Assembly (NCBI RefSeq): GCF_048403405.1
Contig: NZ_CP183129.1
Reading direction: 5' to 3' (one strand)
Origin: Escherichia coli
GTDB taxonomy: Bacteria > Pseudomonadota > Gammaproteobacteria > Enterobacterales > Enterobacteriaceae
Length of the DNA stretch: 64,000 nt
A model generated the notes under the pieces. It was not told the DNA's origin, made no database searches, and was given only the letters and a program-made list of their open reading frames with translations. Numbering within the stretch: the first letter of the stretch is position 1; every line of letters begins with the position of its first letter. Both the position numbers and the translations under genes were made by a program. Of this stretch, positions 1 through 64,000 are shown piece after piece.

Positions 1-244
1 TGGAGCTTTTCGCCATGTGCTGATACAGCTGGCGATAGTCGTGCGCCATGGTATCCAGTAATTCCGCGCTGCGGGCAAAGTGGCTAACCAGCTCTTCGCG
101 ATACTCGTCCAGTTCAGCTTTATTCTTTTCCAGTTCGTACTGCAACGCCTGTTGCTGGCGTAGTTTACGATTACCAAAACGCATGGCCACAGCACCAATA
201 ATGATGCCGACGACTAACCCAATTAGCGCATATTCCCAGGTCAT
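1..244 (-). CDS. zapG: Partial cell-division protein ZapG (YhcB), N-terminal part; gene continues beyond window start
   Basis: Reverse-strand translation from ATG (rc of cat at 242-244) gives MTWEYALIGLVVGIIIGAVAMRFGNRKLRQQ..., matching YhcB/ZapG N-terminus; runs off the window edge. Confidence 0.85.
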   Translation of the reverse strand, partial: MTWEYALIGLVVGIIIGAVAMRFGNRKLRQQQALQYELEKNKAELDEYREELVSHFARSAELLDTMAHDYRQLYQHMAKSS

Positions 245-437
245 GAACATCTCCCGTTGTCTTTTGTTTCCGTAGGGTGTTGGCTTCAGGCTCCATGCCT
301 GCGGCTGATTATGCCACTATAACCGTTAATTCCACAGAAGTGGAATCCCGACTGCATATCGCGTAGTGTAGAACGGCCTTTTTTTCGTCAACCGTGAACA
401 ACGGCGCACCGATTATTCAAGGAATAACAATAAGATC

Positions 438-1565
438 ATGCAAAGCATTACCCCAACATCGCAATACCTGAAGGCGCTCAATGAAGGCAGCCATCAACCC
501 GACGACGTTCAAAAAGAGGCCGTCAGCCGCCTGGAAATTATTTATCAGGAACTCATCAATAGCACGCCTCCAGCCCCCAGGACGAGTGGGCTAATGGCGC
601 GGGTCGGTAAGCTGTGGGGTAAACGCGAAGACACAAAGCATACGCCAGTGCGTGGCTTATATATGTGGGGCGGTGTAGGACGCGGGAAAACCTGGCTGAT
701 GGACCTTTTCTATCAAAGCCTGCCGGGAGAGCGGAAACAGCGTCTGCACTTTCACCGTTTTATGCTGCGGGTGCACGAAGAGCTGACCGAATTACAAGGC
801 CAAAGCGATCCGCTGGAAATTATTGCCGATCGCTTTAAAGCAGAAACTGACGTGCTCTGTTTTGACGAATTTTTTGTTTCTGATATTACCGACGCCATGC
901 TACTTGGCGGCCTGATGAAAGCCCTGTTCGCTCGCGGAATAACGCTGGTAGCGACGTCAAATATTCCGCCGGACGAACTTTATCGAAATGGCCTGCAACG
1001 TGCGCGTTTTTTGCCTGCAATCGATGCTATTAAACAGCATTGTGATGTAATGAACGTGGACGCTGGTGTTGATTATCGACTGCGTACACTCACTCAGGCG
1101 CATCTGTGGCTTTCGCCCCTCAACGATGAAACCCGGGCGCAAATGGATAAACTATGGTTGGCGCTGGCGGGGGCGAAACGAGAAAATTCACCGACATTAG
1201 AAATCAACCATCGGCCATTGGCGACAATGGGCGTCGAGAACCAGACGCTGGCGGTCTCTTTTACTACGCTGTGCGTCGACGCCCGCAGTCAGCATGACTA
1301 TATTGCGCTCTCACGCCTCTTTCATACGGTCATGTTGTTTGATGTACCAGTTATGACGCGGTTGATGGAGAGCGAAGCGCGACGTTTTATTGCGCTGGTG
1401 GATGAGTTTTACGAGCGCCATGTCAAATTAGTGGTGAGTGCAGAAGTGTCGCTGTATGAAATTTATCAGGGTGAGCGGCTGAAGTTTGAGTTCCAGCGTT
1501 GCCTGTCACGTCTGCAAGAGATGCAAAGCGAAGAGTATCTGAAGCGCGAGCATTTAGCGGGTTAA
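438..1565 (+). CDS. zapE: Cell division AAA-ATPase ZapE (YhcM)
   Basis: 375-aa ORF with Walker A motif GGVGRGKT; recognised sequence and length of ZapE; synteny upstream of rplM. Confidence 0.93.
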   Translation: MQSITPTSQYLKALNEGSHQPDDVQKEAVSRLEIIYQELINSTPPAPRTSGLMARVGKLWGKREDTKHTPVRGLYMWGGVGRGKTWLMDLFYQSLPGERKQRLHFHRFMLRVHEELTELQGQSDPLEIIADRFKAETDVLCFDEFFVSDITDAMLLGGLMKALFARGITLVATSNIPPDELYRNGLQRARFLPAIDAIKQHCDVMNVDAGVDYRLRTLTQAHLWLSPLNDETRAQMDKLWLALAGAKRENSPTLEINHRPLATMGVENQTLAVSFTTLCVDARSQHDYIALSRLFHTVMLFDVPVMTRLMESEARRFIALVDEFYERHVKLVVSAEVSLYEIYQGERLKFEFQRCLSRLQEMQSEEYLKREHLAG

Positions 1566-1696
1566 AACCTGCCACAAATCACAAAAAGGGGTCGATCTTT
1601 GACCCCGACTTCTCTATAATCCTGCGACCCCACGTTACAAGAAAGTTTTTTTCCCAAAACTTTTTGTGTGCTGGCATAGGCTATTCGAAGGGGTAG

Positions 1697-2212
<516 letters not shown>

Positions 2213-2224
2213 TCGGGATTATAG

Positions 2225-2620
<396 letters not shown>

Positions 2621-2652
2621 TTGGCTTCTGCTCCGGCAGAAAACAATTTGCG

Positions 2653-2679
2653 AAAAAACCCGCTTCGGCGGGTTTTTTT
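2653..2679 (+). terminator. Rho-independent terminator of rplM-rpsI operon
   Basis: GC hairpin aaaaaacccgcttcggcgggttttttt followed by T-run directly after rpsI stop. Confidence 0.85.
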
Positions 2680-3014
2680 ATGGCTAAATTCTGAATCAGC
2701 GTAAAAAATGGAAAGTTGCTTTTTGCTGCCGTCTGACAGACAGGCAAAACAAAAACCACATCGCCAATAAGGGACTAAGTCAACTATTTCAGACTAAAGC
2801 GCATCTCTTTTTCCCCATTTCCGGCATCGACTCACCACAAAGGTCGCAAAATCTGGTAAACTATCATCCAATTTTCTGCCCAAATGTCGGGTATTGCTCA
2901 TTTTTTGTTTGATTTTCGAACAAAGAGAGTCGTTCCTTACTGGGTAACACAACTTCTGACTGGCCACCTGGTGGCTGGTAGCAGTAAAAATTCTGACTAT
3001 ACCTGGAGGTTTTC

Positions 3015-3653
3015 ATGGCTGTCGCTGCCAACAAACGTTCGGTAATGACGCTGTTTTCCGGTCCTACTGACATCTATAGCCATCAGGTCCGCATTGTGCT
3101 GGCTGAGAAAGGTGTAAGTTTCGAGATCGAACACGTGGAAAAGGACAATCCGCCTCAGGATCTGATTGACCTCAACCCGAATCAGAGCGTTCCGACCCTG
3201 GTGGATCGTGAGCTGACCCTGTGGGAATCTCGCATCATTATGGAATATCTGGATGAGCGTTTCCCGCATCCGCCACTGATGCCTGTTTACCCGGTAGCTC
3301 GCGGTGAAAGCCGTCTGTACATGCATCGCATCGAAAAAGACTGGTACACGCTGATGAACACCATCATCAACGGTTCAGCTTCTGAAGCAGATGCCGCACG
3401 TAAGCAACTGCGCGAAGAACTGCTGGCGATTGCGCCGGTCTTCGGTCAGAAGCCGTACTTCCTGAGCGATGAGTTCAGCCTGGTCGATTGCTACCTTGCT
3501 CCGCTGCTGTGGCGTCTGCCGCAACTGGGCATCGAGTTCAGCGGCCCGGGTGCGAAAGAGCTGAAAGGCTATATGACCCGCGTCTTTGAGCGTGACTCTT
3601 TCCTTGCTTCTTTAACTGAAGCAGAACGTGAAATGCGTCTGGGCCGGAGTTAA
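3015..3653 (+). CDS. sspA: Stringent starvation protein A (GST-fold RNA polymerase-associated protein)
   Basis: 212-aa ORF MAVAANKRSVMTLFSG...; recognised SspA sequence and length. Confidence 0.95.
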   Translation: MAVAANKRSVMTLFSGPTDIYSHQVRIVLAEKGVSFEIEHVEKDNPPQDLIDLNPNQSVPTLVDRELTLWESRIIMEYLDERFPHPPLMPVYPVARGESRLYMHRIEKDWYTLMNTIINGSASEADAARKQLREELLAIAPVFGQKPYFLSDEFSLVDCYLAPLLWRLPQLGIEFSGPGAKELKGYMTRVFERDSFLASLTEAEREMRLGRS

Positions 3654-3658
3654 TCTGT

Positions 3659-4156
3659 ATGGATTTGTCACAGCTAACACCACGTCGTCCCTATCTGCTG
3701 CGTGCATTCTATGAGTGGTTGCTGGATAACCAGCTCACGCCGCACCTGGTGGTGGATGTGACGCTCCCTGGCGTGCAGGTTCCTATGGAATATGCGCGTG
3801 ACGGGCAAATCGTACTCAACATTGCTCCGCGAGCTGTCGGCAATCTGGAACTGGCGAATGATGAGGTGCGCTTTAACGCGCGCTTTGGTGGCATTCCGCG
3901 TCAGGTTTCTGTGCCGCTGGCTGCCGTGCTGGCTATCTACGCCCGTGAAAATGGCGCAGGCACGATGTTTGAACCTGAAGCTGCCTACGATGAAGATGCC
4001 AGCATCATGAATGATGAAGAGGCATCGGCAGACAACGAAACCGTTATGTCGGTTATTGATGGCGACAAGCCAGATCACGATGATGACACTCATCCTGACG
4101 ATGAACCACCGCAGCCACCACGTGGTGGTCGACCAGCATTACGCGTTGTGAAGTAA
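3659..4156 (+). CDS. sspB: ClpXP specificity-enhancing adaptor SspB
   Basis: 165-aa ORF with acidic C-terminal tail ending GGRPALRVVK; 5 bp downstream of sspA. Confidence 0.95.
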   Translation: MDLSQLTPRRPYLLRAFYEWLLDNQLTPHLVVDVTLPGVQVPMEYARDGQIVLNIAPRAVGNLELANDEVRFNARFGGIPRQVSVPLAAVLAIYARENGAGTMFEPEAAYDEDASIMNDEEASADNETVMSVIDGDKPDHDDDTHPDDEPPQPPRGGRPALRVVK

Positions 4157-4160
4157 TACT

Positions 4161-4193
4161 AAAACAGGCCCTGGCGGCCTGTTTTGTCTTTTT
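4161..4193. terminator. Bidirectional terminator hairpin between convergent sspB and dcuD
   Basis: aaaacaggccctggcggcctgttttgtcttttt: GC stem flanked by A-run and T-run. Confidence 0.75.
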
Positions 4194-4199
4194 AATGAC

Positions 4200-5567
4200 T
4201 TAATAAAATAGCGTGATTGTGGCAATCATATTCACCACGAAACCGACTGCCATGGGGATCGCTGTCCGCTTCACTACCGCAAAAGGCGAAACGCCTGCAA
4301 TTCCTGACGTAACGACCACCACCGCAGTAATCGGCGAAACAGCGCGCGCTAGCGTCGTGGCAAAATGCATCGGCATAATCATTACAACCGCTGGCACATG
4401 TAGTCCGGCTGCGATATTCGGAATAAGACTGGCAAATGACATAAACGGCGCATTGCCTGAGCCCATCACAATGGCACAAATGGCAATGACCAGCGCCATA
4501 ATAATCATCACGCCAATACCGCCCAGACCAGAATGCTCCGCACCCCTGATAACCGCATCGACAGTGCCAATCGTCGTTAAGCCTTTCGCAAATATTTCAC
4601 CCGCGACCACCAGCGTTACCACGTTGGCAAACTGCGTACCCATGCCGTCAAAAAACGCCTGCACATCATCCATTGTTTCACGCAAGTTATGCTTGCGGAA
4701 GAACTCAACAAACATCGTCACCGTCAAACTCAGTAACATCACCACCACCAGATGCAGTTCTGACTGCATCAGCCCGACGTGGGCAAGGAACAGCGAGCCG
4801 AGCATCAGGATTAACGGCATCACCGGTAAAATGGCGTAATAGAGCGGTGGGACATTATCGAGAGCTTTTTGCTCTGCCTGTTCGTGATTGATATTTTTAT
4901 CTTTTTTGTCGAAAGCGCGTTGCACGAAAAAGTGGGAGATCGCCACCGAGATAATGACGCAAGAGGCGACCGGAAGCTGGTAGTGGAAGAAGTAAGTGGC
5001 AATTTTCATTCCTGCGACCTGGGCAGCAAAAATGGAGTTCGTTTCCAGAATCCCCCACTCAATGGACATCGTGGTTGCGATAACCGCCACCGCAGAGAGG
5101 CGACTTACTCCCAGACTCACCAGCGTCGGAAATAAGGTGACCATCAGCAACATACCCAGACCGGAGGCGCTGGTAATAAACTGCGCCATGATTTGGCCGA
5201 TGACGTAAGTTGCCGACAGAATAATATACGGCGAGCGAATGAGTTTTAACGGGCGGCTTAACAAGCTCACCATCGCGCGACTTGCCCCTATGCGCTCCAT
5301 ATAGCGGGCATAACCGCCCACTGCCATAATCGACAGCCCCAATCCGGCAATGCGGTTGGACAGCATGCGCAGGATTTCATTATAAATATCGACGATCAAG
5401 TAGCCGCTGCTTTTGGCGGGATCGAGCACACCACCGAACCCTAACCAGACACCGCACATCATCAGGAAGATACCTGCGACAGCCAGCACCACCTGAGGTT
5501 TGTAGTTTTTCAGGATCAAATAGCCCATCGTAATTAATACGATGACAGATATAATTATGCCGAACAT
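4200..5567 (-). CDS. dcuD: Putative anaerobic C4-dicarboxylate transporter DcuD (DcuC family)
   Basis: Multi-pass membrane protein; internal ATG at 5567 gives 455 aa starting [25 protein letters not shown]; ORF track start at 5585 is 6 codons longer. Confidence 0.9.
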
Positions 5568-5946
5568 TGTTGAACTCCGTGTCAAAAGAAAACGGTCAAT
5601 CCCATAAACGGCAGATTGAAAACAATGATGTTATATTTTTTGCAAGGCTATTTATGGTGCGGATGTCGTGTTTTTAATTGTAGGTGAGGTGATTTTTCAT
5701 TAAAAAATATGCGCTTATGATTATTTTGTAAGAACACATTCATAATATTCATAATGCTCGTGAATAGTCTTATAAATAATTCAATCGGGATGTTTTTATC
5801 TGCGTTACATTAATTTTTCACAATAGTTAATTATTCCGTTAATTATGGTAATGATGAGGCACAAAGAGAAAACCCTGCCATTTTCCCCTACTTTCAATCC
5901 TGTGATAGGATGTCACTGATGATGTTAATCACACTGACCTTACAGA

Positions 5947-6738
5947 ATGGGCCTTATGAACGCATTTGATTCGCAAACCGAAGATTCTTCACCTGCAATT
6001 GGTCGCAACTTGCGTAGCCGCCCGCTGGCGCGTAAAAAACTCTCCGAAATGGTGGAAGAAGAGCTGGAACAGATGATCCGCCGTCGTGAATTTGGCGAAG
6101 GTGAACAATTACCGTCTGAACGCGAACTGATGGCGTTCTTTAACGTCGGGCGTCCTTCGGTGCGTGAAGCGCTGGCAGCGTTAAAACGCAAAGGTCTGGT
6201 GCAAATAAACAACGGCGAACGCGCTCGCGTCTCACGTCCTTCTGCGGACACCATCATCGGCGAGCTTTCCGGCATGGCGAAAGATTTCCTTTCTCATCCT
6301 GGCGGGATTGCCCATTTCGAACAATTACGTCTGTTCTTTGAATCCAGCCTGGTGCGCTATGCGGCTGAACACGCCACCGATGAACAAATCGATTTGCTGG
6401 CAAAAGCACTGGAAATCAACAGTCAGTCGCTGGATAACAACGCGGCATTCATTCGCTCAGACGTTGATTTCCACCGCGTTCTGGCGGAGATCCCCGGTAA
6501 CCCAATCTTCATGGCGATCCACGTTGCCCTGCTCGACTGGCTGATCGCCGCACGTCCAACCGTGGCTGATCAGGCTCTGCACGAGCATAACAACGTTAGC
6601 TATCAACAGCATATTGCGATCGTTGACGCGATCCGCCGCCACGATCCCGATGAAGCCGATCGCGCGTTGCAATCGCATCTCAACAGCGTCTCTGCTACCT
6701 GGCACGCCTTCGGTCAGACCACCAACAAAAAGAAATAA
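5947..6738 (+). CDS. nanR: GntR/FadR-family repressor of sialic acid catabolism NanR
   Basis: 263-aa ORF with N-terminal winged HTH (GntR type) and FCD-like C-terminal domain; directly upstream of nanA. Confidence 0.93.
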
Positions 6739-6801
6739 TGCCACTTTAGTGAAGCAGATCGCATTATAAGCTTTCTGTATGGGGTGTTGCTTAATTGATC
6801 T

Positions 6802-6824
6802 GGTATAACAGGTATAAAGGTATA
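6802..6824 (+). promoter_or_regulatory. NanR operator: three direct GGTATA repeats in the nanA promoter
   Basis: GGTATAACAGGTATAAAGGTATA, with hexamers at 6802-6807, 6811-6816 and 6819-6824, about 40 bp upstream of nanA ATG; matches the described NanR operator architecture. Confidence 0.85.
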
Positions 6825-6859
6825 TCGTTTATCAGACAAGCATCACTTCAGAGGTATTT

Positions 6860-7753
6860 ATGGCAACGAATTTACGTGGCGTAATGGCCGCACTCCTGAC
6901 TCCTTTTGACCAACAACAAGCACTGGATAAAGCGAGTCTGCGCCGCCTGGTTCAGTTCAATATTCAGCAGGGCATCGACGGCTTATACGTGGGTGGTTCG
7001 ACCGGCGAAGCCTTTGTACAAAGCCTTTCCGAGCGTGAACAGGTACTGGAAATCGTCGCCGAAGAGGCGAAAGGCAAGATTAAACTTATCGCCCACGTCG
7101 GTTGCGTCAGCACCGCCGAAAGCCAACAACTTGCGGCATCGGCTAAACGTTATGGCTTCGATGCCGTCTCCGCCGTCACTCCGTTCTACTATCCTTTCAG
7201 CTTTGAAGAACACTGCGATCACTATCGGGCAATTATTGATTCGGCGGATGGTTTGCCGATGGTGGTGTACAACATTCCAGCCCTGAGTGGGGTAAAACTG
7301 ACCCTGGATCAGATCAACACACTTGTTACATTGCCTGGCGTAGGTGCGCTGAAACAGACCTCTGGCGATCTCTATCAGATGGAGCAGATCCGTCGTGAGC
7401 ATCCTGATCTGGTGCTCTATAACGGTTACGACGAAATCTTCGCCTCTGGTCTTCTGGCGGGCGCTGATGGTGGTATCGGTAGTACCTACAACATCATGGG
7501 CTGGCGTTATCAGGGCATTGTTAAGGCGCTGAAAGAAGGCGATATCCAGACCGCGCAGAAACTGCAAACTGAGTGCAATAAAGTCATTGATTTACTGATC
7601 AAAACGGGCGTATTCCGCGGCCTGAAAACGGTCCTGCATTATATGGATGTCGTTTCTGTGCCGCTGTGCCGCAAACCGTTTGGTCCGGTAGATGAAAAAT
7701 ATCTGCCAGAACTGAAGGCGCTGGCCCAGCAGTTGATGCAAGAGCGCGGGTGA
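6860..7753 (+). CDS. nanA: N-acetylneuraminate lyase
   Basis: 297-aa [23 protein letters not shown]...; DapA/NAL-family TIM-barrel lyase. Confidence 0.96.
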
Positions 7754-7861
7754 GTTTTTTCCCCTCGCTCGCCCCTACCGGGTGAGGGGAAATAAACGCA
7801 TCTGTACCCTACAATTTTCATACCAAAGCGTGTGGGCATCGCCCACCGCGGGAGACTCACA

Positions 7862-9352
7862 ATGAGTACTACAACCCAGAATATCCCGTGGTATCGCCAT
7901 CTCAACCGCGCACAATGGCGGGCATTTTCCGCTGCCTGGTTGGGATATCTGCTTGACGGTTTTGATTTCGTTTTAATCGCCCTGGTACTCACCGAAGTAC
8001 AAGGTGAATTCGGGCTGACGACGGTGCAGGCGGCAAGTCTGATCTCCGCAGCCTTTATCTCTCGCTGGTTCGGCGGCCTGATGCTCGGCGCTATGGGTGA
8101 CCGCTACGGGCGTCGTCTGGCAATGGTCACCAGCATCGTTCTCTTCTCGGCCGGGACGCTGGCCTGCGGCTTTGCGCCAGGCTACATCACCATGTTTATC
8201 GCTCGTCTGGTCATCGGCATGGGGATGGCGGGTGAATACGGTTCCAGCGCCACCTATGTCATTGAAAGCTGGCCAAAACATCTGCGTAATAAAGCCAGTG
8301 GTTTTCTGATTTCCGGCTTCTCTGTGGGGGCCGTCGTTGCCGCTCAGGTCTATAGCCTGGTGGTTCCGGTCTGGGGCTGGCGTGCGCTGTTCTTTATCGG
8401 CATTTTGCCAATCATCTTTGCTCTCTGGCTGCGTAAAAACATCCCGGAAGCGGAAGACTGGAAAGAGAAACATGCTGGTAAAGCACCAGTACGCACGATG
8501 GTAGATATTCTCTACCGTGGTGAACATCGCATTGCCAATATCGTAATGACACTGGCGGCGGCTACTGCGCTGTGGTTTTGCTTCGCCGGTAACCTGCAAA
8601 ATGCCGCGATCGTCGCTGTTCTTGGGCTGTTATGCGCCGCAATCTTTATCAGCTTTATGGTGCAAAGTACGGGCAAACGCTGGCCAACGGGCGTAATGCT
8701 GATGGTGGTCGTGTTGTTTGCTTTCCTCTACTCATGGCCGATTCAGGCGCTGCTGCCAACGTATCTGAAAACCGATCTGGCTTATAACCCGCATACTGTC
8801 GCCAATGTGCTGTTCTTTAGTGGCTTTGGCGCGGCGGTGGGATACTGCGTAGGTGGCTTCCTCGGTGACTGGCTGGGAACCCGCAAAGCGTACGTTTGTA
8901 GCCTGCTGGCCTCGCAGCTGCTGATTATTCCGGTATTTGCGATTGGCGGCGCAAACGTCTGGGTGCTCGGTCTGTTACTGTTCTTCCAGCAAATGCTTGG
9001 ACAAGGGATCGCCGGGATCTTACCGAAACTGATTGGCGGTTATTTCGATACCGACCAGCGTGCAGCGGGCCTGGGCTTTACCTACAACGTCGGCGCATTG
9101 GGCGGTGCACTGGCCCCAATCATCGGCGCGTTGATCGCTCAACGTCTGGATCTGGGTACTGCGCTGGCATCGCTCTCGTTCAGTCTGACATTTGTGGTGA
9201 TCCTGCTGATTGGTCTGGATATGCCTTCCCGCGTTCAGCGTTGGCTGCGCCCGGAAGCATTGCGTACTCATGACGCTATCGACGGCAAACCATTTAGCGG
9301 TGCCGTGCCATTTGGCCGCGCCAAAAACGATTTAGTCAAAACCAAAAGTTAA
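7862..9352 (+). CDS. nanT: Sialic acid:H+ symporter (MFS)
   Basis: Internal ATG at 7862 gives 496 aa [19 protein letters not shown]...; multiple TM segments; ORF track start 7832 is an upstream extension. Confidence 0.94.
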
Positions 9353-9399
9353 TCCTGTTGCCCGGTCTCTATACCGGGCCTTTCGCTAAGGGAAGATGT

Positions 9400-10085
9400 A
9401 TGTCGTTACTTGCACAACTGGATCAAAAAATCGCTGCTAACGGTGGCCTGATTGTCTCCTGCCAGCCGGTTCCGGACAGCCCGCTCGATAAACCCGAAAT
9501 CGTCGCCGCCATGGCATTAGCGGCAGAACAGGCGGGCGCGGTTGCCATTCGCATTGAAGGTGTGGCAAATCTGCAAGCCACGCGTGCGGTGGTGAGCGTG
9601 CCAATTATCGGGATTGTGAAACGCGATCTGGAGGATTCTCCGGTACGCATCACGGCCTATATTGAAGATGTTGATGCGCTGGCGCAGGCGGGCGCGGACA
9701 TTATCGCCATTGACGGCACCGACCGCCCGCGTCCGGTGCCTGTTGAAACGTTGCTGGCACGTATTCACCATCACGGTTTACTGGCGATGACCGACTGCTC
9801 AACGCCGGAAGACGGCCTGGCATGCCAAAAGCTGGGAGCCGAAATTATTGGCACTACGCTTTCTGGCTATACCACGCCTGAAACGCCAGAAGAGCCGGAT
9901 CTGGCGCTGGTGAAAACGTTGAGCGACGCCGGATGTCGGGTGATTGCCGAAGGGCGTTACAACACGCCTGCTCAGGCGGCAGATGCGATGCGCCACGGCG
10001 CGTGGGCGGTGACGGTCGGTTCTGCCATTACGCGTCTTGAACACATTTGTCAGTGGTACAACACAGCGATGAAAAAGGCGGTGCT

Positions 10086-10089
<4 letters not shown>
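9400..10089 (+). CDS. nanE: N-acetylmannosamine-6-phosphate 2-epimerase
   Basis: Internal ATG at 9400 gives 229 aa [22 protein letters not shown]...; follows nanT. Confidence 0.94.
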
Positions 10090-11422
<1,333 letters not shown>

Positions 11423-11441
11423 AACTTAGTTCGTTTTAAAG

Positions 11442-11466
11442 ATTCTGCAGACACTGTCTGCAGAAT
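11442..11466. repeat. Perfect 25-bp palindrome centred between the convergent nanQ and yhcG stop codons
   Basis: ATTCTGCAGACA-C-TGTCTGCAGAAT; same core (CAGACA-N-TGTCTG with AATTC-type arms) as the three palindromes inside yhcG. Confidence 0.8.
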
Positions 11467-11481
11467 TCGAAACCGCTGAAA

Positions 11482-12609
11482 TTAACGGCGTCTATAGCCT
11501 TCCTCTAGCACCGCCTGTGTTCGAACGAGTTCATCCGCGAGTCGTTTTTCATCAGGTAGTTGCATCTTATATTCGCTCGCCAGAACGGTGTTAGGCAAAC
11601 CAGCCAGTGCATAATACGCTTCGCCGGCTCCTTTCTCTGCACAGAGAACCAGACCGATGGGCGGATTTTCATCCGGTAGTGTCCAGTGCTCTTTGGCGTA
11701 GTTGAGATACATATTCATCTGTCCGGCATCGCTATAGCTGAATTTGCCCACTTTTAGATCGACGATTAGCAGGCAGCGTAAACGGCGGTGGAAAAACAGC
11801 AGATCGACACGAAACCAGTTGTCATCAATGCGTAACCTTCGCTGTCGACCAACAAAGGCAAAATCATCCCCAAGTTCCAGCATGAAATCCATCAGGTGGT
11901 TGATCAGCGCCTCCTCAAAATCAGATTCTGAGTATTCATCTTTCAACTCCAGAAATTCGAGCACAAAGGGATCGCGTATCGCCTGTTGCGGAAGAATATG
12001 CATCTCGGCAGGAGCGTGTTGTTGCAGCATGGCTGATTTATCATGTGACAGTAGTGTTCGCTCATAAAATTGGGTCGCAATTTGCCGCTCTAGCTGGCGG
12101 ACAGACCAACCACAGCGGAGCGTTTCTTTTTCATAAAAGCTGCGGGCGTCAGCGTTTTTAACGGAAAGTAGACGGACGTAGGTGGACCAGGGCAGGGGGA
12201 AAGATTTGGCAGACAGCGTCTGCCAAATCTTTGCCGATGGGAATTCTGCAGACGGTGTCTGCGGCATTCCCAATGGTGTTAATTCGCCAGACACTGTCTG
12301 GCGAATTTCAACATGTTGAAAAAAGAGGTAAAAAAGCCTCATTTGGCGTAAGTTTTTTGCAGAGAACCCACGCTTATACCTTAGACTTAAATCCTTTGAT
12401 AGTCGCTTGATTAGCTGCGCACCATACGCAGCCCTGGCCTCGCCACCTTGTTCAAATTCGACAATTCGTCGGCCAATTTCCCAGTATGTCGCGGTCATCA
12501 GCGCGTTAACGCTACGTACCGTTTCCGTCCGGGCGCTATCGACCAGGTGAATAATACCGTCGTGGATTTGCTGGTAGCCTGTTGAGGTTCTCTCTGAGAG
12601 CGATTCCAT
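11482..12609 (-). CDS. yhcG: DUF1016 / PD-(D/E)xK nuclease-fold protein YhcG
   Basis: 375-aa ORF; C-terminal region ...FAFVGRQ...RVDLLFFHRRLRCLLIVDLKVGKF...ENPPIGLVLC resembles restriction-endonuclease-like fold of the YhcG family; convergent with nan operon. Confidence 0.85.
   Translation of the reverse strand: MESLSERTSTGYQQIHDGIIHLVDSARTETVRSVNALMTATYWEIGRRIVEFEQGGEARAAYGAQLIKRLSKDLSLRYKRGFSAKNLRQMRLFYLFFQHVEIRQTVSGELTPLGMPQTPSAEFPSAKIWQTLSAKSFPLPWSTYVRLLSVKNADARSFYEKETLRCGWSVRQLERQIATQFYERTLLSHDKSAMLQQHAPAEMHILPQQAIRDPFVLEFLELKDEYSESDFEEALINHLMDFMLELGDDFAFVGRQRRLRIDDNWFRVDLLFFHRRLRCLLIVDLKVGKFSYSDAGQMNMYLNYAKEHWTLPDENPPIGLVLCAEKGAGEAYYALAGLPNTVLASEYKMQLPDEKRLADELVRTQAVLEEGYRRR
12200..12307. 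repeat. Three tandem 39-bp units, each containing a 27-33 bp palindrome, in-frame inside yhcG
   Basis: Palindromes at 12200-12232 (perfect 15-bp arms), about 12241-12269 (imperfect) and 12281-12307 (perfect 13-bp arms); centres spaced exactly 39 bp; encode 13-aa units QTVSGELTPLGMP / QTPSAEFPSAKIW / QTLSAKSFPLPWS on the minus strand. Confidence 0.85.
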
Positions 12610-12792
12610 TATCTGTCCCTTTATATGGCGCTGTGTTGAATAATGGAATCAGCTATACGCCGGGCATCTGCCGGTAACAATCCAGATGTGCGTATTACAT
12701 TGGTTTTCTTCAGATTATGCGAGGCGCTTTCCAGTACGAAAGGAGAATTTCAGCGCCGACTCTTTTCTGAGGAGGCGGCGCTGGGACAGAGC

Positions 12793-14223
<1,431 letters not shown>

Positions 14224-17200
14224 TTACTGCGCCTGCACGCGCAACTCTGCTGCGCTACGACTACGGTGACCCAGCAGTGCTTTTACATCACTGGACTTCG
14301 GTTTAACCAGCGCAAATTTAGTGGCGAAGGTTGACCAGTTCGCCAGAATCTCTTCACCGCGCTGAGAACCGGTATGCTGAACATGCTCGGTGATAAGACC
14401 GCGCAGATGCTCTTCATGGATCGCCAGATCGTCAACGCTTAAGACCTCGACCAGTTCCGGGTTAACGCGTTTGCGGAAATCGCCGCTTTCATCGAGAACG
14501 TAAGCGAAGCCGCCGGTCATGCCCGCGCCGAAGTTAACGCCGGTTTTACCCAGAATACAGACAATACCGCCCGTCATATATTCACAGCCGTTGTCGCCAA
14601 TGCCTTCTACCACGGTGATAGCACCGGAGTTACGCACGCCGAAACGTTCACCCGCGCGGCCTGCGGCATACAGACGACCTCCGGTCGCGCCATACAGGCA
14701 GGTGTTGCCGATAATGCTTGCTTCATGGCTGCGGAAGGCTGAGCCAACCGGAGGACGAATGGCGATTAAGCCGCCCGCCATGCCTTTACCGACATAGTCG
14801 TTGGCATCACCGGTCAGGTACAGTTCCACGCCGCCCGCGTTCCACACACCGAAGCTCTGGCCTGCGGTGCCGTTGAAGTACGCTTTGATCGGATCGGCTG
14901 CCAGACCCTGATCGCCGTGCGTCTGGGCGATATAGCCTGAAAGCGACGCGCCGACAGAACGGTCGGTGTTGCGAATATCGAACCAGAAGGTTTTGCTCTG
15001 ACGCTCATCGACAAACGGTTTTGCCTGTTGCAGCAACTGTGCGTTCAGCAGGCCGTTATCAAACGGCGGGTTGTTTTCGGTACAGTAGAGCGCCTTACCT
15101 GGATGCGGCTCAGCGGTCTCCAGCAGTTTCGACAGCGCCAGTTTCTGCTGTTTGGCGGTGAAACCGTCCAGCTCTTTCAGCAGGTCGGTGCGACCAATCA
15201 GATCCACCAGACGCGTTACCCCCAGCTGTGCCATCAGCTCGCGGGTTTCACGGGCGATAAACTCAAAGTAATTAGTCACCTTGAACGGCAGGCCGTGATA
15301 GTGATTCTTACGCAGTTTGTCATCCTGAGTTGCTACACCCGTCGCGCAGTTGTTCAGGTGGCAAATACGCAGATATTTACAGCCGAGCGCCACCATCGGA
15401 CCGGTGCCGAAGCCGAAGCTTTCTGCGCCGAGAATCGCCGCTTTGATGATATCGACACCCGTTTTCAGGCCGCCATCGACCTGCAAACGAATTTTATGAC
15501 GCAAGCCGTTGGCAACCAGCGCCTGCTGGGTTTCCACCAGACCGAGTTCCCACGGACAGCCTGCGTATTTCACCGATGAAAGCGGGCTTGCGCCGGTGCC
15601 GCCGTCATAGCCTGCGATGGTGATTAAATCGGCATAAGCTTTCGCCACACCGGTCGCGATGGTGCCTACTCCCGGTTCGGACACCAGCTTCACGGAGATC
15701 ATCGCTTTCGGGTTAACCTGCTTGAGGTCGAAAATCAGCTGCGCTAAGTCCTCGATAGAGTAGATATCGTGGTGCGGCGGCGGGGAGATCAGCGTCACTC
15801 CGGGCACCGAATAGCGCAGTTTGGCGATGTAAGGCGTGACTTTATCGCCCGGTAACTGACCGCCTTCGCCCGGCTTCGCGCCCTGGGCGACTTTAATCTG
15901 AATGACGTCGGCATTGACCAGATACGCCGGAGTAACCCCAAAGCGACCAGAAGCCACCTGCTTGATGCGCGACACTTTGTTAGTGCCATAGCGCGCCGGA
16001 TCTTCGCCGCCTTCACCGGAGTTAGAGTTGCCGCCGATGCTGTTCATCGCTTCCGCCAGCGCCTCGTGGGCTTCCGGGCTTAACGCGCCGATAGACATCG
16101 CAGCGGTATCGAAGCGTTTAAACAGTTCGCTTGCCGGTTCAACATCCGCAATGTTGACCGCGTTTTCACCCGGCGTAATTGCCAGCAGATCGCGCAGCGT
16201 GGTTGCCGGACGCTCATTAACCAGCTTCGCGTATTCCTGATAGTCGCTGTACTCGCCGCTTTGTACCGCCTGTTGCAGCGTGCGCACCACGTCCGGGTTG
16301 TAGGCATGGTATTCGCCGCCGTGGACGTATTTCAGCAGGCCGCCCTGGCTGATGGGCTTACGCGCCAGCCAGGCACGTTTCGACAGATTCAGCAGATCCT
16401 GCTGGAAGTCTTCAAAGCTCGCCCCACCAATGCGACTGACCGCCCCCTGGAAGCACAGGCCCACGACATCATCGTGTAGACCGACCGCTTCAAACAGTTT
16501 CGAGCAGCGGTAAGAGGCGATGGTGGAAATGCCCATTTTGGACATGATTTTGTACAAGCCTTTGTTGATGCCGTTACGGTAGTTGAGCATCACGGTACGA
16601 TAATCTTTGGCAATCGCGTGGGTGTCTACCAGGCGGCCCAGCGTTTCATAGGCAAGGTACGGATAAATAGCCGTCGCACCGAAGCCCAGCAACACGGCGA
16701 AATGGTGCGGATCGCGGGCGCTGGCGGTTTCGACGATGATGTTGGCATCGCAACGCAAGCTTTGATCGACCAGACGGGTCTGGATCGCGCCAACCGCCAT
16801 CGGGGCTGGAACCGGCAGGCGATCTTTAGCGATATTCCTGTCGGAGAGCACCAGCAACACGGTGCCGCTACGTACCATTTTTTCAGCTTTGTCGCACAGC
16901 TCTTTGACCGTCGCTTCGAGCGTGGTTTTGGTGACGTCAAAGGTGATATCCAGTGTATCTGCGCGGTAGTGCTCCTCTTTCATCGTCGTGAGCTGTTTGA
17001 AATCGGAGTAGAGCAGAATCGGCGATTTAAAACTTAAACGGTGCGCCTGGCCCTCTGCTTCACAGAAGACGTTCATTTCACGACCAATGCTGGTGGCGAG
17101 CGACATAACATGCGCTTCACGCAGCGGGTCGATTGGCGGGTTAGTCACCTGGGCAAACTGCTGGCGGAAGTAGTCGTAAATAATGCGCGGCTGACTGGAG

Positions 17201-18684
17201 AGCACGGCGAATGGGGTGTCGTCGCCCATCGAACCGACCGCTTCCTGACCGTTTTCGCCCAGTACGCGAATTACGGAGTCCAGCTCTTCCGCGCTGTAGT
17301 TAAACTGTTTCTGGTAACTGGCAAGTGTGTCGTCGTCCAGTTCGCGGCTACCTACTTCTTCATCGGGCAGATCTTCAAACGGTACCAGTCGGCGGACGTT
17401 TTTCTCCATCCACTCTTTATATGGATGGCGGCTTTTCAGATCGTCATCGGTTTCTGCCGAGTGCAGAATACGCCCACTGCGGGTGTCGATAACCATCAGT
17501 TCGCCTGGCCCGACGCGGCCTTTTTCGACCACTTCGTCAGGCTGGTAATCCCAGATACCGACTTCAGAGGCGCAGGTGATGAGCTTATCTTTGGTGATGA
17601 CGTAGCGCGCCGGACGCAGACCGTTACGGTCGAGGTTACAGGCGGCAAAACGACCGTCAGACATCACGATGCCTGCCGGGCCATCCCACGGCTCCATATG
17701 CATGGAGTTAAAGTCAAAGAAGGCGCGCAGTTCCGGGTCCATATCCGGGTTGTTCTGCCAGGCAGGTGGGACTAATAGACGCATGGCACGGATGATATCC
17801 ATCCCGCCTGCCAGCAGGAGTTCCAGCATGTTATCCATCGAACTGGAGTCAGAGCCGGTTTCGTTGACGAACGGCGCGGCGTCGTGCAGGTCAGGGATCA
17901 GCGGCGTCTGGAATTTATAGGTACGCGCACGCGCCCATTGGCGGTTACCGGTGATGGTGTTGATTTCACCGTTATGCGCCAGGTAGCGGAACGGCTGCGC
18001 CAGCGGCCAGCGCGGTACGGTGTTAGTGGAGAAGCGCTGGTGGAACAGGCAAATGGCCGATTCCAGACGCAGGTCCGCAAGATCCAGATAAAAGCGCGGC
18101 AGATCCGCCGGCATACACAGACCTTTATAAATATTGACCAGATTCGACAGGCTACAGACGTAGAAGTCTTTGTCGGCTTCGAGACGCTTTTCAATGCGGC
18201 GGCGGGCGATAAACAGACGGCGCTCCATATCGCGCGGACGCCAGCCTGCCGGGGCGTTCACAAAAATTTGCTCAATGCGTGGCAGAGAGGAGAGGGCGAT
18301 TTCACCCAGCACGCCTTCGTTAGTGGGGACATCACGCCAGCCCACAATCGACAACGTTTCGCGTTGCAGCTCTTCTTCAACGATGCGGCGTGCGGCAGCA
18401 GCGAGTTCAGGATCTTTATTCAGGAAGAGCATCCCGACAGCGTAGTTTTTTGCTAAACGCCATCCGCGCTCCTGCGCAACGATGCGAAAAAAGCGATCCG
18501 GTTTTTGTAACAGCAAGCCGCAACCGTCACCGGTTTTACCATCGGCGAGAATCGCGCCACGGTGCTGCATGCGGGCCAGTGCGTGTATAGCAGTACGCAC
18601 TACCTTGTGGCTAGGTTCGCCTTCTATGTGGGCGATCAGGCCGAAACCACAGTTATCCCTCTCAAGGGATTTATCGTACAACAT
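14224..18684 (-). CDS. gltB: Glutamate synthase (NADPH) large subunit
   Basis: Long ORF with N-terminal amidotransferase Cys (…[12 protein letters not shown]), FMN and 3Fe-4S domains; start placed at [11 protein letters not shown] (1486 aa); the ORF track extends to 18792 through in-frame upstream codons. Confidence 0.95.
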
Positions 18685-19358
18685 ATCGTGAACCTCCCCC
18701 AGGCTCTGCGGGAACCCCACTTCCGAACCGCTGCGCACGGGCACAGAAAGAGCGTGGCGACGGGGTTTGCGTGTCATACGCGCGCCTCGCATTCGCCCCC
18801 TTGTTGTCCTTTTCGCATCGGTTAATACGGTGAAGAGGGGATCTCAATTACTGCATAAATATGATGAGCAGGCTGCTCATCCAGAAAGCTTCCAGCGGAT
18901 TTCCAACTTATCGGGAAAGCTGATACAGGTCAAATGGCAAGCTTATTGGTACAGAAATGTGCTTTAGCGCAAAATTCTTTATTAATTAGCTGAAATTAAA
19001 ATGGATTTTCTCTTTAAGGCTAAAAGGGGAGTCGTTAGAGAAACTGCCAATTCCTGACTGTCATAAAGGCGTGTTAACCCTTATCCTGCCTTGAACTGAC
19101 GAGAAAACCAGCATTTTATACTGCCTTAATTGTTAATGGCATTTTATGCTACTGTTTTTGCCTAAAATCTATAAGGAGATAAAAAAATCTGACACAAGAT
19201 AAGCAAAAATGATTTATGTGATCATGCATGAAATTTCGGTAATTTTGATTGATTATGCAGTTGATAAAAGCAGGCCGGGACGATTGATCCAGGTCATCGC
19301 CGAATTGAGCTAAAAATGGCAGGCTTTGGCCTCTTTTCAAGGCGCGGTCTATCAGATT
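18685..19358. promoter_or_regulatory. AT-rich divergent control region of gltBD and yhcC
   Basis: About 670 bp non-coding AT-rich spacer between divergently oriented gltB and yhcC; expected location of the gltB promoter; individual factor sites not resolved here. Confidence 0.5.
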
Positions 19359-20288
19359 ATGCAGTTACAGAAATTAGTCAATATGTTTGGTGGTGATCTC
19401 ACCCGTCGTTATGGGCAAAAGGTGCATAAGCTGACGCTGCACGGCGGTTTTAGCTGCCCTAACCGTGACGGTACCATCGGGCGTGGCGGCTGCACATTCT
19501 GTAATGTTGCCTCGTTTGCCGATGAAGCGCAGCAACATCGTTCTATTGCCGAACAACTGGCGCACCAGGCGAATTTAGTTAACCGCGCTAAACGCTATCT
19601 GGCCTACTTTCAGGCGTATACCAGCACCTTTGCGGAAGTTCAGGTGCTGCGTTCTATGTATCAGCAGGCGGTGAGCCAGGCCAATATTGTTGGTTTGTGT
19701 GTTGGTACCCGCCCGGACTGCGTGCCGGATGCGGTGCTGGATCTGCTTTGCGAATATAAGGACCAGGGTTACGAAGTGTGGCTGGAGCTGGGGCTACAAA
19801 CCGCCCACGACAAAACGCTGCATCGCATCAATCGCGGTCATGATTTTGCCTGCTATCAGCGCACGACGCAGTTGGCGCGTGAGCGCGGGCTGAAGGTGTG
19901 TTCTCACTTAATTGTCGGCCTGCCTGGCGAAGGGAAGGCTGAATGTTTGCAAACGCTGGAGCGAGTGGTTGAAACCGGCGTGGACGGCATAAAGCTGCAT
20001 CCGCTGCATATAGTAAAAGGCAGCATTATGGCGAAAGCCTGGGAAGCGGGGCGTTTGAACGGTATTGAACTGGAGGATTACACGCTCACTGCCGGAGAAA
20101 TGATTCGCCATACGCCACCGGAAGTGATCTACCACCGCATTTCCGCCAGCGCCCGTCGCCCGACGTTGCTTGCTCCGCTGTGGTGCGAAAATCGATGGAC
20201 GGGAATGGTCGAGCTGGATCGTTATCTGAATGAACATGGCGTACAGGGATCGGCGCTGGGACGTCCGTGGCTACCTCCAACGGCGTAG
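19359..20288 (+). CDS. yhcC: Radical SAM family protein YhcC
   Basis: ATG at 19359 gives 309 aa MQLQKLVNMFGG...; CxxxCxxC-type cysteine motif (CPNRDGTIGRGGCTFC); ORF track start 19326 is an upstream extension. Confidence 0.9.
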   Translation: MQLQKLVNMFGGDLTRRYGQKVHKLTLHGGFSCPNRDGTIGRGGCTFCNVASFADEAQQHRSIAEQLAHQANLVNRAKRYLAYFQAYTSTFAEVQVLRSMYQQAVSQANIVGLCVGTRPDCVPDAVLDLLCEYKDQGYEVWLELGLQTAHDKTLHRINRGHDFACYQRTTQLARERGLKVCSHLIVGLPGEGKAECLQTLERVVETGVDGIKLHPLHIVKGSIMAKAWEAGRLNGIELEDYTLTAGEMIRHTPPEVIYHRISASARRPTLLAPLWCENRWTGMVELDRYLNEHGVQGSALGRPWLPPTA

Positions 20289-20383
20289 GCCATTGAGGGG
20301 AATTCCGCATTTCTCACACAATTTATAACGTAACTGTCAGAATTGGGTATTATTGGGGCAGGTTGTCGTGAAGGAATTCCCTA

Positions 20384-22720
20384 ATGAAGCAAATTCGTCT
20401 GCTGGCGCAGTATTATGTTGACCTGATGATGAAGTTAGGTCTGGTGCGCTTCTCAATGTTGCTGGCGCTGGCCCTCGTCGTTCTTGCCATTGTGGTACAA
20501 ATGGCGGTAACCATGGTGCTGCATGGTCAGGTCGAAAGCATTGATGTTATTCGTTCTATCTTCTTTGGTTTGCTGATTACGCCGTGGGCGGTCTACTTTC
20601 TATCGGTGGTCGTCGAGCAACTGGAGGAGTCACGACAACGTCTGTCACGACTGGTGCAAAAACTGGAGGAGATGCGCGAGCGCGATTTGAGCCTCAACGT
20701 TCAGTTAAAAGATAATATTGCCCAGCTAAATCAGGAAATCGCCGTTCGTGAAAAAGCGGAAGCAGAACTGCAGGAAACCTTCGGCCAACTGAAAATTGAA
20801 ATTAAAGAGCGCGAAGAGACACAAATTCAGCTCGAACAGCAATCCTCATTCTTACGTTCCTTCCTTGATGCTTCACCCGACCTGGTTTTTTATCGTAACG
20901 AAGATAAAGAGTTTTCCGGCTGTAACCGCGCGATGGAGCTGCTGACCGGAAAAAGCGAAAAACAACTGGTTCACCTGAAACCTGCTGATGTTTACTCACC
21001 GGAAGCCGCTGCGAAAGTCATTGAAACCGATGAAAAGGTGTTCCGTCATAATGTGTCACTGACCTATGAGCAGTGGCTGGATTATCCCGACGGGCGCAAA
21101 GCCTGTTTTGAAATCCGTAAAGTGCCGTACTACGACCGCGTGGGTAAACGTCACGGTTTGATGGGTTTTGGTCGCGACATTACCGAGCGTAAGCGGTATC
21201 AGGATGCGCTTGAACGCGCCAGCCGCGACAAAACGACGTTTATTTCCACCATCAGTCACGAATTGCGTACACCGCTGAATGGTATCGTCGGCCTGAGCCG
21301 CATTCTGCTGGATACCGAACTCACCGCCGAGCAGGAAAAATATCTCAAAACCATCCATGTTTCGGCCGTCACGCTCGGGAATATCTTCAACGATATTATC
21401 GACATGGATAAGATGGAACGGCGTAAGGTCCAGCTTGATAATCAGCCGGTTGATTTCACCAGCTTCCTTGCCGATCTGGAAAATCTCTCCGCATTGCAGG
21501 CGCAACAAAAAGGATTGCGCTTTAATCTGGAGCCTACGCTGCCATTACCGCATCAGGTCATTACCGACGGGACGCGTTTACGGCAGATCCTGTGGAATCT
21601 CATCAGTAACGCCGTCAAATTCACCCAGCAAGGCCAGGTTACCGTGCGCGTGCGCTACGATGAAGGCGATATGCTGCATTTTGAAGTGGAAGACTCTGGT
21701 ATCGGCATTCCGCAAGATGAGCTGGATAAAATCTTCGCCATGTATTACCAGGTGAAAGACAGTCATGGCGGTAAACCTGCCACTGGCACCGGTATTGGTC
21801 TGGCCGTTTCTCGTCGTCTGGCGAAAAATATGGGCGGCGATATTACGGTTACCAGCGAACAGGGCAAAGGTTCAACCTTTACGTTGACGATCCACGCACC
21901 GTCGGTAGCAGAAGAGGTCGATGATGCGTTTGATGAAGACGATATGCCTTTACCGGCGCTGAATGTGCTGCTGGTGGAAGACATTGAACTGAACGTGATT
22001 GTCGCGCGTTCTGTGCTGGAAAAATTAGGTAACAGCGTTGATGTCGCCATGACCGGCAAGGCGGCGCTGGAGATGTTTAAACCGGGCGAATACGACCTGG
22101 TATTGCTGGATATTCAGTTGCCAGATATGACCGGGCTGGATATCTCTCGTGAACTGACGAAGCGTTATCCGCGCGAGGATTTACCGCCGCTGGTGGCCTT
22201 AACCGCTAACGTGCTGAAAGACAAGCAAGAGTACCTCAATGCTGGAATGGATGATGTGCTGAGTAAGCCGCTTTCTGTTCCGGCGCTAACCGCGATGATC
22301 AAGAAATTCTGGGATACCCAGGATGATGAGGAGAGTACGGTGACGACAGAAGAGAACAGTAAATCAGAAGCATTGCTCGATATTCCCATGCTGGAACAGT
22401 ATCTCGAACTTGTAGGACCGAAGCTGATCACCGACGGGTTAGCGGTGTTTGAGAAGATGATGCCGGGCTATGTCAGCGTGCTGGAGTCGAATCTGACGGC
22501 GCAGGATAAAAAAGGCATTGTTGAGGAAGGACATAAAATTAAAGGTGCGGCGGGGTCAGTGGGGTTACGCCATCTGCAACAGCTGGGTCAGCAAATTCAG
22601 TCTCCTGACCTTCCCGCCTGGGAAGATAACGTCGGTGAATGGATTGAAGAGATGAAAGAAGAGTGGCGTCACGACGTAGAAGTACTGAAAGCGTGGGTGG
22701 CAAAAGCCACTAAAAAATGA
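20384..22720 (+). CDS. arcB: Aerobic respiration control sensor histidine kinase ArcB
   Basis: 778-aa ORF with N-terminal TM segments, PAS, HisKA/HATPase, receiver and HPt domains; recognised ArcB sequence. Confidence 0.96.
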   Translation: MKQIRLLAQYYVDLMMKLGLVRFSMLLALALVVLAIVVQMAVTMVLHGQVESIDVIRSIFFGLLITPWAVYFLSVVVEQLEESRQRLSRLVQKLEEMRERDLSLNVQLKDNIAQLNQEIAVREKAEAELQETFGQLKIEIKEREETQIQLEQQSSFLRSFLDASPDLVFYRNEDKEFSGCNRAMELLTGKSEKQLVHLKPADVYSPEAAAKVIETDEKVFRHNVSLTYEQWLDYPDGRKACFEIRKVPYYDRVGKRHGLMGFGRDITERKRYQDALERASRDKTTFISTISHELRTPLNGIVGLSRILLDTELTAEQEKYLKTIHVSAVTLGNIFNDIIDMDKMERRKVQLDNQPVDFTSFLADLENLSALQAQQKGLRFNLEPTLPLPHQVITDGTRLRQILWNLISNAVKFTQQGQVTVRVRYDEGDMLHFEVEDSGIGIPQDELDKIFAMYYQVKDSHGGKPATGTGIGLAVSRRLAKNMGGDITVTSEQGKGSTFTLTIHAPSVAEEVDDAFDEDDMPLPALNVLLVEDIELNVIVARSVLEKLGNSVDVAMTGKAALEMFKPGEYDLVLLDIQLPDMTGLDISRELTKRYPREDLPPLVALTANVLKDKQEYLNAGMDDVLSKPLSVPALTAMIKKFWDTQDDEESTVTTEENSKSEALLDIPMLEQYLELVGPKLITDGLAVFEKMMPGYVSVLESNLTAQDKKGIVEEGHKIKGAAGSVGLRHLQQLGQQIQSPDLPAWEDNVGEWIEEMKEEWRHDVEVLKAWVAKATKK

Positions 22721-22832
22721 CCCCGGCTAGACCGGGGTGCGCGAATACTGCGCCAACACCAGGGAAATCTTGGCTGCGCCGTAAATTATTATGATGAGTT
22801 ACAAGGGCACAGCACTGTTTTTCAGGCTGCAC
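22712..22832 (-). ncRNA. arcZ: Hfq-dependent small RNA ArcZ (SraH/RyhA), convergent with arcB and overlapping its 3' end
   Basis: Minus-strand sequence ...CCUGAAAAACAGUGCUGUGCCCUUGUAACUCAUCAUAAUAAUUUACGGCGCAGCCAAGAUUUCCCUGGUGUUGGCGCAGUAUUCGCGCACCCCGGUCUAGCCGGGGUCAUUUUUU recognised as ArcZ; the terminator U-run overlaps the arcB stop codon; the 5' end is approximate. Confidence 0.85.
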
Positions 22833-22949
22833 GCAGTTAAGATAGCAAAACTTAAATGATTTGTTACATGAATCAGTTAAATGTGTGATGCGTAGCATTT
22901 TTATTAAAAAAATTAATGTGTTTCAGTCAATTGCGAAAGGATGATCACA

Positions 22950-23603
22950 ATGAAGAAAATTGGCGTAATTCTGAGCGGATGCGGCGTCTATGACGGTTCT
23001 GAAATTCATGAAGCGGTGTTGACGTTGTTAGCTATTTCACGCAGCGGTGCGCAGGCGGTCTGCTTTGCACCGGATAAGCAGCAGGTTGATGTTATCAACC
23101 ATTTAACGGGCGAAGCGATGACGGAAACGCGCAATGTGCTGATTGAAGCGGCACGAATAACGCGCGGTGAAATCCGTCCTCTGGCCCAGGCCGATGCCGC
23201 TGAACTGGATGCGTTGATTGTGCCGGGGGGTTTTGGCGCGGCGAAGAATTTAAGCAATTTTGCCAGTCTTGGTAGCGAATGCACCGTTGACCGTGAATTA
23301 AAGGCGCTGGCACAAGCGATGCATCAGGCCGGAAAACCGCTTGGTTTTATGTGTATTGCCCCGGCGATGCTGCCGAAAATTTTCGATTTCCCGCTGCGTT
23401 TGACCATCGGTACTGATATCGATACCGCAGAAGTGCTGGAAGAGATGGGCGCGGAGCATGTGCCGTGTCCTGTCGATGATATCGTGGTTGATGAAGACAA
23501 TAAGATTGTCACCACCCCGGCATATATGCTGGCGCAGAACATTGCAGAAGCGGCGAGCGGCATTGATAAGCTGGTTTCCCGCGTGCTGGTCCTGGCGGAA
23601 TGA
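22950..23603 (+). CDS. elbB: DJ-1/PfpI-family glyoxalase-like protein ElbB
   Basis: ATG at 22950 gives 217 aa [21 protein letters not shown]...; ORF track start 22941 is 3 codons upstream. Confidence 0.9.
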
Positions 23604-24328
23604 GTAAAAGCCGCTTAACGGTGTTTAGTTTCGTTCGCCGTTTTCTTCTGCGGTTAATGGTTGTCCTCGCCGTTTTCTGGGGCGGGGGCATTGCGTTGTT
23701 TAGCGTTGCGCCTGTTCCTTTCTCTGCGGTAATGGTCGAGCGGCAAGTCAGCGCCTGGCTGCATGGCAATTTTCGTTACGTGGCACATTCTGACTGGGTC
23801 AACATGGATCAAATCTCGCCGTGGATGGGACTGGCGGTGATTGCCGCAGAAGATCAGAAGTTTCCTGAGCACTGGGGCTTTGATGTCGCTTCCATTGAGC
23901 AAGCCCTGGCGCACAACGAACGCAATGAAAACCGTATTCGCGGTGCGTCGACGATTTCTCAGCAGACAGCCAAAAATCTCTTTTTATGGGATGGGCGCAG
24001 CTGGGTTCGAAAAGGGCTGGAAGCCGGATTAACGCTGGGGATAGAAACTGTCTGGAGCAAAAAGCGTATCCTGACGGTTTACCTGAATATCGCCGAATTT
24101 GGCGACGGTGTGTTTGGCGTCGAAGCTGCGGCACAACGTTATTTCCACAAACCCGCGAGCAAACTTACCCGCTCGGAAGCTGCATTACTGGCAGCTGTAT
24201 TACCTAATCCACTTCGTTTCAAAGTCTCCGCGCCATCGGGCTACGTGCGTGGCCGTCAGGCGTGGATTTTACGGCAGATGTATCAGTTAGGCGGTGAGTT
24301 GTTTATGCAACAGCACCAGCTTGATTAA
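23600..24328 (+). CDS. mtgA: Monofunctional peptidoglycan glycosyltransferase
   Basis: 242-aa ORF with N-terminal membrane anchor and transglycosylase motifs (…[12 protein letters not shown]…); overlaps elbB stop by 4 bp. Confidence 0.93.
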
Positions 24329-24957
24329 GCTTCGCGCGAAGTGAGGGCCAGCATTTTGCTCTCACGAGGTTGCAGATCTTTCTGCAGGGCAATAGCCAGC
24401 GCCGGTTGGGTGATAAATCGTTTCCATAACCGCTCTTGCTTACGCAGACAACACCACTTCGACCAGGTTGCCAGTGGAATCAATGTGCTTTCACCAATGT
24501 TGTCGCAGACGACGGGGATAACCTCTGACTCACTGATGCGATGACAGAGGATATTCTGCGGCTTCAGCGACATCGTCACGATACGGTTATCCTGCAAATA
24601 ACGCTTCAGCTGTTTCAGTAACTGGCGCAGTTGTGCAACGTCTTCTTCGTAACGGCATTGTTCAGCAAATTCGGTCAGCGTAATGGAGGGCTTGCCGTCA
24701 AAATCTGCAATCACATCGTAGACATAACCGGTTCCGCAATCCGTCTCAACGGTACCGTGATAGCGCGGTATTCCACTCCAGTCTTTTAACCGGCGACCAA
24801 GATGCGCGTAGTACTTTAACTCACGGCGGATCTCTTTATCGCCACCATCGCCACGATGGTAGACAATCTTGATACAGCGTTGGGCATCTTCCGGATGCGC
24901 ATAACATTTCCGATGTCTTCCGGTGCCCAGGGGACTTTGTTCAGATAAGCGAATCAT
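24325..24957 (-). CDS. yrbL: PhoP-regulated protein YrbL
   Basis: Internal ATG at 24957 gives 210 aa [28 protein letters not shown]...; ORF track start 25014 is an upstream extension. Confidence 0.85.
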
Positions 24958-25007
24958 GCCATCTCCTGGAAATATTTTCTGATGATCTCCAGTATGGTCG
25001 ATTAACT

Positions 25008-25024
25008 TAAACAAAACCTAAACA
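25008..25024 (-). promoter_or_regulatory. Putative PhoP box upstream of yrbL
   Basis: On the yrbL strand reads TGTTTAGGTTTTGTTTA (direct hexamer repeat with 5-nt spacer), 50-67 bp upstream of the yrbL ATG; matches the PhoP box consensus. Confidence 0.55.
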
Positions 25025-25170
25025 ATGCCTCTTAAGGTTTTCTTAAGGTTCTTCTGAAAGTGAAAAGCGCACAAAATGTACAAATGACGTTGATTGAGAA
25101 CGATTTGAGTACGTGATTTTCTTATTGTCGGGGGGAGTTTGAAGGGAGTTGTATGTCAAAGTGATGAAGA

Positions 25171-25443
25171 TTAATCTTCATCAAAACCAGAATTAAAGAG
25201 GGCGATAACGGCGGCCAGTGCTTCCTCTTCCTGTGGACCGGTCGCTTCAACTTCAATCTGCCGTCCTTTGGCAGAATCCAACATCAGCAGCGCAATAACG
25301 CTGTTGGCTTCAGCCTCGGTGCCTTCGTCATTACGTAACAGCACTTCAGCGTCAAAACCCTGCATTAATTCAAACAGCTTCATTGCAGGCCGGGCATGCA
25401 TGCCCAGCTTGTTTGTGATTTCAACAGTTTGCTTGACGGTCAT
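25171..25443 (-). CDS. ptsO: Phosphocarrier protein NPr (nitrogen PTS)
   Basis: 90-aa HPr-like [28 protein letters not shown]... with active-site His; overlaps rapZ stop. Confidence 0.95.
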
Positions 25444-26294
25444 GGTTTACGTTTTTCCAGCGTACGATGGCGTGACTGGACGTTTTTACCGCGCGAGCGG
25501 AAGTAGTCTGCCAGTTGCTCTGCAATATACACCGAACGGTGCTTCCCGCCGGTACAACCAATGGCGACCGTCAAGTAGCTACGGTTGTTGGTTTCCAGCA
25601 TAGGCAACCATAGCTCAAGATAGCTTCGCGTCTGGTAGATAAAATTGTGTACTTCTGTGTGGCGGTCGAGAAACGCGGCGACGGGTTTATCAAGACCTGT
25701 CATTGGACGCAGTTTCGGATCCCAGTGCGGGTTCGGCAAGAAGCGCACGTCAAAGACGTAATCTGCATCGATAGGGATACCGTGTTTGAAGCCGAAAGAC
25801 TCAAAGACCATGGTCAGTTCGCGTTCACGTTTACCCAGCAGACGGGTACGCAGCATTTCAGCCAGCTCGTGAACGGACATTTCTGAGGTATCGACAATCA
25901 GATCCGCTCGCGAACGCAGAGGTTCCAGCAAATCGCTTTCTTTGTCGATAGCACTTTCCAGCGACAGGTTTTTGCTTGAAAGCGGATGCAGTCGGCGCGT
26001 GTCACTGTAACGACGAATTAAGGTATTACGGTCGGCATCCAGGAACAGTAGTTGCGGTGAGAAAGCGTCAGGCAGGTTACTCATCGCCTGTTCGAATATT
26101 TCTGGTGACTCCGGCATATTACGAACATCAATGCTGACGGCGGCAGAAATCTCGCGATCGGCCAGAGTTCGAGCCAGATCGGGTAACAACACTACGGGAA
26201 GGTTATCCACGCAGTAAAAACCCATATCTTCCAGCGCACGCAGGGCGACAGATTTACCTGAACCTGAACGTCCGCTGACGATCATCAGTACCAT
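25440..26294 (-). CDS. rapZ: RNase adaptor protein RapZ (YhbJ)
   Basis: 284-aa ORF with Walker A GRSGSGKS; recognised RapZ sequence. Confidence 0.95.
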
Positions 26295-26339
26295 GTACTG
26301 TTTCTCCTCACAACGTCTAAAAGAGACATTACCGAATAA

Positions 26340-26831
26340 CTACGCTTCATCCGGAGTACCTTCGGTATCCGTAATGATTTGATACAGCTCTTCATCGCTC
26401 TGGGCTGCGCGTAAACGGCGGCAGATGGTTTTGTCCGCCAGACGTTTCGCCACCAGCGACAGAGTATGCAGGTGCGTTTTAGTTTGGTCTGCCGGCACCA
26501 GCAGGGCAAAAAGTAAGTCCACCGGTTGGTTGTCGATGGCATCGAAAGCTATAGGCGTTTCGAGCTGAACGAAAACGCCAACGGCGCGCAGAGTATCTTC
26601 TTCCAGTTTGCCATGCGGAATGGCAATACCATTGCCGATACCGGTACTGCCCATTTTTTCCCGCGTCAGGATAGCTTCAAAAACCACCTGAGGCGGTAGG
26701 CTAAGTTGTTTCGCCGCCAGCTCGCTGATGATTTCCAGGGCGCGTTTTTTGCTCTGACAGTGGACGCGGCTTCGCGTACATTCCCTGTTAAGAACACTGC
26801 TAAGCTGTAGAGTTGTATCATTATTTGTCAT
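26340..26831 (-). CDS. ptsN: Nitrogen-PTS EIIA-Ntr
   Basis: ATG at 26831 gives 163 aa MTNNDTTLQLSSVLNREC...; ORF track start 26855 is an upstream extension. Confidence 0.93.
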   Translation of the reverse strand: MTNNDTTLQLSSVLNRECTRSRVHCQSKKRALEIISELAAKQLSLPPQVVFEAILTREKMGSTGIGNGIAIPHGKLEEDTLRAVGVFVQLETPIAFDAIDNQPVDLLFALLVPADQTKTHLHTLSLVAKRLADKTICRRLRAAQSDEELYQIITDTEGTPDEA

Positions 26832-26948
26832 AATTTCACCTAAGAACCTGCCCACTCAAACAGTGGAACAGGCTCGGAGCATTAACCGTACAAATGGCCC
26901 GTTGTGCCGCACAACAGGCCGCCATGCACATGCTAATTGCCCGGACAA

Positions 26949-27236
26949 TTAGTGTTGTTTCAGTTTATCTTTATGTTTGGTCAACTGGCGTGCCAGCTTA
27001 TCAATTAAGCCATCAATGGCAGCGTACATGTCCTGACCTTCCGCGCTGGCATGAATTTCACCACCGTTTACATGCAGTGTTGCATCTGAGGTGTGGGTGA
27101 CTTTCTCCACTTTCAGAACAACATAGACCTGGTTGATTCGGTCAAAATATTGCTCAAGTTTGGCAAATTTGGCTGTAACAAATTCGCGCAGTGCCTCGGT
27201 GATCTCGACGTTATTTCCGGTAATGTTGAGCTGCAT
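26949..27236 (-). CDS. hpf: Ribosome hibernation promoting factor
   Basis: ATG at 27236 gives 95 aa MQLNITGNNVEITEALREFV...KHKDKLKQH; the ORF track start 27320 would overlap rpoN 3' end. Confidence 0.93.
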   Translation of the reverse strand: MQLNITGNNVEITEALREFVTAKFAKLEQYFDRINQVYVVLKVEKVTHTSDATLHVNGGEIHASAEGQDMYAAIDGLIDKLARQLTKHKDKLKQH

Positions 27237-27258
27237 AGTGTCTTCCTTATCGGTTGGG

Positions 27259-28692
27259 TCAAACGAGCTGTTTACGCTGGTTTGACGGCGGAATGGATAA
27301 AGACTCTCGGTACTTCGCAACAGTGCGGCGTGCCACCATGATACCTTGTTCCGACAGCAAAGAGGTTAACTTGCTGTCGCTCAACGGTTTCGCTGGGTTT
27401 TCCGCCGCGATTAATTTCTTCACCAGCGCACGAATCGCCGTGGAGGAAGCTTCGCCGCCGCCCTCGGTATTGACGTGACTGGAAAAGAAATACTTCAGTT
27501 CAAAAATGCCTCGTGGACTATGCAGGTATTTTTGCGTGGTCACGCGAGATATCGTCGATTCATGCATTTCGACAGCCTGGGCGATATCGGCCAGTACCAT
27601 CGGTTTCATATATTCTTCGCCTTGCTCAAAGAAGGCTTGCTGCTGTTCAACGATACAGCGACTCACGCGCAGTAGCGTATCGTTACGGCTTTCCAGACTC
27701 TTGATCAACCATTTGGCATCCTGCAGATTGCTGCGGATAAACTGGCTGTCACCATCGTTACGCGCGTTATTGCACATCGAGGCGTAGTGCTGGTTGATTT
27801 GCAGACGCGGAATGCTGTCACTGTTGAGTTCTACCGTCCAGTGACCGTTATGCTTACGCACCAGCACATCTGGAATGACATACTCAGGTTCGCCAGTCTG
27901 GATCGACTGCCCGGGGCGCGGATCGAGCGACTGGATCAGATTGACGGCTTCTTTCAGCACATCTTCTTTCAGACGCGTGACGCGCATTAAAGTGCGGAAG
28001 TCGTGATTGGCTAACAGATCGAGATGATCGCTAATGATCAGTCTGGCCTCTTCCAGCCACGGCGTGGTCTTATCGAATTGGGAGAGTTGGATCAGCAGAC
28101 AGTCACGCAGATCTTTTGCCGCCACACCGACCGGATCAAACCGTTGGATCCGCTTAAGGACGGCTTCAACTTCGTCGATGTCGATCTCTTCATCGCCCAT
28201 ACTTTCGAGAATATCTTCCAGCGGGACAGTCAGATAACCGGTGTCATCAACGGCATCGACGATAGAGGTAGCAATGGCGCGGTCAGTATCGGAAAACGGT
28301 GTCAGCTCGACCTGCCACATCAGGTAATCCTGCAAGGTCTGCGTCGTTTCGCCCTGATAGACCGGCAGCTCGTCGTCAATGTAGTCACCGCTGGTGCCGG
28401 ATGGTGTACCAGCGGTGTAAATGGTGTCCCAACTGGCATCGAGCGGCAGCTCTTCCGGCATCTCTTTTTGTTCGAGCGCGTCGGCGGTGTCCAGAGTTTC
28501 ACTGTCTTGCGTTTCGCGGGTGTCGATTTCTTCATGAGTGTCGATTTGCTCAAGCAGCGGATTACTCTCCAGCGCCTGCTGTAGCTCCTGCTGAAGTTCC
28601 AGCGTCGACAACTGCAACAGACGAATTGCCTGTTGGAGCTGTGGCGTCATCGCCAGTTGTTGGCTAAGCCTGAGTTGCAAACCTTGCTTCAT
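27259..28692 (-). CDS. rpoN: RNA polymerase sigma-54 factor
   Basis: 477-aa ORF with Gln/Leu-rich N-terminus and C-terminal RpoN box region ([10 protein letters not shown]); recognised sequence. Confidence 0.97.
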
Positions 28693-28739
28693 GTTCAGAA
28701 TCGTACTCTCCTGCTAAAACGTCGCAAACTTCTACCCTA

Positions 28740-29465
28740 TCAGAGTCTGAAGTCTTCCCCAAGGTATACACGCTTAACGTGTTCGTCTTGTAAGATTTCT
28801 GTAGGCGTGCCGTGGGCGATCAAATGCCCCTGACTGACGATATAAGCGCGTTCACAAACCGCCAGTGTTTCACGCACGTTGTGGTCAGTGATCAGTACGC
28901 CCAGGCCGCTGTCGCGCAGGTGCTCAATGATGCGTTTAATGTCGATAACCGAGATCGGGTCAACCCCGGCAAACGGTTCGTCGAGCAGAATAAATTTCGG
29001 ATTCGCAGCCAGTGCGCGGGCAATTTCTACACGGCGACGTTCACCCCCGGAGAGTGACTGCCCCATGCTGTCACGCAGGTGCTCAATGTGAAACTCTTCC
29101 ATCAGCTCGTTCGCGCGGTCTTCACGTTGTTCAGCAGACAAGTCGTCACGAATTTGCAGTACCGCCATCAGGTTATCGTAAACGCTGAGGCGACGGAAAA
29201 TGGAGGCTTCCTGCGGCAGATAGCCGATACCGCGGCGCGCGCGTGCATGCAGAGGCAGCAGACTGATATCGTCATCATCAATAATGATGTTGCCCGCATC
29301 GCGCGGCACAATGCCTACAACCATGTAGAAAATGGTGGTCTTACCGGCACCGTTTGGCCCCAGCAGACCGACAATTTCCCCGGAGTTGACGGTCAGGCTG
29401 ACGTCTTCTACCACGCGACGGCCTTTATAGGCTTTTGCAAGGTTCTTTGCAGTTAATGTTGCCAT
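28740..29465 (-). CDS. lptB: LPS export ABC transporter ATPase LptB
   Basis: 241-aa ORF with Walker [13 protein letters not shown] signature LSGGERRR, Walker B ILLDEP. Confidence 0.96.
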
Positions 29466-29471
29466 AACGAA

Positions 29472-30029
29472 TTAATTACCCTTCTTCTGTGCCGGGGTCT
29501 GGCCTTTGTTGTTTTTGTCCTGCAGCTGCGACGGCACCAGAACGGTGGTTACGCGCTTACCTTTGTCGCTGAAAGCCTGCATTTTCTGCTCTTTCACCAG
29601 GTAAGTGATCTTATCGCCCTTAATGTTGCTATCGACCTGCTGCAGATAAGCATTACCCGTCAGAACGACAAAATCTTTTGCCAGTTCGTAGTGCATCTGG
29701 GAAGCGTGACCTTCAACGGGTTTACCATTGTCCTGCATCTGGTAGAACGTTGCCGGTTTACCGTAGCCGTCAATCACTTCTTTACCTTGTTCGCCGCCCG
29801 GACGGGTAACGACCACTTTGTCGGCATTAATTTTGATGGTGCCCTGGGTGACGATGACATTACCGGTAAAGGTAACCACGTTGCCTTGCATATCAAGAGA
29901 TTGCTGGTCCGATTCAATATGGATCGGCTGATCAGTGTCTCCGGTTACGGCAAATGCCGGAATGCTGGCGGCCAGAAGTGAGCTGGCAAGCACAAGATTA
30001 AGGCTGAGTTTGTTTGTTTTGAATTTCAT
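29472..30029 (-). CDS. lptA: Periplasmic LPS transport protein LptA
   Basis: ATG at 30029 gives 185 aa MKFKTNKLSLNLVLASSLLAASIPAFA... with signal peptide; overlaps lptC 3' end. Confidence 0.93.
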   Translation of the reverse strand: MKFKTNKLSLNLVLASSLLAASIPAFAVTGDTDQPIHIESDQQSLDMQGNVVTFTGNVIVTQGTIKINADKVVVTRPGGEQGKEVIDGYGKPATFYQMQDNGKPVEGHASQMHYELAKDFVVLTGNAYLQQVDSNIKGDKITYLVKEQKMQAFSDKGKRVTTVLVPSQLQDKNNKGQTPAQKKGN

Positions 30030-30573
30030 AGGATGTTCTAACCTTTTCAATCAGCTCGGCGTTCTTGCTGCGTAAGTTGCCGCGCATTTTCAGACCGCTG
30101 GAGTTAAATGTTGTTCCGTATAACGTGACGAGGTCTTCAGAGGTAACATCCTGCGTCACCAGATTGATCTGCGCGTTATCCGTCGTGATTCTGCGAAGTT
30201 GAGAGTCCGGCACAAGTGCGTTGACTTCAACGTGTCCATATAAATAGAGCATCCGGTCATTGGTCAGCTTGGCTTTATCTGCTTTTACGGACCATGTCGG
30301 GATTTTATCCTTATCAAACGTGGTAAGTACCGGCTGCGTAAACCACGAAACGGCCTGATCGGAATAATATTCAACGTGTTGAGCAATCAATCGATAGCTT
30401 AGTGCCCCTTCTGGGTTATAGACGAGCGTGTCCGTATGCTCGCTTTTATAGGTGGGATCATTGTTGTTGACGACCACCTGGGCGGTATCGTCTTTTTCGG
30501 CCATATTAATGCCGATCATCACCAGAACCGCCAGTGATAGCACAATGATAACCCAACGTCTGGCTTTACTCAT
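29998..30573 (-). CDS. lptC: Inner-membrane LPS transport protein LptC
   Basis: 191-aa ORF with single N-terminal TM helix; overlaps kdsC stop by 4 bp. Confidence 0.93.
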   Translation of the reverse strand: MSKARRWVIIVLSLAVLVMIGINMAEKDDTAQVVVNNNDPTYKSEHTDTLVYNPEGALSYRLIAQHVEYYSDQAVSWFTQPVLTTFDKDKIPTWSVKADKAKLTNDRMLYLYGHVEVNALVPDSQLRRITTDNAQINLVTQDVTSEDLVTLYGTTFNSSGLKMRGNLRSKNAELIEKVRTSYEIQNKQTQP

Positions 30574-31136
30574 ATCGATTGCCCTTTGGCTTCATCCAGT
30601 TTGCCCTGCGCCAGGAGTAATAAGTCGCAAACTTCTCGCACTGCGCCACGACCGCCAGCAATGCGCGTCACGTAATCGGCGCGCGGGATCAACAGTGGAT
30701 GCGCATCGGCCACGGCGACGCTTAAACCCACTTTTTCCATTACCGGCCAGTCGATGAGATCATCGCCGACATAAGCCACATTTTCCGGGGCAATCGCCAG
30801 TTTTTCCAGCAGATCGCTAAAGGCGATCAGTTTGTTTGACTGCCCCTGATACAAGTGAGTGATCCCCAATGTGGCACAACGATCTTCTACCAGTTTAGCC
30901 TTTCGCCCGGTAATGATAGCGACTTCAATATCAGAGGTGAGCGCACAACGAATGCCATAACCGTCACGAACATTGAACGCTTTCAGCTCTTCGCCATTAT
31001 TGCCCATATAAATCAGGCCATCTGACAGTACGCCATCGACATCGAGGATCAGCAGACGAATGTTCTCTGCTTTTGCCATAACGTCGGCGCTGACAGGGCC
31101 GTAACAGGTCGCAAGCGACGCACCTGCTTTGCTCAT
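30570..31136 (-). CDS. kdsC: KDO-8-phosphate phosphatase (HAD family)
   Basis: 188-aa ORF containing HAD motif LILDVDGVL. Confidence 0.94.
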   Translation of the reverse strand: MSKAGASLATCYGPVSADVMAKAENIRLLILDVDGVLSDGLIYMGNNGEELKAFNVRDGYGIRCALTSDIEVAIITGRKAKLVEDRCATLGITHLYQGQSNKLIAFSDLLEKLAIAPENVAYVGDDLIDWPVMEKVGLSVAVADAHPLLIPRADYVTRIAGGRGAVREVCDLLLLAQGKLDEAKGQSI

Positions 31137-31156
31137 TGTTGTTTATCCTTGAATCT

Positions 31157-32143
31157 TTACACTACGCCTGCACGCAGTAAATCATGCATATGTAACACAC
31201 CGAGTAAATGGTCGCCATCGGCAACCATCACGGAGGTGATATGGCGGGACTGCATTAAGTTCAGTGCCTCAACGGCCAGAATGCCAGGGCGCACACGTAT
31301 TCCCCCCGGCGTCATCACATCGGCAATACTTAACTGACGAACATCCACGCCCATATCGAAGACACGGCGTAAATCACCGTCGGTAAAGATGCCTTCAATC
31401 ATCATATTGTCATCGCAAATGACAGTCATACCAAGATTTTTGCGGGTAACTTCCAGCAATGCGTCACGCAGACTGGCCGTTTTCTTAACATGCGGGATCT
31501 CATCGCCCGTATGCATAATATCGTTTACGCGCAGCAGAAGTTTACGACCCAGTGCGCCGCCTGGGTGTGAGAGCGCAAAATCTTCAGCAGTAAAGCCGCG
31601 TGCTTTTAACAGAGCGACAGCGAGGGCATCGCCCATAACCAGCGTGGCGGTGGTGCTGCTGGTCGGTGCCAGCCCTAACGGACAGGCTTCTTTCGCTACT
31701 TTAACACACAGATGCACATCTGCGGCGCGCGCCATGCTGCTCTCCGGACGACCGGTGATGCAGATTAACGGTACGTGAAGACGCTTAAGCACTGGAATTA
31801 AGGCCGTGATTTCGCTGGATTCACCTGAGTTAGAGATAGCAATCACCACATCCTGTGGGGTGACCATGCCTAAATCACCATGCGCGGCTTCACCAGGATG
31901 GACGAAAAATGAAGGTGTACCGGTGCTGGCAAACGTTGCCGCCATTTTGCGCCCAATATGCCCCGATTTCCCCATCCCCATGACGACAACTTTCCCTTTA
32001 CACCAGAACATCTTTTCACAGGCAAGCGTGAAATTCTGATTGATGTATTGATCAAGCTCCGCCAGGCATTCACGTTCAATCGCCAGGACTTCTTTACCTG
32101 CTTGCTGAAAGTCAAAACCCGGTTGTAACTCTACGTGCGACAT
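31157..32143 (-). CDS. kdsD: D-arabinose-5-phosphate isomerase (SIS + CBS domains)
   Basis: ATG at 32143 gives 328 aa MSHVELQPGFDFQQAGKEVL...; ORF track start 32164 overlaps yrbG. Confidence 0.93.
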   Translation of the reverse strand: MSHVELQPGFDFQQAGKEVLAIERECLAELDQYINQNFTLACEKMFWCKGKVVVMGMGKSGHIGRKMAATFASTGTPSFFVHPGEAAHGDLGMVTPQDVVIAISNSGESSEITALIPVLKRLHVPLICITGRPESSMARAADVHLCVKVAKEACPLGLAPTSSTTATLVMGDALAVALLKARGFTAEDFALSHPGGALGRKLLLRVNDIMHTGDEIPHVKKTASLRDALLEVTRKNLGMTVICDDNMMIEGIFTDGDLRRVFDMGVDVRQLSIADVMTPGGIRVRPGILAVEALNLMQSRHITSVMVADGDHLLGVLHMHDLLRAGVV

Positions 32144-32156
32144 AATGCGTTTCCAG

Positions 32157-33134
32157 TTATTCAACGAGTATTGGCGATAACCAGTACAACATCGCCAGCC
32201 ATACGATAAATCCGCCAGTTAATAATACCCCTACACCACGGCCCGATTGCGGGGAGCGCCGCCAGCACAGCAACGCAAAAATAATGCTCACCAGCAACAT
32301 CACGCTGTAGTCACGACTGTACGCCAGTGGATCAATCTCTCCTGGCGTTATCAGCGCGGGTAAACCCAACACGATGACAATATTAAAAATGTTTGCGCCA
32401 ATGATATTTCCGACAGCAATGTCGTTTTCACCTTTGCGAACCCCCGCTATTGCGGTTGCCAGTTCCGGTAAGCTGGTTCCGATAGCAATTGCCGTCAGCC
32501 CCATCGTCAACTCACTGATGGCAAAGTAATTCGCCAGCACCGTGGCGTTATCAACCACCATCCGCGTGGCCACTGGCATGATGATAAGCGCAATGCCGAG
32601 CCATAAAAACGCGACGGGCAATCCACCGTCACGCGGCAGCTCTGCAAGCTGCTCTCTGGTCAGGCTGTCAGTCCCCTGACGTTCAGCCTGACGTGCAAGT
32701 TTAACAATGAACAGCAGCCATAGCACAGCCAGAAAGAGGAGAAAGATACCATCGCTGCGACTAAGTTGTCCGTCATAGAGTACGGAACCGGCCACCACGC
32801 TGACCAACAACATTAAGGGTAATTCACGGCGCAGAACATCGGAATGGACGGTAAAAGGACGAACCAGCGCAGCCAGACCGAGGATCAGCAATATATTGAT
32901 AATGTTTGAGCCGAGGGCTGTACCAACGGCTAAATCGCGTTGTTCGTGCAGAGACGCGGCAAGCGAGACGATGATTTCTGGTAACGATGTACCAATACTG
33001 ACCACCGTCATGCCGATGATCAGCGGCGGGATGCCAAAGGTTCGGCAAAGAATAGACGCGGCAAAAACCAGGCGGTCGGCACTGTAAACGACCAAAAGTA
33101 AACCAACAATTAACAGTGCCGTAGCTAAAAGCAT
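32157..33134 (-). CDS. yrbG: CaCA-family (Na+/Ca2+ exchanger-like) inner membrane protein YrbG
   Basis: 325-aa polytopic membrane ORF with duplicated GTSLPE alpha-repeat motifs. Confidence 0.9.
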   Translation of the reverse strand: MLLATALLIVGLLLVVYSADRLVFAASILCRTFGIPPLIIGMTVVSIGTSLPEIIVSLAASLHEQRDLAVGTALGSNIINILLILGLAALVRPFTVHSDVLRRELPLMLLVSVVAGSVLYDGQLSRSDGIFLLFLAVLWLLFIVKLARQAERQGTDSLTREQLAELPRDGGLPVAFLWLGIALIIMPVATRMVVDNATVLANYFAISELTMGLTAIAIGTSLPELATAIAGVRKGENDIAVGNIIGANIFNIVIVLGLPALITPGEIDPLAYSRDYSVMLLVSIIFALLCWRRSPQSGRGVGVLLTGGFIVWLAMLYWLSPILVE

Positions 33135-33343
33135 CTAACGTCCTTTCTTCAGGTATACTCGCCGGTCCGCTGAAGATTTTCAGAAAGCCGTAACGGATTC
33201 TTAATTTTGACTTTATGCGGCTAAAAAGTAAAACAAATGCCAGCTTTCGCTAACCACGGCGGGTAATATTCTGTAAATATGTTGGGTTCAAGGTTAAATT
33301 GAGCGCCATGCTTAGAAAATCAACGCAAGACGAAGGGTGAATT

Positions 33344-34943
<1,600 letters not shown>

Positions 34944-34947
34944 GTTC

Positions 34948-35499
34948 ATGCAAACGAAAAAAAATGAAATTTGGGTGGGTATCTTTTTATTAGCAGCACT
35001 ACTGGCGGCGCTGTTTGTTTGCCTGAAGGCGGCGAACGTGACGTCCATACGTACTGAACCGATCTACACGCTTTATGCGACGTTCGATAACATTGGCGGC
35101 CTGAAAGCGCGCTCTCCGGTCAGCATTGGTGGTGTTGTTGTGGGCCGGGTGGCGGATATTACGCTGGACCCGAAAACCTATCTGCCGCGCGTAACGCTGG
35201 AAATTGAACAACGTTATAACCACATTCCTGATACCAGTTCGCTGAGCATTCGTACTTCCGGCCTGCTGGGGGAACAATATCTGGCATTAAACGTCGGTTT
35301 TGAAGACCCGGAACTGGGGACTGCTATCCTGAAGGATGGCGATACAATTCAGGACACCAAGTCTGCGATGGTGCTGGAAGATCTTATTGGTCAGTTCCTT
35401 TACGGTAGTAAAGGCGATGACAATAAGAATAGTGGCGATGCGCCAGCTGCTGCGCCAGGTAATAATGAAACCACTGAACCTGTGGGTACAACGAAATAA
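34948..35499 (+). CDS. mlaD: MCE-domain phospholipid-binding protein MlaD
   Basis: ATG at 34948 gives 183 aa MQTKKNEIWVGIFLLAALLAALFV...; ORF track start 34933 is 5 codons upstream. Confidence 0.93.
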   Translation: MQTKKNEIWVGIFLLAALLAALFVCLKAANVTSIRTEPIYTLYATFDNIGGLKARSPVSIGGVVVGRVADITLDPKTYLPRVTLEIEQRYNHIPDTSSLSIRTSGLLGEQYLALNVGFEDPELGTAILKDGDTIQDTKSAMVLEDLIGQFLYGSKGDDNKNSGDAPAAAPGNNETTEPVGTTK

Positions 35500-36152
<653 letters not shown>

Positions 36153-36153
<1 letters not shown>

Positions 36154-36446
36154 TGAGCGAGTCACTGAGCTGGATGCAGACGGGTGACACGCTGGCGCTA
36201 TCCGGAGAGCTGGATCAGGACGTTCTGCTACCGCTTTGGGAAATGCGTGAGGAAGCGGTGAAGGGGATTACCTGCATCGATCTTAGCCGTGTGTCCCGCG
36301 TGGATACGGGTGGACTGGCATTGCTGCTCCATCTTATCGATCTGGCGAAAAAGCAGGGCAACAACGTGACGCTTCAGGGGGTAAACGACAAAGTGTATAC
36401 CCTGGCGAAATTGTATAATTTGCCTGCTGATGTTCTGCCTCGTTAA
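36153..36446 (+). CDS. mlaB: STAS-domain protein MlaB
   Basis: ATG at 36153 overlapping mlaC stop (TAATG) gives 97 aa MSESLSWMQTGDTLALSGELD...; the ORF track start 36057 is an upstream extension. Confidence 0.92.
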
Positions 36447-36605
36447 ATTTTTTCAGGCCGGATATGGCGTTAACCGCCTGTCCGGCAAACCTGCCTGCAA
36501 GTCGAGCCTTGTCTGATTTATCAGCGAGGCTTTTTGCTTATTTATGCCAGCGCAACTTTGCTCTAAGATGTTTCGCTGGTTTATTAACTGATGATTGAAG
36601 ATCCC

Positions 36606-36860
36606 ATGGAAAATAATGAAATTCAGAGCGTGTTGATGAACGCTCTCTCCCTCCAGGAAGTCCACGTTTCCGGCGATGGCAGCCACTTTCAGGTTATTGC
36701 CGTGGGTGAGTTGTTTGACGGCATGAGTCGGGTTAAAAAACAGCAGACGGTCTATGGCCCGCTGATGGAATATATTGCGGATAACCGCATTCATGCTGTG
36801 TCGATCAAAGCGTATACCCCAGCGGAGTGGGCGCGCGATCGCAAACTGAACGGCTTTTGA
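36606..36860 (+). CDS. ibaG: BolA-family acid-stress protein IbaG (YrbA)
   Basis: ATG at 36606 gives 84 aa [33 protein letters not shown]... Confidence 0.92.
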
Positions 36861-36914
36861 GCTATGGGCGATTCGCCGGTAGCGGATATGAATTGTTAAC
36901 TGAGAACAAACTAA

Positions 36915-38174
<1,260 letters not shown>

Positions 38175-38221
38175 TTGTCTGAGAGCTGGCAGCCCCGTTC
38201 GCGGGGCTACCGCCAGACCAC

Positions 38222-38500
38222 TCATTTTTTCGGTTTAGTGTAGCTACGCATCAACTGTGTTCTGTCGATAAACTCATGGGTCTGCGGATCATGGTAGCGA
38301 GATGGCCAGATAATCCAGGGGTCAGTTCCCAGGGCTTTCGCAATAATCATCTCTCCTTTCGGCCAGGGGCGCGATAATGCGTTCGCCAGCGTTGAGGAAC
38401 TCAAACCATTTCTGCGAGATTCCGCCGCCATTGACGTTCCCTTCTTGCGCAAACCCGCAATGATGTCAGCGGGATGCCAGTCAATGAAATTACTTTCCAT
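38222..38500 (-). CDS. sfsB: Ner-like DNA-binding regulator SfsB (Nlp)
   Basis: 92-aa ORF MESNFIDWHPADIIAGLRKKGTSMAAESRRNGLSSSTLANAL... Confidence 0.92.
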   Translation of the reverse strand: MESNFIDWHPADIIAGLRKKGTSMAAESRRNGLSSSTLANALSRPWPKGEMIIAKALGTDPWIIWPSRYHDPQTHEFIDRTQLMRSYTKPKK

Positions 38501-38727
38501 CTTTCCTCACTCCTTAAGTTAGTCGCTTTCATTCAGAACATTTCTTCTGTCGGGCATCACTATACTCCTGATGGCGTATTGTTCTAAAAAGTTCCTGTAA
38601 AGAGTGTGAATATTCAGAATATATAAAGATACATACACTGGTTTTTCAGGCGTTATTGCGCTGAATAAGTGTTTTTATGGAACTTATTGGAATCATCCCG
38701 CGCACTGCGCGGGATGAGGGGGAGGGA

Positions 38728-39699
38728 TTAACGATCGCGTTGAACAGCAATGTGCGCGAGGCCGATGAGTGCTTCTCGCCACGGGGTGTCCGGGAGCACC
38801 TGTAACGCTGCGATGGCTTTGTCTGCTTCTTCCTCGGCACGCTGACGCGTCCATTCAAGAGATCCACAAGCGTTCATTGCTTCCAGAACCGGTTCCAGAA
38901 GATGGCGACCGTTACCCTGTTCGATGGCGGTACGAATCATCTGTGCCTGTTCTGGTGTGCCATGATGCATTGCATGCAGCAGCGGCAGCGTCGGTTTACC
39001 TTCGTTCAGATCGTCGCCGACGTTTTTACCTAACTGTTCGCCATCGGCATTGTAATCGAGTAAATCGTCGATCAACTGGAAAGCAGTGCCGAGATAGCGC
39101 CCATAATCCTGCAGGCCTTTCTCCTCCTCCGGCGTACAGCCAGCCAGAATCCCGGAACACTGCGCGGCAGCCTCAAACAGACGCGCGGTTTTGCTATAGA
39201 TAACGCGCATGTAGTTTTCTTCAGTGATGTCCGGATCGTTAACGTTCATCAGTTGCAGAACTTCACCTTCTGCGATGACGTTTACGGCTTCTGACATGAC
39301 TTCCAGCACTTTGAGCGAGCCGAGGCTGGTCATCATCTGGAACGCGCGGGTATAAATAAAATCGCCTACCAGCACGCTGGCGGCATTGCCAAATGCGGCG
39401 TTGGCGGTAGCTTTACCCCTGCGCATATCTGATTCATCCACAACGTCGTCGTGCAGCAGAGTCGCCGTGTGGATAAACTCGATCAGGGCAGCAATGGTGA
39501 CATGCGCATTTCCCTCATAGCCAACAGCTCGTGCAGCCAGTACAGCAATCATCGGACGAATACGTTTACCGCCGCCGCTGACGATGTAATAGCCTAACTG
39601 ATTGATCAGTTGGACGTCGGAATTAAGCTGCTCAAGGATTGCCGCATTAACACCCGCCATATCTTGCGCGGTTAACTCATTGATTTTTTCTAAATTCAT
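38728..39699 (-). CDS. ispB: Octaprenyl diphosphate synthase
   Basis: 323-aa ORF with polyprenyl synthase DDxxD motifs (LLHDDVVDESD and LIDDLLD). Confidence 0.96.
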   Translation of the reverse strand: MNLEKINELTAQDMAGVNAAILEQLNSDVQLINQLGYYIVSGGGKRIRPMIAVLAARAVGYEGNAHVTIAALIEFIHTATLLHDDVVDESDMRRGKATANAAFGNAASVLVGDFIYTRAFQMMTSLGSLKVLEVMSEAVNVIAEGEVLQLMNVNDPDITEENYMRVIYSKTARLFEAAAQCSGILAGCTPEEEKGLQDYGRYLGTAFQLIDDLLDYNADGEQLGKNVGDDLNEGKPTLPLLHAMHHGTPEQAQMIRTAIEQGNGRHLLEPVLEAMNACGSLEWTRQRAEEEADKAIAALQVLPDTPWREALIGLAHIAVQRDR

Positions 39700-39921
39700 C
39701 GCAAAAGCCGGGCTTTTCGCCCCGATTACCTTACTGTGAACAAAGGCAACTTAGGGTTTATGGTTAGGAATATAGGGTGATTGTACTGAAAAAATGGCAC
39801 AGATAAACGTTACCGTACAAGTTGTGTTTTTTTTCTTCGTGTATTGACTGTAGCACTTGTCAAAGGCGTGCGTTTTGCGTAATATTCGCGCCCTATTGTG
39901 AATATTTATAGCGCACTCTGA

Positions 39922-40547
<626 letters not shown>

Positions 40548-40573
40548 GTTTTTCGCGTCCCGGTAACGGATGA

Positions 40574-40602
40574 AAGCCCCGCAACACGTTGCGGGGCTTT
40601 TT
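40574..40602 (+). terminator. Rho-independent terminator after rplU-rpmA
   Basis: aaagccccgcaacacgttgcggggcttttt: GC stem plus T-run. Confidence 0.8.
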
Positions 40603-40673
40603 ACATTCGATAACCGGTAAAAATGCGCATGGTGCGACGTTAATTCGCAAATGCGCTTTGCAGGGAATACGGT

Positions 40674-41639
40674 ATGAAGCAGCAGGCAGGCATTGGCATT
40701 CTTTTGGCGCTCACCACAGCAATTTGCTGGGGGGCGTTGCCAATCGCAATGAAGCAGGTGCTGGAGGTGATGGAACCTCCGACAATCGTGTTTTACCGTT
40801 TCTTGATGGCGAGTATTGGCCTTGGTGCCATTCTTGCGGTGAAGAAGAGGTTGCCGCCATTACGCGTGTTTCGTAAGCCACGCTGGTTGATTTTGTTGGC
40901 AGTGGCGACCGCCGGGCTGTTTGGTAACTTCATCCTGTTCAGCTCATCCTTGCAATACCTGAGTCCGACCGCTTCGCAGGTGATTGGGCAACTCTCGCCA
41001 GTTGGCATGATGGTTGCCAGCGTATTTATCCTGAAAGAGAAAATGCGCAGCACTCAGGTTGTAGGGGCATTGATGCTCCTGAGCGGTCTGGTGATGTTTT
41101 TTAACACCAGTCTGGTTGAGATATTTACAAAGCTCACCGATTACACCTGGGGAGTTATCTTTGGGGTCGGTGCGGCGACGGTTTGGGTGAGTTATGGCGT
41201 GGCGCAAAAGGTTTTATTGCGTCGGCTGGCCTCACCGCAGATCCTGTTTTTACTGTACACTTTATGTACAATTGCGCTCTTCCCTCTGGCAAAGCCTGGA
41301 GTGATAGCGCAGCTTAGCCACTGGCAGCTCGCATGTTTAATTTTTTGCGGACTGAATACCTTGGTAGGATATGGCGCCCTGGCGGAAGCGATGGCTCGCT
41401 GGCAGGCAGCGCAGGTGAGCGCGATCATCACGCTCACCCCACTGTTTACGCTGTTTTTTTCAGATCTTTTATCACTGGCCTGGCCCGATTTCTTCGCCAG
41501 ACCGATGTTAAACCTTTTAGGTTATCTCGGTGCGTTTGTCGTGGTTGCGGGCGCGATGTATTCCGCCATTGGTCATCGTATTTGGGGCGGATTACGTAAG
41601 CATACAACGGTGGTATCGCAACCCCGCGCAGGCGAATGA
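40674..41639 (+). CDS. yhbE: EamA/DMT-family inner membrane transporter YhbE
   Basis: 321-aa polytopic membrane ORF; recognised synteny between rpmA and obgE. Confidence 0.9.
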   Translation: MKQQAGIGILLALTTAICWGALPIAMKQVLEVMEPPTIVFYRFLMASIGLGAILAVKKRLPPLRVFRKPRWLILLAVATAGLFGNFILFSSSLQYLSPTASQVIGQLSPVGMMVASVFILKEKMRSTQVVGALMLLSGLVMFFNTSLVEIFTKLTDYTWGVIFGVGAATVWVSYGVAQKVLLRRLASPQILFLLYTLCTIALFPLAKPGVIAQLSHWQLACLIFCGLNTLVGYGALAEAMARWQAAQVSAIITLTPLFTLFFSDLLSLAWPDFFARPMLNLLGYLGAFVVVAGAMYSAIGHRIWGGLRKHTTVVSQPRAGE

Positions 41640-42827
<1,188 letters not shown>

Positions 42828-42832
42828 TCAGC

Positions 42833-42865
42833 AAAACCCCGGCCATGCGCCGGGGTTTCTTTTTG
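42833..42865. terminator. Bidirectional terminator between convergent obgE and dacB
   Basis: aaaaccccggccatgcgccggggtttctttttg: GC stem flanked by A-run and T-run. Confidence 0.8.
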
Positions 42866-42866
42866 A

Positions 42867-44300
42867 CTAATTGTTCTGATAAATATCTTTGTACAAACGG
42901 CTTTCAAAACGCACTAACGGAATACGGCGATTACGCTGATCCGCGGGTTCTACTGCATAGCCGGAAAGATATTGCACAAACGCCATTCGTTGCCCGCTCG
43001 CCGTGGTAATGAATCCCGCCAGGTTATATACCCCCTGCAACGAGCCGGTTTTCGCTGAGACTTTGCCATCCACGCCCGCCTGATGCAGACCTGCACGGTA
43101 CTGCAAAGAGCCGTCATAGCCCGCCAGCGGCAGCATAGAGATAAAGTTAAGTTCATTGTCGTGTTGGGCTATGTATTGCAGCACCTGCATCATGGTGGCG
43201 GGGGCAATCAGGTTATGCCGCGAAAGCCCTGAACCATCGGCAATAATGGTGTTACCAATATCGACACCGGCTTGCTGGCGCAGGATCTGACGCACGGCGT
43301 CCGACCCGGCCCGCCATGTTCCAGGCACATTGAAGCGCGCATGGCCGATCATGCGGAAAACCGTATCGGCAATCATGTTGTCCGACTTTTTCAGCATAAT
43401 CTTAAGCAGATCGTGCAGCGGGGCCGACTGTTTACTGGCAACTACCGCTCCAGGTTCGTTAACCTGCGTCTGACGCAGCAGTGTTCCGCTCCAGGTGATA
43501 CCTGCCTGTTTTAACTCATCTTTCAGAATTGCTCCGGCATAGCTGGCTCCATCCTGCACGGCAAAAGCCAACGGGAGCGGCTCAGAACGTTGTGGCAGGC
43601 ATCCGGTCAGCGTAAAGCGGTTCAGGTCGCCTGGCACCACATCCAGCTCGCAATATTGCGCTTCGGCAGAACCACGGGGGAGGGTGCGTACCTGGCTGAA
43701 CATCGTAACGGGGTAATAAGATGCCACGCGTATAAAAGCCATATCACCAGGTTTTGGGGCACTGTAGAGCGAGACGGAGAAACAGTTGCGGTCAACTATG
43801 GCGGCAGCAGGCGGAGCGCTAAAGCATTGTGTCATGTCATTCCATGGCCAGCCGGGGGCTTTATCGTGGCTGGCGAAAATGGAGGTATCTATCAACACAT
43901 TGCCATCGATTTGGTTGACGCCAGATTTTTTCAAAGTCGCGACCATATTGCGAATATCCTGACGTTTTAACGTCGGATCGGCACCAAATCGCGCCACTAA
44001 GTCACCCTTAAGTACGCCGTTTTCCACATTACCTTTGGTTTCAAGCGTCGTGGTAAAACGAAAATCGGGGCCGAGTTGAATCAACGCCGCCAGTGCAGTA
44101 ATCACTTTCTGCGTACTGGCGGGCAGCGCCATCTGCTGACTGTGGTAATCAATAGCGGGGGCCGACGCGCCGACTTTTTGCACCATCAGGGCAAGGTTGG
44201 CACCAGCGGGGAGTTGAGTAATGTACTCATCAACATTTGCGGCCTGAATACTGAACGCTATACAGCTGGTCAATCCGATGATAAATCTGGAAAATCGCAT
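42867..44300 (-). CDS. dacB: D-alanyl-D-alanine carboxypeptidase/endopeptidase PBP4
   Basis: 477-aa ORF with signal peptide and SxxK active site (ASTQKVIT), SDN and KTG motifs. Confidence 0.95.
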   Translation of the reverse strand: MRFSRFIIGLTSCIAFSIQAANVDEYITQLPAGANLALMVQKVGASAPAIDYHSQQMALPASTQKVITALAALIQLGPDFRFTTTLETKGNVENGVLKGDLVARFGADPTLKRQDIRNMVATLKKSGVNQIDGNVLIDTSIFASHDKAPGWPWNDMTQCFSAPPAAAIVDRNCFSVSLYSAPKPGDMAFIRVASYYPVTMFSQVRTLPRGSAEAQYCELDVVPGDLNRFTLTGCLPQRSEPLPLAFAVQDGASYAGAILKDELKQAGITWSGTLLRQTQVNEPGAVVASKQSAPLHDLLKIMLKKSDNMIADTVFRMIGHARFNVPGTWRAGSDAVRQILRQQAGVDIGNTIIADGSGLSRHNLIAPATMMQVLQYIAQHDNELNFISMLPLAGYDGSLQYRAGLHQAGVDGKVSAKTGSLQGVYNLAGFITTASGQRMAFVQYLSGYAVEPADQRNRRIPLVRFESRLYKDIYQNN

Positions 44301-44547
44301 AATCTCGCGCTAACAACCTGGAATCGAGCCGTCATACTACGGCGCAACGCCCTATAAAGTAAACGATGACCCTTCGGGAACTTCAGGGTAAAATGACTAT
44401 CAAAATGTGAATTGTAGCTGACCTGGGACTTGTACCCGGGTCGGTATTTTTTTGCTTCTGGTCCCGGTGAGGAGTTATGCCGGGCAGGCCGAACAGCCGG
44501 GGTGGGTGAAGACTTGCCCCATCAGGAATATTCAAGAGGTATAACAA

Positions 44548-45024
<477 letters not shown>

Positions 45025-45067
45025 GAATTACCCAATACTCAAGATGTTGATGTATTGTAAAGAAAGG

Positions 45068-45094
45068 AAAAAGGCCGCTATGCGGCCTTTTATC
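45068..45094 (+). terminator. Rho-independent terminator after greA
   Basis: aaaaaggccgctatgcggcctttta: GC stem plus T-rich tail. Confidence 0.75.
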
Positions 45095-45179
45095 AACGAA
45101 CAGAGCGTGGCATTTTGCTCTCCTGCCTGCGGAAAACCCCTCGTTTTACACAGCAAATGTGTGTAACTTTAGGATAATC

Positions 45180-45473
45180 TTAGCGTGGCAGCGAGATTTT
45201 ACGTTCTTTAGTTGGGCGATAAAGCACCAGCGTTTTACCGATGACCTGTACATTACAGGCGCCGGTTTCGCGCACGATAGCTTCCACGATCAAGGTTTTA
45301 GTTTCGCGATCTTCGGTGGCGATTTTCACCTTGATGAGTTCATGGTGCTCTAACGCTTGTTCAATCTCGGCCAGCACCCCTTCGGTCAAACCATTACTGC
45401 CAAGCAGAACAACTGGCTTGAGCGGATGTGCCAGACCTTTCAGGTGCTGTTTTTGTTTAGTACTCAGATTCAT
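45180..45473 (-). CDS. yhbY: CRS1/YhbY RNA-binding protein (ribosome assembly factor)
   Basis: 97-aa ORF MNLSTKQKQHLKGLAHPLKPVVLLGSNGLTEGV... Confidence 0.93.
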   Translation of the reverse strand: MNLSTKQKQHLKGLAHPLKPVVLLGSNGLTEGVLAEIEQALEHHELIKVKIATEDRETKTLIVEAIVRETGACNVQVIGKTLVLYRPTKERKISLPR

Positions 45474-45598
45474 CGTATTTTTTGCTTACGTTGGGATTGA
45501 AAACGGATCATTCTACCGCCATCTCCCATATATCACCAAATAGGCGCGTAAAAATTTACGCAATTGGTTACGATGAGTTATCCCAATGGGAAAGTTAA

Positions 45599-46228
45599 AT
45601 GACAGGTAAGAAGCGTTCTGCCAGCTCCAGCCGCTGGCTTCAGGAACACTTTAGCGATAAATATGTTCAACAGGCACAGAAAAAGGGGTTACGTTCCCGT
45701 GCCTGGTTTAAACTTGATGAAATACAGCAAAGTGACAAACTCTTTAAACCGGGAATGACGGTTGTCGACCTTGGTGCTGCGCCGGGTGGTTGGTCACAAT
45801 ATGTGGTCACCCAAATTGGCGGCAAAGGCCGTATCATCGCTTGCGATCTTTTACCTATGGATCCTATCGTTGGTGTGGACTTTCTTCAGGGCGATTTTCG
45901 TGATGAACTGGTGATGAAAGCACTGCTGGAGCGCGTTGGCGACAGCAAAGTCCAGGTTGTCATGTCCGATATGGCACCAAACATGAGCGGAACACCGGCG
46001 GTGGATATCCCCCGTGCCATGTATCTGGTGGAACTGGCGCTAGAAATGTGTCGTGATGTATTAGCGCCAGGTGGCAGTTTTGTAGTGAAGGTGTTCCAGG
46101 GCGAAGGTTTCGATGAGTATCTAAGGGAAATTCGCTCCCTGTTTACGAAGGTCAAAGTTCGTAAGCCGGACTCTTCTCGCGCACGTTCGCGGGAAGTGTA
46201 TATTGTAGCGACCGGGCGTAAACCCTAA
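45599..46228 (+). CDS. rlmE: 23S rRNA 2'-O-ribose U2552 methyltransferase
   Basis: 209-aa ORF with SAM-binding motif [14 protein letters not shown]; divergent from yhbY and upstream of ftsH. Confidence 0.96.
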
Positions 46229-46327
46229 CCGGGAGATTTCAGACGAAAGTTTGAAAGATGCTGGATATAGAGTATCCTGACGCTGTTTTTAACACAGTTG
46301 TAATAAGAGGTTAATCCCTTGAGTGAC

Positions 46328-48262
46328 ATGGCGAAAAACCTAATACTCTGGCTGGTCATTGCCGTTGTGCTGATGTCAGTATTCCAGAGCTTTGGGCCCA
46401 GCGAGTCTAATGGCCGTAAGGTGGATTACTCTACCTTCCTACAAGAGGTCAATAACGACCAGGTTCGTGAAGCGCGTATCAACGGACGTGAAATCAACGT
46501 TACCAAGAAAGATAGTAACCGTTATACCACTTACATTCCGGTTCAGGATCCGAAATTACTGGATAACCTGTTGACCAAGAACGTCAAGGTTGTCGGTGAA
46601 CCGCCTGAAGAACCAAGCCTGCTGGCTTCTATCTTCATCTCCTGGTTCCCGATGCTGTTGCTGATTGGTGTCTGGATCTTCTTCATGCGTCAAATGCAGG
46701 GCGGCGGTGGCAAAGGTGCCATGTCGTTTGGTAAGAGCAAAGCGCGCATGCTGACGGAAGATCAGATCAAAACGACCTTTGCTGACGTTGCGGGCTGCGA
46801 CGAAGCAAAAGAAGAAGTTGCTGAACTGGTTGAGTATCTGCGCGAGCCGAGCCGCTTCCAGAAACTCGGCGGTAAGATCCCGAAAGGCGTCCTGATGGTC
46901 GGTCCTCCGGGTACCGGTAAAACGCTGCTGGCGAAAGCGATTGCAGGCGAAGCGAAAGTTCCGTTCTTTACTATCTCCGGTTCTGACTTCGTCGAAATGT
47001 TCGTCGGTGTGGGTGCATCCCGTGTTCGTGACATGTTCGAACAGGCGAAGAAAGCGGCACCGTGTATCATCTTTATCGATGAAATCGACGCCGTAGGCCG
47101 CCAGCGTGGCGCAGGCCTGGGCGGTGGTCACGATGAACGTGAACAGACTCTGAACCAGATGCTGGTTGAGATGGATGGCTTCGAAGGTAACGAAGGTATC
47201 ATCGTTATCGCCGCGACTAACCGTCCGGACGTTCTTGACCCGGCGCTGCTGCGTCCTGGCCGTTTCGACCGTCAGGTTGTGGTTGGCTTGCCAGATGTTC
47301 GCGGTCGTGAGCAGATCCTGAAAGTTCACATGCGTCGCGTACCATTGGCACCCGATATCGACGCGGCAATCATTGCCCGTGGTACTCCTGGTTTCTCCGG
47401 TGCTGACCTGGCGAACCTGGTGAACGAAGCGGCACTGTTCGCTGCTCGTGGCAACAAACGCGTTGTGTCGATGGTTGAGTTCGAGAAAGCGAAAGACAAA
47501 ATCATGATGGGTGCGGAACGTCGCTCCATGGTGATGACGGAAGCGCAGAAAGAATCGACGGCTTACCACGAAGCGGGTCACGCGATTATCGGTCGCCTGG
47601 TGCCGGAACACGATCCGGTGCACAAAGTGACGATTATCCCACGCGGTCGTGCGCTGGGTGTAACTTTCTTCTTGCCTGAGGGCGACGCAATCAGCGCCAG
47701 CCGTCAGAAACTGGAAAGCCAGATTTCTACGCTGTACGGTGGTCGTCTGGCAGAAGAGATCATCTACGGGCCGGAACATGTTTCTACCGGTGCGTCCAAC
47801 GATATTAAAGTTGCGACCAACCTGGCACGTAACATGGTGACTCAGTGGGGCTTCTCTGAGAAATTGGGGCCACTGCTGTACGCGGAAGAAGAAGGTGAAG
47901 TGTTCCTCGGCCGTAGCGTAGCGAAAGCGAAACATATGTCTGATGAAACTGCACGTATCATCGACCAGGAAGTGAAAGCACTGATTGAGCGTAACTATAA
48001 TCGTGCGCGTCAGCTTCTGACCGACAATATGGATATTCTGCATGCGATGAAAGATGCTCTCATGAAATATGAGACTATCGACGCACCGCAGATTGATGAC
48101 CTGATGGCACGTCGCGATGTACGTCCGCCAGCGGGCTGGGAAGAACCAGGCGCTTCTAACAATTCTGGCGACAATGGTAGTCCAAAGGCTCCTCGTCCGG
48201 TTGATGAACCGCGTACGCCGAACCCGGGTAACACCATGTCAGAGCAGTTAGGCGACAAATAA
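46328..48262 (+). CDS. ftsH: ATP-dependent zinc metalloprotease FtsH
   Basis: ATG at 46328 gives 644 aa [20 protein letters not shown]...; AAA Walker A GPPGTGKT and zinc motif HEAGH. Confidence 0.97.
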
Positions 48263-48293
48263 GTTCCCGCATCAGATGACTGTATTTGTACCG

Positions 48294-48326
48294 AAAACCC
48301 CGGGGCGTGCTCCGGGGTTTTTTCTT
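48294..48326 (+). terminator. Rho-independent terminator after ftsH (likely partial, folP follows)
   Basis: aaaaccccggggcgtgctccggggttttttctt: GC stem plus T-run. Confidence 0.75.
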
Positions 48327-48351
48327 ATCAATTCATACCAGGGATAACACC

Positions 48352-49200
48352 ATGAAACTCTTTGCCCAGGGCACTTCACTGGACCTTAGCCATCCTCACG
48401 TAATGGGGATCCTCAACGTCACGCCTGATTCCTTTTCGGATGGCGGCACGCATAACTCGCTGATAGATGCGGTGAAACATGCGAATCTGATGATCAACGC
48501 TGGCGCGACGATCATTGACGTTGGTGGCGAGTCCACACGCCCGGGGGCGGCGGAAGTTAGCGTTGAAGAAGAGTTGCAACGTGTTATTCCTGTGGTTGAG
48601 GCAATTGCTCAACGCTTCGAAGTCTGGATCTCGGTCGATACATCCAAACCAGAAGTCATCCGTGAGTCAGCGAAAGTTGGCGCTCACATTATTAACGATA
48701 TTCGCTCCCTTTCCGAACCAGGCGCTCTGGAGGCTGCTGCAGAAACCGGTTTGCCGGTTTGCCTGATGCATATGCAGGGAAATCCAAAGACCATGCAGGA
48801 AGCCCCGAAGTATGACGATGTCTTTGCGGAAGTGAATCGCTATTTTATTGAGCAAATAGCACGTTGCGAGCAGGCGGGTATCGCAAAAGAGAAATTGTTG
48901 CTCGACCCCGGATTCGGTTTCGGTAAAAATCTCTCCCATAACTATTCATTACTGGCGCGCCTGGCTGAATTTCACCATTTCAACCTGCCGCTGTTGGTGG
49001 GTATGTCACGAAAATCGATGATTGGGCAGCTGCTGAACGTGGGGCCGTCCGAGCGTCTGAGCGGTAGTCTGGCTTGTGCGGTCATTGCCGCTATGCAAGG
49101 CGCGCATATCATTCGTGTTCATGACGTCAAAGAAACCGTAGAAGCGATGCGGGTGGTGGAAGCCACTCTGTCTGCAAAGGAAAACAAACGCTATGAGTAA
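48352..49200 (+). CDS. folP: Dihydropteroate synthase
   Basis: ATG at 48352 gives 282 aa [32 protein letters not shown]...; ORF track start 48286 is an upstream extension. Confidence 0.95.
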
Positions 49201-50530
49201 TCGTAAATATTTCGGTACCGATGGGATTCGTGGTCGTGTAGGGGATGCGCCGATCACCCCTGATTTTGTGCTTAAGCTGGGTTGGGCCGCGGGTAAAGTG
49301 CTGGCGCGCCACGGCTCCCGTAAGATCATTATTGGTAAAGACACACGTATTTCTGGCTATATGCTGGAGTCAGCACTGGAAGCGGGTCTGGCGGCTGCCG
49401 GTCTTTCCGCGCTCTTCACTGGCCCGATGCCAACACCGGCCGTGGCTTATCTGACGCGGACTTTCCGCGCAGAGGCTGGGATTGTGATATCTGCATCGCA
49501 TAACCCGTTCTACGATAATGGCATTAAATTTTTCTCTATCGACGGCACCAAACTACCGGATGCAGTAGAAGAGGCCATCGAAGCGGAAATGGAAAAAGAG
49601 ATCAGCTGTGTTGATTCGGCAGAACTGGGTAAAGCCAGCCGTATCGTTGATGCTGCGGGTCGCTATATCGAGTTTTGCAAAGCCACGTTCCCAAACGAAC
49701 TTAGCCTCAGTGAACTGAAGATTGTGGTGGATTGTGCAAACGGTGCGACTTATCACATCGCGCCGAACGTGCTGCGTGAACTGGGAGCGAACGTTATCGC
49801 TATCGGTTGTGAGCCGAACGGTGTAAACATCAATGCCGAAGTGGGGGCTACCGACGTTCGCGCGCTCCAGGCCCGTGTGCTGGCTGAAAAAGCGGATCTC
49901 GGTATTGCCTTTGACGGCGACGGCGATCGCGTGATTATGGTTGACCATGAAGGCAATAAAGTCGATGGCGATCAGATCATGTATATCATCGCGCGTGAAG
50001 GTCTTCGTCAGGGCCAGCTGCGTGGTGGCGCTGTGGGTACATTGATGAGCAACATGGGGCTTGAACTGGCGCTGAAACAGTTAGGTATTCCATTTGCGCG
50101 CGCGAAAGTGGGTGACCGCTACGTACTGGAAAAAATGCAGGAGAAAGGCTGGCGTATCGGTGCAGAGAACTCCGGTCATGTGATCCTGCTGGATAAAACC
50201 ACTACCGGTGACGGTATCGTTGCTGGCTTGCAGGTGTTGGCGGCGATGGCGCGTAACCATATGAGCCTGCACGACCTTTGCAGCGGCATGAAAATGTTCC
50301 CGCAGATTCTGGTTAACGTGCGTTACACCGCAGGTAGCGGCGATCCGCTGGAGCATGAATCAGTCAAAGCTGTGACCGCAGAAGTTGAAGCGGCGCTGGG
50401 TAGCCGTGGACGTGTGCTGTTGCGTAAATCCGGCACCGAACCGTTAATTCGCGTGATGGTGGAAGGCGAAGACGAAGCGCAGGTGACTGAATTTGCACAC
50501 CGCATCGCCGATGCAGTAAAAGCCGTTTAA
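49193..50530 (+). CDS. glmM: Phosphoglucosamine mutase
   Basis: 445-aa [20 protein letters not shown]... with active-site serine motif SASHNP; overlaps folP stop. Confidence 0.97.
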
Positions 50531-50548
50531 AGCGTTAGATAACTGGCT

Positions 50549-50576
50549 AAAAAGGCGGCGATTGTCGCCTTTTTTC
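50549..50576 (+). terminator. Rho-independent terminator after glmM
   Basis: aaaaaggcggcgattgtcgcctttttt. Confidence 0.8.
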
Positions 50577-50757
50577 TCGGCGAACACATCGGTTTTGCTG
50601 TTTTTTTCCGCAGTTGATACAATGCGATAAAATTGCCCTTGCGAAGGTCATTCGCTTTGGTTAGTATTCACACCCGCTTCAGTGGGAAAGATTAAAAACT
50701 CCCGCTTTATTGGTTGAAGCATTGGTACGCGGCAACTCCGCAAGGAACAGGTTGATT

Positions 50758-51090
50758 ATGTACGAAGCTCTTTTGGTAGTTTTCCTTATTGTGGCAATTG
50801 GCCTTGTTGGTCTGATCATGCTGCAGCAAGGTAAAGGCGCTGATATGGGAGCCTCCTTCGGAGCAGGCGCTTCCGCTACGCTGTTTGGTTCAAGTGGTTC
50901 TGGTAACTTCATGACCCGCATGACGGCGCTGCTGGCAACGTTATTCTTCATCATCAGTCTGGTACTGGGTAACATCAATAGCAACAAAACCAATAAAGGT
51001 AGCGAATGGGAAAACCTGAGTGCGCCGGCCAAAACCGAACAAACTCAGCCAGCTGCTCCGGCTAAGCCGACCAGCGATATCCCGAACTAA
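50758..51090 (+). CDS. secG: Protein-export membrane protein SecG
   Basis: ATG at 50758 gives 110 aa MYEALLVVFLIVAIGLVGLIMLQQGKGADMGASFG...; the ORF track start 50710 is an upstream extension. Confidence 0.95.
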   Translation: MYEALLVVFLIVAIGLVGLIMLQQGKGADMGASFGAGASATLFGSSGSGNFMTRMTALLATLFFIISLVLGNINSNKTNKGSEWENLSAPAKTEQTQPAAPAKPTSDIPN

Positions 51091-51104
51091 AAAGTAGTAT
51101 CCGT

Positions 51105-51191
51105 GCCGAGGTGGTGGAATTGGTAGACACGCTACCTTGAGGTGGTAGTGCCCAATAGGGCTTACGGGTTCAAGTCCCGTCCTCGGTACCA
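51105..51191 (+). tRNA. leuU: tRNA-Leu (anticodon GAG)
   Basis: 87-nt sequence GCCGAGGTGGTGGAATTGGTAGACACGCTACCTTGAGGTGGTAGTGCCCAATAGGGCTTACGGGTTCAAGTCCCGTCCTCGGTACCA with long variable arm and CCA end; 15 bp after secG. Confidence 0.95.
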
Positions 51192-51199
51192 AATTCCAG

Positions 51200-51234
51200 A
51201 AAAGAGACGCTGAAAAGCGTCTTTTTTCGTTTTG
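51200..51234 (+). terminator. Rho-independent terminator after secG-leuU
   Basis: aaaagagacgctgaaaagcgtcttttttcgtttt. Confidence 0.85.
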
Positions 51235-51647
51235 GTCCTGATCTGAGGAATGGTTGTCAGGTATCTGTATCTCGTCCAGTTGCTTTACTCGTAGCTGGTA
51301 CTTTGAAACGATGGTGCCGGTACGCCTTAGTTATAAACTTTTCCCTTCTGCTGACATAATTGGCACTTTATTGTGTCAACTCCAGTTCCGGTACGAATAC
51401 GGATATGTTTACTTCTCGATAAACCATCCTGCTCCTGTCAGTATAACTACTGATGGCTACGTTCTGCGTAATGTTTAGAGACGCATTGATAATGTTATTT
51501 AATTACTGAGAACAATGGCCGCATCATTTAAAAAGAAAAAACTAACAGTGTTTCGGTCTGATATGGATCAGAGTTGAAAAACATGTCTGATATAAAATTG
51601 AACATTGTTGATAATTGTTTATATTGGTTGTGAACTTGGATTTCTGG

Positions 51648-53273
51648 ATGACAGTATTCAACAAATTTGTTAGAAGTTTTAAATCTCATTGGTTGTTGTA
51701 TCTTTGTGTTATTGTTTTTGGTATTACGAACTTAGTCGCCTCTTCCGGAGCGCATATGGTTCAGCGATTGCTGTTCTTCGTTCTGACCATCCTGGTTGTT
51801 AAACGTATATCATCCCTTCCGCTTCGCCTGCTTGTTGCCGCACCATTTGTGTTACTGACAGCGGCAGACATGAGTATTAGCCTCTATTCATGGTGTACCT
51901 TTGGTACAACTTTCAATGATGGATTTGCGATTAGCGTGCTGCAGAGTGATCCGGATGAAGTTGTCAAAATGCTGGGGATGTATATCCCTTATCTATGTGC
52001 TTTTGCCTTTTTATCCCTTCTTTTTTTGGCAGTAATAATAAAATATGATGTTTCCTTGCCGACGAAAAAAGTGACAGGAATATTATTGCTGATTGTCATT
52101 TCGGGCAGTTTATTTTCCGCTTGTCAATTTGCTTATAAAGATGCAAAAAATAAAAAAGCGTTCAGTCCATATATACTAGCGTCGCGATTTGCTACCTATA
52201 CGCCGTTTTTCAATCTCAATTATTTTGCTTTAGCAGCGAAAGAGCATCAAAGATTACTCTCAATTGCAAACACGGTGCCATATTTTCAATTATCAGTCAG
52301 GGATACAGGTATTGATACCTACGTGTTGATTGTGGGGGAGTCTGTACGTGTCGACAATATGTCTTTGTATGGATACACACGCTCTACGACACCGCAAGTC
52401 GAAGCACAAAGAAAACAGATCAAACTGTTTAATCAAGCAATAAGCGGTGCACCTTACACTGCGCTGTCGGTTCCCCTTTCTTTAACTGCTGATTCTGTTT
52501 TGAGTCATGACATTCATAATTACCCGGACAACATTATTAATATGGCTAATCAAGCAGGATTTCAGACTTTCTGGCTAAGCTCGCAATCCGCTTTTCGGCA
52601 GAATGGTACAGCAGTTACCAGTATCGCCATGCGCGCCATGGAAACAGTCTATGTCAGAGGATTTGATGAATTGTTGTTGCCGCATTTATCGCAAGCGTTA
52701 CAGCAAAAGACGCAGCAAAAGAAACTGATTGTTCTTCATTTAAATGGAAGCCATGAACCGGCTTGTAGCGCCTATCCGCAATCCAGCGCCGTGTTTCAAC
52801 CGCAGGACGATCAGGATGCCTGCTATGACAACTCCATTCATTACACAGATAGTTTGCTAGGTCAGATTTTTGAATTATTAAAAGATCGCCGCGCCTCGGT
52901 CATGTATTTTGCCGACCACGGCCTGGAACGCGACCCTACGAAGAAGAACGTCTATTTTCATGGAGGCAGGGAGGCCAGCCAGCAGGCATATCATGTCCCG
53001 ATGTTTATCTGGTATAGCCCCGTTCTTGGGGATGGCGTTGATCGTACAACGGAAAACGATATCTTTTCCACTGCGTACAATAATTACCTTATTAATGCGT
53101 GGATGGGGGTAACAAAGCCGGAACAGCCGAAAACGCTGGAGGAAGTGATTGCACACTATAAAGGAGACTCACGGGTTGTGGATGCAAACCATGATGTTTT
53201 CGATTATGTGATGCTCAGAAAGGAGTTTACAGAGGATAAGCAAGGTAACCCCACCCCTGAAGGGCAGGGTTGA
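51648..53273 (+). CDS. yhbX: Putative phosphoethanolamine transferase / sulfatase-family inner membrane protein YhbX
   Basis: ATG at 51648 gives 541 aa MTVFNKFVRSFKSHWLLYL...; N-terminal TM helices plus C-terminal sulfatase-like domain; strongly AT-rich relative to flanks. Confidence 0.85.
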   Translation: MTVFNKFVRSFKSHWLLYLCVIVFGITNLVASSGAHMVQRLLFFVLTILVVKRISSLPLRLLVAAPFVLLTAADMSISLYSWCTFGTTFNDGFAISVLQSDPDEVVKMLGMYIPYLCAFAFLSLLFLAVIIKYDVSLPTKKVTGILLLIVISGSLFSACQFAYKDAKNKKAFSPYILASRFATYTPFFNLNYFALAAKEHQRLLSIANTVPYFQLSVRDTGIDTYVLIVGESVRVDNMSLYGYTRSTTPQVEAQRKQIKLFNQAISGAPYTALSVPLSLTADSVLSHDIHNYPDNIINMANQAGFQTFWLSSQSAFRQNGTAVTSIAMRAMETVYVRGFDELLLPHLSQALQQKTQQKKLIVLHLNGSHEPACSAYPQSSAVFQPQDDQDACYDNSIHYTDSLLGQIFELLKDRRASVMYFADHGLERDPTKKNVYFHGGREASQQAYHVPMFIWYSPVLGDGVDRTTENDIFSTAYNNYLINAWMGVTKPEQPKTLEEVIAHYKGDSRVVDANHDVFDYVMLRKEFTEDKQGNPTPEGQG

Positions 53274-53280
53274 TGTCGAA

Positions 53281-54639
<1,359 letters not shown>

Positions 54640-54674
54640 TTAATTAACTGATGATGAGCCTGGATTTCCGCTCT

Positions 54675-54710
54675 CACTGAATTTTTATGCAAAATAAATG
54701 AGTTTTCATT
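54675..54710 (-). promoter_or_regulatory. Putative tandem ARG boxes (ArgR operator) upstream of argG
   Basis: On the argG strand: AATGAAAACTCATTTATT and TTGCATAAAAATTCAGTG, two adjacent 18-bp ARG-box-like palindromes (TGAAT...ATTCA type) 50-85 bp upstream of the ATG. Confidence 0.45.
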
Positions 54711-54971
54711 TAATCATCTTTTATCGGAGACAGGAAGAGTTTAGTGTGTTTTTTGTAAAATAATGCGCTTAAGGGAGAGCAGGAGAAGGCAAAAGTATTC
54801 AACAAATGAAAGTGAACCGGATATTCATTCACGTGATTAGCAATAAACGTTGACAAAATGTGGCATGGATCACTATAATGCCTGCAGATTTTACGTCCCG
54901 TCTCGGTACACCAAATCCCAGCAGTATTTGCATTTTTTACCCAAAACGAGTAGAATTTGCCACGTTTCAGG

Positions 54972-55048
<77 letters not shown>

Positions 55049-55170
55049 CTTTCCCTTAGAGTCCTTTTTCAAATATACTGTGAAGACTTCGGCCTTCGTA
55101 GTGGGATTTGAAAAAATCCTTCTGGAAAGTGCTCCAGACCGCAGTTGCGGTTATAGGGTTCAGTTATATA

Positions 55171-55196
55171 AAGCCCCGATTTATCGGGGTTTTTTG
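55171..55196 (+). terminator. Hairpin plus U-run in metY-rimP leader (partial terminator/attenuator)
   Basis: aagccccgatttatcggggttttttg. Confidence 0.65.
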
Positions 55197-55254
55197 TTAT
55201 CTGACTACAGAATAACTGGGCTTTAGGCCCTTTTTTTATGTCTTGGGGGTGGGC

Positions 55255-55707
55255 TTGTCCACATTAGAGCAAAAATTAACAGAGATGATTACTGCGCCAG
55301 TTGAGGCCCTGGGTTTTGAACTGGTTGGCATCGAATTTATTCGCGGTCGCACATCCACACTGCGCATCTATATTGATAGTGAAGATGGCATCAATGTTGA
55401 TGATTGTGCTGATGTGAGCCACCAGGTAAGTGCTGTGCTGGATGTTGAAGATCCCATCACCGTTGCTTATAACCTGGAAGTCTCCTCACCGGGTCTCGAT
55501 CGCCCACTGTTCACGGCTGAACACTACGCCCGTTTCGTCGGAGAAGAGGTGACTCTGGTTCTCCGCATGGCGGTACAAAACCGTCGTAAATGGCAGGGCG
55601 TTATCAAAGCGGTAGACGGTGAAATGATCACAGTTACCGTCGAAGGTAAAGATGAAGTGTTCGCGCTGAGTAATATCCAGAAGGCGAACCTGGTTCCCCA
55701 CTTTTAA
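55255..55707 (+). CDS. rimP: Ribosome maturation factor RimP
   Basis: UUG start at 55255 gives 150 aa (M)[24 protein letters not shown]...; the ORF track's 55243 start is 4 codons upstream. Confidence 0.9.
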
Positions 55708-55734
55708 TAGTCTGGATGAGGTGAAAAGCCCGCG

Positions 55735-57222
<1,488 letters not shown>

Positions 57223-57246
57223 TAAACTGTAGCAGGAAGGAACAGC

Positions 57247-59919
57247 ATGACAGATGTAACGATTAAAACGCTGGCCGCAGAGCGACAGACCTCCGTGGAA
57301 CGCCTGGTACAGCAATTTGCTGATGCAGGTATCCGGAAGTCTGCTGACGACTCTGTGTCCGCACAAGAGAAACAGACTTTGATTGACCACCTGAATCAGA
57401 AAAATTCAGGCCCGGACAAATTGACGCTGCAACGTAAAACACGCAGCACCCTTAACATTCCTGGTACCGGTGGAAAAAGCAAATCGGTACAAATCGAAGT
57501 CCGCAAGAAACGCACCTTTGTGAAACGCGATCCGCAAGAGGCTGAACGCCTTGCAGCGGAAGAGCAAGCGCAGCGTGAAGCGGAAGAGCAAGCCCGTCGT
57601 GAGGCAGAAGAATCGGCTAAACGCGAGGCGCAACAAAAAGCTGAACGTGAGGCCGCAGAACAAGCTAAGCGTGAAGCTGCTGAACAAGCGAAACGTGAAG
57701 CTGCGGAAAAAGACAAAGTGAGCAATCAACAAGACGATATGACTAAAAACGCCCAGGCTGAAAAAGCCCGCCGTGAGCAGGAAGCTGCAGAGCTCAAGCG
57801 TAAAGCCGAAGAAGAAGCGCGTCGTAAACTCGAAGAAGAAGCACGTCGCGTTGCTGAAGAAGCACGTCGTATGGCGGAAGAAAACAAATGGACTGATAAC
57901 GCGGAACCGACTGAAGATTCCAGCGATTATCACGTCACTACTTCTCAACATGCTCGCCAGGCAGAAGACGAAAGCGATCGTGAAGTCGAAGGCGGCCGTG
58001 GCCGTGGTCGTAACGCGAAAGCTGCGCGTCCGAAGAAAGGCAACAAACACGCTGAATCAAAAGCTGATCGTGAAGAAGCACGCGCAGCAGTACGTGGCGG
58101 TAAAGGCGGAAAACGTAAAGGTTCTTCGCTGCAGCAAGGCTTCCAGAAGCCTGCTCAGGCCGTTAACCGTGACGTAGTGATCGGCGAAACCATCACCGTT
58201 GGCGAACTGGCGAACAAGATGGCGGTTAAAGGCTCTCAGGTCATCAAAGCGATGATGAAACTGGGCGCAATGGCAACCATCAACCAGGTTATCGATCAGG
58301 AAACCGCACAGCTGGTTGCTGAAGAGATGGGCCACAAAGTTATCCTGCGTCGTGAAAACGAGCTGGAAGAAGCGGTAATGAGCGACCGTGACACGGGTGC
58401 AGCGGCTGAACCGCGCGCGCCGGTTGTGACCATCATGGGTCACGTTGACCACGGTAAAACCTCTCTGCTGGACTACATTCGTTCAACGAAAGTGGCCTCT
58501 GGCGAAGCGGGCGGCATTACCCAGCACATTGGTGCATACCACGTTGAAACTGAAAACGGCATGATCACCTTCCTGGACACCCCGGGGCACGCCGCGTTTA
58601 CTTCAATGCGTGCTCGTGGTGCGCAGGCAACGGACATCGTAGTCCTGGTTGTTGCTGCCGACGACGGCGTAATGCCGCAGACCATCGAAGCAATCCAGCA
58701 CGCGAAAGCGGCGCAGGTTCCGGTGGTCGTTGCAGTGAACAAGATCGATAAACCAGAAGCCGATCCGGATCGCGTTAAGAACGAACTCTCCCAGTACGGC
58801 ATCCTGCCGGAAGAGTGGGGCGGTGAAAGCCAGTTCGTACATGTGTCTGCGAAAGCGGGTACTGGTATCGATGAGCTGCTGGACGCTATCCTGCTGCAGG
58901 CGGAAGTTCTGGAACTGAAAGCGGTACGTAAAGGCATGGCGAGCGGTGCGGTTATCGAATCCTTCCTCGATAAAGGTCGTGGTCCGGTTGCTACCGTTCT
59001 GGTACGTGAAGGTACTCTGCACAAGGGCGATATCGTTCTGTGTGGCTTCGAATACGGTCGTGTTCGTGCGATGCGTAACGAACTGGGTCAGGAAGTGCTG
59101 GAAGCGGGTCCGTCCATTCCGGTGGAAATCCTCGGCCTGTCCGGCGTTCCGGCTGCGGGTGATGAAGTTACCGTTGTACGTGACGAGAAGAAAGCGCGTG
59201 AAGTTGCACTCTATCGTCAGGGTAAATTCCGCGAAGTTAAACTGGCGCGTCAGCAGAAATCTAAACTCGAGAACATGTTCGCCAACATGACCGAAGGCGA
59301 AGTTCACGAAGTGAATATCGTCCTGAAGGCAGACGTACAGGGTTCTGTGGAAGCTATCTCCGACTCCTTGCTGAAACTGTCTACTGACGAAGTTAAAGTG
59401 AAGATCATCGGTTCTGGCGTAGGTGGTATCACCGAAACCGACGCTACCCTGGCTGCGGCGTCCAACGCCATCCTGGTTGGCTTCAACGTACGTGCTGATG
59501 CCTCTGCACGTAAAGTAATTGAAGCGGAAAGCCTGGATCTGCGTTACTACTCCGTCATCTATAACCTGATCGACGAAGTGAAAGCGGCAATGAGCGGTAT
59601 GCTGTCTCCGGAACTGAAACAACAGATTATCGGTCTGGCGGAAGTTCGTGACGTATTCAAATCACCGAAATTTGGTGCCATCGCAGGTTGTATGGTTACC
59701 GAAGGTGTGGTTAAACGTCACAACCCGATCCGCGTTCTGCGCGACAACGTGGTTATCTACGAAGGCGAGCTGGAGTCCCTGCGCCGCTTCAAAGATGACG
59801 TTAACGAAGTCCGTAACGGTATGGAATGTGGTATCGGCGTTAAGAACTACAACGACGTCCGCACTGGCGATGTGATCGAAGTATTCGAAATCATCGAAAT
59901 CCAACGTACCATCGCTTAA
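57247..59919 (+). CDS. infB: Translation initiation factor IF-2
   Basis: 890-aa ORF with charged Ala/Glu/Arg/Lys-rich N-terminal region and GTPase motifs GHVDHGKTS and DTPGH. Confidence 0.97.
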
Positions 59920-59930
59920 GGTTGTCTGGG

Positions 59931-60010
59931 TTGTAGGCCGGATAAGGCTTTTACGCCGCATCCGGCAGCCGTTGCCTGATGCGACGCTCGCGCGTCTTAT
60001 CAGGCCTACA
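59931..60010. repeat. REP (palindromic unit) elements in infB-rbfA spacer
   Basis: Two REP-like palindromes: GTAGGCCGGATAAGGC...GCCGCATCCGGCA and GCCTGATGCGACGCTCGCGCGTCTTATCAGGCCTAC. Confidence 0.85.
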
Positions 60011-60077
60011 CAGCCCTTTCCACCTGAGATTAATTTTAAAAGGGGCTATGGCCCCTTTTTTGTCAGGAGAATTTATT

Positions 60078-60479
60078 ATGGCGAAAGAATTTGGTCGCCC
60101 GCAGCGCGTAGCGCAGGAAATGCAAAAAGAGATCGCTCTCATCCTGCAGCGTGAAATTAAAGATCCTCGTCTGGGCATGATGACCACCGTTTCCGGTGTC
60201 GAAATGTCTCGCGACCTGGCGTATGCCAAAGTATATGTAACGTTCCTCAACGACAAAGATGAAGACGCGGTTAAAGCGGGCATCAAAGCGCTGCAGGAAG
60301 CTTCTGGTTTCATCCGCAGCCTGCTGGGGAAAGCGATGCGCCTGCGTATCGTGCCGGAACTGACCTTCTTCTACGACAACTCGCTGGTTGAAGGGATGCG
60401 CATGTCAAACCTGGTGACCAGCGTGGTCAAACATGACGAAGAACGTCGTGTTAACCCGGACGACAGCAAGGAGGACTAA
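60078..60479 (+). CDS. rbfA: Ribosome-binding factor A
   Basis: ATG at 60078 gives 133 aa [31 protein letters not shown]...; ORF track start 59979 runs through the REP region. Confidence 0.95.
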
Positions 60480-61423
60480 TGAGTCGTCCTCGTCGTCGCG
60501 GTCGCGACATTAACGGCGTGTTGTTGCTGGATAAACCGCAGGGTATGTCCAGCAACGATGCGCTGCAAAAAGTGAAACGGATTTATAACGCCAACCGTGC
60601 TGGGCATACCGGTGCGCTGGACCCGCTGGCAACTGGCATGTTGCCAATTTGCCTCGGGGAAGCGACGAAGTTTTCCCAGTATCTGCTGGACTCCGACAAA
60701 CGCTATAGGGTGATTGCGCGTCTTGGACAGCGTACCGATACGTCTGACGCCGACGGACAAATCGTTGAAGAACGTCCGGTAACCTTTAGTGCAGAGCAAC
60801 TGGCGGCGGCGCTGGATACTTTCCGTGGCGATATCGAACAGATCCCTTCGATGTATTCAGCACTGAAATACCAGGGCAAAAAACTGTACGAATATGCGCG
60901 TCAGGGCATTGAAGTACCGCGTGAAGCGCGCCCGATTACCGTTTATGAATTGCTGTTTATTCGCCACGAAGGCAATGAGCTGGAGCTGGAAATTCACTGC
61001 TCAAAAGGCACTTATATCCGCACCATCATTGATGACCTGGGTGAAAAACTCGGTTGTGGCGCGCATGTTATTTACCTGCGTCGTCTGGCGGTAAGTAAAT
61101 ATCCGGTTGAACGGATGGTGACCCTGGAACATCTGCGTGAACTGGTTGAACAAGCCGAACAGCAGGATATTCCAGCCGCGGAGTTACTTGATCCATTACT
61201 GATGCCAATGGACAGTCCAGCTTCGGACTACCCGGTGGTGAATCTTCCGTTAACGTCTTCTGTTTACTTCAAAAATGGTAACCCGGTTCGTACATCCGGT
61301 GCGCCGCTGGAAGGACTGGTTCGCGTTACAGAAGGTGAGAACGGCAAGTTTATCGGTATGGGCGAAATTGACGATGAAGGCCGCGTCGCGCCTCGTCGCC
61401 TGGTGGTTGAATACCCGGCGTAA
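60479..61423 (+). CDS. truB: tRNA pseudouridine-55 synthase
   Basis: 314-aa ORF with catalytic motif [12 protein letters not shown]; start overlaps rbfA stop (TAATG). Confidence 0.96.
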
Positions 61424-61475
61424 TGTTAACCGTCTTGCGATAACAGGTCGCTACGAGTAGAATACTGCCGCTTAA

Positions 61476-61841
<366 letters not shown>

Positions 61842-61856
61842 TTCTTGCGAGTTTCA

Positions 61857-61887
61857 GAAAAGGGGGCCTGAGTGGCCCCTTTTTTCA
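61857..61887 (+). terminator. Rho-independent terminator after rpsO
   Basis: gaaaagggggcctgagtggccccttttttc. Confidence 0.85.
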
Positions 61888-61935
61888 AGCTGACGGCAGC
61901 AATTCACTGGAAACTAATGTATTGTTGCTATGAAT

Positions 61936-62032
61936 GATCTTCCGTTGCAGAGGTTCGCGCGGCTAATGAGAGGCTTTACCCACATTGGGCTGGGTTAGGG
62001 TTGTCATTAGTCGCGAGGATGCGCAGAAGATC
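61936..62032 (+). promoter_or_regulatory. pnp 5' leader long imperfect stem-loop (candidate RNase III autoregulatory processing site)
   Basis: Inverted segments GATCTTCCGTTGCAGAGG ... CGCGAGGATGCGCAGAAGATC flanking about 60 nt in the rpsO-pnp spacer; the location matches the known pnp autoregulatory leader; pairing was not computed. Confidence 0.5.
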
Positions 62033-62086
62033 GGGTATTAACACCAGTGCCGTAAGGTACTGTCTAAGAAAGAGAAAGGATATTAC

Positions 62087-64000
62087 ATTGCTTAATCCGA
62101 TCGTTCGTAAATTCCAGTACGGTCAACACACCGTGACTCTGGAAACCGGCATGATGGCTCGTCAGGCTACTGCTGCTGTTATGGTTAGCATGGATGACAC
62201 CGCGGTATTCGTTACCGTTGTTGGTCAGAAAAAAGCCAAACCAGGTCAGGACTTCTTCCCACTGACCGTTAACTATCAGGAGCGTACCTACGCTGCTGGT
62301 CGTATCCCGGGTAGCTTCTTCCGTCGTGAAGGCCGCCCAAGCGAAGGCGAAACCCTGATCGCGCGTCTGATTGACCGCCCGATTCGCCCGCTGTTCCCGG
62401 AAGGCTTCGTCAACGAAGTTCAGGTTATCGCCACCGTGGTTTCTGTTAACCCGCAGGTTAACCCGGATATCGTCGCGATGATTGGTGCTTCCGCAGCACT
62501 GTCTCTGTCTGGTATTCCGTTCAATGGTCCGATTGGTGCTGCCCGCGTAGGTTACATCAATGACCAGTACGTACTGAACCCGACTCAGGACGAGCTGAAA
62601 GAGAGCAAACTGGATCTGGTTGTTGCCGGTACTGAAGCCGCTGTACTGATGGTTGAATCTGAAGCTGAACTGCTGAGCGAAGACCAGATGTTGGGCGCAG
62701 TAGTGTTCGGTCATGAACAACAGCAGGTTGTCATTCAGAACATCAATGAACTGGTGAAAGAAGCCGGTAAACCGCGTTGGGACTGGCAGCCGGAGCCGGT
62801 AAACGAAGCGCTGAACGCGCGCGTTGCTGCACTGGCTGAAGCTCGTCTGAGCGATGCTTACCGCATCACCGACAAACAAGAGCGTTATGCGCAGGTTGAT
62901 GTCATCAAATCTGAAACCATCGCGACGCTGCTTGCTGAAGATGAAACCCTGGACGAAAACGAACTGGGTGAAATTCTGCACGCTATCGAGAAAAACGTTG
63001 TTCGTAGCCGCGTACTGGCAGGCGAACCGCGTATCGACGGTCGTGAAAAAGATATGATTCGTGGTCTGGATGTGCGTACTGGCGTGCTGCCGCGTACTCA
63101 CGGTTCTGCGCTGTTCACCCGTGGTGAAACTCAGGCGCTGGTTACCGCAACGCTGGGTACTGCACGTGACGCGCAGGTTCTTGATGAACTGATGGGCGAA
63201 CGTACTGACACCTTCCTGTTCCACTACAACTTCCCTCCGTACTCCGTAGGCGAAACCGGCATGGTCGGTTCTCCGAAGCGTCGTGAAATTGGTCACGGTC
63301 GTCTGGCGAAGCGCGGCGTGCTGGCAGTCATGCCGGATATGGACAAATTCCCGTACACCGTACGTGTTGTGTCTGAAATCACTGAATCCAACGGTTCCTC
63401 TTCTATGGCTTCCGTGTGCGGCGCGTCTCTGGCGCTGATGGACGCAGGTGTGCCGATCAAAGCTGCTGTTGCGGGTATCGCAATGGGTCTGGTGAAAGAA
63501 GGCGACAACTACGTTGTACTGTCTGACATTTTGGGCGACGAAGATCACCTGGGCGATATGGACTTCAAAGTTGCGGGTTCCCGCGACGGTATCTCTGCAT
63601 TGCAGATGGATATCAAAATTGAAGGTATCACCAAAGAGATCATGCAGGTTGCGCTGAACCAGGCTAAAGGTGCGCGTCTGCATATCCTGGGCGTAATGGA
63701 ACAGGCGATCAACGCGCCGCGTGGCGATATCTCTGAGTTCGCTCCGCGTATCCATACCATCAAGATCAACCCGGACAAGATCAAAGACGTTATCGGTAAA
63801 GGCGGTTCTGTTATCCGTGCTCTGACCGAAGAAACTGGCACCACCATCGAAATCGAAGATGACGGTACTGTGAAAATCGCAGCGACCGACGGCGAGAAAG
63901 CGAAACATGCTATTCGTCGTATCGAAGAGATCACTGCAGAAATCGAAGTGGGCCGCGTCTACAATGGTAAAGTGACCCGTATCGTTGACTTTGGCGCATT
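62087..64000 (+). CDS. pnp: Polynucleotide phosphorylase, N-terminal 638 codons; gene continues beyond window end
   Basis: UUG start at 62087 giving (M)[30 protein letters not shown]...; open frame to window end with no stop, so it is absent from the ORF track. Confidence 0.93.

Follow-up and report, generated by a model that had tools for sequence, protein, structure and literature searches.

The window, a stretch of 64,000 nucleotides, is a segment of the Escherichia coli chromosome that extends from zapG to pnp and matches E. coli strain TUM14771 with 100% identity over the query. The region under study is the spacer between the divergently oriented genes dcuD and nanR, which is set at exactly 5568-5946 by the dcuD ATG at 5565-5567 (minus strand) and the annotated nanR ATG at 5947:

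4200-5567, minus strand: dcuD coding sequence, 455 aa, transporter of the DcuC family, labelled "dcuC" by PGAP
5568-5946: dcuD/nanR divergent intergenic spacer, 379 bp, GC 0.33
5947-6738, plus strand: nanR coding sequence as annotated, 263 aa

In all records seen, PGAP gives the first of these genes the name "dcuC, anaerobic C4-dicarboxylate transporter DcuC"; the gene is the dcuD paralogue (b3227). Farther along the window, gltD is followed directly by yhcG (12610-12792), and the gltF-yhcADEF fimbrial block known from K-12 is absent in this strain.

The GC content of the spacer contrasts with that of the window (0.516), and an equally low value is reached by just 0.19% of all 379-bp segments. 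The window contains 31 intergenic regions with a length of 50 bp or more; in AT content the spacer ranks first among them, followed by one with a GC of 0.372. We found that A/T homopolymer tracts of at least four bases are present in 12 copies vs. 6.3 expected from composition-matched shuffles (p ~0.01) and those of at least five bases in six copies vs. 2.1 (p ~0.01), while TpA steps are twice as frequent as the window average. The first-pass annotation had described dcuD and nanR as divergent genes parted by about 380 bp of very AT-rich DNA with multiple A/T tracts, which holds in every respect: 379 bp separate the two ATGs and the tracts reach about twice the shuffle expectation. The composition is uneven, with a GC of 0.31 in positions 5568-5867 and of 0.42 in the nanR-proximal part (5868-5946). 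Low GC is also seen in the spacer between the yhbX 5' end and tRNA-Leu (51192-51647; 379-bp minimum of 0.33 at 51356) and in one part of the 674-bp gltB/yhcC divergent spacer (18685-19358; minimum of 0.346).

It is in the less AT-rich final ~80 bp (5868-5946) that the core promoter of nanR is predicted to reside:

5883-5911, plus strand: predicted nanR core promoter, consisting of -35 TTCCCC (5883-5888), a 17-bp spacer and an extended -10
5903-5911, plus strand: extended -10 TGaTAGGAT of nanR (TG at 5903-5904, TAGGAT at 5906-5911)
6802-6824, plus strand: known NanR operator upstream of nanA, made up of three GGTATA repeats, the sole such array near the spacer

The CTGTGnTAnGAT sequence in this promoter is invariant across all 20 sequences compared, which represent seven genera. 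The T, A and T of the -10 hexamer are found in 15/15 sequences, and TGaTAGGAT as a whole does not vary among those 15. The element thus pairs a TGn motif with a TAnnnT hexamer, is placed at a suitable distance from the gene and is conserved. As in extended -10 (TGn) sigma70 promoters, the TG precedes a TAnGAT hexamer by one base, the -35 is weak and the conservation crosses genus borders; in contrast to that class, the hexamer carries a G at position 4 and the transcription start site, at ~5915-5919, is predicted, unlike those of mapped promoters. No start site for nanR or dcuD turned up in the supplements searched for Cappable-seq, ROSE, Conway 2014 and Kim 2012. A sigma70 ChIP-seq peak at U00096.2 position 3372531 (Myers 2013) corresponds to ~5929 of the window. 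IS5 insertions in the dcuD/nanR spacer are recurrent under selection for nan derepression, which is consistent with nanR expression being dependent on the spacer.

As for the beginning of the nanR gene, the annotated ATG at 5947 (MGLMNAF...) is not kept outside Escherichia and most Citrobacter, and ATA, CTG, AAA or other codons take its place in several species. The ATG at 5956 (Met4, MNAFD...) is present in all genera and, being universal, may be the true start of nanR.

Autoregulation of nanR, which the first-pass annotation expected to be encoded in the spacer, finds no support. The search for the GGTATA hexamer that it proposed yields no exact copy in 5568-5946; with one mismatch allowed there are just two isolated hexamers, and the closest double repeat has 4/12 mismatches. 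NanR is known from the literature to require adjacent GGTATA repeats, and with its operator missing from 5868-5946, nanR is probably not autoregulated via a canonical NanR site. The nanATEK-yhcH promoter/operator, at which NanR acts through the three GGTATA repeats, belongs to the same regulon neighbourhood, its array being located ~850 bp downstream; the dcuD/nanR spacer differs from it in that it has no GGTATA array, and hence no NanR operator region. What can be added to the earlier description is a position for the putative nanR promoter, free of a NanR operator.

The AT-rich remainder of the spacer proved to belong to a segment that also comprises dcuD:

4160-4186: bidirectional terminator hairpin common to sspB and dcuD, forming the left boundary of the cassette
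~4186-5867: dcuD cassette, ~1.7 kb (dcuD and the AT-rich 300 bp upstream of it), with approximate junctions (within ~5 bp)

While the region is essentially whole in 4331 of the 5419 matching E. coli genomes, 1040 of the 5426 E. coli genomes searched are devoid of the cassette and display the order sspB, terminator, 107 bp, nanR. The dcuD-less genomes include O25b:H4-ST131, an O2:K1:H4 APEC and UPEC strains, which, on the basis of established typing, suggests that they represent phylogroup B2. Because the dcuD-plus and dcuD-less alleles can be aligned from ~5868 on, the stretch ~4186-5867, i.e., dcuD with 300 bp of GC 0.31, constitutes an indel. In a survey of 80 species representatives, cryptic Escherichia clades, E. 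whittamii and many Citrobacter were seen to carry dcuD at the sspB-nanR site. The gene is missing there in E. albertii, Salmonella arizonae, C. koseri, C. sedlakii, Kluyvera, Raoultella, Enterobacter, Lelliottia, Buttiauxella and others, and in most other genera sampled. The sspB-nanR spacer of 45 dcuD-less species measures 92-283 bp (median 115, median GC 0.46), which implies that nanR needs just ~75-100 bp of upstream DNA. What the first-pass annotation overlooked is that these AT-rich 300 bp form part of the dcuD cassette and are not regulatory DNA of nanR.

Next to the right junction, the two E. coli alleles are strongly diverged. The 90 bp upstream of nanR show 46% identity between the window and the dcuD-less allele, while the corresponding patch of dcuD-less E. 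coli is 92% identical to that of E. albertii. Positions 5868-6067 share 74% identity with the dcuD-less allele (L001 3925-4130), the flanks 97-100%, and beyond the first 120 nt of nanR the identity between the alleles is 98%. Taken together, these values speak for an old haplotype difference rather than a recent deletion.

Such a pattern invites the question of whether dcuD was carried in by a mobile element or a foreign islet of recent acquisition, the AT-rich DNA being what remains of it, an origin that we consider very unlikely. The presence/absence polymorphism and the sharp junctions would agree with this origin, and so would the binding of the region by H-NS. In addition, the identity of DcuD homologues falls from 88-90% in Citrobacter to at most 77% in a 42%-GC organism and 60-66% in Desulfovibrio, with no other Enterobacteriaceae among the best 120 DcuD matches. 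Yet, no transposase, integrase, tRNA or flanking repeats are seen, and dcuD has a host-like GC3 and a divergence from Citrobacter equal to that of its neighbours. Indel polymorphism and a phyletic gap thus stand against host-like GC3 and neighbour-like divergence, of which the latter two rule out a recent horizontal transfer of dcuD; given that the gene has diverged to the same degree as its neighbours, any acquisition must predate or equal the Escherichia-Citrobacter split. The distribution of DcuD homologues suggests that such an acquisition was ancient. A search of the cassette for terminal repeats, target duplication, recombinase and transposase found none of these mobile-element hallmarks, and the only candidate for inverted repeats at its ends, a T-rich 9/10 match noticed by eye, was rejected, as it is absent in Citrobacter. 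The cassette resembles the small indel "islets" that distinguish E. coli phylogroups in being a 1.7-kb single-gene segment, either present or absent at a fixed site, and in having beside its junction a strongly diverged patch (46% identity) that is common to E. albertii. It differs from them by its lack of mobility genes and by its occurrence in Citrobacter as well, where it occupies this same site and shows divergence of species level, which makes the polymorphism an ancient one and not the outcome of a recent insertion.

The dcuD gene itself is intact, with 455 codons and no indels, and its dN/dS relative to Citrobacter is 0.036-0.047, with synonymous sites that are saturated (dS 1.4-2.1) similarly to those of nanR. 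Its nucleotide identity to Citrobacter (77-80%) is that of the flanking genes, and its GC3 of 0.61 is neighbour-like. The intact frame, low dN/dS and neighbour-like divergence indicate that dcuD is functional and old at this locus, where it would have resided approximately since the separation of Escherichia and Citrobacter. By the same measures, this "cryptic" gene is maintained under strong purifying selection, and dcuD with its control region is a lineage-variable cassette under such selection. The DcuD homologues with 75-77% identity, from the 42%-GC organism (L084 and L085, 1011-7877), are located in a gene cluster encoding an Asp/Glu racemase (L085), two M20 peptidases, a MaoC dehydratase and a family III CoA-transferase; these genes may hint at the actual substrate of DcuD. 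A perfect hairpin (CATCGTA-loop-TACGATG; 5525-5545, minus strand) spans dcuD codons 8-15 and was flagged as terminator-like. Overall folding is no better than that of shuffles, and the hairpin is probably a chance product of the coding sequence.

Upstream of dcuD, the AT-rich DNA can be divided into conserved and unconstrained parts:

5574-5578, minus strand: Shine-Dalgarno GGAGT of dcuD, 6 nt upstream of the ATG, conserved in both Escherichia and Citrobacter
5627-5641: block GATGTTATATTTTTT, candidate dcuD promoter or operator
5649-5676: block aTTTATGG ... GGATrTCGTrTTTTT, at the -35/upstream position of a minus-strand dcuD promoter, candidate activator site
5685-5756: conserved block of ~70 bp, candidate operator cluster
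5757-5870: unconstrained AT-rich filler with indels, identity to Citrobacter ~0.32

Sharp footprints are kept in the spacer against a background of 0.32 identity and despite saturated dS. In the GATGTTATATTTTTT block, the 13 nt from A5628 to T5640 are invariant in 15 Escherichia/Citrobacter sequences and the two end positions are conserved in at least 90% of them; the block can be read as an extended -10 (TGtTATATT) on the plus strand or as TATAAC/TAACAT on the minus strand. The 5685-5756 block holds a plus-strand promoter-like TTTTCA-16-TATGAT (5694-5721), in which the key positions of TATGAT are retained in 14-15 of 15 sequences, as well as two tandem copies of ATTCATAAT at 5738-5755. Judging from conservation, the blocks in 5625-5756 probably contain the candidate promoter and operator of dcuD, which narrows the hunt for the dcuD inducer to ~130 bp of conserved sequence.

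No minus-strand sigma70 promoter for dcuD exceeds the scan threshold in the spacer, and the best conserved -10-like elements point toward nanR. The plus-strand TGtTATATT (5629-5637) and TTTTCA-16-TATGAT could be real promoters, giving rise to long-leader nanR mRNAs or to a non-coding transcript that interferes with dcuD. The near-complete retention of the hexamer key positions between Escherichia and Citrobacter, at saturated synonymous divergence, and the absence of a plus-strand terminator before nanR are in line with this notion. We nevertheless regard it as unlikely, for the sigma70 ChIP peak is found at ~5929 and not in 5640-5730, the stretch up to nanR is unconstrained and has indels, and dcuD-less lineages run nanR without these elements. 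Moreover, AT-rich DNA readily generates promoter-like hexamers (three found vs. 2.1 expected), and the region gives no Rfam match and contains no conserved ORF. The Rfam covariance-model search of the spacer returned only sub-threshold eukaryotic snoRNA/lncRNA noise, none of the small ORFs of 21-36 aa in the spacer is conserved, and the putative leader RNAs of dcuD and nanR fold like shuffles (z-scores of -0.98 and +1.65).

We also considered whether the spacer could be governed by ArcA or another global regulator. Consensus scans covered 20-odd regulators, and a single one gave a result above shuffles, namely an ArcA-box repeat at 5825-5846. It comprises a perfect WGTTAATTAW (5825-5834) and a copy with one mismatch (5837-5846; shuffle p ~0.02), and includes the direct repeat GTTAATTAT (5826-5834 and 5838-5846). 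In principle, the two GTTAATTAT copies could form an ArcA-P site repressing nanR or dcuD anaerobically. However, ArcA repeats are expected at a spacing of 11 bp and here it is 12 bp, and the repeat is Escherichia-only, being situated in the unconstrained filler and absent from Citrobacter. The searched text and supplements of the ArcA ChIP study (Park 2013) list neither an ArcA peak nor a gene entry. Matches to the CRP, FNR, Fur, NarL, IHF, Lrp and NagC consensus are no better than in shuffles, and for FNR there is no ChIP peak at the spacer even in an hns stpA strain (Myers 2013), so that we hold control by ArcA or another of these global regulators to be highly improbable. Equally indistinguishable from shuffles are the matches in the spacer to Fis, PhoP, CpxR, OmpR, MarA, LexA, PurR and Cra, to a FadR-type GntR half-site and to the Lang H-NS 10-mer.

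RegulonDB lists dcuD as sigma54-dependent. On the dcuD strand of the spacer, the GG-N10-GC motif of sigma54 (TGGCAC-N5-TTGCW) is absent, the best matches having three mismatches and all being on the plus strand. A verified site exists elsewhere:

7810-7826, minus strand: exact copy of the ChIP-verified sigma54 site TTGGTATGAAAATTGTA, in the nanA/nanT spacer (Bonocora 2015, OA06)

This site is directed antisense through nanA and nanR toward dcuD, which lies 2.25 kb away, and the RegulonDB listing of dcuD may rest on it.

Occupancy of the spacer by H-NS is documented in published data. In MG1655 (U00096.2), ChIP-chip regions extend over 3371957-3373402 anaerobically and 3371888-3374315 aerobically (Myers 2013, PMC3688515, Table S3), i.e., over 5058-6503 and 4145-6572 of the window, and the entire spacer lies inside both. 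The conversion of coordinates was anchored on the dcuD start and agreed within 2 bp when checked on the sigma54 site from Bonocora 2015, which was expected at 7820 and lies at 7810-7826. Both regions, 1.4-2.4 kb in length, have the spacer at their centre under two growth conditions of one study. The aerobic one takes in the whole of dcuD and starts no more than ~40 bp from the sspB/dcuD terminator; the anaerobic one is shorter and leaves out the 3' two-thirds of dcuD. The anaerobic list of the same study also contains two weak sigma70 ChIP-seq peaks within the dcuD coding region, at ~5433 and ~4910. H-NS covers about 14-16% of E. coli genomes overall, and the table of Myers 2013 also gives short "H-NS" regions over the highly expressed sspAB/rpsI. 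The supplements of a second H-NS study (Higashi 2016) contain neither the dcuD nor the nanR name and no nearby coordinates. These already public data, though from one study, corroborate the view of the first-pass annotation that the spacer is a region of the nucleoid-protein (H-NS) type, and the comparison with H-NS ChIP data that it called for shows the spacer occupied both aerobically and anaerobically; its remark that dcuD is reported as poorly expressed likewise agrees with the literature, where the gene is described as transcriptionally dormant (PMC12886548).

The AT content, A-tracts and TpA steps of the spacer are those of an H-NS-silenced region, and in vivo occupancy (one study) accompanies them. 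The hns-related tables and papers searched have no dcuD entry, and it is from the occupancy that we infer H-NS to be the probable cause of dcuD silence. With a GC of 0.51 and a GC3 of 0.61, the coding portion of the cassette is not rich in AT, and therefore the classic silencing of foreign AT-rich DNA does not apply to the gene body. It is possible, albeit doubtful, that H-NS is incidental and that dcuD is silent for want of a working sigma70 promoter or of an activator that is active in the laboratory, the AT-richness being ordinary promoter/UP-element composition. The failure of any minus-strand promoter to pass the scan threshold, the poor -35 positions, the conserved blocks that suggest sites for a dedicated regulator and the sigma54 listing would all fit this explanation. 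On the other hand, the H-NS regions are kilobase-sized and centred on the spacer in both growth conditions, no other part of the window is as extreme as these 300 bp with their GC of 0.31, and the dcuD strand of the spacer has no sigma54 motif. The two explanations are not exclusive, and both can hold.

We favour, with a probability of roughly 0.65, the reading in which the shared control region of two divergent genes is composed of two evolutionary modules, the AT-rich dcuD module being coated by H-NS and dcuD kept silent. In the first module (5868-5946), the weak extended -10 sigma70 promoter (TTCCCC-17-TGaTAGGAT) would drive low-level expression of nanR. The second (5568-5867) is the dcuD upstream region, inherited with dcuD as part of the 1.7 kb inserted after the sspB terminator and before the nanR promoter. 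We propose that H-NS coats this AT-rich module and spreads into dcuD and the 5' part of nanR, and such a coat, together with the lack of a good minus-strand sigma70 promoter, would leave dcuD silent in laboratory conditions. The blocks in 5625-5756 would then most likely serve as the dcuD promoter and as site(s) for a putative activator/anti-silencer employed when some natural condition induces the gene.

An AT-rich, H-NS-occupied divergent promoter region beside a lab-silent gene is of an ordinary, already known kind. Like the H-NS-bound promoter regions of silent or cryptic E. coli operons, bgl and the region upstream of fimB (PMC3173223 for fimB) among them, the locus possesses an AT-rich upstream region abundant in A/T tracts and TpA steps. 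With these regions it further shares a kilobase-scale H-NS ChIP domain that reaches into coding DNA, a gene silent in the laboratory and a spacer hit by IS5 insertion under selection. In contrast to these systems, the body of dcuD is not rich in AT and matches the neighbouring genes in age, and the documented parallel is one of H-NS occupancy rather than of derepression in hns mutants or of an anti-silencer. A more speculative extension, to which we attach little credence, is that the cassette, through an H-NS nucleation site and additional conserved plus-strand promoter elements situated just upstream of nanR, sets NanR dosage apart in dcuD-plus and dcuD-minus lineages, and that the conserved blocks in 5625-5756 answer a gut signal that unlocks dcuD. 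If so, the dcuD-minus group, i.e., ST131, other ExPEC-type strains and E. albertii, would have a different NanR dosage, and the threshold for sialic-acid catabolism and for NanR-dependent fimB switching would be shifted.

A separate rearrangement at the locus was noticed in E. coli ET846 (L002 2801-5391), where IS1 fuses codon 34 of dcuD to a truncated yhcF-like gene, with deletion of the spacer and nanR together with the complete nan operon and yhcG.

Follow-up and report, generated by a model that had tools for sequence, protein, structure and literature searches.

Among the described systems closest to the one considered here is the malE-malF junction, where REP hairpins are said to stabilize the upstream malE mRNA, a finding credited to Newbury and colleagues in 1987. 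The nanA-nanT spacer of Escherichia coli resembles this junction in that a stable stem-loop without a U-tract, hereafter hairpin 1, separates the first cistron of a sugar-utilization operon from the second. Moreover, in Citrobacter, Salmonella, Enterobacter, and Lelliottia, the place of hairpin 1 behind nanA is taken by true REP/BIME sequences (GCCGGATAAGGCG...). The E. coli spacer differs in its sequence family, which is not of the GCCGGATG type, and in that stabilization of the nan message is a prediction. The REP consensus, an imperfect palindrome (GCCGGATG.. / ..CATCCGGC), was not found in the E. coli nanA-nanT spacer.

Box C is another family of repeats, present in about 30 copies in E. 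coli K-12. It was reportedly named by Bergler and coworkers in 1992 for a sequence in the envM/fabI region, and Bachellier and coworkers are said to have surveyed such repeats. One copy of the family lies upstream of K-12 fabI (envM), reportedly the place where the name was first given. Hairpin 1 has the arms CCCCTCGC.C and GGGTGAGGGGAAA and the G-U position of that unit, its flanking T-run and A-run have counterparts in units from other genera (L047), and it is intergenic and within an operon, like the flgG-flgH copies of E. coli 042. In contrast to a full unit, it lacks the inner CCCTCT(CCC)-N4-(GGG)AGAGGG hairpin and is single copy by BLAST. Box C is not known to be under selection as an mRNA structure, whereas hairpin 1 shows signs that it is.

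Two further comparisons are useful. The small RNA Spot 42 reportedly causes discoordinate expression of the gal operon (galETKM), as described by Moller and coworkers in 2002, and it is said to repress sdhC from upstream of the ribosome binding site (RBS), as described by Desnoyers and Masse in 2012. The likeness to these systems concerns a candidate site that neighbors hairpin 1, and not hairpin 1 itself; it consists in the position of the region I pairing, which lies in a polycistronic message ahead of a promoter-distal cistron. Hairpin 1 resembles intrinsic terminators in that its stem is GC rich and immediately follows a stop codon, but its U-run is located on the 5' side, and there is none on the 3' side of either strand.

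Layout of the nanA-nanT spacer

The window, by which we mean the whole 64,000-nt stretch of E. coli DNA that was analyzed, contains the nan region in the order nanR-nanATEK-nanQ. Its counterpart in K-12 MG1655, nanR-nanA-nanT-nanE-nanK-nanQ, is located on the minus strand, and MG1655 coordinates are obtained by subtracting the window position from 3380436. A 201-nt query across the hairpin region matched 5,408 of 5,426 complete E. coli genomes, with nanA and nanT as the annotated genes. The features of the spacer are compiled in Table 1. The K-12 RefSeq annotation has no feature within it, and Rfam covariance models yielded no match with an E value of 10 or less on either strand between positions 7000 and 8600. 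Our search of the literature for a nanA-nanT hairpin or terminator returned nothing relevant.

Table 1. Features in and around the nanA-nanT spacer, in window coordinates
Feature	Position	Strand	Details
nanA	6860-7753	+	Stop codon TGA at 7751-7753
nanA-nanT spacer	7754-7861		108 nt
Hairpin 1	7754-7797	+	18 pairs; loop CCCCUAC at 7772-7778; GC-rich core at 7761-7789
Box C-type repeat remnant	7761-7792		Left arm CCCCTCGC(T)C; right arm GGGTGAGGGGAAA
Candidate Spot 42 (spf) pairing site	7801-7812	+	UCUGUACCCUAC; perfect complement of Spot 42 nt 1-12
A/U/C-rich linker	7813-7827	+	AAUUUUCAUACCAAA; unpaired in the centroid fold
Hairpin 2	7828-7849	+	GCG-U-GUGGGC-AUC-GCCCAC-CGC; abuts the nanT Shine-Dalgarno sequence
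nanT Shine-Dalgarno sequence	7850-7854	+	GGGAG; start codon ATG at 7862-7864

Structure of hairpin 1

The first-pass annotation of this DNA had described an inverted repeat, TTCCCCTC-N17-GAGGGGAA, at positions 7759 to 7791. This repeat was confirmed; the window contains a single copy, and none of 100 shuffled sequences had one. Folding of both strands, which had been proposed as a check, resulted in a hairpin of -24.3 kcal/mol on the plus strand, corresponding to the mRNA sense, versus -18.6 kcal/mol on the minus strand. None of 200 shuffled sequences was equally stable (z = -4.8). The structure is larger than originally described, with five bases on each side of the supposed 17-nt loop forming pairs on the plus strand (G7771-C7779, C7770-G7780, U7769-G7781, C7768-G7782, and G7767-U7783, two of them G-U) and 7 nt remaining in the loop. 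The flanking U-run pairs with the A-run, leaving U7793 bulged, and G-C pairs make up 9 of the 18 pairs. Hairpin 1 begins 1 nt past the nanA stop codon, and its GC core begins 8 nt past it.

A T-run before the stem and an A-run after it had also been pointed out. Of these, the T-run does not hold as a general feature. The stretch of six T residues is strain specific and represents a minority allele, the sequence at 7755 to 7760 being TTGTTT in K-12 and most E. coli strains and TTCTTT in other Escherichia, and the A-run is interrupted (AAATAAA). A 53-nt query was at least 95% identical in all but 4 of 5,412 matching E. coli records and fully identical in only 185 of them. In the K-12 allele, the G at 7757 takes U7793 out of its bulge by pairing with it, and the fold reaches -26.8 kcal/mol.

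Relationship to Box C-type repeats

The outer arms of the nan hairpin, CCCCTC(A/G)CCC ... GGGTGAGGGG, are those by which members of the Box C family are recognized. When the nan hairpin was aligned with the unit upstream of K-12 fabI (CCCCTCGCCCCTCTGGGGAGAGGGTTAGGGTGAGGGGAAAAGC), a unit from E. coli 042, and units from other genera, GGGTGAGGG was invariant in all six sequences. The nan hairpin and the fabI-upstream unit share both outer arms, the position of a G-U pair, and an A-rich right flank. The inner hairpin, CCCTCTCCC-N3-4-GGGAGAGGG (CCCTCT-N4-AGAGGG), is absent from the window and replaced by GCCCCTACC; the nan copy is therefore truncated or degenerate. Its flanks, tgaGTTTTT...CCCCTCACCC and GGGGTGAGGGG...AAACGCATC, align with the ends of a composite element in Pseudocitrobacter faecalis. 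Because of the arms shared with the fabI unit and the flanks that align with the ends of the P. faecalis element, hairpin 1 is, as judged by sequence comparison, a truncated copy of a known Box C-type intergenic repeat.

With a full Box C-type unit as the query, the family was found in up to 33 places in an E. coli genome, the median being 17; the nan copy is too diverged or too short to match other members of the family. The flgG-flgH spacer of E. coli 042 (L083, 1501-1616), which belongs to the Flag-2 flagellar operon, harbors an inverted pair of Box C-type units.

Conservation within Escherichia

The window was compared with representatives of six other Escherichia species. Divergence at four-fold sites, pooled for nanA and nanT, ranged from 15 to 27%. 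The 44 nt of hairpin 1 differed at 1 to 6 positions (2 to 14%; binomial P of 0.001 to 0.03 per lineage), and the other 64 nt of the spacer differed at 0 to 4 positions (P of 6e-8 to 4e-4). Hairpin 1 has diverged 2 to 9 times more slowly than the flanking four-fold sites, and part of this conservation could come from the neighboring constrained elements. The stem core was invariant in all eight aligned E. coli sequences, and only positions 7757 and 7819 (C/T) varied among the sampled divergent E. coli strains. Across the genus, the loop and the 3' arm are invariant, and the variation resides in the 5' arm.

Of the 18 pairs in hairpin 1, 12 are invariant in Escherichia, five have changed on one side, and one outer A-U pair has been lost. 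All five one-sided changes remain standard pairs on the plus strand (C-G to U-G, G-U to A-U, U-G to C-G, and U-A to U-G), whereas each of these states represents a C-A mismatch on the other strand. The fold of the plus strand was better than that of the minus strand by 2.4 to 9.2 kcal/mol in each of the seven Escherichia variants, because G-U pairs exist in the mRNA sense only. One-sided changes that preserve pairing on the plus strand alone, together with this strand bias, point to a constraint at the RNA level in the mRNA sense. No two-sided compensatory change was found inside hairpin 1; the support comes from wobble-only changes, which are few. On these few events, the comparison argues for purifying selection on hairpin 1 as an mRNA-sense structure.

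The nanA-nanT junction in other genera

Folding predicted a single hairpin for 72 of 81 nanA-nanT spacers, with an energy of -10 kcal/mol or better and a start 1 to 33 nt past the nanA stop codon; in 63 of them, the energy was -15 kcal/mol or better. In most genera the hairpin starts 1 to 19 nt after the stop codon; in 8 of the 72 spacers it starts 26 to 33 nt downstream. Strong hairpins are missing from Trabulsiella, with spacers of 32 to 33 nt, from one Enterobacter strain, and from most Buttiauxella species. The hairpin is therefore not indispensable.

Across genera, the junction hairpins are built from unrelated sequences, which can be REP/BIME, Box C, or other. Units of the type CCCTCACCC..CCCTCTCCC-N4-GGGAGAGGG..GGGTGAGGGG follow nanA in Pseudocitrobacter, Kluyvera, and Enterobacter sp. 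kpr-6. REP/BIME sequences are found in the four genera named above, and other GC hairpins are found in Raoultella, Atlantibacter, Leclercia, and others. This pattern may indicate that a hairpin is wanted at the junction, or the spacer may merely be a permissive landing site for repeats.

The spacer of Pseudocitrobacter vendiensis (L010, 3894-4298) is 403 nt long and contains four to five tandem Box C-like units of approximately 73 bp. This tandem expansion marks the junction as a hot spot for repeat expansion. An enterobacterial nanA-nanT locus nearly identical to that of Citrobacter sp. 18056 is present on a contig labeled Chryseobacterium sp. 18061, which probably reflects contamination or mislabeling of the assembly.

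Complementarity of the spacer to Spot 42

Four nucleotides past hairpin 1, at -61 to -50 relative to the nanT AUG, the sequence UCUGUACCCUAC is complementary at all 12 positions, by Watson-Crick pairing, to nt 1 to 12 of Spot 42, its unstructured 5' end (GUAGGGUACAGA), the spf sequence being that of K-12. Pairing was scored by region-wise duplexes and opening energies; the full-length duplex was set aside since it implied unrealistic pairing all through. The duplex at this site amounted to -19.9 kcal/mol, with opening costs of 4 to 8 kcal/mol for the target and 3.5 kcal/mol for the small RNA, and its energy was reached by 2 of 2,000 shuffled sequences. A comparable complement to Spot 42 was sought at the nanT RBS, and none was found there. 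Located 50 to 61 nt upstream of the AUG, the site does not overlap the nanT RBS.

nanT is named as a Spot 42 target in passages of PMC3295665 and PMC12612679 that cite Beisel and Storz (2011) and Beisel et al. (2012). We refer to positions 7801 to 7812 as a candidate Spot 42 site, a term that does not imply identity with the published nanT pairing. As far as its sequence can tell, this site is most plausibly the element in the spacer that regulates nanT separately from nanA, and it had been overlooked by the first-pass annotation. The ..CCCUAC(A)A motif was also encountered elsewhere, with 11 of 12 pairs in Franconibacter, 10 pairs plus 1 G-U pair in Leclercia and Silvania, and further occurrences in Atlantibacter and Siccibacter. 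These five genera display the same order of elements, namely, a hairpin, a ..CCUAC(A)A site, an A-rich linker, hairpin 2, and the Shine-Dalgarno sequence.

The loop of hairpin 1 holds a second, 6-nt complement, CCCUAC (7773 to 7778), to Spot 42 nt 1 to 6 (GUAGGG). Opening of the loop costs 0.01 kcal/mol and the duplex contributes -9.9 kcal/mol, resulting in a net value of about -8 kcal/mol, comparable to what the main site reaches at its low end. The linker at 7813 to 7827 contains a match to the RNase E preference, AA↓UUU, and is a possible region of RNase E cleavage or Hfq contact.

Hairpin 2 and the nanT Shine-Dalgarno sequence

Hairpin 2 (-15.6 kcal/mol) ends directly at the Shine-Dalgarno sequence GGGAG, which is nearly invariant across genera. 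In 20 sequences from about 10 genera, its 6-bp core was paired in 98.3% of cells, compared to 35 to 41% for slid controls. Four of the six core pairs have changed on both sides (GC/AU, UA/CG, and CG/UA), a result that none of 500 shuffles matched. Hairpin 2 could act as a 5' stabilizer of processed nanT mRNA or as an insulator of the Shine-Dalgarno sequence. The Spot 42 site, which connects to known biology, and this covarying hairpin next to the Shine-Dalgarno sequence, which is absent from Rfam, constitute the more informative content of the interval.

In E. coli AREA_499, approximately 12 nt around the nanT start codon are missing, equivalent to window positions of about 7855 to 7866. This strain reads GGGAGTACTTCAAC instead of GGGAGACTCACAATGAGTACTACAAC, and its annotation places the nanT start elsewhere.

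Proposed role of hairpin 1 and alternative explanations

A stable, mRNA-sense stem-loop 3' of an upstream cistron and free of terminator features is what characterizes the class of stabilizing hairpins, and hairpin 1 has this combination. We tentatively favor, at somewhat less than an even chance, the view that it is a Box C-type remnant kept as an mRNA-sense intercistronic stem-loop, which would serve as a barrier to 3' exonucleases, or insulator, for nanA mRNA and would be coupled to Spot 42. RNA polymerase would read through hairpin 1, as its sequence suggests. Spot 42 with Hfq would then pair 4 nt past the stem and silence nanT from -61 to -50; the regulation as such is taken from the cited literature, and the mode of silencing might be a block of a standby site or enhancer, recruitment of Hfq, or RNase E cleavage in the AAUUUU linker. 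Where the downstream message is silenced, cleaved, or prematurely terminated, particularly after Spot 42/Hfq pairing, 3'-to-5' exonucleases would halt at hairpin 1 and leave a stable, translatable nanA mRNA. As a consequence, nanT, along with nanE, nanK, and nanQ, would be turned down without loss of NanA. We infer both the decay-barrier role and the coupling to Spot 42; the barrier reading takes the REP hairpins of malE-malF and the action of Spot 42 on the gal operon as its models.

The suggestion of an RNA stability or processing element, one half of what the first-pass annotation had offered, is made plausible by the signs of purifying selection in the mRNA sense and by unrelated hairpins at the same position across Enterobacteriaceae. 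Against the barrier reading, an insertion preference of intergenic repeats for such spacers could explain the cross-genus pattern. In kind, the feature is real, conserved, and explained as a truncated known repeat that acts, if at all, as an intercistronic stability hairpin.

If hairpin 1 protects nanA mRNA, E. coli would keep its sialic-acid lyase while shutting off the transporter in catabolite repression. A Box C-type repeat would thereby have a function for the first time, and REP, Box C, and other hairpins would prove interchangeable at one operon junction. With three small elements in 108 nt, the spacer lends itself to compact tests of intercistronic control. Should the hairpin be without effect, it would simply be another remnant of an intergenic repeat.

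The latter case, in which hairpin 1 would be a functionless Box C-type remnant that was inserted by chance and is tolerated by the mRNA, is unlikely but deserves serious consideration. The arms match a dispersed repeat family for which we know of no function. REP/BIME or tandem Box C sequences at the same place in other genera are what a permissive insertion site would display, and some genera do without the hairpin. What speaks against neutrality is the 2- to 9-fold slower divergence compared to flanking four-fold sites, the invariance of the core in the sampled E. coli strains, and one-sided stem changes that pair on the mRNA strand and break pairing on the other. Rather improbable is a broader version of the barrier reading in which the whole spacer would be a conserved control module composed of a protective hairpin, a Spot 42 site, an A-rich linker, and a covarying Shine-Dalgarno hairpin. 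Here, the Box C remnant would set the 3' end of a stable nanA-only mRNA once Spot 42/Hfq had silenced nanT, and the loop would provide a second dock for Spot 42. The spacer would then also exemplify how different repeat families are enlisted time and again for one intercistronic task.

REP elements within 15 nt of stop codons reportedly act as brakes on translation termination, according to work of Liang, Rudd, and Deutscher from 2015. Hairpin 1, with its stem starting 1 nt and its GC core 8 nt after the stop codon, and the hairpins of most genera, starting 1 to 19 nt after it, are placed accordingly. Such a brake would slow the terminating ribosome and lower the amount of NanA via stalling and tmRNA. 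However, the first seven pairs are weak A-U or G-U pairs, which a ribosome would easily unwind, and one positioned on the stop codon could therefore reach only 1 to 4 GC pairs. Together with the 8 of 72 strong hairpins that start 26 to 33 nt downstream, this makes a brake quite doubtful.

We consider it just as doubtful that hairpin 1 is part of a Spot 42/Hfq target module, the loop acting as a docking site or decoy and the stem keeping the main site from being sequestered by the nanA coding sequence. The CCCUAC in the loop is fully exposed, with a net duplex energy of about -8 kcal/mol, and neither the loop nor the 3' arm changes across Escherichia, in contrast to the 5' arm. Nevertheless, a match of six nucleotides could be due to chance, both sites use the same region of Spot 42, and in other genera that have the downstream site the hairpin loops are without the motif.

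Terminator and promoter signals

Partial termination, the first option raised in the first-pass annotation, finds no backing in the sequence around the stem. Past the core, the plus strand reads AAAUAAAC, and past the full stem it reads GCAUCUGU; the minus strand reads AAAAAAC. Since the U-run precedes the stem and the A-run comes after it, on both strands, hairpin 1 is not an intrinsic terminator; it has the GC-rich hairpin of one but no U-rich tract immediately 3' of it. Likewise, none of the 72 strong hairpins in nanA-nanT spacers was followed by a U-rich tail, defined as at least four U residues in the next 8 nt. A scan for terminator and promoter consensus sequences made no call in the spacer, and TERMITe contains no nan entries. 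The curated Term-seq data of Adams et al. (2021; PMC7815308), obtained in LB and M63-glucose, list no 3' end at MG1655 33726xx, which is a weak negative because these media are noninducing for nan and the operon may be poorly expressed. Judged by these signals, hairpin 1 does not terminate transcription.

It is very improbable as a partial intrinsic terminator that would attenuate read-through from nanA to nanT: a strong GC-rich stem right after the stop codon might suit an operon in which the lyase may be needed in excess, but the missing U-tract on either strand, the lack of a scan call and of a curated Term-seq 3' end, the absence of U-rich tails at the homologous position, and the fact that no promoter of their own for nanT, nanE, nanK, and nanQ was detected in the spacer all argue against it. 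Least probable of all is a role of hairpin 1 at the DNA level, for instance as a cruciform or a protein-binding site, which would act on supercoiling or chromosome structure as BIMEs do in binding IHF and gyrase; hairpin 1 is an inverted repeat from a dispersed repeat family, but its substitutions amount to C-A mismatches in a cruciform or minus-strand fold and are kept as G-U pairs in the mRNA, which points to an RNA-level constraint.

A near-consensus -10 hexamer, TACAAT, at positions 7810 to 7815 was considered as an internal nanT promoter. It overlaps the end of the candidate Spot 42 site, has no matching -35 sequence, and lacks conservation beyond Escherichia; a promoter function is therefore improbable.

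The Term-seq data of Adams et al. (2021; PMC7815308) include a strong RNA 3' end that lies within the nanA open reading frame, 45 nt from its start, at MG1655 position 3373531 on the minus strand, corresponding to window position ~6905. Either premature termination or a 5'-derived RNA from the beginning of the nan operon may account for this end.

Follow-up and report, generated by a model that had tools for sequence, protein, structure and literature searches.

The spacer between the convergent genes nanQ (yhcH) and yhcG of Escherichia coli contains a perfect palindrome, hereafter P4, which on balance we take to be a displaced, extragenic copy of a palindrome that DUF1016/YhcG genes carry inside their reading frame; its symmetry would be kept at the DNA level, and it may now serve, as its position and fold suggest, as a 3'-end hairpin without a U-tract. 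P4 was analysed in a stretch of 64 kb of E. coli DNA (the window), in which nanT-nanE-nanK-nanQ(yhcH) are located on the plus strand and yhcG-gltD-gltB on the minus strand. The region 10900-12700 was 100% identical to several complete E. coli genomes, and its nanQ/yhcG spacer was the K-12 spacer. The features of the region are the following:

10958..11422, plus strand: nanQ (yhcH), final gene of the nan operon, convergent with yhcG
11438..11481, minus strand: 44-nt unit, TTTCAGCGGTTTCGA followed by the palindrome and CTTT in the yhcG sense, directly after the stop codon
11442..11466, no strand assigned: P4, perfect 12+1+12 palindrome, ATTCTGCAGACACTGTCTGCAGAAT, in the nanQ/yhcG spacer
11482..12609, minus strand: yhcG, encoding DUF1016_N and a YhcG_C PD-(D/E)XK nuclease domain, 375 aa, match to PADLOC PDC-S02
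12204-12228, minus strand: P1, third in reading order, peptide IWQTLSAKS, ATTTGGCAGACAGCGTCTGCCAAAT
12243-12267, minus strand: P2, imperfect, peptide MPQTPSAEF, ATTCTGCAGACGGTGTCTGCGGCAT; one arm is the P4 arm
12281-12307, minus strand: P3, first in reading order, peptide EIRQTVSGEL, perfect 13+1+13, AATTCGCCAGACACTGTCTGGCGAATT
12793..14211, minus strand: gltD, given as context

P4 and the in-frame palindromes of yhcG

P4 reads ATTCTGCAGACA-C-TGTCTGCAGAAT (11442-11466), two 12-nt arms with 100% complementarity on either side of a single base, and the original prediction of a perfect 25-bp palindrome between the convergent yhcH and yhcG stop codons was thus borne out. The nanQ/yhcH stop codon ends at 11422 and the yhcG stop codon occupies 11482-11484, leaving gaps of 19 nt and 15 nt to P4; the closeness to both stops had been described correctly, while the distances of 20 and 16 bp given for them were each off by one at most. 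As a single strand, P4 can form an 11-bp stem with a 3-nt loop. In a 71-nt context, the RNA of either strand folded with -24.1 kcal/mol (z -4.8 and -4.4; 0 out of 200 shuffles were as good), and the 33-mer folded as single-stranded DNA with -10.9 kcal/mol (z -5.6).

The three other palindromes (P1, P2 and P3) are 39-nt in-frame units of 13 codons each inside yhcG, recurring at intervals of exactly 39 bp, and the pairing of P1 extends further, to 12200-12232 (15 bp). The RNA fold of the three in-ORF hairpins reached -63 kcal/mol (z -9.7). Their middle arm triplets (TGG/CCA, CTG/CGG and CGC/GCG) differ among the copies with complementarity kept, so that the amino acids at these positions change together (W with A-K, R with G-E). 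The arm of P4 had been described as nearly identical to that of the second in-ORF palindrome, and a 13-mer, GAATTCTGCAGAC, was indeed exactly common to both. The core CAGACNNNGTCTG was present exactly four times in the window, in P4 and in the three in-ORF copies; a scan that allowed one mismatch recovered a fifth match elsewhere in the window, where 1.3 were expected by chance. A query made of the P4 flanks was found in a median of one place per genome. With the core at only these four sites and in-frame homology in the flanks, P4 proved to be, as predicted, a fourth and non-coincidental member of one palindrome family.

The flank homology covers the whole 44-nt unit, whose in-ORF paralogue is the segment that codes for FFQ(H/R)(V/I)E-IxQTxSxES-F. 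The 5' flank of P4, TTTCAGCGGTTTCGA, corresponds to the in-ORF TTTCAACATGTTGAA, and its 3' flank, AATCTTT, to AAATCTTT, ungapped, in the same orientation and in frame. The yhcG frame would read FQRFRILQTVSAES here, and the codons of the yhcG strand, taken from the stop (TAA TTT CAG CGG through to GAA TCT TTA), give FQRFRILQTVSAESL. The first in-ORF unit has a similar 5' flank (FFQ-H/R-V/I-E) and the last one a similar 3' flank, so that P4 corresponds to a whole single-copy version of 44 nt. In one E. coli protein (P0023) the stop codon has been lost, and the reading frame continues into this unit. In the sequence 3' of P4, we found seven more codons followed by a stop, and no displaced gene remnant, alternative C-terminal module or immunity gene.

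The signature of the family was defined as a palindrome of 25-27 nt that starts with ATT and finishes with AAT, has its centre within AC-N3-GT and is complementary in 11 or more out of 12 pairs. P4 carries this signature with 12 out of 12 pairs, and the shuffle of 1.1 Mb of fetched sequence contained 0 matches. Because P4 lies past the stop codon and outside the DUF1016_N coding region, it is a displaced, extragenic member of the family. The signature scan covered DUF1016 genome loci and E. coli records (L001-L083) with flanks of up to 4 kb, and extragenic copies were found only in Escherichia, namely in E. coli, E. whittamii and Escherichia sp. E1V33. The original prediction had named the orthologous loci of close relatives as part of its test, and the absence that would count against it came out by half: the flank copy was present in every Escherichia lineage examined, and absent in Pseudocitrobacter, Citrobacter, Kluyvera and Salmonella. 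By sequence comparison, P4 with its flanks is a 44-nt paralogue of the internal unit in its single-copy form; it has the orientation and the frame of that unit and was found only in Escherichia.

Conservation of the palindrome across phyla

The family palindrome, ATT-N3-SAGAC-A-S-T-GTCTS-N3-AAT with its co-varying derivatives, was located in the region encoding the disordered loop of DUF1016_N, and was present in Proteobacteria, Acidobacteria, Planctomycetota, Ignavibacteria and phage contigs (1-5 copies, spacing of 34-49 nt). This conservation at the nucleotide level in DUF1016/YhcG genes of distant phyla refutes the idea of a locus-specific repeat family. We fetched 80 DUF1016 loci, one genome per species, and about 55 of them contained CAGAC-N3-GTCTG with co-varying outer arms at the same place of the ORF. 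These loci belonged to Beta- and Gammaproteobacteria, Acidobacteria, Planctomycetota and Ignavibacteria, and had 1-5 tandem copies spaced by 36, 39, 42 or 48 bp; a single copy was the commonest state of the palindrome in DUF1016 genes. The loci without the CAGAC core hold compensated versions: GAGAC..GTCTC, in which the peptide changes from Q..G to E..R; GCGAC..GTCGC, in which Ser TCT becomes TCG, a synonymous change that follows its partner; and TCAAC..GTCGA. We located the contigs of eight homologues with 37-43% identity, and 7 out of 8 had palindromes at the same place with other cores (TACAC/GTGTA, CACGC/GCGTG, CACAC/GTGTG, CTACGC/GCGCAG and GTGTGAC/GTCGCAC). No palindrome was detectable in the distant DUF1016 homologue of locus L089. 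In the loci L088 (49-nt spacing) and L086 (34-38 nt), the copies are in different reading frames and encode unrelated peptides, so that it is the palindrome that is conserved and not the peptide.

The Pfam DUF1016_N match in the YhcG of the window spans 166 residues versus 136 profile positions, which indicates about two extra palindrome units. The number of units ranged from one to three in homologues of Escherichia and related genera, whose protein lengths included 349, 362 and 375 aa. In the AlphaFold model of YhcG, built on a 45-sequence alignment, the palindrome-encoded residues 104-130 are predicted as coil (pLDDT <50) between confidently modelled helices. An earlier model, based on a 20-sequence alignment, was unusably poor (pLDDT 46) and was discarded.

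We aligned 101 distinct 33-nt instances of the palindrome (alignment A2). In this alignment 90.6% of the cells were paired, a percentage inflated by the partial choice of instances for pairing (at least 9 out of 13), and both sides changed in 11 out of 13 pairs. The covariation score was 0.42 versus 0.15 in shuffles, none of 500 shuffles reaching 0.42, and pairing fell to 16-44% when the partner was shifted by 1-3 columns. Because of the selection on pairing, a blind test was also run on the 185 nt before the PWSxY motif, where pairing was not selected. Perfect palindromes with arms of at least 9 bp were found in 59 out of 86 genes versus 14 out of 1720 shuffled segments, with a palindrome density 20 times that of the remaining gene; the other 27 out of the 86 genes had no perfect palindrome in this segment. 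The codons of the motif also differed from those used elsewhere in the same genes (Ser TCT, 91% versus 10%; Ile ATT, 96% versus 27%; Thr ACA, 85% versus 15%; Lys AAA, 100% versus 36%; Glu GAA, 100% versus 47%), and instances picked by peptide only had TCT for Ser in 40 out of 40 cases. At the level of the sequences compared, the in-ORF element is conserved across phyla as a palindrome, not as a peptide. The Rfam 15 covariance models gave only chance-level matches over 11300-12700 (E of at least 1.8, with scores far below the gathering thresholds). In the accessible parts of the yhcG, DUF1016 and PDC-S02 literature we found no mention of the palindrome, nor any earlier description of the conserved in-ORF element.

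Alleles and rearrangements at the nanQ-yhcG-gltD locus

We named the P4 alleles after the triplets in the middle of the arms and the base at the centre, and identified four allelic forms in E. coli, every one of them a perfect palindrome:

CTG-C-CAG: surrounding 41-mer identical in 3004 E. coli genomes
CTG-G-CAG, centre-flipped: class of 443 genomes (two sampled)
CTC-G-GAG: class of 264; in the sampled genome only the mirror-image pair and the centre differ over 71 nt
CGC-C-GCG: about 950 E. coli genomes without yhcG

In one genome (L133), P4 has the CTC/GAG allele while none of the in-ORF copies there matches it, and homogenisation of the flank and ORF copies is therefore not universal. The E. 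coli strains without yhcG have a single palindrome, 14 nt from the gltD stop codon, which is identical to the in-ORF copy P3 and keeps part of the P3 5' flank together with the P4 3' flank. This allele resembles the scar of a deletion that was joined at the edge of the palindrome. A simple deletion between P4 and P3 alone was rejected as its origin, since the 5' 300 nt of yhcG and the promoter region are also gone, which calls for a further deletion or a more complex event. In strain d1-58 (L002), the 3' two-thirds of yhcG and P4 have been replaced by foreign DNA, and the break falls exactly at the P1 edge; the 101-aa 'transposase' that replaces the 3' part of yhcG had no family match in Pfam and NCBIfam scans. 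The divergence of Escherichia yhcG alleles was concentrated on the palindrome region, with 47-77% identity versus 85-100% across the remaining gene. In the genomes compared, then, P4 stays symmetric within E. coli through mirror changes and the palindrome survives the loss of yhcG, and the end points of rearrangements at the nanQ-yhcG-gltD locus fall at palindrome edges.

Possible roles and related elements

According to the reading that we favour on balance, the palindrome region would have recombined or been duplicated to give P4, which might for example be the stub left by a replaced 3' part of yhcG; that no old 3' gene part follows P4 counts against such a stub. The arms would remain complementary at the DNA level, through hairpin or cruciform pairing or through template switching from arm to arm, and not as a G-U-tolerant RNA helix. 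Once displaced, P4 would serve the convergent nan-operon and yhcG (or gltBD) transcripts as a 3'-end stem, in a REP-like manner.

The stem-loop of P4 is stable, and its tails, TCGAAACC on the plus strand and CTTTAAAA on the minus strand, contain neither a U-run after the stem nor the 5' A-run of bidirectional use. The terminator scan called neither P4 nor the palindrome of the strains without yhcG, in line with the prediction that P4 is not a textbook intrinsic terminator. In the yhcG-nanQ spacer of Citrobacter amalonaticus there is a bidirectional terminator-like hairpin, called on both strands by the same scan, and in that of Pseudocitrobacter a hairpin flanked by A7 and T7 runs. Since P4 is the sole strong stem-loop between the two convergent transcription units and the spacers of relatives hold terminators, it probably defines or protects, by analogy and despite lacking a U-tract, the 3' ends of both transcripts, that of the nan operon and that of yhcG (or gltBD). 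It is established that transcripts terminating downstream get trimmed back to stable stems, as Dar and Sorek reportedly described in 2018. The Term-seq supplement that we searched had no entry for yhcG, yhcH, nanQ or nanK. REP elements located between convergent genes have been reported as partial terminators and mRNA stabilisers whose presence goes along with a higher expression of the two genes of the pair (bioRxiv 10.64898/2026.03.23.713779).

The palindrome could also be a DNA cis-site of the YhcG-family nuclease, bound or cut as a cruciform or single-stranded hairpin, with P4 as an orphan site; the consequence would be autoregulation, or a defined break, driving exchange of nearby defence cassettes as well as of the gene's 3' part. 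We consider this unlikely, even though the palindrome accompanies the gene family from phylum to phylum, its tip (AC-A-S-T-GT) and its base (ATT/AAT) keep their sequence while the variable positions co-vary, a wobble-pair signature is absent, and the break points of the E. coli rearrangements lie at palindrome edges. The viral contigs fit such a site as well. An exact-pattern scan of these contigs recovered 38 loci, 23 of them within DUF1016 genes, and most of the other 15 were fully palindromic at positions that the pattern left unspecified, so they are not chance matches. In two contigs (L125 and L128), a palindrome pair and a decayed DUF1016 fragment bound a SocA/MazF toxin-antitoxin cassette, with two such repeats and an adjoining tyrosine integrase in L125. 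Other extragenic copies adjoin mobile or defence genes: two palindromes precede the gene of a large serine recombinase by 16 nt (L108), one overlaps the stop codon of an AbiEii gene (L117), and one lies between RhuM and HNH genes (L092). The nuclease domain of YhcG has been reported as closest to YraN-like and archaeal Holliday-junction resolvases (PMC1189080).

Against this, binding or cutting of the palindrome by the nuclease is putative, and structure comparison adds little to it: a Foldseek search of the YhcG model against PDB gave weak, generic PD-(D/E)XK matches (Cas4 family, MGME1) with an uninformative N-terminal domain, and the best hit of a PDB sequence search with YhcG had E = 0.14. 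A palindrome of 25-27 bp is also short for cruciform extrusion, some members of the family lack one (L089, and the genes without a perfect palindrome in the blind test), and the annotated E. coli loci contain only nan, yhcG, glt and yhc genes, with no recombinase or integrase near. The shared binding site that had been suggested for P4 is conceivable; a plain duplex operator is not favoured, because the three middle base pairs of each arm vary among tandem copies of one gene yet stay complementary, which points to intra-strand pairing or arm-to-arm copying and not to recognition of a fixed sequence. The palindrome is not known to match the consensus of operators such as Metbox, C-box, LexA and CRP. 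A broader form of the nuclease proposal, namely that DUF1016/YhcG genes contain a palindromic cis-element which functions at the DNA level and which the nuclease itself uses for recognition, regulation or recombination, with P4 as an orphan and the yhcG-less E. coli allele as a scar, is tentative and somewhat doubtful. If true, a hairpin or cruciform site would co-evolve with its nuclease and would promote the exchange of the nuclease module and of defence cassettes.

It is quite unlikely that the palindrome is a functionless, self-perpetuating quasipalindrome, in which chance half-palindromic codons for I-x-Q-T-x-S-G-E were perfected by intramolecular template switching, and slippage then multiplied the units and once copied one of them into the 3' flank. 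Quasipalindrome correction by template switching is reportedly an established mutational mechanism of E. coli, known from the work of Ripley and of the Lovett laboratory. Such a process would agree with the symmetry, which reaches the centre, where C and G are equally common (50 and 48 out of 101 instances), with the E. coli alleles, which differ only by mirror-image changes, with the freely varying copy number and spacing, and with the encoded loop, which is disordered in the model and tolerates change. One DUF1016 clade also had another, unrelated palindrome in which synonymous changes compensate each other. A functionless quasipalindrome leaves unexplained, however, the persistence of the palindrome despite a changed peptide and reading frame (L086 and L088), the conservation of the ATT/AAT ends and of the tip across phyla against the local codon usage, and the copies outside DUF1016 genes beside mobile and defence genes.

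The hairpins might instead act as an RNA element in the yhcG mRNA (pausing, processing or binding of its own message), P4 being a matching hairpin of the 3' UTR. The very stable folds of both the in-ORF hairpins and P4 and the covariation of base pairs speak for this possibility, and at its distance past the stop codon the P4 hairpin could form free of ribosomes. We nevertheless hold it to be very unlikely. Mismatches among the inner pairs of the sense strand were G-T in 13 cases, A-C in 24 and others in 53, so that G-U is not enriched over A-C or other mismatches and the G-T versus A-C count, used as a strand test, gave no asymmetry marking an RNA strand. Complementarity also reaches bases that cannot pair in a hairpin: the innermost pair was complementary in 72 out of 101 instances. 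The central base was C or G in 98 out of 101, and four arm pairs were found with both. In addition, no Rfam family matched, and the palindrome persists in strains that have no yhcG mRNA. Dyad symmetry maintained in the DNA would thus fit better than an mRNA hairpin, a distinction that sequence makes incompletely. Finally, an independently evolved bidirectional terminator whose likeness to the in-ORF copies is coincidental is hardly credible: P4 does sit between convergent stop codons with a stable stem, but U- and A-tracts are absent and the family signature is present, and this reading is effectively refuted by the 13-mer arm shared exactly with an in-ORF copy, the core found nowhere else in the 64 kb and the in-frame homology of both flanks.

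Returning to the displaced copy, its closest kinds among known elements are the intragenic RPE-like and the extragenic REP-like repeats, from which it differs in size, distribution and linkage to one gene family. Like REP/BIME elements, P4 is a short palindrome that folds into a stem-loop, lacks a U-tract and occupies a 3' untranslated spacer, in this case one that separates convergent genes. Its sequence is unrelated, and to our knowledge unlike the REP consensus; there are four copies in 64 kb, three of them in one ORF, no RAYT transposase is implicated, and the family follows one gene family across phyla, whereas REP elements are dispersed through one genome. Ogata and colleagues reportedly described in 2000 the Rickettsia palindromic elements (RPE), which are inserted in frame in protein-coding genes. 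RPE and the DUF1016 palindrome are both in-ORF palindromic repeats in which the DNA rather than the peptide is conserved, and both would be tolerated inside ORFs because the encoded peptide lies in a permissive surface or loop region. RPE, however, are about 100-150 bp long and occur in many unrelated genes of Rickettsia only, while the DUF1016 palindrome has 25-27 bp, belongs to one domain (DUF1016_N), is cross-phylum and occurs in tandem at 34-49 nt. What it has in common with RPE is thus an in-ORF palindrome that encodes a dispensable loop, without the length of 100-150 bp or the dispersal among unrelated genes; in the loci scanned it was confined to DUF1016 genes and their surroundings.

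Other systems are more distant. Bidirectional terminators have the same position and two-way hairpin as P4, which differs in having no A/U-tract and in deriving from a coding segment. Rhs/CdiA polymorphic toxin genes have orphan fragments downstream, left when a new 3' part recombines in; P4 is likewise a short in-frame copy of an internal segment, in the same orientation after the stop, but no C-terminal module or immunity gene follows it and its conserved motif is palindromic. Integron attC and integrase att sites are palindromic sites at cassette edges, and the viral copies beside recombinases (L125 and L108) recall them. The P4 family lacks the attC R/L box signature, however, and the E. 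coli locus has neither a recombinase or integrase nearby nor an asymmetric core; a perfect palindrome with a one-base centre has no directionality, unlike att sites. The repeats of Type III toxin-antitoxin systems of the ToxI type have a similar period (about 34-40 nt, versus 36-48 nt for the DUF1016 palindrome), but they precede an endoribonuclease toxin gene, while the DUF1016 palindromes are part of the reading frame of a PD-(D/E)XK nuclease and most often occur singly.

The palindrome would be a hidden nucleic-acid element within the coding sequence of an uncharacterised nuclease family that is very large and a candidate for phage defence: YhcG matches the PADLOC defence candidate PDC-S02, and the DUF1016 family comprises about 24,000 clusters at 50% identity. 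Protein-coding DNA rarely conserves a palindrome across phyla when peptide and frame change, and the compensatory changes offer a natural example of evolution that rewrites amino acids to keep DNA symmetry. The element may also give a handle on what YhcG-type nucleases recognise, as a candidate 25-nt hairpin, cruciform or duplex substrate. For E. coli, P4 is a candidate 3'-end element of the nan operon, and it could account for the structural polymorphism of the nanQ-yhcG-gltD junction. DUF1016/YhcG genes are also frequent passengers of restriction-modification loci and mobile elements.

Structural variation at the yhcG locus

The gltD-yhcG-nanQ junction was found in three structural states within E. 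coli when the window (12610-12792) was compared with K-12 (L003) and with locus L001. In K-12, gltF, the yhc fimbrial genes and an IS5 separate gltD from yhcG; in the window, yhcG lies directly downstream of gltD, with the stretch 12610-12792 as spacer; and in the third state, present in ~950 genomes, nanQ directly faces gltD. The window spacer contains an inverted repeat that, judged from its sequence, is a possible 3' hairpin of gltD and that, like the nanQ/yhcG spacer palindrome P4, has no U-run. In E. coli d1-58 (L002), a foreign segment has taken the place of the 3' two-thirds of yhcG together with P4.

Window 12751-12783: inverted repeat CAGCGCCGACTC / GAGGCGGCGCTG, just 3' of the gltD stop codon
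L002 4044-4515: foreign segment of ~470 bp

The right break point of this replacement coincides with the exact edge of P1, one of the three palindromes inside the yhcG reading frame. The segment encodes an ORF of 101 aa annotated as 'transposase', for which Pfam and NCBIfam scans gave no match. Within yhcG itself, comparison of the window (12204-12307) with loci L005 and L014 revealed a mosaic, hyper-divergent patch of ~180 nt that covers the in-ORF palindromes and 80 nt upstream, with 47-77% identity vs 85-100% across the rest of the gene; Pseudocitrobacter alleles resemble this patch.

At the 5' end of yhcG, PMC7967276 reports a divergently transcribed K-12 ncRNA, G0-10703, which overlaps the yhcG 5' UTR by 128 bp and may thereby act as an antisense RNA; this transcript has no connection with P4.

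Family palindromes on viral contigs

Palindromes of the same family were also found outside any DUF1016 gene on three viral contigs, and in repeats with a decayed DUF1016 fragment on two others.

L108 9938-9985: two abutting copies, 16 nt 5' of a large serine recombinase gene
L117 6506-6530: one copy that overlaps an AbiEii toxin gene at its stop codon, beside a D12 methyltransferase gene
L092 5813-5837: one copy flanked by RhuM and HNH genes
L125 4700-4830 and 6020-6150: direct repeats, two palindromes plus the DUF1016 fragment
L128 10560-10630: repeat, two palindromes plus the DUF1016 fragment

In both L125 and L128, the palindrome/DUF1016-fragment direct repeats flank a SocA(Panacea)/MazF-like toxin-antitoxin cassette, followed by a tyrosine integrase gene in L125 and by an intact DUF1016 gene in L128.

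A second palindrome in betaproteobacterial DUF1016 genes

Another palindrome (GCCTTGTCCAAGGACAAGGC), unrelated to the P4 family, was observed in the part of the DUF1016 coding sequence that specifies the peptide TALSKDKA, ~120 nt 3' of the PWSxY motif, in L027, L080, L059, L067 and 10 further betaproteobacterial loci. Its arm extensions vary among loci by complementary changes that are partly synonymous (CACGGCC..GGCCGTG vs CCGCC..GGCGG).

Follow-up and report, generated by a model that had tools for sequence, protein, structure and literature searches.

A palindromic DNA element in the linker of yhcG/DUF1016 genes, triplicated in frame in Escherichia coli

The three palindromes in yhcG of this Escherichia coli genome are a local in-frame triplication of an element that is typical of the YhcG/DUF1016 genes sampled here, both LSWSHY and LPWGHN, and the 'QTxS' peptide repeat that they encode is the mere translation of the palindrome, located in a loop predicted to be disordered. 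The element is conserved in position, is locked to one codon phase, covaries between its arms and differs in number between strains; it also coincides with the breakpoints of several alleles and with the junction of mosaic N- and C-terminal modules. A palindrome found at one codon phase across phyla, with compensating arms, is not a product of protein evolution, and comparison of the sequences suggests that the DNA itself, rather than the peptide, is conserved in the yhcG linker. We give even odds to the conclusion that self-pairing DNA (a hairpin or cruciform) is the conserved feature, as opposed to a protein motif or, as far as can be detected, an RNA helix. A literature search found no description of yhcG/DUF1016 palindromes.

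The palindrome array of E. coli yhcG

The window analysed is a stretch of 64,000 nucleotides (64 kb) of E. coli contig NZ_CP183129.1 (assembly GCF_048403405.1), and the features of interest are collected in Table 1. An earlier note on this DNA had described three in-frame palindromes within yhcG, and our re-analysis reproduced their coordinates, arms, spacing and peptides. Inverted-repeat and repeat-family analysis aligned the copies in register with a spacing of 39/39 nt; this period corresponds to 13 codons, so the reading frame is kept, and the translation of the gene includes the triplicated peptide region EIRQTVSGELTPLGMPQTPSAEFPSAKIWQTLSAKSFPLPWSTYV. The inverted repeat of unit 3 (12197-12214/12218-12235; 18 nt, 94%, 3-nt loop) contains a perfect inner 15 bp, and its arms compensate each other despite the amino-acid cost (TGG/GCCAAA), whilst that of unit 1 (12281-12293/12295-12307; 13 nt) is 100% paired around a 1-nt centre. 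Unit 1 is the best covariance-model match in the window, and is the copy retained in one-unit alleles (O157:H7) and in orthologues. The identity between the three units is 67–74%, and Tandem Repeats Finder reported no repeat at the array because the units are too diverged. The motif CAGAC-N(1-3)-GTCTG occurs five times in the 64-kb window, compared to 0.13 expected, and none of 100 shuffles reached five. Folding of the repeat region of the yhcG mRNA, for which the earlier note had considered a structural role, gave a very stable sense-strand structure for the 151-nt array stretch (-64.1 kcal/mol vs -32.9 +/- 3.7 for shuffles; z = -8.4); single units folded as DNA gave z values of -4.6 to -8.7.

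Table 1. Coordinates of yhcG, its palindromic units and the length-polymorphic segment in the window
Feature	Position	Centre	Arms or description	Encodes	Covariance-model match
yhcG	11482..12609 (minus)		375-aa DUF1016/YhcG protein
Palindrome unit 1 (gene order)	12276..12312	12294	13-bp perfect arms, one central base	EIRQTVSGEL	43.4 bits, E 1.9e-10
Palindrome unit 2	12237..12273	12255	14-bp arms, 2 mismatches, 3-nt loop	GMPQTPSAEFP	30.5 bits
Palindrome unit 3	12198..12234	12216	15-bp perfect arms, 3-nt loop	KIWQTLSAKSF	34.2 bits
78-bp segment (two units)	12195..12272		present here, absent in one-unit alleles, e.g. O157:H7 lineage I
Fourth palindrome copy	11436..11472	11454	12-bp perfect arms	non-coding	39.2 bits, E 5e-9

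The fourth copy, which had been missed in the earlier note, is located ~15 nt past the yhcG stop codon; yhcG and nanQ/yhcH converge here, and the copy falls within the 59 nt that separate their stop codons. It is translated in frame (...RILQTLSGES...) in a read-through allele (P0023). The central base of this copy is C in 3004 E. coli genomes and G in 407, a flip that may represent a single inherited event.

Proteins of the YhcG/DUF1016 family are very widespread nucleases that have yet to be characterised; their genes are often found in restriction-modification loci, prophages and conjugative elements. E. coli YhcG has the domain order that defines the family, DUF1016_N (PF17761; residues 19-184, E 1e-41) followed by the PD-(D/E)XK domain YhcG_C (PF06250; residues 208-360, E 5e-56), and is laid out as an N-terminal helical part, a disordered loop bearing the three units (~97-140), a helical middle and the nuclease domain. 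The units form an insertion inside the DUF1016_N match, which spans 166 residues vs 137 model positions. In the AlphaFold model residues ~101-131 are without secondary structure (pLDDT 46-51), as would be expected of a host loop that tolerates the element. The best Foldseek matches of YhcG are NucS/EndoMS, and PADLOC assigns it to the model PDC-S02, a candidate phage-defence gene. A PDB sequence search found no relative; NCBIfam lacks models for both YhcG and a 101-aa BL21 ORF, and the latter is also without a match in Pfam, PADLOC and PHROGs.

Conservation and self-pairing across the family

The family sample comprised 82 DUF1016/YhcG loci from many phyla, collected with a 12-sequence close alignment as query; the loci (about 80) are the best matches to one query alignment and not a random draw from the family. 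The element is kept in 84-97% of the members sampled, across phyla, subfamilies and one archaeon. A hairpin score of at least 8 was reached by 84% of the linkers, but by only 3.3% of equal-sized control windows from the same genes. The longest perfect stem in the linker averaged 8.3 bp, compared to 4.8 bp both after synonymous resampling and in other windows of the same genes; it was at least 8 bp in 46 of the 82 loci, and exceeded any stem elsewhere in the gene in 46/82. Perfect hairpins with arms of at least 10 bp occur at 2.8/kb in linkers vs 0.11/kb elsewhere. The linkers carry 1-4 scored units, the peptide repeats suggesting up to ~5, and each element occupies 27-33 nt on a 30-39-nt period, encoding 12-13 residues. 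The palindrome centre falls at codon position 1 in 113 of 128 units. LPWGHN genes carry the same hairpin at the linker, this extension being based on five genes (1 and 4 loci from two viral-contig scans).

These comparisons bear directly on the orthologue alignment proposed in the earlier note: units with palindromic character lie at the homologous position in most sampled relatives. The statement in the note that relatives possess a single QT.S unit applies to some of them; others have up to ~5, and many units depart from QTxS altogether, with ETVF, HALR, ATVL and QQxV among the encoded peptides. The peptide varies because only the palindrome is kept. The data support a feature of the nucleic acid over one of the protein. 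Annotators should treat the 'QTxS' repeat as the shadow of a DNA element and not as a protein motif.

Covariation was analysed in an alignment of 83 units in which 82% of cells are paired vs 60% in shuffles, a percentage inflated by the selection of these units on hairpin score; independent support for pairing comes from the stem-length, long-arm density and hairpin-score controls above. The covariation score was 0.573, vs 0.178 for shuffles (0/500 reaching the observed value) and 0.07-0.14 for slid partners, and variable stem positions each show several pair types. Units within one gene differ in stem sequence, each still being Watson-Crick self-complementary, and non-coding copies are as palindromic as coding ones. 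In 88 of 128 units pairing extends to a single central base, which is C or G about equally often, and base preferences are mirror-symmetric about it. The conserved bases are A at -12, T at +12 and the core ACA-S-TGT; the -12 codon always starts with A, be it a codon for I, K or N. Stem mismatches across the 128 units comprise 20 G:T and 29 A:C, giving no G:U excess, and G:U makes up only ~2% of the paired cells in the 83-unit alignment. As a check for a structured RNA helix this result is mixed, in that compensatory changes are abundant, wobble-type mismatches (20 vs 29) are not favoured and pairing enters the 'loop', while DNA templating could mask wobble.

Copy number, breakpoints and module exchange

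E. coli strains carry one, two or three units on 12- or 13-codon periods, so that the strain comparison suggested in the earlier note does reveal copy-number variation of the 39-bp unit. E. coli O157:H7 (L002) encodes a 349-aa YhcG with the first unit only, 78 bp (12195-12272) being absent; the borders of this segment are ambiguous by 2 nt (a shared 'ca'). This one-unit allele, together with the two- and three-unit strains, bears out the claim of the note that a hairpin-forming element has expanded in frame here. The gene is an LSPA-6 typing locus for E. coli O157:H7 (PMC3514354; PMC8733641), and the typing marker is the 78-bp two-unit difference; change in unit number accounts for a length polymorphism that has long been used without explanation.

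Other rearrangements also fall on the palindromes. A 52-bp deletion joins the arms of two different yhcG units, an IS1 has inserted inside an arm of unit 3, and in 726 genomes a BL21-type replacement of the 3' part of yhcG starts at 12204, within unit 3. A divergent patch between E. coli alleles stops at the array end. On the scale of the family, the linker is where identity in the N-terminal vs the C-terminal domain switches, and it does so in both directions (L060/L061, L059/L071, L046/L075), the evidence for mosaicism of modules being these three inspected pairs and a global correlation of 0.57 rather than a formal recombination test.

Possible origins and roles of the element

The explanation that we prefer, and to which we assign an even chance, is that the element is a cis-acting hairpin/cruciform joint, operating at the DNA level, that drives in-frame length change and recombination. 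Its arms would be held complementary by intrastrand templating (quasipalindrome template switching), by selection for pairing, or by both; a hairpin formed during replication could then provoke slippage, breakage and recombination at the linker, from which in-frame change in copy number, local indels and the swapping of N- and C-terminal modules among family members could result. Quasipalindromes in E. coli are established sites of template-switch mutation, with high rates (PMC7202029), and the sequences compared here are consistent with such switching: arms compensated along with amino-acid changes, the loci L111 and L112 differing by one arm base, and the C/G centres of the fourth copy. Palindromes are known fragile sites and are normally deletion-prone (PMC7999016), hence long-term retention suggests selection. 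We infer that hairpin or cruciform formation causes the copy-number and breakpoint events, and is what selection maintains; yhcG would then be a possible case of a gene with its own structure-forming recombination joint. Arms of 12-15 bp are, however, short for cruciform extrusion. Copies before the ribosome-binding site (L022, L023, L027) or after the E. coli stop codon suit an operator, or mRNA 5'/3' hairpins, better than a joint, and the conserved A(-12), T(+12) and ACA-S-TGT suggest sequence-specific recognition, for which a purely structural joint has no need.

The mRNA-structure and protein-binding-site readings each leave part of the data unexplained. Hairpins in the yhcG transcript could affect its stability, RNase III processing, ribosome pausing between protein parts or autoregulatory binding by YhcG, with the 5'-end copies and those past the stop codon acting as protective terminal stem-loops. 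The very stable sense-strand fold and the covariation, which is as expected of an RNA helix, are consistent with this proposal, as are the copy directly before the Shine-Dalgarno sequence in three Clostridia loci (L022/L023/L027) and the palindromes 6-18 nt past the stop in E. coli, L031 and L069. Nonetheless, we judge it rather unlikely: the wobble signature is lacking, complementarity usually continues down to a 1-nt centre, which an RNA hairpin does not require, the base preferences of the two arms mirror each other with C or G equally at the centre, and the hairpins are neither followed by a T-run nor matched in Rfam (over 11300-12800, Rfam 15 gave best scores of 12-22 bits vs gathering scores of 34-100). 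The wobble argument does no more than weaken this reading, as fast templating at the DNA level could erase wobble pairs. An intrinsic terminator was rejected, since a terminator scan called 0/4 palindromes and none is followed by a T-run. As a duplex operator, the element would be the site of a symmetric dimer (the N-terminal part of YhcG, or a partner) in autoregulation, with the internal copies as auxiliary sites or roadblocks. Its symmetry, the invariant A(-12)/T(+12), the ACA-S-TGT core and a central G:C in either orientation are typical of dimer sites, and in the same three Clostridia loci a -10-like TATGAT (identified by eye) precedes a copy that is itself followed by the ribosome-binding site, although a consensus promoter scan called no promoter there. 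Yet the stems, whilst self-complementary, are not the same in the several units of a gene or in paralogues that share a genome, so the half-site preference of a single protein fails to account for them; most genes, E. coli yhcG included, have no upstream copy, and the fixed intragenic codon phase is left unexplained. We therefore consider an operator decidedly improbable.

A neutral origin, in which an inverted repeat inherited from an ancestor lies in a loop free of constraint and perpetuates itself, without a function, through arm repair by template switching, instability being a side effect, draws support from the predicted disorder and variable length of the loop, from arms that compensate even when amino acids change (also in L111 vs L112) and from the high template-switch rates reported for E. 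coli quasipalindromes (PMC7202029). We nevertheless find it improbable, given the 84-97% retention noted above, at one codon phase and across phyla, subfamilies and one archaeon, conserved positions such as A at the -12 codon that amino-acid choice does not explain, and out-of-frame extra copies beside the gene in unrelated lineages. The palindrome is also a candidate cis-site or substrate for the DUF1016 nuclease. It could be the cognate site of YhcG, a hairpin or cruciform which this enzyme, resembling NucS and Holliday-junction resolvases, would bind or cut inside the gene that encodes it and, for some lineages, at gene borders. This is unlikely in our estimation; if true, it would make DUF1016 genes self-recombining modular cassettes and provide a candidate anti-phage gene with a homing-like or diversity-generating mechanism. 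Rickettsia has palindromic elements that are known to insert into genes without disrupting the frame. That an element of this small, mobile sort (REP-, MITE- or RPE-like) entered yhcG and was then duplicated had been among the options in the earlier note, and would accord with the one copy outside the gene and with the coding palindromic repeats (PARCELs) of Mollicutes (PMC2996958), but it is hardly credible here. The genome-wide motif search proposed in that note places the palindromes at the yhcG locus, with a median of three and at most six places per E. coli genome, and the covariance model matches only four sites in the 64-kb window, all in or beside yhcG. The 22 exact pattern matches on viral contigs comprise 14 within DUF1016 reading frames, three in 179-nt, internally deleted DUF1016 remnants, and five unassigned. 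The same position and codon phase in homologous genes of other taxa (113/128 units) point to inheritance with the gene and not to insertion.

Named repeat classes were rejected on similar grounds. REP/BIME sequences would require tens to hundreds of dispersed intergenic copies, many more than the number per genome given above, and RPE/MITE-like elements would occupy unrelated genes and positions, whereas 17/22 viral matches lie in DUF1016 genes or remnants. PARCELs are amphipathic helical repeats of ~100-150 nt, unlike units of 27-33 nt encoding a segment with pLDDT 46-51. A CRISPR array does not fit repeats that are only 67-74% alike, separated by 6-12-nt gaps and inside a reading frame.

Several known systems share single properties with the element. 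Integron attC sites act as folded single strands at cassette borders; they are imperfect palindromes of 57-141 bp with extrahelical bases, are found outside reading frames and depend on the integron integrase. Like the yhcG element, they keep structure over sequence, self-pair, mark module borders and are tied to gene shuffling; the yhcG units, being near-perfect, 27-33 bp and in frame, are not attC sites. In the type I specificity subunit HsdS (EcoR124I/II), the number of tandem 12-bp (TAEL) central repeats affects target spacing. As in YhcG, the number of in-frame repeats changes in a linker between modules of a restriction or defence protein, at a joint that allows module exchange, although HsdS has a plain direct repeat where YhcG has a palindrome. 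A G-quadruplex upstream of Neisseria pilE is a DNA structure that initiates diversifying recombination. The proposal for yhcG is alike in that non-B DNA beside or within a gene would start such recombination, and differs in that the structure is a hairpin or cruciform inside the reading frame, its part in initiation being proposed from the sequences compared here. Rickettsia palindromic elements (RPEs) and PARCELs (palindromic amphipathic repeat coding elements; PMC2996958) are likewise palindromic DNA translated in frame, tolerated in loops or surface segments and variable in copy number, but they are dispersed, mobile, ~100-150 nt long and found in many unrelated genes, in contrast to a 27-33-nt element in one family at one position and phase. 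Quasipalindrome hotspots of E. coli (PMC7202029) are, like the yhcG units, inverted repeats that are short and imperfect. Replication corrects one of their arms against the other, and the same process would give the compensated arm changes and central-base flips of yhcG. Those hotspots are incidental mutational sites, whereas conservation over many phyla within a single gene family implies that the yhcG palindrome is more than an accident of mutation.

The palindrome array in yhcG and its alleles

The array lies in the E. coli nan-yhcG-gltDB region, and the earlier note's description of three in-frame palindromes in yhcG, with a 39-bp period and units of 13 codons, is borne out by coordinates, arms, spacing and translation. 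In the yhcG frame units 1, 2 and 3 encode EIRQTVSGEL, GMPQTPSAEFP and KIWQTLSAKSF, respectively. The units are in register but mutually only 67–74% identical, which is why Tandem Repeats Finder reported no repeat for the array. Folding of the yhcG mRNA across this region, as the note had proposed, gave a structure far stronger than shuffles (z = -8.4); unit-by-unit DNA folding of the E. coli palindromes gave z = -4.6 to -8.7 against shuffles. A stationary-phase ncRNA, G0-10703, is reported to be divergently transcribed in the yhcG-gltD intergenic region (~12610-12790), with a 128-bp antisense overlap with the yhcG 5′ UTR (PMC7967276).

The core CAGAC-N(1-3)-GTCTG occurs 5 times in the 64 kb window (0.13 expected), and R1, a covariance model of the unit, matched only four sites there. 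The fifth core match (16771-16782, CAGACGGGTCTG), inside gltB, has arms of only 5 bp and no covariance-model match, and is probably due to chance.

Pfam assigns DUF1016_N to residues 19-184 and YhcG_C to 208-360, hence the units form an insertion inside the region that the N-terminal model covers. In the AlphaFold model (mean pLDDT 80.5) helices occupy 7-96, and a helical part and a PD-(D/E)XK fold follow past residue 140; residues 97-140 have no secondary structure, with pLDDT about 46-51 over 101-130.

The yhcG region was found in 4054 of 5426 complete E. coli genomes. The strain comparison suggested in the note revealed one-, two- and three-unit alleles. Among E. coli protein clusters, one-unit alleles take two forms (...QTVSGELTPLPW and ...QTVSGESFPLPW), two-unit alleles encode 362 aa and 370 aa, and a 382-aa allele carries three units on a 12-codon period. 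In the latter (locus L005) the stems differ among units (CTGCAGACA/TATCTGCAG, CTCCAGACA/TGTCTGGAG, CGCCAGACA/TGTCTGGCG) and every unit pairs with itself, apart from a single mismatch next to the centre of the first; nucleotide divergence from the window allele is limited to a ~260-nt patch ending at the array's downstream end. In O157:H7 strain ATCC 43889, YhcG has 349 aa and the first unit only; 78 bp (12195-12272), present in other O157:H7 strains, are missing. Typers of O157:H7 already know this 78-bp size polymorphism, and in the original LSPA-6 assay the other yhcG allele is reportedly 78 bp longer than the lineage-I allele. LSPA-6 typing uses six loci, among them yhcG, whose lineage-I amplicon measures 394 bp (PMC3514354; PMC8733641).

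Several structural breaks fall at the palindromes. The 3′ part of yhcG is replaced from 12204, inside an arm of unit 3, in 726 of the 5426 genomes, including BL21: a 471-bp single-copy segment (L001 2030-2500 in BL21) takes the place of the intergenic palindrome and of two-thirds of yhcG at its 3′ end (window ~11425-12203). This segment, whose right-hand junction is at 12204, holds a 101-aa ORF labelled ‘transposase’ (WP_000639208.1), for which Pfam, NCBIfam, PHROGs and PADLOC all gave no match. Elsewhere IS1 is inserted within unit 3, and a 52-bp deletion fuses two neighbouring units, taking the left arm from one and the right arm from its successor. In the E. coli dog isolate 18KM2445 (L004 3046-5049), the DNA beyond a truncated yhcG is not gltD but codes for one protein with a VWA domain and another with DUF5682; the locus is therefore rearranged on both sides.

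Palindromes in the linkers of DUF1016 genes

In representatives at 38–60% identity, one to about five short units (peptides QTxS, QPVA, DALR, HAVR, ETVF, NTLS, YTVC) directly precede the LSWSHY motif. We sampled 80 DUF1016 genes with DNA, one genome per species, from taxa including Bacteroidota, Firmicutes, Proteobacteria, Nitrospirota, Chlorobi, Fibrobacteres, Gemmatimonadota, Parcubacteria and a nanoarchaeal MAG; linkers were bounded on the protein alignment by the F of ‘MRxFY’ and the W of ‘LSWSHY’. Most hold near-perfect palindromes that share a register and differ in sequence. The longest perfect stem averages 8.3 bp in linkers; when the linker peptide is resampled synonymously (200 times) the mean is 4.8 bp, as it is in the gene's other windows. 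A hairpin score of at least 8 was reached by 84% of linkers (79 distinct ones) against 3.3% of control windows (n = 1135), and perfect hairpins with arms of at least 10 bp have a density of 2.8 per kb in linkers versus 0.11 per kb in the rest of the loci. In 113 of 128 units (from 80 of 82 loci) the centre coincides with codon position 1, and successive units are mostly spaced by 36 or 39 nt. The same phase-0 hairpin was present in the five genes examined of the other large subfamily, LPWGHN (…IVQQxVAQLPWGHN…; e.g. AATTGGTCAACAAGCTGTTGACCAATT). Three genome contigs (L029, L049, L066) carry tandem pairs of DUF1016 genes, each gene with its own palindrome and a different stem; the L049 pair comprises one gene per subfamily (LSWSHY and LPWGSN).

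Palindromes in the window and in relative loci (L handles); positions without a handle are window positions
Feature	Location	Sequence	Remark
yhcG	11482..12609, minus		encodes 375 aa
Unit 1	centre 12294	AATTCGCCAGACA-C-TGTCTGGCGAATT (plus strand)	13-bp perfect arms
Unit 2	centre 12255	GGAATTCTGCAGAC-GGT-GTCTGCGGCATTCC (plus strand)	two mismatches
Unit 3	centre 12216	AAAGATTTGGCAGAC-AGC-GTCTGCCAAATCTTT (plus strand)	15-bp perfect arms
Fourth, non-linker copy	11436-11472	GATTCTGCAGACA-C-TGTCTGCAGAATTC	R1 match; ~15 nt past yhcG stop codon, gap to converging nanQ/yhcH
Linker palindrome	Pedobacter	AATTCGTCAGACAGTGTCTGACGAATT	
Linker palindromes		AAAATCCGCAACACTGTTGCGGATTTT; CAAATTGGTCAGAAGGTTTCTGACCAATTTG (Oscillospiraceae)	
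Linker palindrome	Nitrospiraceae	AATTTCCGAGAAGCCTTCTCGGAAATT	
Linker palindrome	Fibrobacter	ATTGGGGCAACAGTGTTGCCCCAAT	
Linker palindrome	Nanoarchaeota	TCCACGCACTGCGTGGA	
Non-linker copy	three Clostridia loci, directly before ribosome-binding site	GAATTGGGTAGACGACGTCTACCCAATTC	related to linker unit of same gene
Units in atypical positions	L066 1462-1498 and 2878-2914		first translated in N-terminal extension (…QILQQPVVKS…); second in N-terminal ‘RAEYGKRIVATLSQQL’ segment of apparent adjacent second gene
Looser palindromes	L031, L069, 6-9 nt past stop codon		hairpin scan, not R1
Copies outside the linker set	linkers of second, tandem DUF1016 genes		
Further R1-scoring palindromes	Fibrobacter L064 985-1021, 1297-1333; L065 1744-1780		200-500 bp from DUF1016 gene; AT-rich, apparently intergenic DNA
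179-nt direct repeats	L106 4686-4864 and 6008-6186; L105 ~10566; L093 ~8860		DUF1016 remnants

In loci other than the window, R1 matched almost only linkers. In inspected pairs of relatives identity also shifts at the linker: identities of the N- and C-terminal parts correlate at only 0.57 over 3160 DUF1016 pairs; L060 and L061 are ~20-50% identical ahead of the linker and 75-90% beyond it, L059 and L071 shift in the same direction, and L046 and L075 shift in the opposite one (~83% ahead, 35-55% beyond). Since the shifts run both ways, a faster-evolving N-terminal part is not the whole explanation; the inspected pairs and the correlation, which fall short of a formal recombination test, hint that modules are exchanged at the linker.

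Self-complementarity and its possible causes

The yhcG triple represents a family-wide DNA element, self-complementary and locked to one codon phase, that has been amplified locally and in frame and lies in a loop predicted to be disordered. Length polymorphism, rearrangement and mosaic ancestry all occur at this element. When 83 units are aligned without gaps (A3), the consensus is AATTnnnCAGACA[C/G]TGTCTGnnnAATT, with an invariant A at -12 (the first base of an Ile, Lys or Asn codon), a near-invariant T at +12 and variable stem positions between. On the named structure 82% of cells are paired versus 60% in shuffles, a percentage inflated because units were selected by hairpin score; independent evidence comes from the linker controls described in the preceding section. 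The covariation score is 0.573, against 0.178 in shuffles (0 of 500 reach 0.573) and 0.07-0.14 with slid partners, and each variable position has three or four pair types. The peptide varies (one position takes Q/H/E/A/Y, its partner S/R/F/L/C) while the palindrome is retained.

An mRNA hairpin, which the copies before the Clostridial ribosome-binding site and past stop codons would suit, seems unlikely. Internal mismatches (G:T 20, A:C 29, others 58) show no wobble excess, and the units are symmetric: in 88 of 128 units complementarity continues up to one central base, as no folded hairpin would require; the central base is C (43) or G (36), A or T being very rare there; and base preferences mirror each other to +/-14. 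Non-coding copies are palindromic to the same degree as coding ones, an Rfam search gave no family match for the palindromes, and in a terminator check none was terminator-like. Together these features point to Watson-Crick self-complementarity held at the DNA level. A further pointer to DNA is the central base of the intergenic E. coli copy, C in 3004 genomes and G in 407, as expected from central-base inversion; a single inherited change could also explain it.

Upkeep could lie in selection for a hairpin or cruciform, in arm-to-arm templating, i.e. quasipalindrome template switching (PMC7202029), or in both. With middling confidence, we propose that the element acts as a DNA hairpin/cruciform joint, whose formation would drive local slippage, breakage and recombination while intrastrand templating would keep the arms alike. 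A duplex operator for a dimer would account for the core's conservation and for the upstream copies in Clostridia, yet stems differ within one gene and each is still self-complementary, which makes it distinctly improbable; a neutral, self-perpetuating palindrome sits poorly with the breadth of conservation and is scarcely more credible. A mobile element, such as the inserted miniature repeat raised in the earlier note, is very improbable: the family is local in E. coli and not a dispersed repeat (median 3 places per genome, maximum 6), and this distribution, like the near-confinement of R1 matches to linkers, contradicts it.

The best solved Foldseek matches of YhcG are NucS/EndoMS (2vld, 5gke), followed by the Bax1 and Can2 nuclease domains, in agreement with a 2005 assignment near archaeal Holliday-junction resolvases (PMC1189080). 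That this NucS/resolvase-like nuclease recognises palindrome structure in and around its own gene is a rather doubtful, if conceivable, extension. PADLOC lists the YhcG family as candidate defence gene PDC-S02, and DUF1016 genes are enriched beside type I restriction loci that undergo programmed inversions (PMC9881135). In the yhcG/DUF1016 literature searched, with partial journal coverage, we came across no account of the palindromes, of how they covary or of their family-wide conservation.

Remnants and neighbouring palindromes

An exact-pattern scan of viral contigs gave 22 sites: 14 in DUF1016 reading frames, 3 in the 179-nt internally deleted remnants and 5 without assignment. In each remnant two hairpin units are followed by ‘...FKLS..LMRMEDINARNFYEIEAF’ and, after it, the gene's last codons. 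In L106 the remnants flank a two-gene cassette beside an integrase, the first product having a SocA-like antitoxin domain (below the NCBIfam cut-off); in L105 a full DUF1016 gene takes the place of one remnant. Downstream of a Bacteroidales DUF1016 gene (L021), two 27-nt palindromes of another family (CAGTTGTAAAGGATTACTTTACAACTG and a variant; 2752-2778 and 2786-2812) lie 34 nt apart.

Follow-up and report, generated by a model that had tools for sequence, protein, structure and literature searches.

The yhcG gene of Escherichia coli contains, within its coding sequence, a DNA palindrome that, as our sequence comparisons show, many phyla preserve at the level of the nucleic acid: its two arms covary, and the encoded peptide is altered in the process. 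Our preferred, though tentative, view is that yhcG encodes a predicted nuclease and carries this ancient in-frame palindrome as a cis-acting self-site. The YhcG family itself was already known, and at the gene level the databases already say as much about yhcG. The palindrome conserved within the coding sequence is a different matter: the family descriptions and papers that we searched are silent on it, and no publication in the searched literature tied yhcG or DUF1016 to a palindrome. It represents a nucleic-acid constraint at one position of a protein-coding region, from DPANN archaea to E. coli, in a family that is found in defense islands, plasmids and ICEs and whose functional assignment has, to our knowledge, been elusive for twenty years.

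yhcG encodes a predicted stand-alone endonuclease

The window, which is the whole 64,000-nucleotide stretch of E. coli DNA that was analyzed, contains yhcG as an intact coding sequence of 375 aa with an ATG start (11482-12609, minus strand), according to both the ORF list and the RefSeq annotation, where the same gene is labeled yhcG, 'PDDEXK nuclease domain-containing protein'. The protein shares 98% identity with E. coli YhcG clusters. As the original prediction had described, the gene lies between the sialic-acid operon and gltBD, with the convergent nanT-nanE-nanK-nanQ(yhcH) genes on one flank and the co-directional gltB-gltD genes on the other (183 nt from the gltD stop to the yhcG start), and no methylase, ATPase or helicase gene adjoins it.

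The reading of yhcG as a standalone nuclease-fold gene in the same prediction is supported overall. A profile-HMM search against Pfam matched both an all-helical DUF1016_N domain (PF17761; residues 19-184, 12058-12555, minus strand; E 9e-43, 146 bits against a cut-off of 32.8) and a YhcG_C PD-(D/E)xK nuclease domain (residues 208-360, 11530-11988, minus strand; E 3e-56, 190 bits against a cut-off of 32.5). DUF1016_N is broken up by the palindrome-encoded linker, with AF2 helices at residues 7-96 and 124-197. The hallmark residues that had been quoted for a PD-(D/E)xK nuclease are present (...FRVDLLFFHRRLRCLLIVDLKVGK...), and sequence and alignments place the catalytic motif at 11752-11805 (minus strand), with D269 at 11803-11805 and D284-L285-K286 at 11752-11760. 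In two alignments D269, L285 and K286 were invariant, while position 284 was either D or E. The C-terminal domain has the alpha-beta-beta-beta-alpha-beta core of the PD-(D/E)xK fold.

At the protein level, YhcG did not differ from the DUF1016/YhcG family (PF17761 + PF06250; COG4804; PDC-S02, a candidate anti-phage system in PADLOC), of which it is the E. coli founding member; the best PADLOC model, the PDC-S02 profile PDLC04807 for a single-gene system, matched it end to end (residues 8-370, E 1.9e-135). No NCBIfam model matched. Fold comparison revealed a NucS-type C-terminal nuclease domain. In NucS, the N-terminal domain is DNA-binding. We nevertheless rejected YhcG as a member of the NucS family, because its N-terminal half differs from that of NucS/EndoMS (PDB 2vld, 5gke) in being an all-helical DUF1016_N domain, without the NucS DNA-binding/dimerisation domain, because the fold-search alignments cover only 113-124 residues, and because there was no sequence match to a NucS chain. 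PDB sequence searches with the YhcG protein and profile matched no chain at all, the likeness being seen by fold comparison only. YhcG is thus best described as an intact stand-alone predicted endonuclease, with a helical DUF1016_N domain and a NucS/Hjc-like PD-(D/E)xK C-terminal domain.

yhcG is an accessory gene in a mobile family

In E. coli, yhcG is accessory and dispensable: at least 80% of the yhcG locus is present in 3348 of 5426 genomes, and in 947 (∼17%) the site is empty, with a lone palindrome instead of the gene. In ATCC 8739-type strains the 3' part of yhcG is replaced by a 101-aa ORF annotated as 'transposase', which matched no Pfam or NCBIfam model. The family as a whole, one of the most widespread among candidate defense and mobile-element genes, is very large (more than 24,000 clusters at 50% identity) and horizontally mobile; it occurs on plasmids and ICEs, often near RM genes. 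Homologues were found on 520 plasmids, including 193 conjugative ones, and RM genes were their commonest neighbors among 100 flanking proteins. DUF1016 has also been reported as enriched beside Type I RM and invertible loci (PMC9881135). For one PDC-S02 representative from a cold seep, challenge with T4, T5 or T7 showed no protection (bioRxiv 10.1101/2024.09.26.614923), and Salmonella yhcG mutants have been reported to lack a colonisation defect, with yhcG being a pseudogene in DT2. Synthetic lethality with dnaB, dnaN and parE hypomorphs has also been reported for yhcG.

Four palindromes at the yhcG locus

The 'repeat expansion' that had been noticed in yhcG is real and consists of three tandem 39-nt (13-codon) units at 12200-12306 (minus strand). 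These encode a disordered linker (residues 101-123 have pLDDT <50 in the AF2 model), although the third unit is helical by prediction. Each unit is a 25-33 bp palindrome. Palindrome 1 (12200-12232) is perfect, 15+3+15, with the sequence AAAGATTTGGCAGAC AGC GTCTGCCAAATCTTT, and encodes K127-F137 (KIWQTLSAKSF). Palindrome 2 (12242-12268), encoding MPQTPSAEF, is imperfect with two mismatches (one in K-12). Palindrome 3 (12281-12307) is again perfect, 13+1+13, with the sequence AATTCGCCAGACA C TGTCTGGCGAATT; it encodes E101-L110 (EIRQTVSGEL) and is identical to the single palindrome of E. coli strains that lack yhcG.

A fourth copy lies directly after the yhcG stop codon (11438-11481) and includes a perfect 12+1+12 palindrome at 11442-11466. 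Its in-frame reading past the TAA, FQRFRILQTVSAES, resembles 'FQRIEILQTVSAEF' of a second E. coli allele family, and this copy is a remnant of another yhcG copy that is now located between the convergent nanQ and yhcG genes. The sequence CAGACNNNGTCTG occurred 4 times in the 64 kb, against 0.03 expected, every time at yhcG. When a 37-nt palindrome query was searched against E. coli genomes, it matched a median of 3 and a maximum of 6 places in each genome and never a plasmid, and among the matches listed all were at or beside yhcG. We therefore rejected a dispersed-repeat (REP/BIME-like) family, since both the window and the E. coli genomes have the palindrome at no place other than the yhcG locus. 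REP elements with RAYT transposases, BIME and ERIC are similar in that short palindromes are tied to a nuclease or transposase gene, but these elements, like the Rickettsia palindromic elements, are dispersed, whereas the yhcG palindrome is restricted to a single homologous codon position of a single gene family. When they lie inside ORFs, Rickettsia palindromic elements are translated within their host proteins. Intrinsic terminators were rejected as well, since 0 of the 4 palindromes was called by the scan and no T-run follows them. A promoter scan of the yhcG region gave no internal promoter that stood out.

Conservation of the palindrome in the DUF1016/YhcG family

The comparison covered 74 homologues from many bacterial and archaeal phyla, and related loci were found by a search with a 14-sequence alignment. 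Perfect palindromes were ∼45-fold enriched in the disordered-linker codons before a "LSWSHY" motif. With arms of at least 10 nt they occurred at 2.6 per kb within the 70 codons before LSWSHY, compared to 0.058 per kb in the rest of the gene and 0.061 per kb in 360 kb of flanks. Such palindromes were present in 40 of the 74 genes where synonymous-codon resampling predicted 0.26, and for arms of at least 12 nt the corresponding numbers were 33 and 0.07. At least 11 of 13 positions were paired in 59 of the 74 genes (null mean 8.4). Pairing between the arms was seen in 90.5% of cells versus 69% after shuffling, and double-sided changes numbered 210 versus 69, with 0 of 500 shuffles as high; as seven perfect inner pairs were a selection criterion for the palindrome alignment, freedom from bias applies to the outer pairs and the resampling test alone.

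From DPANN archaea to Proteobacteria, in proteins of 27-65% identity, the palindrome keeps a single codon position. The encoded peptide varied (QTLS, ETVSR, ESLIR, HALR, HPMG, YTVCK, PQLV) while the DNA was still palindromic, even at 27-31% identity. Among closer relatives the consensus was ATT-N3-CAGAC-N1/3-GTCTG-N3-AAT, with the CAGAC/GTCTG core and the outer ATT/AAT 75-90% conserved, and distant subfamilies had other cores. The center was 1 nt in 60 of 101 palindromes, and pairing often reached the very center. About 15 of the 74 homologues, mainly in genomes with 27-40% GC, had lost the palindrome from an otherwise intact gene, so the protein can do without the element.

On balance, the sequences suggest that the palindrome acts at the DNA level and not as a sense-RNA element, because it is strand-symmetric and has no G·U bias. 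The center base was C in 23 and G in 24 cases, and 3-nt centers occurred as reverse-complement pairs. On the sense strand, mismatches were G·T in 7 and A·C in 11 cases (a small sample), and G·U made up just 5 of the 24 non-Watson-Crick cells of the outer pairs.

The promoter regions of the homologues contained no copy of the palindrome. Extra flanking copies were rejected as a general rule, since the flanking palindromes at 73 loci were unrelated terminator-like hairpins; the copy downstream of yhcG in E. coli is a locus-specific remnant. In a pattern scan of viral contigs, 18 of 41 sites were outside DUF1016 ORFs, 11 of these being perfect palindromes. Some were clear DUF1016 remnants (contigs L101, L122 and L125), and the remaining ones were given no weight as targets in phages, as by a rough estimate they could be generic hairpins with a chance match to the 8-nt half-pattern.

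Copy number changes and rearrangements in E. coli

Breakpoints of rearrangement in E. coli coincide with the palindromes, which mark copy-number changes, deletions and replacements. Depending on the allele, E. coli had 1 to 3 units; a single one was present in other E. coli alleles and in the Salmonella and Citrobacter orthologues. Since K-12 also has three units, three is the common E. coli state and not a peculiarity of this strain. A deletion of 78 bp in O157 corresponds to exactly two 39-nt units, and palindrome 1 is the junction of the ATCC 8739-type replacement as well as of an IS1 insertion in other strains. Divergence between E. coli alleles peaked at the palindromes, with nanQ and the C-terminal two-thirds of yhcG being 100% identical. 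We also considered whether the empty site arose by a single deletion between palindromes, but this could not be reconstructed, as the 14 nt between the palindrome and gltD do not match the gltD-adjacent sequence of the window.

Length polymorphism of yhcG already serves in O157 lineage typing as part of LSPA-6 (PMC3514354). The typing papers handle this E. coli O157:H7 locus as an anonymous indel, and its palindromic nature and cross-phylum conservation are unmentioned in the literature searched.

Candidate roles of the palindrome

The self-site view is the one we hold to be best, albeit with less than even confidence. The palindrome would be a cis-acting DNA site, either as a duplex or as an extruded cruciform or hairpin, and we infer that it might be recognized by a probably dimeric YhcG or by its N-domain. 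Such recognition could then rein in a potentially toxic nuclease independently of any promoter, at whatever site the gene arrives. Template switching at the hairpin would keep the arms perfect, with center flips, copy-number changes, deletions and replacements as its side effects, and E. coli would have expanded the palindrome to three tandem copies while keeping the fourth after the stop codon as a remnant. Several observations speak against a self-site. A protein-binding site needs no complementarity at non-contacted N3 positions, yet the N3 positions are complementary; the core differs between subfamilies; and palindrome copies are neither found in homologue promoter regions nor general in the flanks. 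The homologues that lost the palindrome and the PDC-S02 and Salmonella results described above also count against it.

It is possible, though we consider it doubtful, that YhcG/DUF1016 nucleases carry their own cognate DNA site in-frame, as a structure-forming palindrome with variable arm triplets that co-evolve with each gene. By reading it, the enzyme would gate or restrain its activity, or distinguish self from non-self. If the self-site reading is true, it would constitute a new type of cis-encoded control element, hidden in disordered-linker codons and independent of promoter context. With the palindrome as the enzyme's own site, control of a toxic promoter-less cassette at any place of insertion would be accounted for, and the YhcG family would gain a definite substrate on which biochemical assays could begin.

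A lesser but substantial probability goes to a functionless palindrome that perpetuates itself by intrastrand template switching within a linker that tolerates any peptide, yhcG being an ordinary nuclease gene. In E. coli, mutation by template switching at quasi-palindromes is well established, and the C/G flips at the center fit its hot spots: between the window and O157 remnant copies the center changes from C to G in almost identical surroundings. The strictly Watson-Crick pairing, which often extends to a center where a hairpin could not pair, the equal frequency of C and G centers and the inverted 3-nt centers are all in line with such a process. So are the drift of the core between subfamilies, the loss of the palindrome in ∼20% of lineages that kept the gene, and its perfect state in non-coding remnants and genomes without YhcG. 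However, palindromes are deletion-prone, and yet this one has a constant position from DPANN archaea to Proteobacteria, with a core and outer triplets that are well conserved in closer relatives and a density not seen in the rest of the genes or their flanks. We know of no build-up of such palindromes in other disordered linkers.

It seems unlikely that the hairpins act in the yhcG mRNA, either by controlling translation or stability or as an antitoxin-like ligand, encoded in cis, that would keep the nuclease silent for as long as transcription goes on. Folded as RNA, the array forms three hairpins (-63.8 kcal/mol, z -7.9), but the sense strand shows no G·U enrichment, the loops are strand-symmetric and pairing often runs into the would-be loop. 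An Rfam 15 scan of 11300-12800 gave chance-level matches only (best 22 bits, threshold 45; E >1 throughout). Type III toxin-antitoxin systems (ToxIN) likewise combine foldable short tandem repeats of variable copy number with a possibly toxic nuclease gene. Their repeats, however, are non-coding and lie upstream behind a terminator, whereas those of yhcG are in frame within the ORF, and the ToxN/AbiQ-fold endoribonuclease differs from the PD-(D/E)xK fold of YhcG; on these two grounds we rejected yhcG as ToxIN-like.

We give still less credence to a recombination joint, at which the palindrome would swap or delete modules (the N-terminal 100 residues against the remainder of the gene, or the gene against other cassettes) and so diversify a defense gene. 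The identity of alleles over nanQ and the C-terminal two-thirds of yhcG with a divergence peak at the palindromes, the replacement and IS1 junctions at palindrome 1 and the remnant after the stop codon would agree with this idea, as would the two sequence types of the helix just upstream of the palindromes, which are common to E. coli, Salmonella and Citrobacter. On viral contig L122, moreover, a Panacea/MazF cassette beside an integrase lies between two degraded mini-DUF1016 copies. Hairpin-induced breaks and slippage would nevertheless give breakpoints at palindromes passively, no dedicated recombinase was consistently linked among the 154 families of 100 neighbor proteins, and most homologues have a single palindrome and hence no recombination partner. 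Finally, a protein-level motif I-x-Q-T-x-S-x-K/E needed by YhcG, with incidental DNA symmetry, is very improbable even though a QTxS-like peptide outlasts the decayed palindrome in several low-GC homologues and a helix is predicted for the third E. coli unit, because the resampling with fixed peptides (0.26 against 40 genes) largely refutes it, unrelated peptides (ESLIR, HALR, HPMG, PQLV) substitute while the palindrome stays, and the region is modeled as disordered.

If the palindrome were purely mutational in origin, it would stand out as a natural example of a palindrome whose arms have stayed perfect through deep time by copying from one to the other, and E. coli would offer a ready model for it, as the O157 LSPA-6 marker reads palindrome copy number. 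Under this reading and under that of a self-site alike, the palindromes at yhcG make the nanQ-gltD interval a rearrangement hot spot in E. coli.

yhcG encodes an intact predicted PD-(D/E)xK nuclease

The yhcG ORF (11482-12609, minus strand, 375 codons) encodes a product that holds the strings ...VDLLFFHRRLRCLLIVDLKVGK... and is flanked by the convergent nanT-nanE-nanK-nanQ genes on one side and the co-directional gltB-gltD genes on the other, with gltD upstream and 183 nt between the gltD stop and the yhcG start. The original prediction had placed an ORF with these strings between the sialic-acid operon and gltBD and had seen no adjacent methylase, ATPase or helicase; the ORF and strings are present in the window sequence, and none of the three enzymes was found among the neighbours of yhcG in the window. 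In RefSeq genomes this gene is annotated yhcG, 'PDDEXK nuclease domain-containing protein'. The Pfam models DUF1016_N (residues 19-184) and YhcG_C (residues 208-360) both matched well over threshold, an NCBIfam search with YhcG returned no model, and PADLOC gave an end-to-end match to the single-gene candidate anti-phage system PDC-S02 (E 1.9e-135).

Aligned homologues (34-79% identity) all share D269, L285 and K286 and have D or E at position 284, leaving the canonical D...(D/E)xK site intact; E228, E245 and Q256 were invariant as well. The putative catalytic D/E/K residues, whose conservation had been proposed as a check, are thus retained, and this site together with the YhcG_C match agrees with the restriction-endonuclease-like fold that had been suggested. 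The PD-(D/E)xK assignment of YhcG was already predicted by Kosinski et al. (2005), who linked it to DUF91, a family now called NucS.

Very little function has been demonstrated for yhcG. A network described by Hu et al. (2009) groups YhcG with HsdMRS, McrBC and integrases, and the same study reported yhcG deletion to be synthetic lethal with hypomorphic dnaB, dnaN and parE. Replacement of yhcG in Salmonella caused no colonisation defect, yhcG exists as a pseudogene in the Salmonella DT2 lineage, and one metagenome PDC-S02 representative failed to protect against T4, T5 or T7 (bioRxiv 10.1101/2024.09.26.614923). DUF1016 genes are enriched beside Type I RM and invertible loci (PMC9881135). Among 100 proteins flanking 70-odd homologues, the commonest families were likewise RM components (ResIII 6, Methylase_S 5, N6_Mtase 4), and because these flanking proteins fell into 154 families there is no obligatory YhcG partner. 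At E <= 1e-3 this very large family counts 24,465 representative clusters, with members on 520 of 72,556 plasmids (193 of the 520 conjugative) and, rarely, in isolated phages (17 of 50,697). Altogether, yhcG is an intact, NucS-like predicted PD-(D/E)xK nuclease gene of the YhcG family that is accessory and mobile.

Palindromes in and next to the E. coli gene

Earlier work already covers the gene, the prediction of its fold, its candidate-defence label and its length polymorphism. The gene-level claim is of low interest, and the interest of the finding lies in an embedded palindrome, which no paper found in the literature searched links to yhcG or DUF1016. The repeat expansion that the original prediction attributed to yhcG was recovered as three 39-nt units at 12200-12306, each with a palindrome at its centre. 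Palindrome 1 (12200-12232) is perfect (15+3+15), palindrome 2 (12242-12268) has two mismatches, and palindrome 3 (12281-12307) is perfect (13+1+13). The core CAGACNNNGTCTG has four occurrences in the 64 kb of the window, all at yhcG (0.03 expected), and differences between copies were compensatory (TGG/CCA, CGC/GCG, CTG/CAG). The units encode KIWQTLSAKSF, MPQTPSAEF and EIRQTVSGEL, and residues 101-123 are disordered in the AF2 model. Since each unit is palindromic, an open frame also runs through the antisense strand and specifies nearly the same repeat peptide; the plus-strand peptide of 12197-12310 is IWQTASAKS..ILQTVSAAF..IRQTLSGEF, and inversion of this segment would keep both frame and motif.

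A fourth, perfect copy (11442-11466, 12+1+12) lies 15 nt past the yhcG stop codon. Its in-frame reading past the stop, FQRFRILQTVSAES, resembles FQRIEILQTVSAEF, which belongs to a second allele family (E. coli/Pseudocitrobacter), and the downstream copy is what remains of a further yhcG copy. Elsewhere in the window, perfect palindromes whose arms reach 11 nt or more occur only at 2653-2678, 25162-25183, 38693-38717 and 40573-40600, the first and last of which look like ordinary terminators (GC-rich stem, flanking A and T runs).

The palindrome is conserved across phyla at the DNA level

We sampled 80 family loci at 38-65% identity from species-representative genomes of Proteobacteria, Acidobacteria, Bacteroidota, Firmicutes, Cyanobacteria, Verrucomicrobia, CPR bacteria and DPANN archaea, and anchored the genes on the conserved LSWSHY motif that follows the linker. 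Perfect palindromes (arms >= 10, loop <= 5) numbered 2.6 per kb across the 70 codons that precede LSWSHY, compared with 0.058 per kb in the rest of the gene and 0.061 per kb in 360 kb of flanks. When peptides were kept fixed and synonymous codons redrawn from each gene's own usage, arms of at least 10 were expected in 0.26 genes and observed in 40 of 74; for arms of at least 12 these values were 0.07 and 33 (n = 74). With mismatches allowed, at least 11 of 13 positions were paired in 59 of 74 genes (null mean 8.4). In 93 of 101 cases the symmetry was centred on the first position of a codon, and the consensus was ATT NNN CAGAC A [C/G] T GTCTG NNN AAT.

Covariation among 77 distinct elements was strong: 90.5% of cells were paired, versus 69% after shuffling and 24-41% with the partner slid, and double-sided changes numbered 210 versus 69, a level reached by 0 of 500 shuffles. 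The inner seven pairs of this alignment were selected by the filter; the unselected outer pairs still vary as UA, CG, GC and AU. In homologues at 27-31% identity a palindrome occupies the corresponding position but has a very different core (e.g. CCAAC..GTTGG, CCACAA.TTGTGG encoding 'PQLV', and GTGACACC..). The palindrome has been lost from about 15 of the 74 genes, most of them in genomes with 27-40% GC. These results show a palindrome inside coding sequence that many phyla have conserved at the DNA level and that is expanded in E. coli.

A dispersed-repeat identity was considered and rejected, since the palindrome is confined to yhcG and its surroundings among the matches listed: a 37-nt query matched a median of three places per E. 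coli genome, all E. coli matches listed were at or adjoining yhcG, and plasmids gave zero.

Palindromes are rearrangement breakpoints in E. coli

At least 80% of the yhcG locus was present in 3348 of 5426 complete E. coli genomes, while 947 had an 'empty' site with a nanQ-gltD spacing of 67 nt and the remainder included truncated or replaced versions. The gltBD-yhcG order is also kept in Salmonella and Citrobacter koseri, and yhcG is therefore old at this position and repeatedly lost. The empty site still has a single perfect palindrome of 27 bp with the sequence of palindrome 3 (locus L002 4044-4110, strain 3385), and the 14 nt separating it from gltD differ from the gltD-adjacent window sequence. 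In ATCC 8739-type strains, the whole stretch from palindrome 1 to nanQ is swapped for ~470 bp (locus L001 1544-2015, standing in for window ~11423-12203, i.e. the 3' two-thirds of yhcG plus the downstream palindrome). This segment has its own hairpin, GGCACAGAGC...GCTCTGTGCC, and encodes a 101-aa ORF that RefSeq labels 'transposase' and that matched no Pfam or NCBIfam model. One strain carries IS1 at the palindrome 1 point, O157 alleles are shorter by exactly 78 bp, or two 39-nt units (the length difference that LSPA-6 typing reads at yhcG; PMC3514354), and two E. coli allele families share 100% identity over nanQ and the C-terminal two-thirds of yhcG and 22/60 at the palindromes. These data show that the palindromes are rearrangement breakpoints in E. 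coli.

The helix just upstream of the linker (YhcG residues ~83-100, window ~12310-12363) occurs in two types, NLRQMRxFYLxFQ and NLWQxxxFYxCFQ, both present in E. coli, Salmonella and Citrobacter (orthologues P0012, P0042, P0043, P0071, P0075, P0096), which suggests either an old trans-species polymorphism or repeated patch exchange around the palindrome. Similarity to K-12 (locus L088) stops ~30 nt upstream of the yhcG start (window 12610-12792 compared), and in K-12 MG1655 yhcF (gltF-yhcADEF), not gltD, lies directly upstream; this difference adds a second indel polymorphism to the locus. A K-12 stationary-phase ncRNA, G0-10703, has been reported to run divergently from yhcG and to overlap its 5' region by 128 nt (PMC7967276).

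Possible roles of the palindrome

The element is strand-symmetric, as expected of a duplex or cruciform site or of a sequence shaped by hairpin template switching. Our preferred reading, which we hold tentatively, is that the palindrome may be a cis-acting DNA site, putatively recognised by YhcG itself. Recognition of its own candidate palindrome would give YhcG a promoter-independent self-control, which would restrain a potentially toxic nuclease often inserted in foreign operons, and template switching would maintain the perfect arms. The main rival, somewhat doubtful in our view, is that template switching alone keeps a functionless palindrome in a tolerant linker. Template switching at hairpins is an established mechanism, and between the window and an O157 strain the downstream copy differs by C to G exactly at its centre in an otherwise almost identical stretch of the locus; a change of this kind is what loop inversion by template switching characteristically leaves behind, and we would attribute it here to that process.

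The three other readings have weaker support than self-recognition and template switching. A role at the RNA level is unlikely. As RNA, the E. coli repeats are predicted to form three strong hairpins (-63.8 kcal/mol, z -7.9), yet several results point away from sense-strand RNA constraint. Internal mismatches were G·T 7 versus A·C 11, with no G·U enrichment in unpaired outer cells; symmetry often continued to the very centre, where the base was C 23 versus G 24, and 3-nt centres occurred in reverse-complement pairs (GCT 10 with AGC 5, ACC 4 with GGT 2); the repeat region matched no Rfam family, and no palindrome copy had a T-run 3' of it. A function as a recombination joint, to which the breakpoints would be relevant, is less probable still. 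That the repeats serve as a peptide motif is very improbable, as variants such as QTLS, ETVSR, ESLIR, QSVTG, HALR, HPMG and YTVCK all retain the DNA symmetry, which is the conserved feature; the peptide is not conserved.

Palindromes in viral contigs

Among 41 pattern matches in viral contigs, 23 were within DUF1016 genes and part of the remainder were degraded mini-DUF1016 copies (also in loci L125 and L101); the other sites could, by rough estimate, be chance-matching generic hairpins. In locus L122 (IMGVR_UViG_2534681820_000001), two 179-nt direct repeats (4686-4864 and 6008-6186) are degraded mini-DUF1016 genes consisting of palindromes, ~20 codons and then C-terminal codons. They bracket a Panacea-antitoxin/MazF-like toxin cassette that has a tyrosine integrase on one side and an AAA-ATPase/PDDEXK_9 gene on the other.

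Follow-up and report, generated by a model that had tools for sequence, protein, structure and literature searches.

In Escherichia coli K-12 MG1655, the genes gltD and yhcG are separated by the gltF-yhcADEF locus, and the question raised by the DNA analyzed here is how the two genes came to stand next to each other. The window, the whole analyzed stretch of 64,000 nucleotides from the E. coli contig NZ_CP183129.1 (assembly GCF_048403405.1), had previously been described in a sequence-only reading. That reading offered two explanations, a natural presence/absence polymorphism of a fimbrial islet and a scarless engineered deletion of an IS-bearing region. The region 12610-12792 is very probably the native ancestral gltD-yhcG intergenic region of Escherichia, with nothing deleted, in a natural human-associated lineage that never had the islet. 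The anatomy of the locus, the allele frequencies, the state in outgroups and the non-K-12 background of the window are all solidly established.

The gltB (14224-18792, from the list of open reading frames), gltD (12793-14211), and yhcG (11482-12609) genes are all located on the minus strand. The gltD gene encodes the 472-aa small subunit of glutamate synthase (TIGR01318, 897 bits; annotated in the identical genome TUM14771), and yhcG encodes a 375-aa protein with DUF1016_N and YhcG_C PD-(D/E)XK nuclease domains (Pfam; annotation in identical genomes). Downstream of yhcG, the N-acetylneuraminate anomerase gene nanQ, also known as yhcH (10958-11422; NF040884, 236 bits), lies on the plus strand and is convergent with yhcG. 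According to the list of open reading frames, the same is true of the other nan operon genes beyond nanQ. The start codon of yhcG at 12609 and the stop codon of gltD at 12793-12795, both on the minus strand, leave exactly 183 bp between the genes (12610-12792, minus strand), as had been read from the sequence and the list. The gltD-proximal hairpin noticed earlier is also present in this spacer, as CAGCGCCG/CGGCGCTG with arms at 12751-12758 and 12776-12783.

No trace of the fimbrial genes was found in the window. In tblastn searches of the whole window, GltF, YhcA, YhcD, and YhcF gave chance-level matches only, the best having E = 0.006 over 36 aa. Thus, the reported absence of open reading frames for GltF, a fimbrial usher or a chaperone extends to the complete 64 kb. 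In a blastn search with the 7.1-kb K-12 islet, the sole match in the window was a palindromic unit of 26-29 nt.

An alignment with MG1655, one of the checks proposed with the sequence-only reading, showed that the flanks are collinear and that the spacer is replaced by 7,084 bp in K-12. The gltB, gltD, yhcG, nanQ, and nanK genes have identical order and orientation in both genomes. The K-12 order given in that reading (gltD-gltF-yhcA-yhcD-yhcE::IS5-yhcF-yhcG) matches the annotation; the long gap is real, but its size was overestimated, since 7,210 bp, and not roughly 8 kb, separate the stop codon of gltD from the start of yhcG. On the gltD side, BLAST homology with K-12 stops 2 nt beyond the stop codon, at window position 12791. 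On the yhcG side, it restarts at window position 12732, 123 nt upstream of the yhcG ATG. Between these points, the window has 58 bp (12733-12790, minus strand) that include the hairpin, while K-12 has 7,084 bp comprising the islet (gltF, yhcA, yhcD, yhcE, and yhcF) and the IS5 copy in yhcE. Because these 58 bp have no K-12 counterpart, the two states differ by replacement and not by a clean deletion of K-12 DNA. A stable hairpin is found shortly past the gltD stop in both genomes, but the K-12 hairpin is another sequence, namely a copy of a palindromic unit of the type found in yhcG.

The gltF gene, long listed as a member of the gltBDF operon, is the gene with which a lineage-specific fimbrial islet begins. 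The gltF-yhcADEF genes form a low-G+C chaperone-usher fimbrial operon of the beta class, confined essentially to phylogroup A. In K-12, the islet measures 5.9 kb, or 7.1 kb when IS5 is counted, and has a G+C content of 43.1% versus 51.6% for the window.

Strains from which this region was removed on purpose do exist, so that the window could in principle belong to a reduced-genome or fimbria-less K-12 derivative with a scarless deletion of the IS5-bearing region. Thus, gltF-yhcADEF was deleted from MG1655 by CRISPR-Cas9 in strains WQM002 and WQM026 (PMC8174762), and in strain DGF-298 a 9.8-kb segment reaching from gltF to nanE is missing (PMC10652928). The published endpoints, which the sequence-only reading had suggested comparing, proved incompatible with the window in both cases. 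Neither the WQM002 junction sequence nor either of its halves occurs in the window, and the window has yhcG, nanQ, nanK, and nanE, which the DGF-298 deletion would have removed. No FRT, loxP or I-SceI site was found in the window, which agrees with the earlier statement on FRT and loxP and extends it to I-SceI. The background of the window is also not that of K-12. The window is collinear with K-12 positions 3,309,256-3,380,434 at 97.7-98.5% identity over 64 kb, and the identity next to the junction is 91-95%. In contrast, 25 kb of the window are 100% identical to six natural human isolates of clinical or faecal origin (TUM14771, GN02461, 4621, MS 69-1, TUM1226, and OX030728). Together with the 58 bp of non-K-12 sequence at the junction, these identities refute the proposal of an engineered deletion, the probability of which is close to nil. 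An assembly artefact, in which a collapse or misjoin dropped the islet, is even less probable: the identical junction was found in thousands of independently finished genomes as well as in other species, and the islet is non-repetitive apart from IS5.

The distribution of the short spacer was analyzed in 5,426 complete E. coli genomes. This set is non-random, with many K-12 laboratory strains and clinical clones, and the shares given here are therefore approximate. In total, four allele classes were found, backed by a sampling spread over the ranking of the matches. Allele A, the window type, consists of gltD, the 183-bp spacer, full-length yhcG, and nanQ; as a contiguous 2.9-kb stretch, it was found in 2,543 genomes (47%). 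Allele B has the identical spacer followed by a truncated yhcG, as in BL21 and O104:H4, and accounts for about 596 genomes (3,139 - 2,543; about 11%). In allele C, represented by SaT040 and SK1144, gltD is followed by a palindrome and nanQ, and yhcG is lost (946 genomes, 17%). Allele D is the K-12 type with the islet; it was found in 1,120 genomes at ≥80% coverage and in at most 1,293 genomes if any match is counted (21-24%). Of the 1,293 carrier genomes, 1,288 have an islet with ≥99% identity to that of K-12.

The 131-bp gltD-yhcG junction shared by alleles A and B is present in 3,139 of the 5,426 genomes (58%). Carriers of the window-type junction include O157:H7, O103:H2, O111:H8, the uropathogenic strain F11, and PCN033. 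In E. coli outside phylogroup A (O157:H7 F8092B, O103:H2 FWSEC0007, F11, PCN033, MS 69-1, and TUM14771), gene order, spacer length, and hairpin are identical to those of the window; the differences are point substitutions only, and the 2.9-kb junction stretch is 96.6-100% identical. Allele B retains the 183-bp spacer with its hairpin and differs in yhcG, which is cut at the palindromic unit at 12204 and followed by ~470 bp of unrelated DNA. Allele C, which was also found in Escherichia sp. MOD1-EC7003, differs from the window in having neither the hairpin spacer nor yhcG, and it has a K-12-type palindrome after gltD. Adjacency of gltD and yhcG is thus the majority arrangement, and the K-12 arrangement is a derived minority. 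The sequence-only reading had named a common gltD-yhcG adjacency together with a wrong K-12 order as grounds for abandoning its claim; the adjacency is indeed common, yet the order was correct. What did not hold was its use of K-12 as the reference state, given the short junction in 58% of genomes and in outgroups. Since yhcG comes directly after gltD in most E. coli, MG1655 should not be taken as the ancestral reference for this locus.

Outgroups were scanned with one genome per species, using a degenerate pattern for the 3' end of gltD followed by analysis of the downstream DNA; the scan did not pick up E. fergusonii or Salmonella. The gltD stop, the CAGCGCCG...CGGCGCTG hairpin, and then yhcG were found in E. 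albertii, E. whittamii, Escherichia sp. E1V33, the divergent 'E. coli' strains E69 and SCPM-O-B-8794, and Pseudocitrobacter vendiensis. GltF, YhcA, and YhcD were found downstream of gltD in none of the 20 enterobacterial loci (0/20). As sister Escherichia lineages and P. vendiensis share the hairpin spacer with yhcG behind it, the short arrangement is the ancestral one. Of the two original explanations, the natural presence/absence polymorphism of a fimbrial islet is therefore the one borne out, by allele counts and outgroups alike.

Polarity could also be reversed, with the K-12 arrangement being ancestral and the islet deleted in the lineage of the window and in most other E. coli. Deletions are indeed known at the gltD-nanQ locus, including those of allele C and E. 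albertii and IS1-mediated ones, and the gltD-proximal 43 nt of allele C are common to K-12. A deletion cannot, however, create the 58 bp of the short allele, which include the conserved hairpin and are absent from K-12. Four further Escherichia species or lineages, and also Pseudocitrobacter, carry the spacer of the short allele, while the islet was found at none of the outgroup loci. Additionally, the islet is low in G+C and nearly clonal across its carriers, and the closest relatives of K-12, BL21 and O103:H2, hold the hairpin spacer on near-identical flanks. Loss of the islet from most of the species is thus highly unlikely, and the hairpin spacer of the window is regarded here as the original state. 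Allele C bears on the former range of the islet. Should this allele, whose first ~43 nt past gltD are common to K-12, descend from a carrier of the islet, the islet had a wider distribution in the past than it has today, for example in B2 lineages.

Some of the scanned loci show other states. A Pseudocitrobacter metagenome-assembled genome (locus L014, nt 1-210 past gltD) has one half of the gltD hairpin and one palindromic unit and lacks yhcG, and Citrobacter amalonaticus (locus L019) has yhcG fragments. Both loci are decayed versions of the gltD-yhcG locus. In Kluyvera, Citrobacter, and Enterobacter species, gltD is directly convergent with nanQ, and the occurrence of yhcG is therefore sporadic at the family level. 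The left end of the islet resembles the Pseudocitrobacter metagenome-assembled genome (78% over 69 nt). Shared ancestry was considered for this match, but the match is uninformative in this respect because the ~45 nt after the palindrome resemble a generic REP/BIME-type flank, which is also present between dacB and obgE in K-12.

The sequences around the islet suggest how it may have arrived. The yhcG-proximal 123 bp of the spacer (12610-12732, minus strand) are common to all alleles that retain yhcG, but the K-12 copy is just ~72-80% identical to that of the window. Compared with O103:H2, K-12 shows only 72% identity in the 106 nt preceding yhcG and 9 differences in the first ~128 nt of the gene, versus ~1.5% divergence in the remaining part of yhcG. 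On the other side, K-12 gltD is 98.6-99.7% identical to the genes of O103:H2 (allele A) and BL21 (allele B). The allele-linked divergence is thus limited to the first ~130 nt of yhcG and the 106 nt that precede this gene. The islet would have entered an ancestor of phylogroup A, replacing 58 bp of the spacer together with the hairpin, and would have carried along a deeply diverged yhcG upstream region of its own. The left junction would then lie directly after gltD, and the right-hand crossover probably fell within the 5' end of yhcG.

The sporadic occurrence of the yhc locus in phylogroup A is already known from published surveys. This beta-fimbrial locus was reported in phylogroup A strains only (PMC5216030), and E. 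coli W, B, and Crooks lack it (PMC3032704). It was also described as 'sporadic' and 'highly under-represented', and the choice between an ancient remnant and a recent acquisition was left undecided (PMC3559732). The gains over this literature are modest. The sequence data from outgroups favour acquisition of Yhc, the question left by Wurpel et al. (2013), and the yhcG promoters of K-12 can be attributed to islet-derived DNA.

The latter point follows from mapped transcription starts. In K-12, transcription of yhcG starts at 3367641 and 3367673 (PMC7967276, supplement). Both positions are upstream of 3367703, where the homology between K-12 and the window begins, and thus fall within islet-specific DNA that is absent from the window. 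Consequently, the islet gave K-12 new yhcG promoters. The sequence-only reading had proposed that the transcriptional context of yhcG was altered in the window; a difference in context does exist, but its direction is the reverse, the islet having supplied the yhcG promoters of K-12. As the mapped K-12 promoters sit in islet-derived DNA, the regulation of yhcG in most E. coli cannot be extrapolated from K-12. No sigma-70 consensus promoter was called on the yhcG (minus) strand of the spacer in a promoter scan. In the ancestral allele, yhcG may be expressed either through gltBD read-through or from a promoter of its own. An antisense RNA, G0-10703, starts in K-12 at 3367770, 57 nt upstream of the yhcG ATG (PMC7967276, supplement). 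This start falls in the conserved shared region and corresponds to a plus-strand position near 12666 in the window. A G0-10703-like transcript of the window allele would cross the hairpin and continue antisense to the 3' end of gltD.

The hairpin itself is a conserved GC-rich stem-loop (12751-12783, minus strand) that starts 9 nt past the gltD stop codon (TAA). It consists of an 8-bp stem CAGCGCCG/CGGCGCTG with 7 G-C pairs, an inner 3-bp stem, and a loop region of 17 nt, which shrinks to 9 nt if the inner stem forms. The RNA fold has a free energy of -19 to -23 kcal/mol, with a z-score of only -1.76. The stem pairs in all nine aligned taxa (9/9). The changes in it are one double change from C-G to U-A (E69 versus E. 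whittamii) and one G-U pair that fits the gltD sense strand only. As the sequences are nearly invariant, with 7 of the 9 pairs never varying, the covariation is not significant, and 168 of 500 shuffles do equally well. No match to Rfam was found in the region 11300-13000 at E ≤ 1.

A GC-rich stem straight after the stop codon of the last gene is a feature of intrinsic terminators, and the stem-loop has it. The other features, a short loop and an immediate U-run, are missing, as the tail is AAAUUCUCCUUUCG and the loop region has 17 nt. With no canonical U-tract and a loop too long for the scan, the stem-loop was not called in a terminator scan. All alleles keep some stable hairpin 9-15 nt past the gltD stop, K-12 and allele C using a palindromic unit for it. 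Because every allele retains such a structure, the stem-loop may form the 3'-end hairpin of the gltBD mRNA, either as a terminator or as a stabilizer and exonuclease barrier, with the odds of this role being about even. In that role, it would end or protect the gltBD transcript. The rest of the spacer, ~123 bp, is the yhcG leader.

Palindromic units of the type used by K-12 and allele C after gltD were also found within and behind yhcG. Three in-frame units with a 39-nt period are located inside yhcG (12204-12228, 12243-12267, and 12282-12306, minus strand; found by repeat finder, pattern search, and translation). A fourth (11442-11466; repeat finder and pattern search) is located in the convergent intergenic region between nanQ and yhcG. 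The unit is 25 nt long (ATTCnnCAGACnnTGTCTGnnGAAT), and its pattern gave 8 strand-matches in the window, with 0 expected. The units inside yhcG encode the peptides KIWQTLSAK, MPQTPSAE, and EIRQTVSGE, which are of the xIxQTxSxx type. Because the units are palindromic, both strands encode similar peptides, and tblastn gives a reverse-strand self-match. The yhcG gene of P. vendiensis carries the units too. In K-12, one unit lies directly after gltD (locus L001, 1633-1657), and the same was found in B2-type alleles.

Breakpoints of several rearrangements at this locus are located inside the units. In E. albertii, a hybrid unit composed of an internal left arm and a nanQ-proximal right arm is found ~520-560 nt downstream of gltD (locus L008); yhcG is gone beyond about codon 122, and its 3' two-thirds are deleted. 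In allele C (SaT040, locus L004, 3936-4002), a K-12-type gltD-proximal unit is joined to the nanQ-proximal flank, and this single unit connects gltD with nanQ. The unit at 11442-11466 was the recombination partner in both the E. albertii and allele C deletions. In BL21, yhcG is cut exactly at the equivalent of 12204, and the remainder is replaced by ~470 bp of unrelated DNA (locus L030, 1030-1525). In BL21-Gold(DE3), the replacement DNA contains a 101-aa open reading frame annotated as 'transposase' (WP_000639208.1; locus L030, 1105-1410, minus strand), for which no Pfam or NCBIfam match was found.

The YhcG protein of the window is 97% identical to that of K-12. It matches PF17761 (DUF1016_N) at E = 1.1e-41, PF06250 (YhcG_C) at E = 5.3e-56, and the PADLOC candidate anti-phage defence family PDC-S02 at E = 1.9e-135. 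Judged from these matches, YhcG qualifies as a predicted member of the DUF1016 family of PD-(D/E)XK nucleases and of the candidate defence family PDC-S02. Many strains have lost yhcG or carry a broken copy: the gene is truncated in ~11% and absent in ~17% of complete E. coli genomes. In addition, SCPM-O-B-8794 has a premature stop at codon 43, and the E. albertii gene is truncated.

Because independent rearrangements break within the units and YhcG matches PDC-S02, the gltD-nanQ interval is regarded as a small variable hotspot. Most of the rearrangement in it can be put down to repeat-mediated deletion. A further role of the units, as an active recombinogenic or mobile element and perhaps as a recognition site of the YhcG nuclease, is rather unlikely, and any activity beyond ordinary repeat-mediated deletion is purely speculative. 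If active, the units would drive the truncation of yhcG in E. albertii and its loss in 946 genomes, and likewise the BL21 replacement and the left islet junction in K-12.

The gltD gene is unusually polymorphic among E. coli lineages. In its 3' half, the identity among the window, O157, O103/K-12, F11, and SaT040 is 94-97% (window 12501-16000, covering gltD and the 3' part of gltB); for comparison, the distal half of the window is ~98.7% identical to K-12. This divergence tracks lineage and not allele type. Linked divergence around the spacer was considered as a sign of an old balanced haplotype, and this idea was dropped, as gltD is similarly polymorphic in all lineages whatever allele they carry.

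Only one other structural difference from K-12 was found in the 64 kb. In the dacB-obgE spacer (window 42831-42836), the window is missing a REP/BIME-type element of 152 bp that is present in K-12 (3330427-3330578).

Follow-up and report, generated by a model that had tools for sequence, protein, structure and literature searches.

Tail-to-tail overlap of the ArcZ sRNA terminator with the 3′ end of arcB in Escherichia coli and its conservation among Enterobacterales

Introduction

GadY and gadX of Escherichia coli form a cis-encoded sRNA/mRNA pair that overlaps at the 3′ ends and displays regulatory cross-talk; in both this pair and that of SraG, the mapped transcripts are complementary over tens of bases. 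SraG, the subject of PMC5029454, lies antisense in rpsO-pnp; it is encoded in the same 64,000-nt stretch of E. coli DNA that was analysed here and is referred to as the window (contig NZ_CP183129.1, assembly GCF_048403405.1). In contrast to GadY/gadX and SraG, only an annotated overlap of 8–9 nt is certain for arcZ/arcB, and the documented roles of ArcZ are mainly exerted in trans.

ArcA is phosphorylated by the sensor kinase ArcB. Phosphorylated ArcA represses arcZ, ArcZ represses arcB, and it is 'speculated' that the arcB mRNA serves as an antisense RNA against ArcZ (PMC11331407); reciprocal regulation of arcB and ArcZ is likewise reported in PMC4152358 and in reviews. ArcZ depends on Hfq and is cut by RNase E to a 56-nt active form; its main documented roles in trans concern rpoS, flhDC and others (PMC11331407). 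According to a Klebsiella study, the name ArcZ derives from the partial overlap with arcB (PMC11322559), and Dubois et al. (2024, PMC11331407) state that arcZ 'usually overlaps ... by ten bases' with arcB. As both the overlap and the mutual repression are described in the literature (PMC11331407, PMC4152358, PMC11322559), the arrangement is already known, which the initial annotation of this locus, made from the sequence alone, had rightly pointed out. Neither a mapped arcB 3′ UTR nor a bidirectional terminator at arcZ was found in the literature searched.

Results

Identity of arcZ and arcB

The RNA gene convergent with arcB (Table 1) was matched by the Rfam model RF00081 on the minus strand at 22832..22725 with 120.1 bits (E 1.5e-27, gathering score 66). 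The match takes in model positions 1–106 of 106 and represents the sole Rfam family found across the 15-kb stretch searched; it stops 13 nt short of the arcZ end because the model omits the 3′ half of the terminator. In strain MG1655, arcZ (b4450) is annotated at 3350577–3350697 (+) and arcB (b3210) at 3350689–3353025 (−), resulting in an overlap of 9 nt. The window resembles MG1655 in the 121-nt length of the gene, its position between arcB and elbB, the 9-nt annotated overlap and the terminator, and a gap-free alignment yielded 120 of 121 identical bases. At nt 5 (window position 22828), the only mismatch, the window carries A where MG1655 has G, which converts a G-U into an A-U pair in the 5′ stem and, as judged from the fold, strengthens it. 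Two more SNPs relative to MG1655 are located nearby, a synonymous one in arcB (22684) and one in the arcZ–elbB spacer (22895). The product of the convergent gene scores 1483.1 bits against the NCBIfam equivalog NF008302 (cut-off 838), with residues 1–778 aligned to profile positions 1–779. Both genes thus carry the names that the initial annotation had given them, and the interval 22712–22832 coincides with the annotated sRNA gene.

Table 1. Features of the arcB–arcZ–elbB locus in window coordinates
Feature	Position	Strand	Basis
arcB CDS, sensor histidine kinase ArcB, 778 aa + TGA	20384..22720	+	ORF list, NF008302, RefSeq
Final arcB codons AAA AAA (Lys777-Lys778)	22712..22717	+	Sequence; complement is the ArcZ U6 tail
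arcB stop codon TGA	22718..22720	+	Sequence; complement UCA lies between ArcZ stem and U-run
arcZ (full-length ArcZ/SraH/RyhA, 121 nt)	22712..22832	−	Rfam RF00081, MG1655 b4450 annotation, alignment
Processed active ArcZ, 56 nt	22712..22767	−	Length from PMC11331407; cut ...CCAAGA↓UUUCCC read in sequence
ArcZ Rho-independent terminator stem-loop (ACCCCGGU-CUA-GCCGGGGU)	22720..22738	−	Terminator scan, MFE fold, covariation
Invariant seed core UUCCCUGGUGUUGGCGCAG	22748..22766	−	Exact 19-mer used as search pattern
Inferred arcZ promoter	22839..22867	−	Sequence read against annotated 5′ end
elbB, next gene on arcB strand	22950..23603	+	NCBIfam NF008747, 357 bits; annotation

The region 22500–23000 was matched in 5416 of 5426 complete E. 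coli genomes, in several of them at 100%, and in 5294 of these 5416 the identity over a 76-nt core reaches 99% or more. RefSeq records identical across the region agree on the annotation of arcB; arcZ is unannotated in the PGAP-annotated E. coli records that were checked. Since these records omit arcZ and the Rfam model lacks its last 13 nt, the overlap is easily missed.

Transcription of arcZ was taken to start at G 22832, the annotated 5′ end. Read against this position, the putative promoter consists of a −35 element GTAACA (22867–22862), a 17-nt spacer and a −10 element TATCTT (22844–22839). A consensus scan reported no sigma-70 promoter for arcZ, the inferred site falling under the threshold with 8 of 12 matches. 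The 15-mer ArcA box GTTAATTAAATGTTA had no match in the whole window with up to three mismatches allowed, a result that is uninformative because ArcA sites are degenerate.

The sequence of arcZ retains the predicted RNase E cut context ...AAGA↓UUUCCC intact. RNase E is said, in work of Chao and colleagues from 2017, to prefer RN↓WUU, which GA↓UUU of ArcZ fits. From 22766–22748 onwards, the conserved 3′ seed module UUCCCUGGUGUUGGCGCAG...GCGCACCCC is present. The columns flanking the seed core do not vary across the 94 distinct sequences aligned; the invariance of the 19-mer itself among loci is given by construction, as it served as the search pattern. The alignment shows no conservation of the 5′ half of ArcZ.

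A 62-aa open reading frame at 22710..22898 (−) runs in frame with the GUG at +1 of ArcZ and stays open throughout the sRNA. We did not accept it as a peptide gene: the ATG precedes the transcription start, the stop codon is found 2 nt beyond the 3′ end of ArcZ, a 40-codon open frame is expected by chance at about 0.15, and the 5′ half of the RNA shows the lack of conservation just described.

The ArcZ terminator and the end of arcB

On the plus strand, arcB ends at 22700–22720 with ...GCA AAA GCC ACT AAA AAA TGA, directly followed by CCCCGG-CTAGA-CCGGGG up to 22737. The inverted repeat at 22720–22738 (ACCCCGG-CTAGA-CCGGGGT) reads ACCCCGGTCTAGCCGGGGT + CATTTTTT on the minus strand, and the terminator as a whole reads ACCCCGGUCUAGCCGGGGU-CA-UUUUUU. 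That it reaches the arcB stop codon, and that its U-run complements the AAAAAA just before the TGA, had been the central observations of the initial annotation. Both hold at the level of single bases: the stem, from 22738 to 22720, includes and pairs the third base of the stop codon, and the U-run mirrors 22712–22717. With respect to the tail of ArcB, a change of AAAAAATGA to AAGAAGTAA would be silent for the protein and would break the U-tract.

A consensus scan of 22300–23100 found a single strong terminator-like site, the ArcZ stem, with 8 pairs of which 6 are G-C, and no terminator-like site on the plus strand. The U6 run exists on the minus strand only; on the plus strand, UGCGCGAAUACU / TGCGCGAATACT comes after the stem. 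Because the arcB-sense side is devoid of a U-run, the terminator is one-directional.

A strong 3′ end at MG1655 position 3350696 (+) is recorded in the Term-seq data tables of Adams et al. (2021) under the label 'internal arcZ, antisense arcB'. Its flank, ...GGGGTCATTTTT followed by TAGTGG, places the end at the fifth U, that is window position 22713. The comparison with published 3′ end mapping that had been suggested for this locus is thus in agreement, and the overlap of ArcZ with the arcB coding sequence amounts to 9 nt by annotation and 8 nt by the Term-seq end. In the 94 distinct sequences of the alignment, 99.7% of the stem cells are paired, as against 28–44% in a control with the 3′ partners slid. 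Three stem pairs are changed on both sides from G-C to A-U (45 cells), and the pair A42-U62 is invariant. The compensatory changes in the stem and the mapped 3′ end show that the ArcZ terminator is far beyond chance.

Conservation among Enterobacterales

Relatives of the locus were collected with the exact 19-mer seed core, using one genome per species, which retrieved at least 120 loci. From the loci listed, four chance matches outside Enterobacterales without arcB nearby (L018, L056, L066 and L081), a second Mixta copy and one truncated locus were left out, leaving 114 with a convergent arcB tail. As an exact 19-mer was required, the species sample is biased, and all counts given for it apply among the matches listed. 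Within these limits, arcB-linked loci were retrieved in about 40 named genera of Enterobacterales.

Among the matches listed, 91 of the 114 loci display the canonical geometry, in which ArcB ends in Lys-Lys, the stop codon abuts the stem and the overlap measures 9–11 nt. They belong to 32 genera, ranging from Escherichia to Yersinia, Photorhabdus, Proteus, Providencia, Edwardsiella and Erwinia. Overlaps of 9, 10 and 11 nt occur in 15, 39 and 37 listed species, respectively, and the stop codon of the canonical loci is TGA or TAA. Elsewhere among the listed loci, the overlap is absent, with gaps of 3–58 nt (seven Pantoea loci, Mixta and Chimaeribacter), the genes abut exactly at 0 nt (one further Pantoea locus and Hafnia), or only 1–2 nt are shared (Morganella, Pluralibacter, Superficieibacter, an unclassified Enterobacteriaceae strain and two Pantoea). 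Two listed cases are odd, one being a frame variant that extends into the hairpin loop and the other a degenerate MAG. Whereas Dubois et al. (2024, PMC11331407) named only Pectobacterium carotovorum as non-overlapping, our survey adds most Pantoea, Mixta, Chimaeribacter and Hafnia (0 nt or less), together with Morganella, Pluralibacter and Superficieibacter (2 nt).

The stem, the triplet TCA or TTA and a run of 5–9 T are kept in 114 of 114 listed loci, including the 23 in which arcB stops elsewhere; the triplet between stem and T-run is TCA in 83 and TTA in 31 of them. On the protein side, the 91 canonical loci among those listed have 53 different ArcB tails when the last six residues are compared, all with an invariable Lys-Lys. 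Residue −3 tracks the length of the U-run in the listed loci: T8 goes along with Glu or Gln, T7 with Gly, Arg, Thr and others. None of the ArcB-like representatives outside this group, which have 39–62% identity and came from a protein library with 1.8 billion entries, ends in Lys-Lys. Since Lys-Lys is fixed and the other residues of the tail are free, ArcB merely reads the U-run as Lys-Lys and the adjoining triplet as TGA or TAA; and since the stem, TCA/TTA and T-run are kept even where arcB stops elsewhere, the constraint lies on ArcZ. Within this sample and as judged by sequence comparison, the constrained partner is the ArcZ terminator, of which the Lys-Lys end of ArcB is a by-product. The retention of TCA/TTA in loci whose arcB stops elsewhere may be intrinsic to ArcZ or inherited, rather than evidence of coupling.

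Relatives without ArcZ

Three ArcB homologues with 45–62% identity (loci L124–L126) were found to be ArcZ-less, and Rfam detected no ArcZ at these outgroup arcB loci at E values up to 0.01. Here, arcB converges with an OmpR-type response-regulator gene located 41–84 nt away, and a hairpin between an A-run and a T-run, read by eye, corresponds to a two-way terminator. The terminator scan flagged one of the three hairpins, the minus-strand reading of L126, and missed the others because it carried their stems on into the A and T runs at either side. In L126, the T-run of the convergent terminator also spans the arcB stop codon. The window shares with these bidirectional terminators a G+C-rich hairpin right after the arcB stop codon and an A-run that templates the convergent U-tail; in contrast to them, it is devoid of the arcB-sense U-run, and the partner is an sRNA gene instead of a response-regulator gene. 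The Enterobacterales arrangement therefore looks like the outgroup layout minus the arcB-side U-run and with an sRNA as partner, a resemblance rather than demonstrated ancestry.

Where arcB transcription may end

In the window, arcZ lies antisense inside the 229-nt spacer between arcB and elbB. The arcB–arcZ–elbB layout with antisense arcZ in the spacer is found in all 77 related loci that reach elbB; in each of these, elbB is encoded on the arcB strand, at a median distance of 232 nt downstream. Both T-runs of at least four between the arcB stop codon and elbB are preceded by a weak stem or none, and marginal arcB-sense terminator sites occur in only 10 of the 77 related loci. By these motif searches, arcB lacks a recognizable intrinsic terminator of its own upstream of elbB. 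The Term-seq tables contain no arcB-strand 3′ end within MG1655 3349181–3367641; because arcB is weakly expressed, this absence does not count as support.

The duplex of the shared 9 bp was calculated at −5.0 kcal/mol and that of the full ArcZ complement at −255 kcal/mol. According to the fold, the bases adjoining the overlap are tied up on both RNAs in G+C-rich hairpins. Duplexes of −31 to −38 kcal/mol predicted between ArcZ and the coding tail of arcB were rejected as meaningless, because the prediction takes no account of the strong hairpins within each RNA and matches U-rich to purine-rich sequence anywhere. The initial annotation had described the locus as a cis-antisense overlap; complementary bases are indeed shared, but with only 8–9 nt and so weak a duplex, the overlap by itself cannot underlie the published antisense regulation. 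As the overlap is too short and weak for a cis effect and arcB has no terminator of its own, we infer, from the missing terminator motif only, that arcB transcription probably reads through across arcZ. Rho could stop arcB shortly past its stop codon.

Discussion

We consider it very probable that the 3′ end of arcZ lies tail-to-tail with that of arcB, with the constraint acting on ArcZ, and that a cis effect is likely to arise by read-through or interference. ArcZ is transcribed leftwards from 22832 on the minus strand, and its U-tail is templated by the final Lys codons of arcB, so that the two genes share 8–9 bp dictated by ArcZ. In the proposed sequence of events, transcription of arcB would continue over arcZ. 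The resulting 3′ extension of the arcB mRNA would be fully complementary to ArcZ and might allow long antisense pairing, and/or the polymerases on arcB and arcZ might interfere head-on. Either extension pairing or polymerase interference would probably account physically for the reciprocal repression.

A more far-reaching proposal, which we regard as doubtful, is that the geometry of arcB stop codon, stem and U-run was selected rather than inherited, in that it forces arcB read-through and thereby couples both genes. Such selection would fit the stop codon being wedged between stem and U-run in about 80% of the sampled Enterobacterales (among the matches listed), as well as the missing arcB terminator and the ordinary two-way terminator that ArcZ-less relatives have at this place. 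If true, loss of the arcB-side U-run would have made arcB transcription obligatorily cross arcZ, and transcription of the sensor kinase gene would be physically coupled to 3′-end formation, stability or promoter firing of ArcZ. As a side effect, the sRNA terminator would write the C-terminal Lys-Lys of the kinase, and the length of the U-run would set its third-last residue.

There is little to recommend the notion that the hairpin is a shared bidirectional terminator for arcZ and arcB, the overlap being a compaction without antisense consequence. The stem is a near-perfect palindrome that folds on the plus strand too, and the ArcZ-less relatives have an A-run, hairpin and T-run directly after arcB that are shared with the convergent gene. 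However, the arcB-sense stem runs into UGCGCGAAUACU instead of a U-run, such a run is restored in none of the sampled Enterobacterales (among the matches listed), and the published reciprocal regulation of arcB and ArcZ (PMC11331407, PMC4152358) disagrees with an arrangement that has no antisense consequence.

The U-tail of Hfq-dependent sRNAs is their Hfq-binding 3′ end. This counts against the idea, highly improbable in our view, that the 8–9-nt overlap is itself a functional antisense element, with the ArcZ tail pairing to the arcB end and triggering decay or blocking translation termination. Conservation of the overlap in 91 of the 114 listed species would agree with such a function, but the shared duplex is weak, its neighbouring bases are held in hairpins on both RNAs, and ArcZ is kept with no overlap or with 0–2 nt in 23 of the 114, most Pantoea included. 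A chance terminator-like palindrome after arcB in a region that is not ArcZ is practically inconceivable and already refuted, given the Rfam E value, the near-identity to annotated arcZ, the conserved seed, the covarying stem and the mapped 3′ end.

The tail-to-tail reading with the constraint on ArcZ has practical consequences. When the 3′ end of arcB is deleted or tagged, ArcZ loses its terminator and U-tail, replacement of arcZ by a cassette disturbs arcB, and reads at the arcB 3′ end require strand information. One E. coli study chose a mutant in the −10 promoter element of arcZ, thereby sparing 'the overlapped arcB gene'. The overlap is part of the known ArcB/ArcA–ArcZ–RpoS switch, and the comparative data presented here only sharpen which of the two partners is constrained.

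Conservation and annotation of arcZ in E. coli

Within 300 bp around the sRNA gene the window differs from MG1655 at three single nucleotides. At position 22828, corresponding to ArcZ nucleotide 5, the window carries A versus G in MG1655, which turns a G-U pair of the 5′ stem into A-U; position 22684 is a synonymous Val GTA/GTG change in arcB, and the third difference, C/G at position 22895, falls in the arcZ-elbB spacer. A search of 5426 E. coli genomes with window positions 22500-23000 yielded 5472 matching places in 5416 genomes, one of these places being plasmid-borne; 10 genomes lacked a match. As places outnumber genomes, a few genomes harbour a second partial copy of this segment. The 76-nt core was found at 5417 places in E. 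coli genomes, again with a single one on a plasmid.

The gene itself (window 22712-22832) is annotated in MG1655. The E. coli records annotated by PGAP that were inspected do not have it in their feature tables, which give arcB and elbB as the sole genes under the match. The Rfam ArcZ model, comprising 106 positions, stops at window 22725; the U-tail and the 3′ arm of the terminator stem (22712-22724) fall outside it. Rfam-based coordinates therefore fall 13 nt short of the gene and hide its overlap with arcB. The remaining Rfam matches in the window are the usual E. coli content of this chromosomal region. An ORF of 62 aa is open across the whole ArcZ sRNA, but was rejected as a real gene and judged to have arisen by chance; its stop codon lies outside the ArcZ RNA, 2 nt past the 3′ end.

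Coordinates of features in the window and at related loci (L040, Mixta locus; L124-L126, outgroup loci lacking ArcZ)
Feature	Location	Strand	Source or remark
SraG	window 61858-62029	-	Rfam
greA leader	window 44331-44452	+	Rfam
S15 leader	window 61514-61628	+	Rfam
rimP leader	window 55137-55237	+	Rfam
naRNA4	window 59936-60006	+	Rfam
Two tRNAs	window 54972-55045, 51105-51188	+	Rfam
Mechanical ORF, 62 aa	window 22710-22898	-	in frame with ArcZ +1 GUG
Rho-termination region	window ~21948 (MG1655 3351461)	ArcZ-sense strand	inside arcB; published DirectRNA-seq
Second ArcZ 3′ module	L040:1744-1790	+	Mixta sp. Marseille-Q2659, contig NZ_CALNWY010000001.1, away from arcB
A-run/hairpin/T-run element	L124:3867-3946; L125:2459-2543; L126:3810-3852		arcB-response regulator spacer

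Antisense transcription beyond the ArcZ terminator

Published DirectRNA-seq with and without bicyclomycin places a Rho-termination region antisense to arcB, ~760 nt past the ArcZ terminator. Bicyclomycin raises the reads downstream of this region from 20 to 418 (Rho score 15.2, p 9.7e-69), and hence some transcription of the ArcZ-sense strand reaches deep into arcB. Inside arcB such transcription, which may start at the arcZ promoter, is therefore normally halted by Rho.

ArcZ-like and ArcZ-less loci in relatives

Sequence comparison of the second module in Mixta revealed a 19-nt seed identical to that of ArcZ, and GCGCACCCCG is likewise identical. The loop of its small hairpin is 3 nt shorter, and it has a terminator of its own, CCCGC-ATTA-GCGGG followed by T8, from which the UCA spacer is missing. 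An IS1 end, belonging to an element 99.5% identical to E. coli IS1, lies ~70 nt upstream, and an ORF beginning MKALTYHGPHRV follows directly downstream. Neither of the two Mixta ArcZ copies reaches the Rfam gathering score. The module may represent an ArcZ-seed paralogue.

At the ArcZ-less loci an OmpR-type response-regulator gene, possibly arcA, is convergent with arcB at a distance of only 41-84 nt. The two genes are separated by the A-run/hairpin/T-run element. In L126 this element has its start right at the stop codon of arcB (TAAAAAAGGGGCC...).

The ArcZ U-run and the ArcB C-terminus

Comparison of ArcB C-termini among the listed matches to the ArcZ seed core (L003-L121) demonstrates that the length of the ArcZ U-run fixes the third-last residue of the protein. 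With T8, the third-last codon is forced to end in AA, and the residue is Glu in 36 of these listed loci and Gln in one; with T7 the codon ends in A, and Gly (14), Arg (13), Thr (9) and others occur. The ArcB tail is a minor example of a protein C-terminus shaped by the terminator of an RNA.
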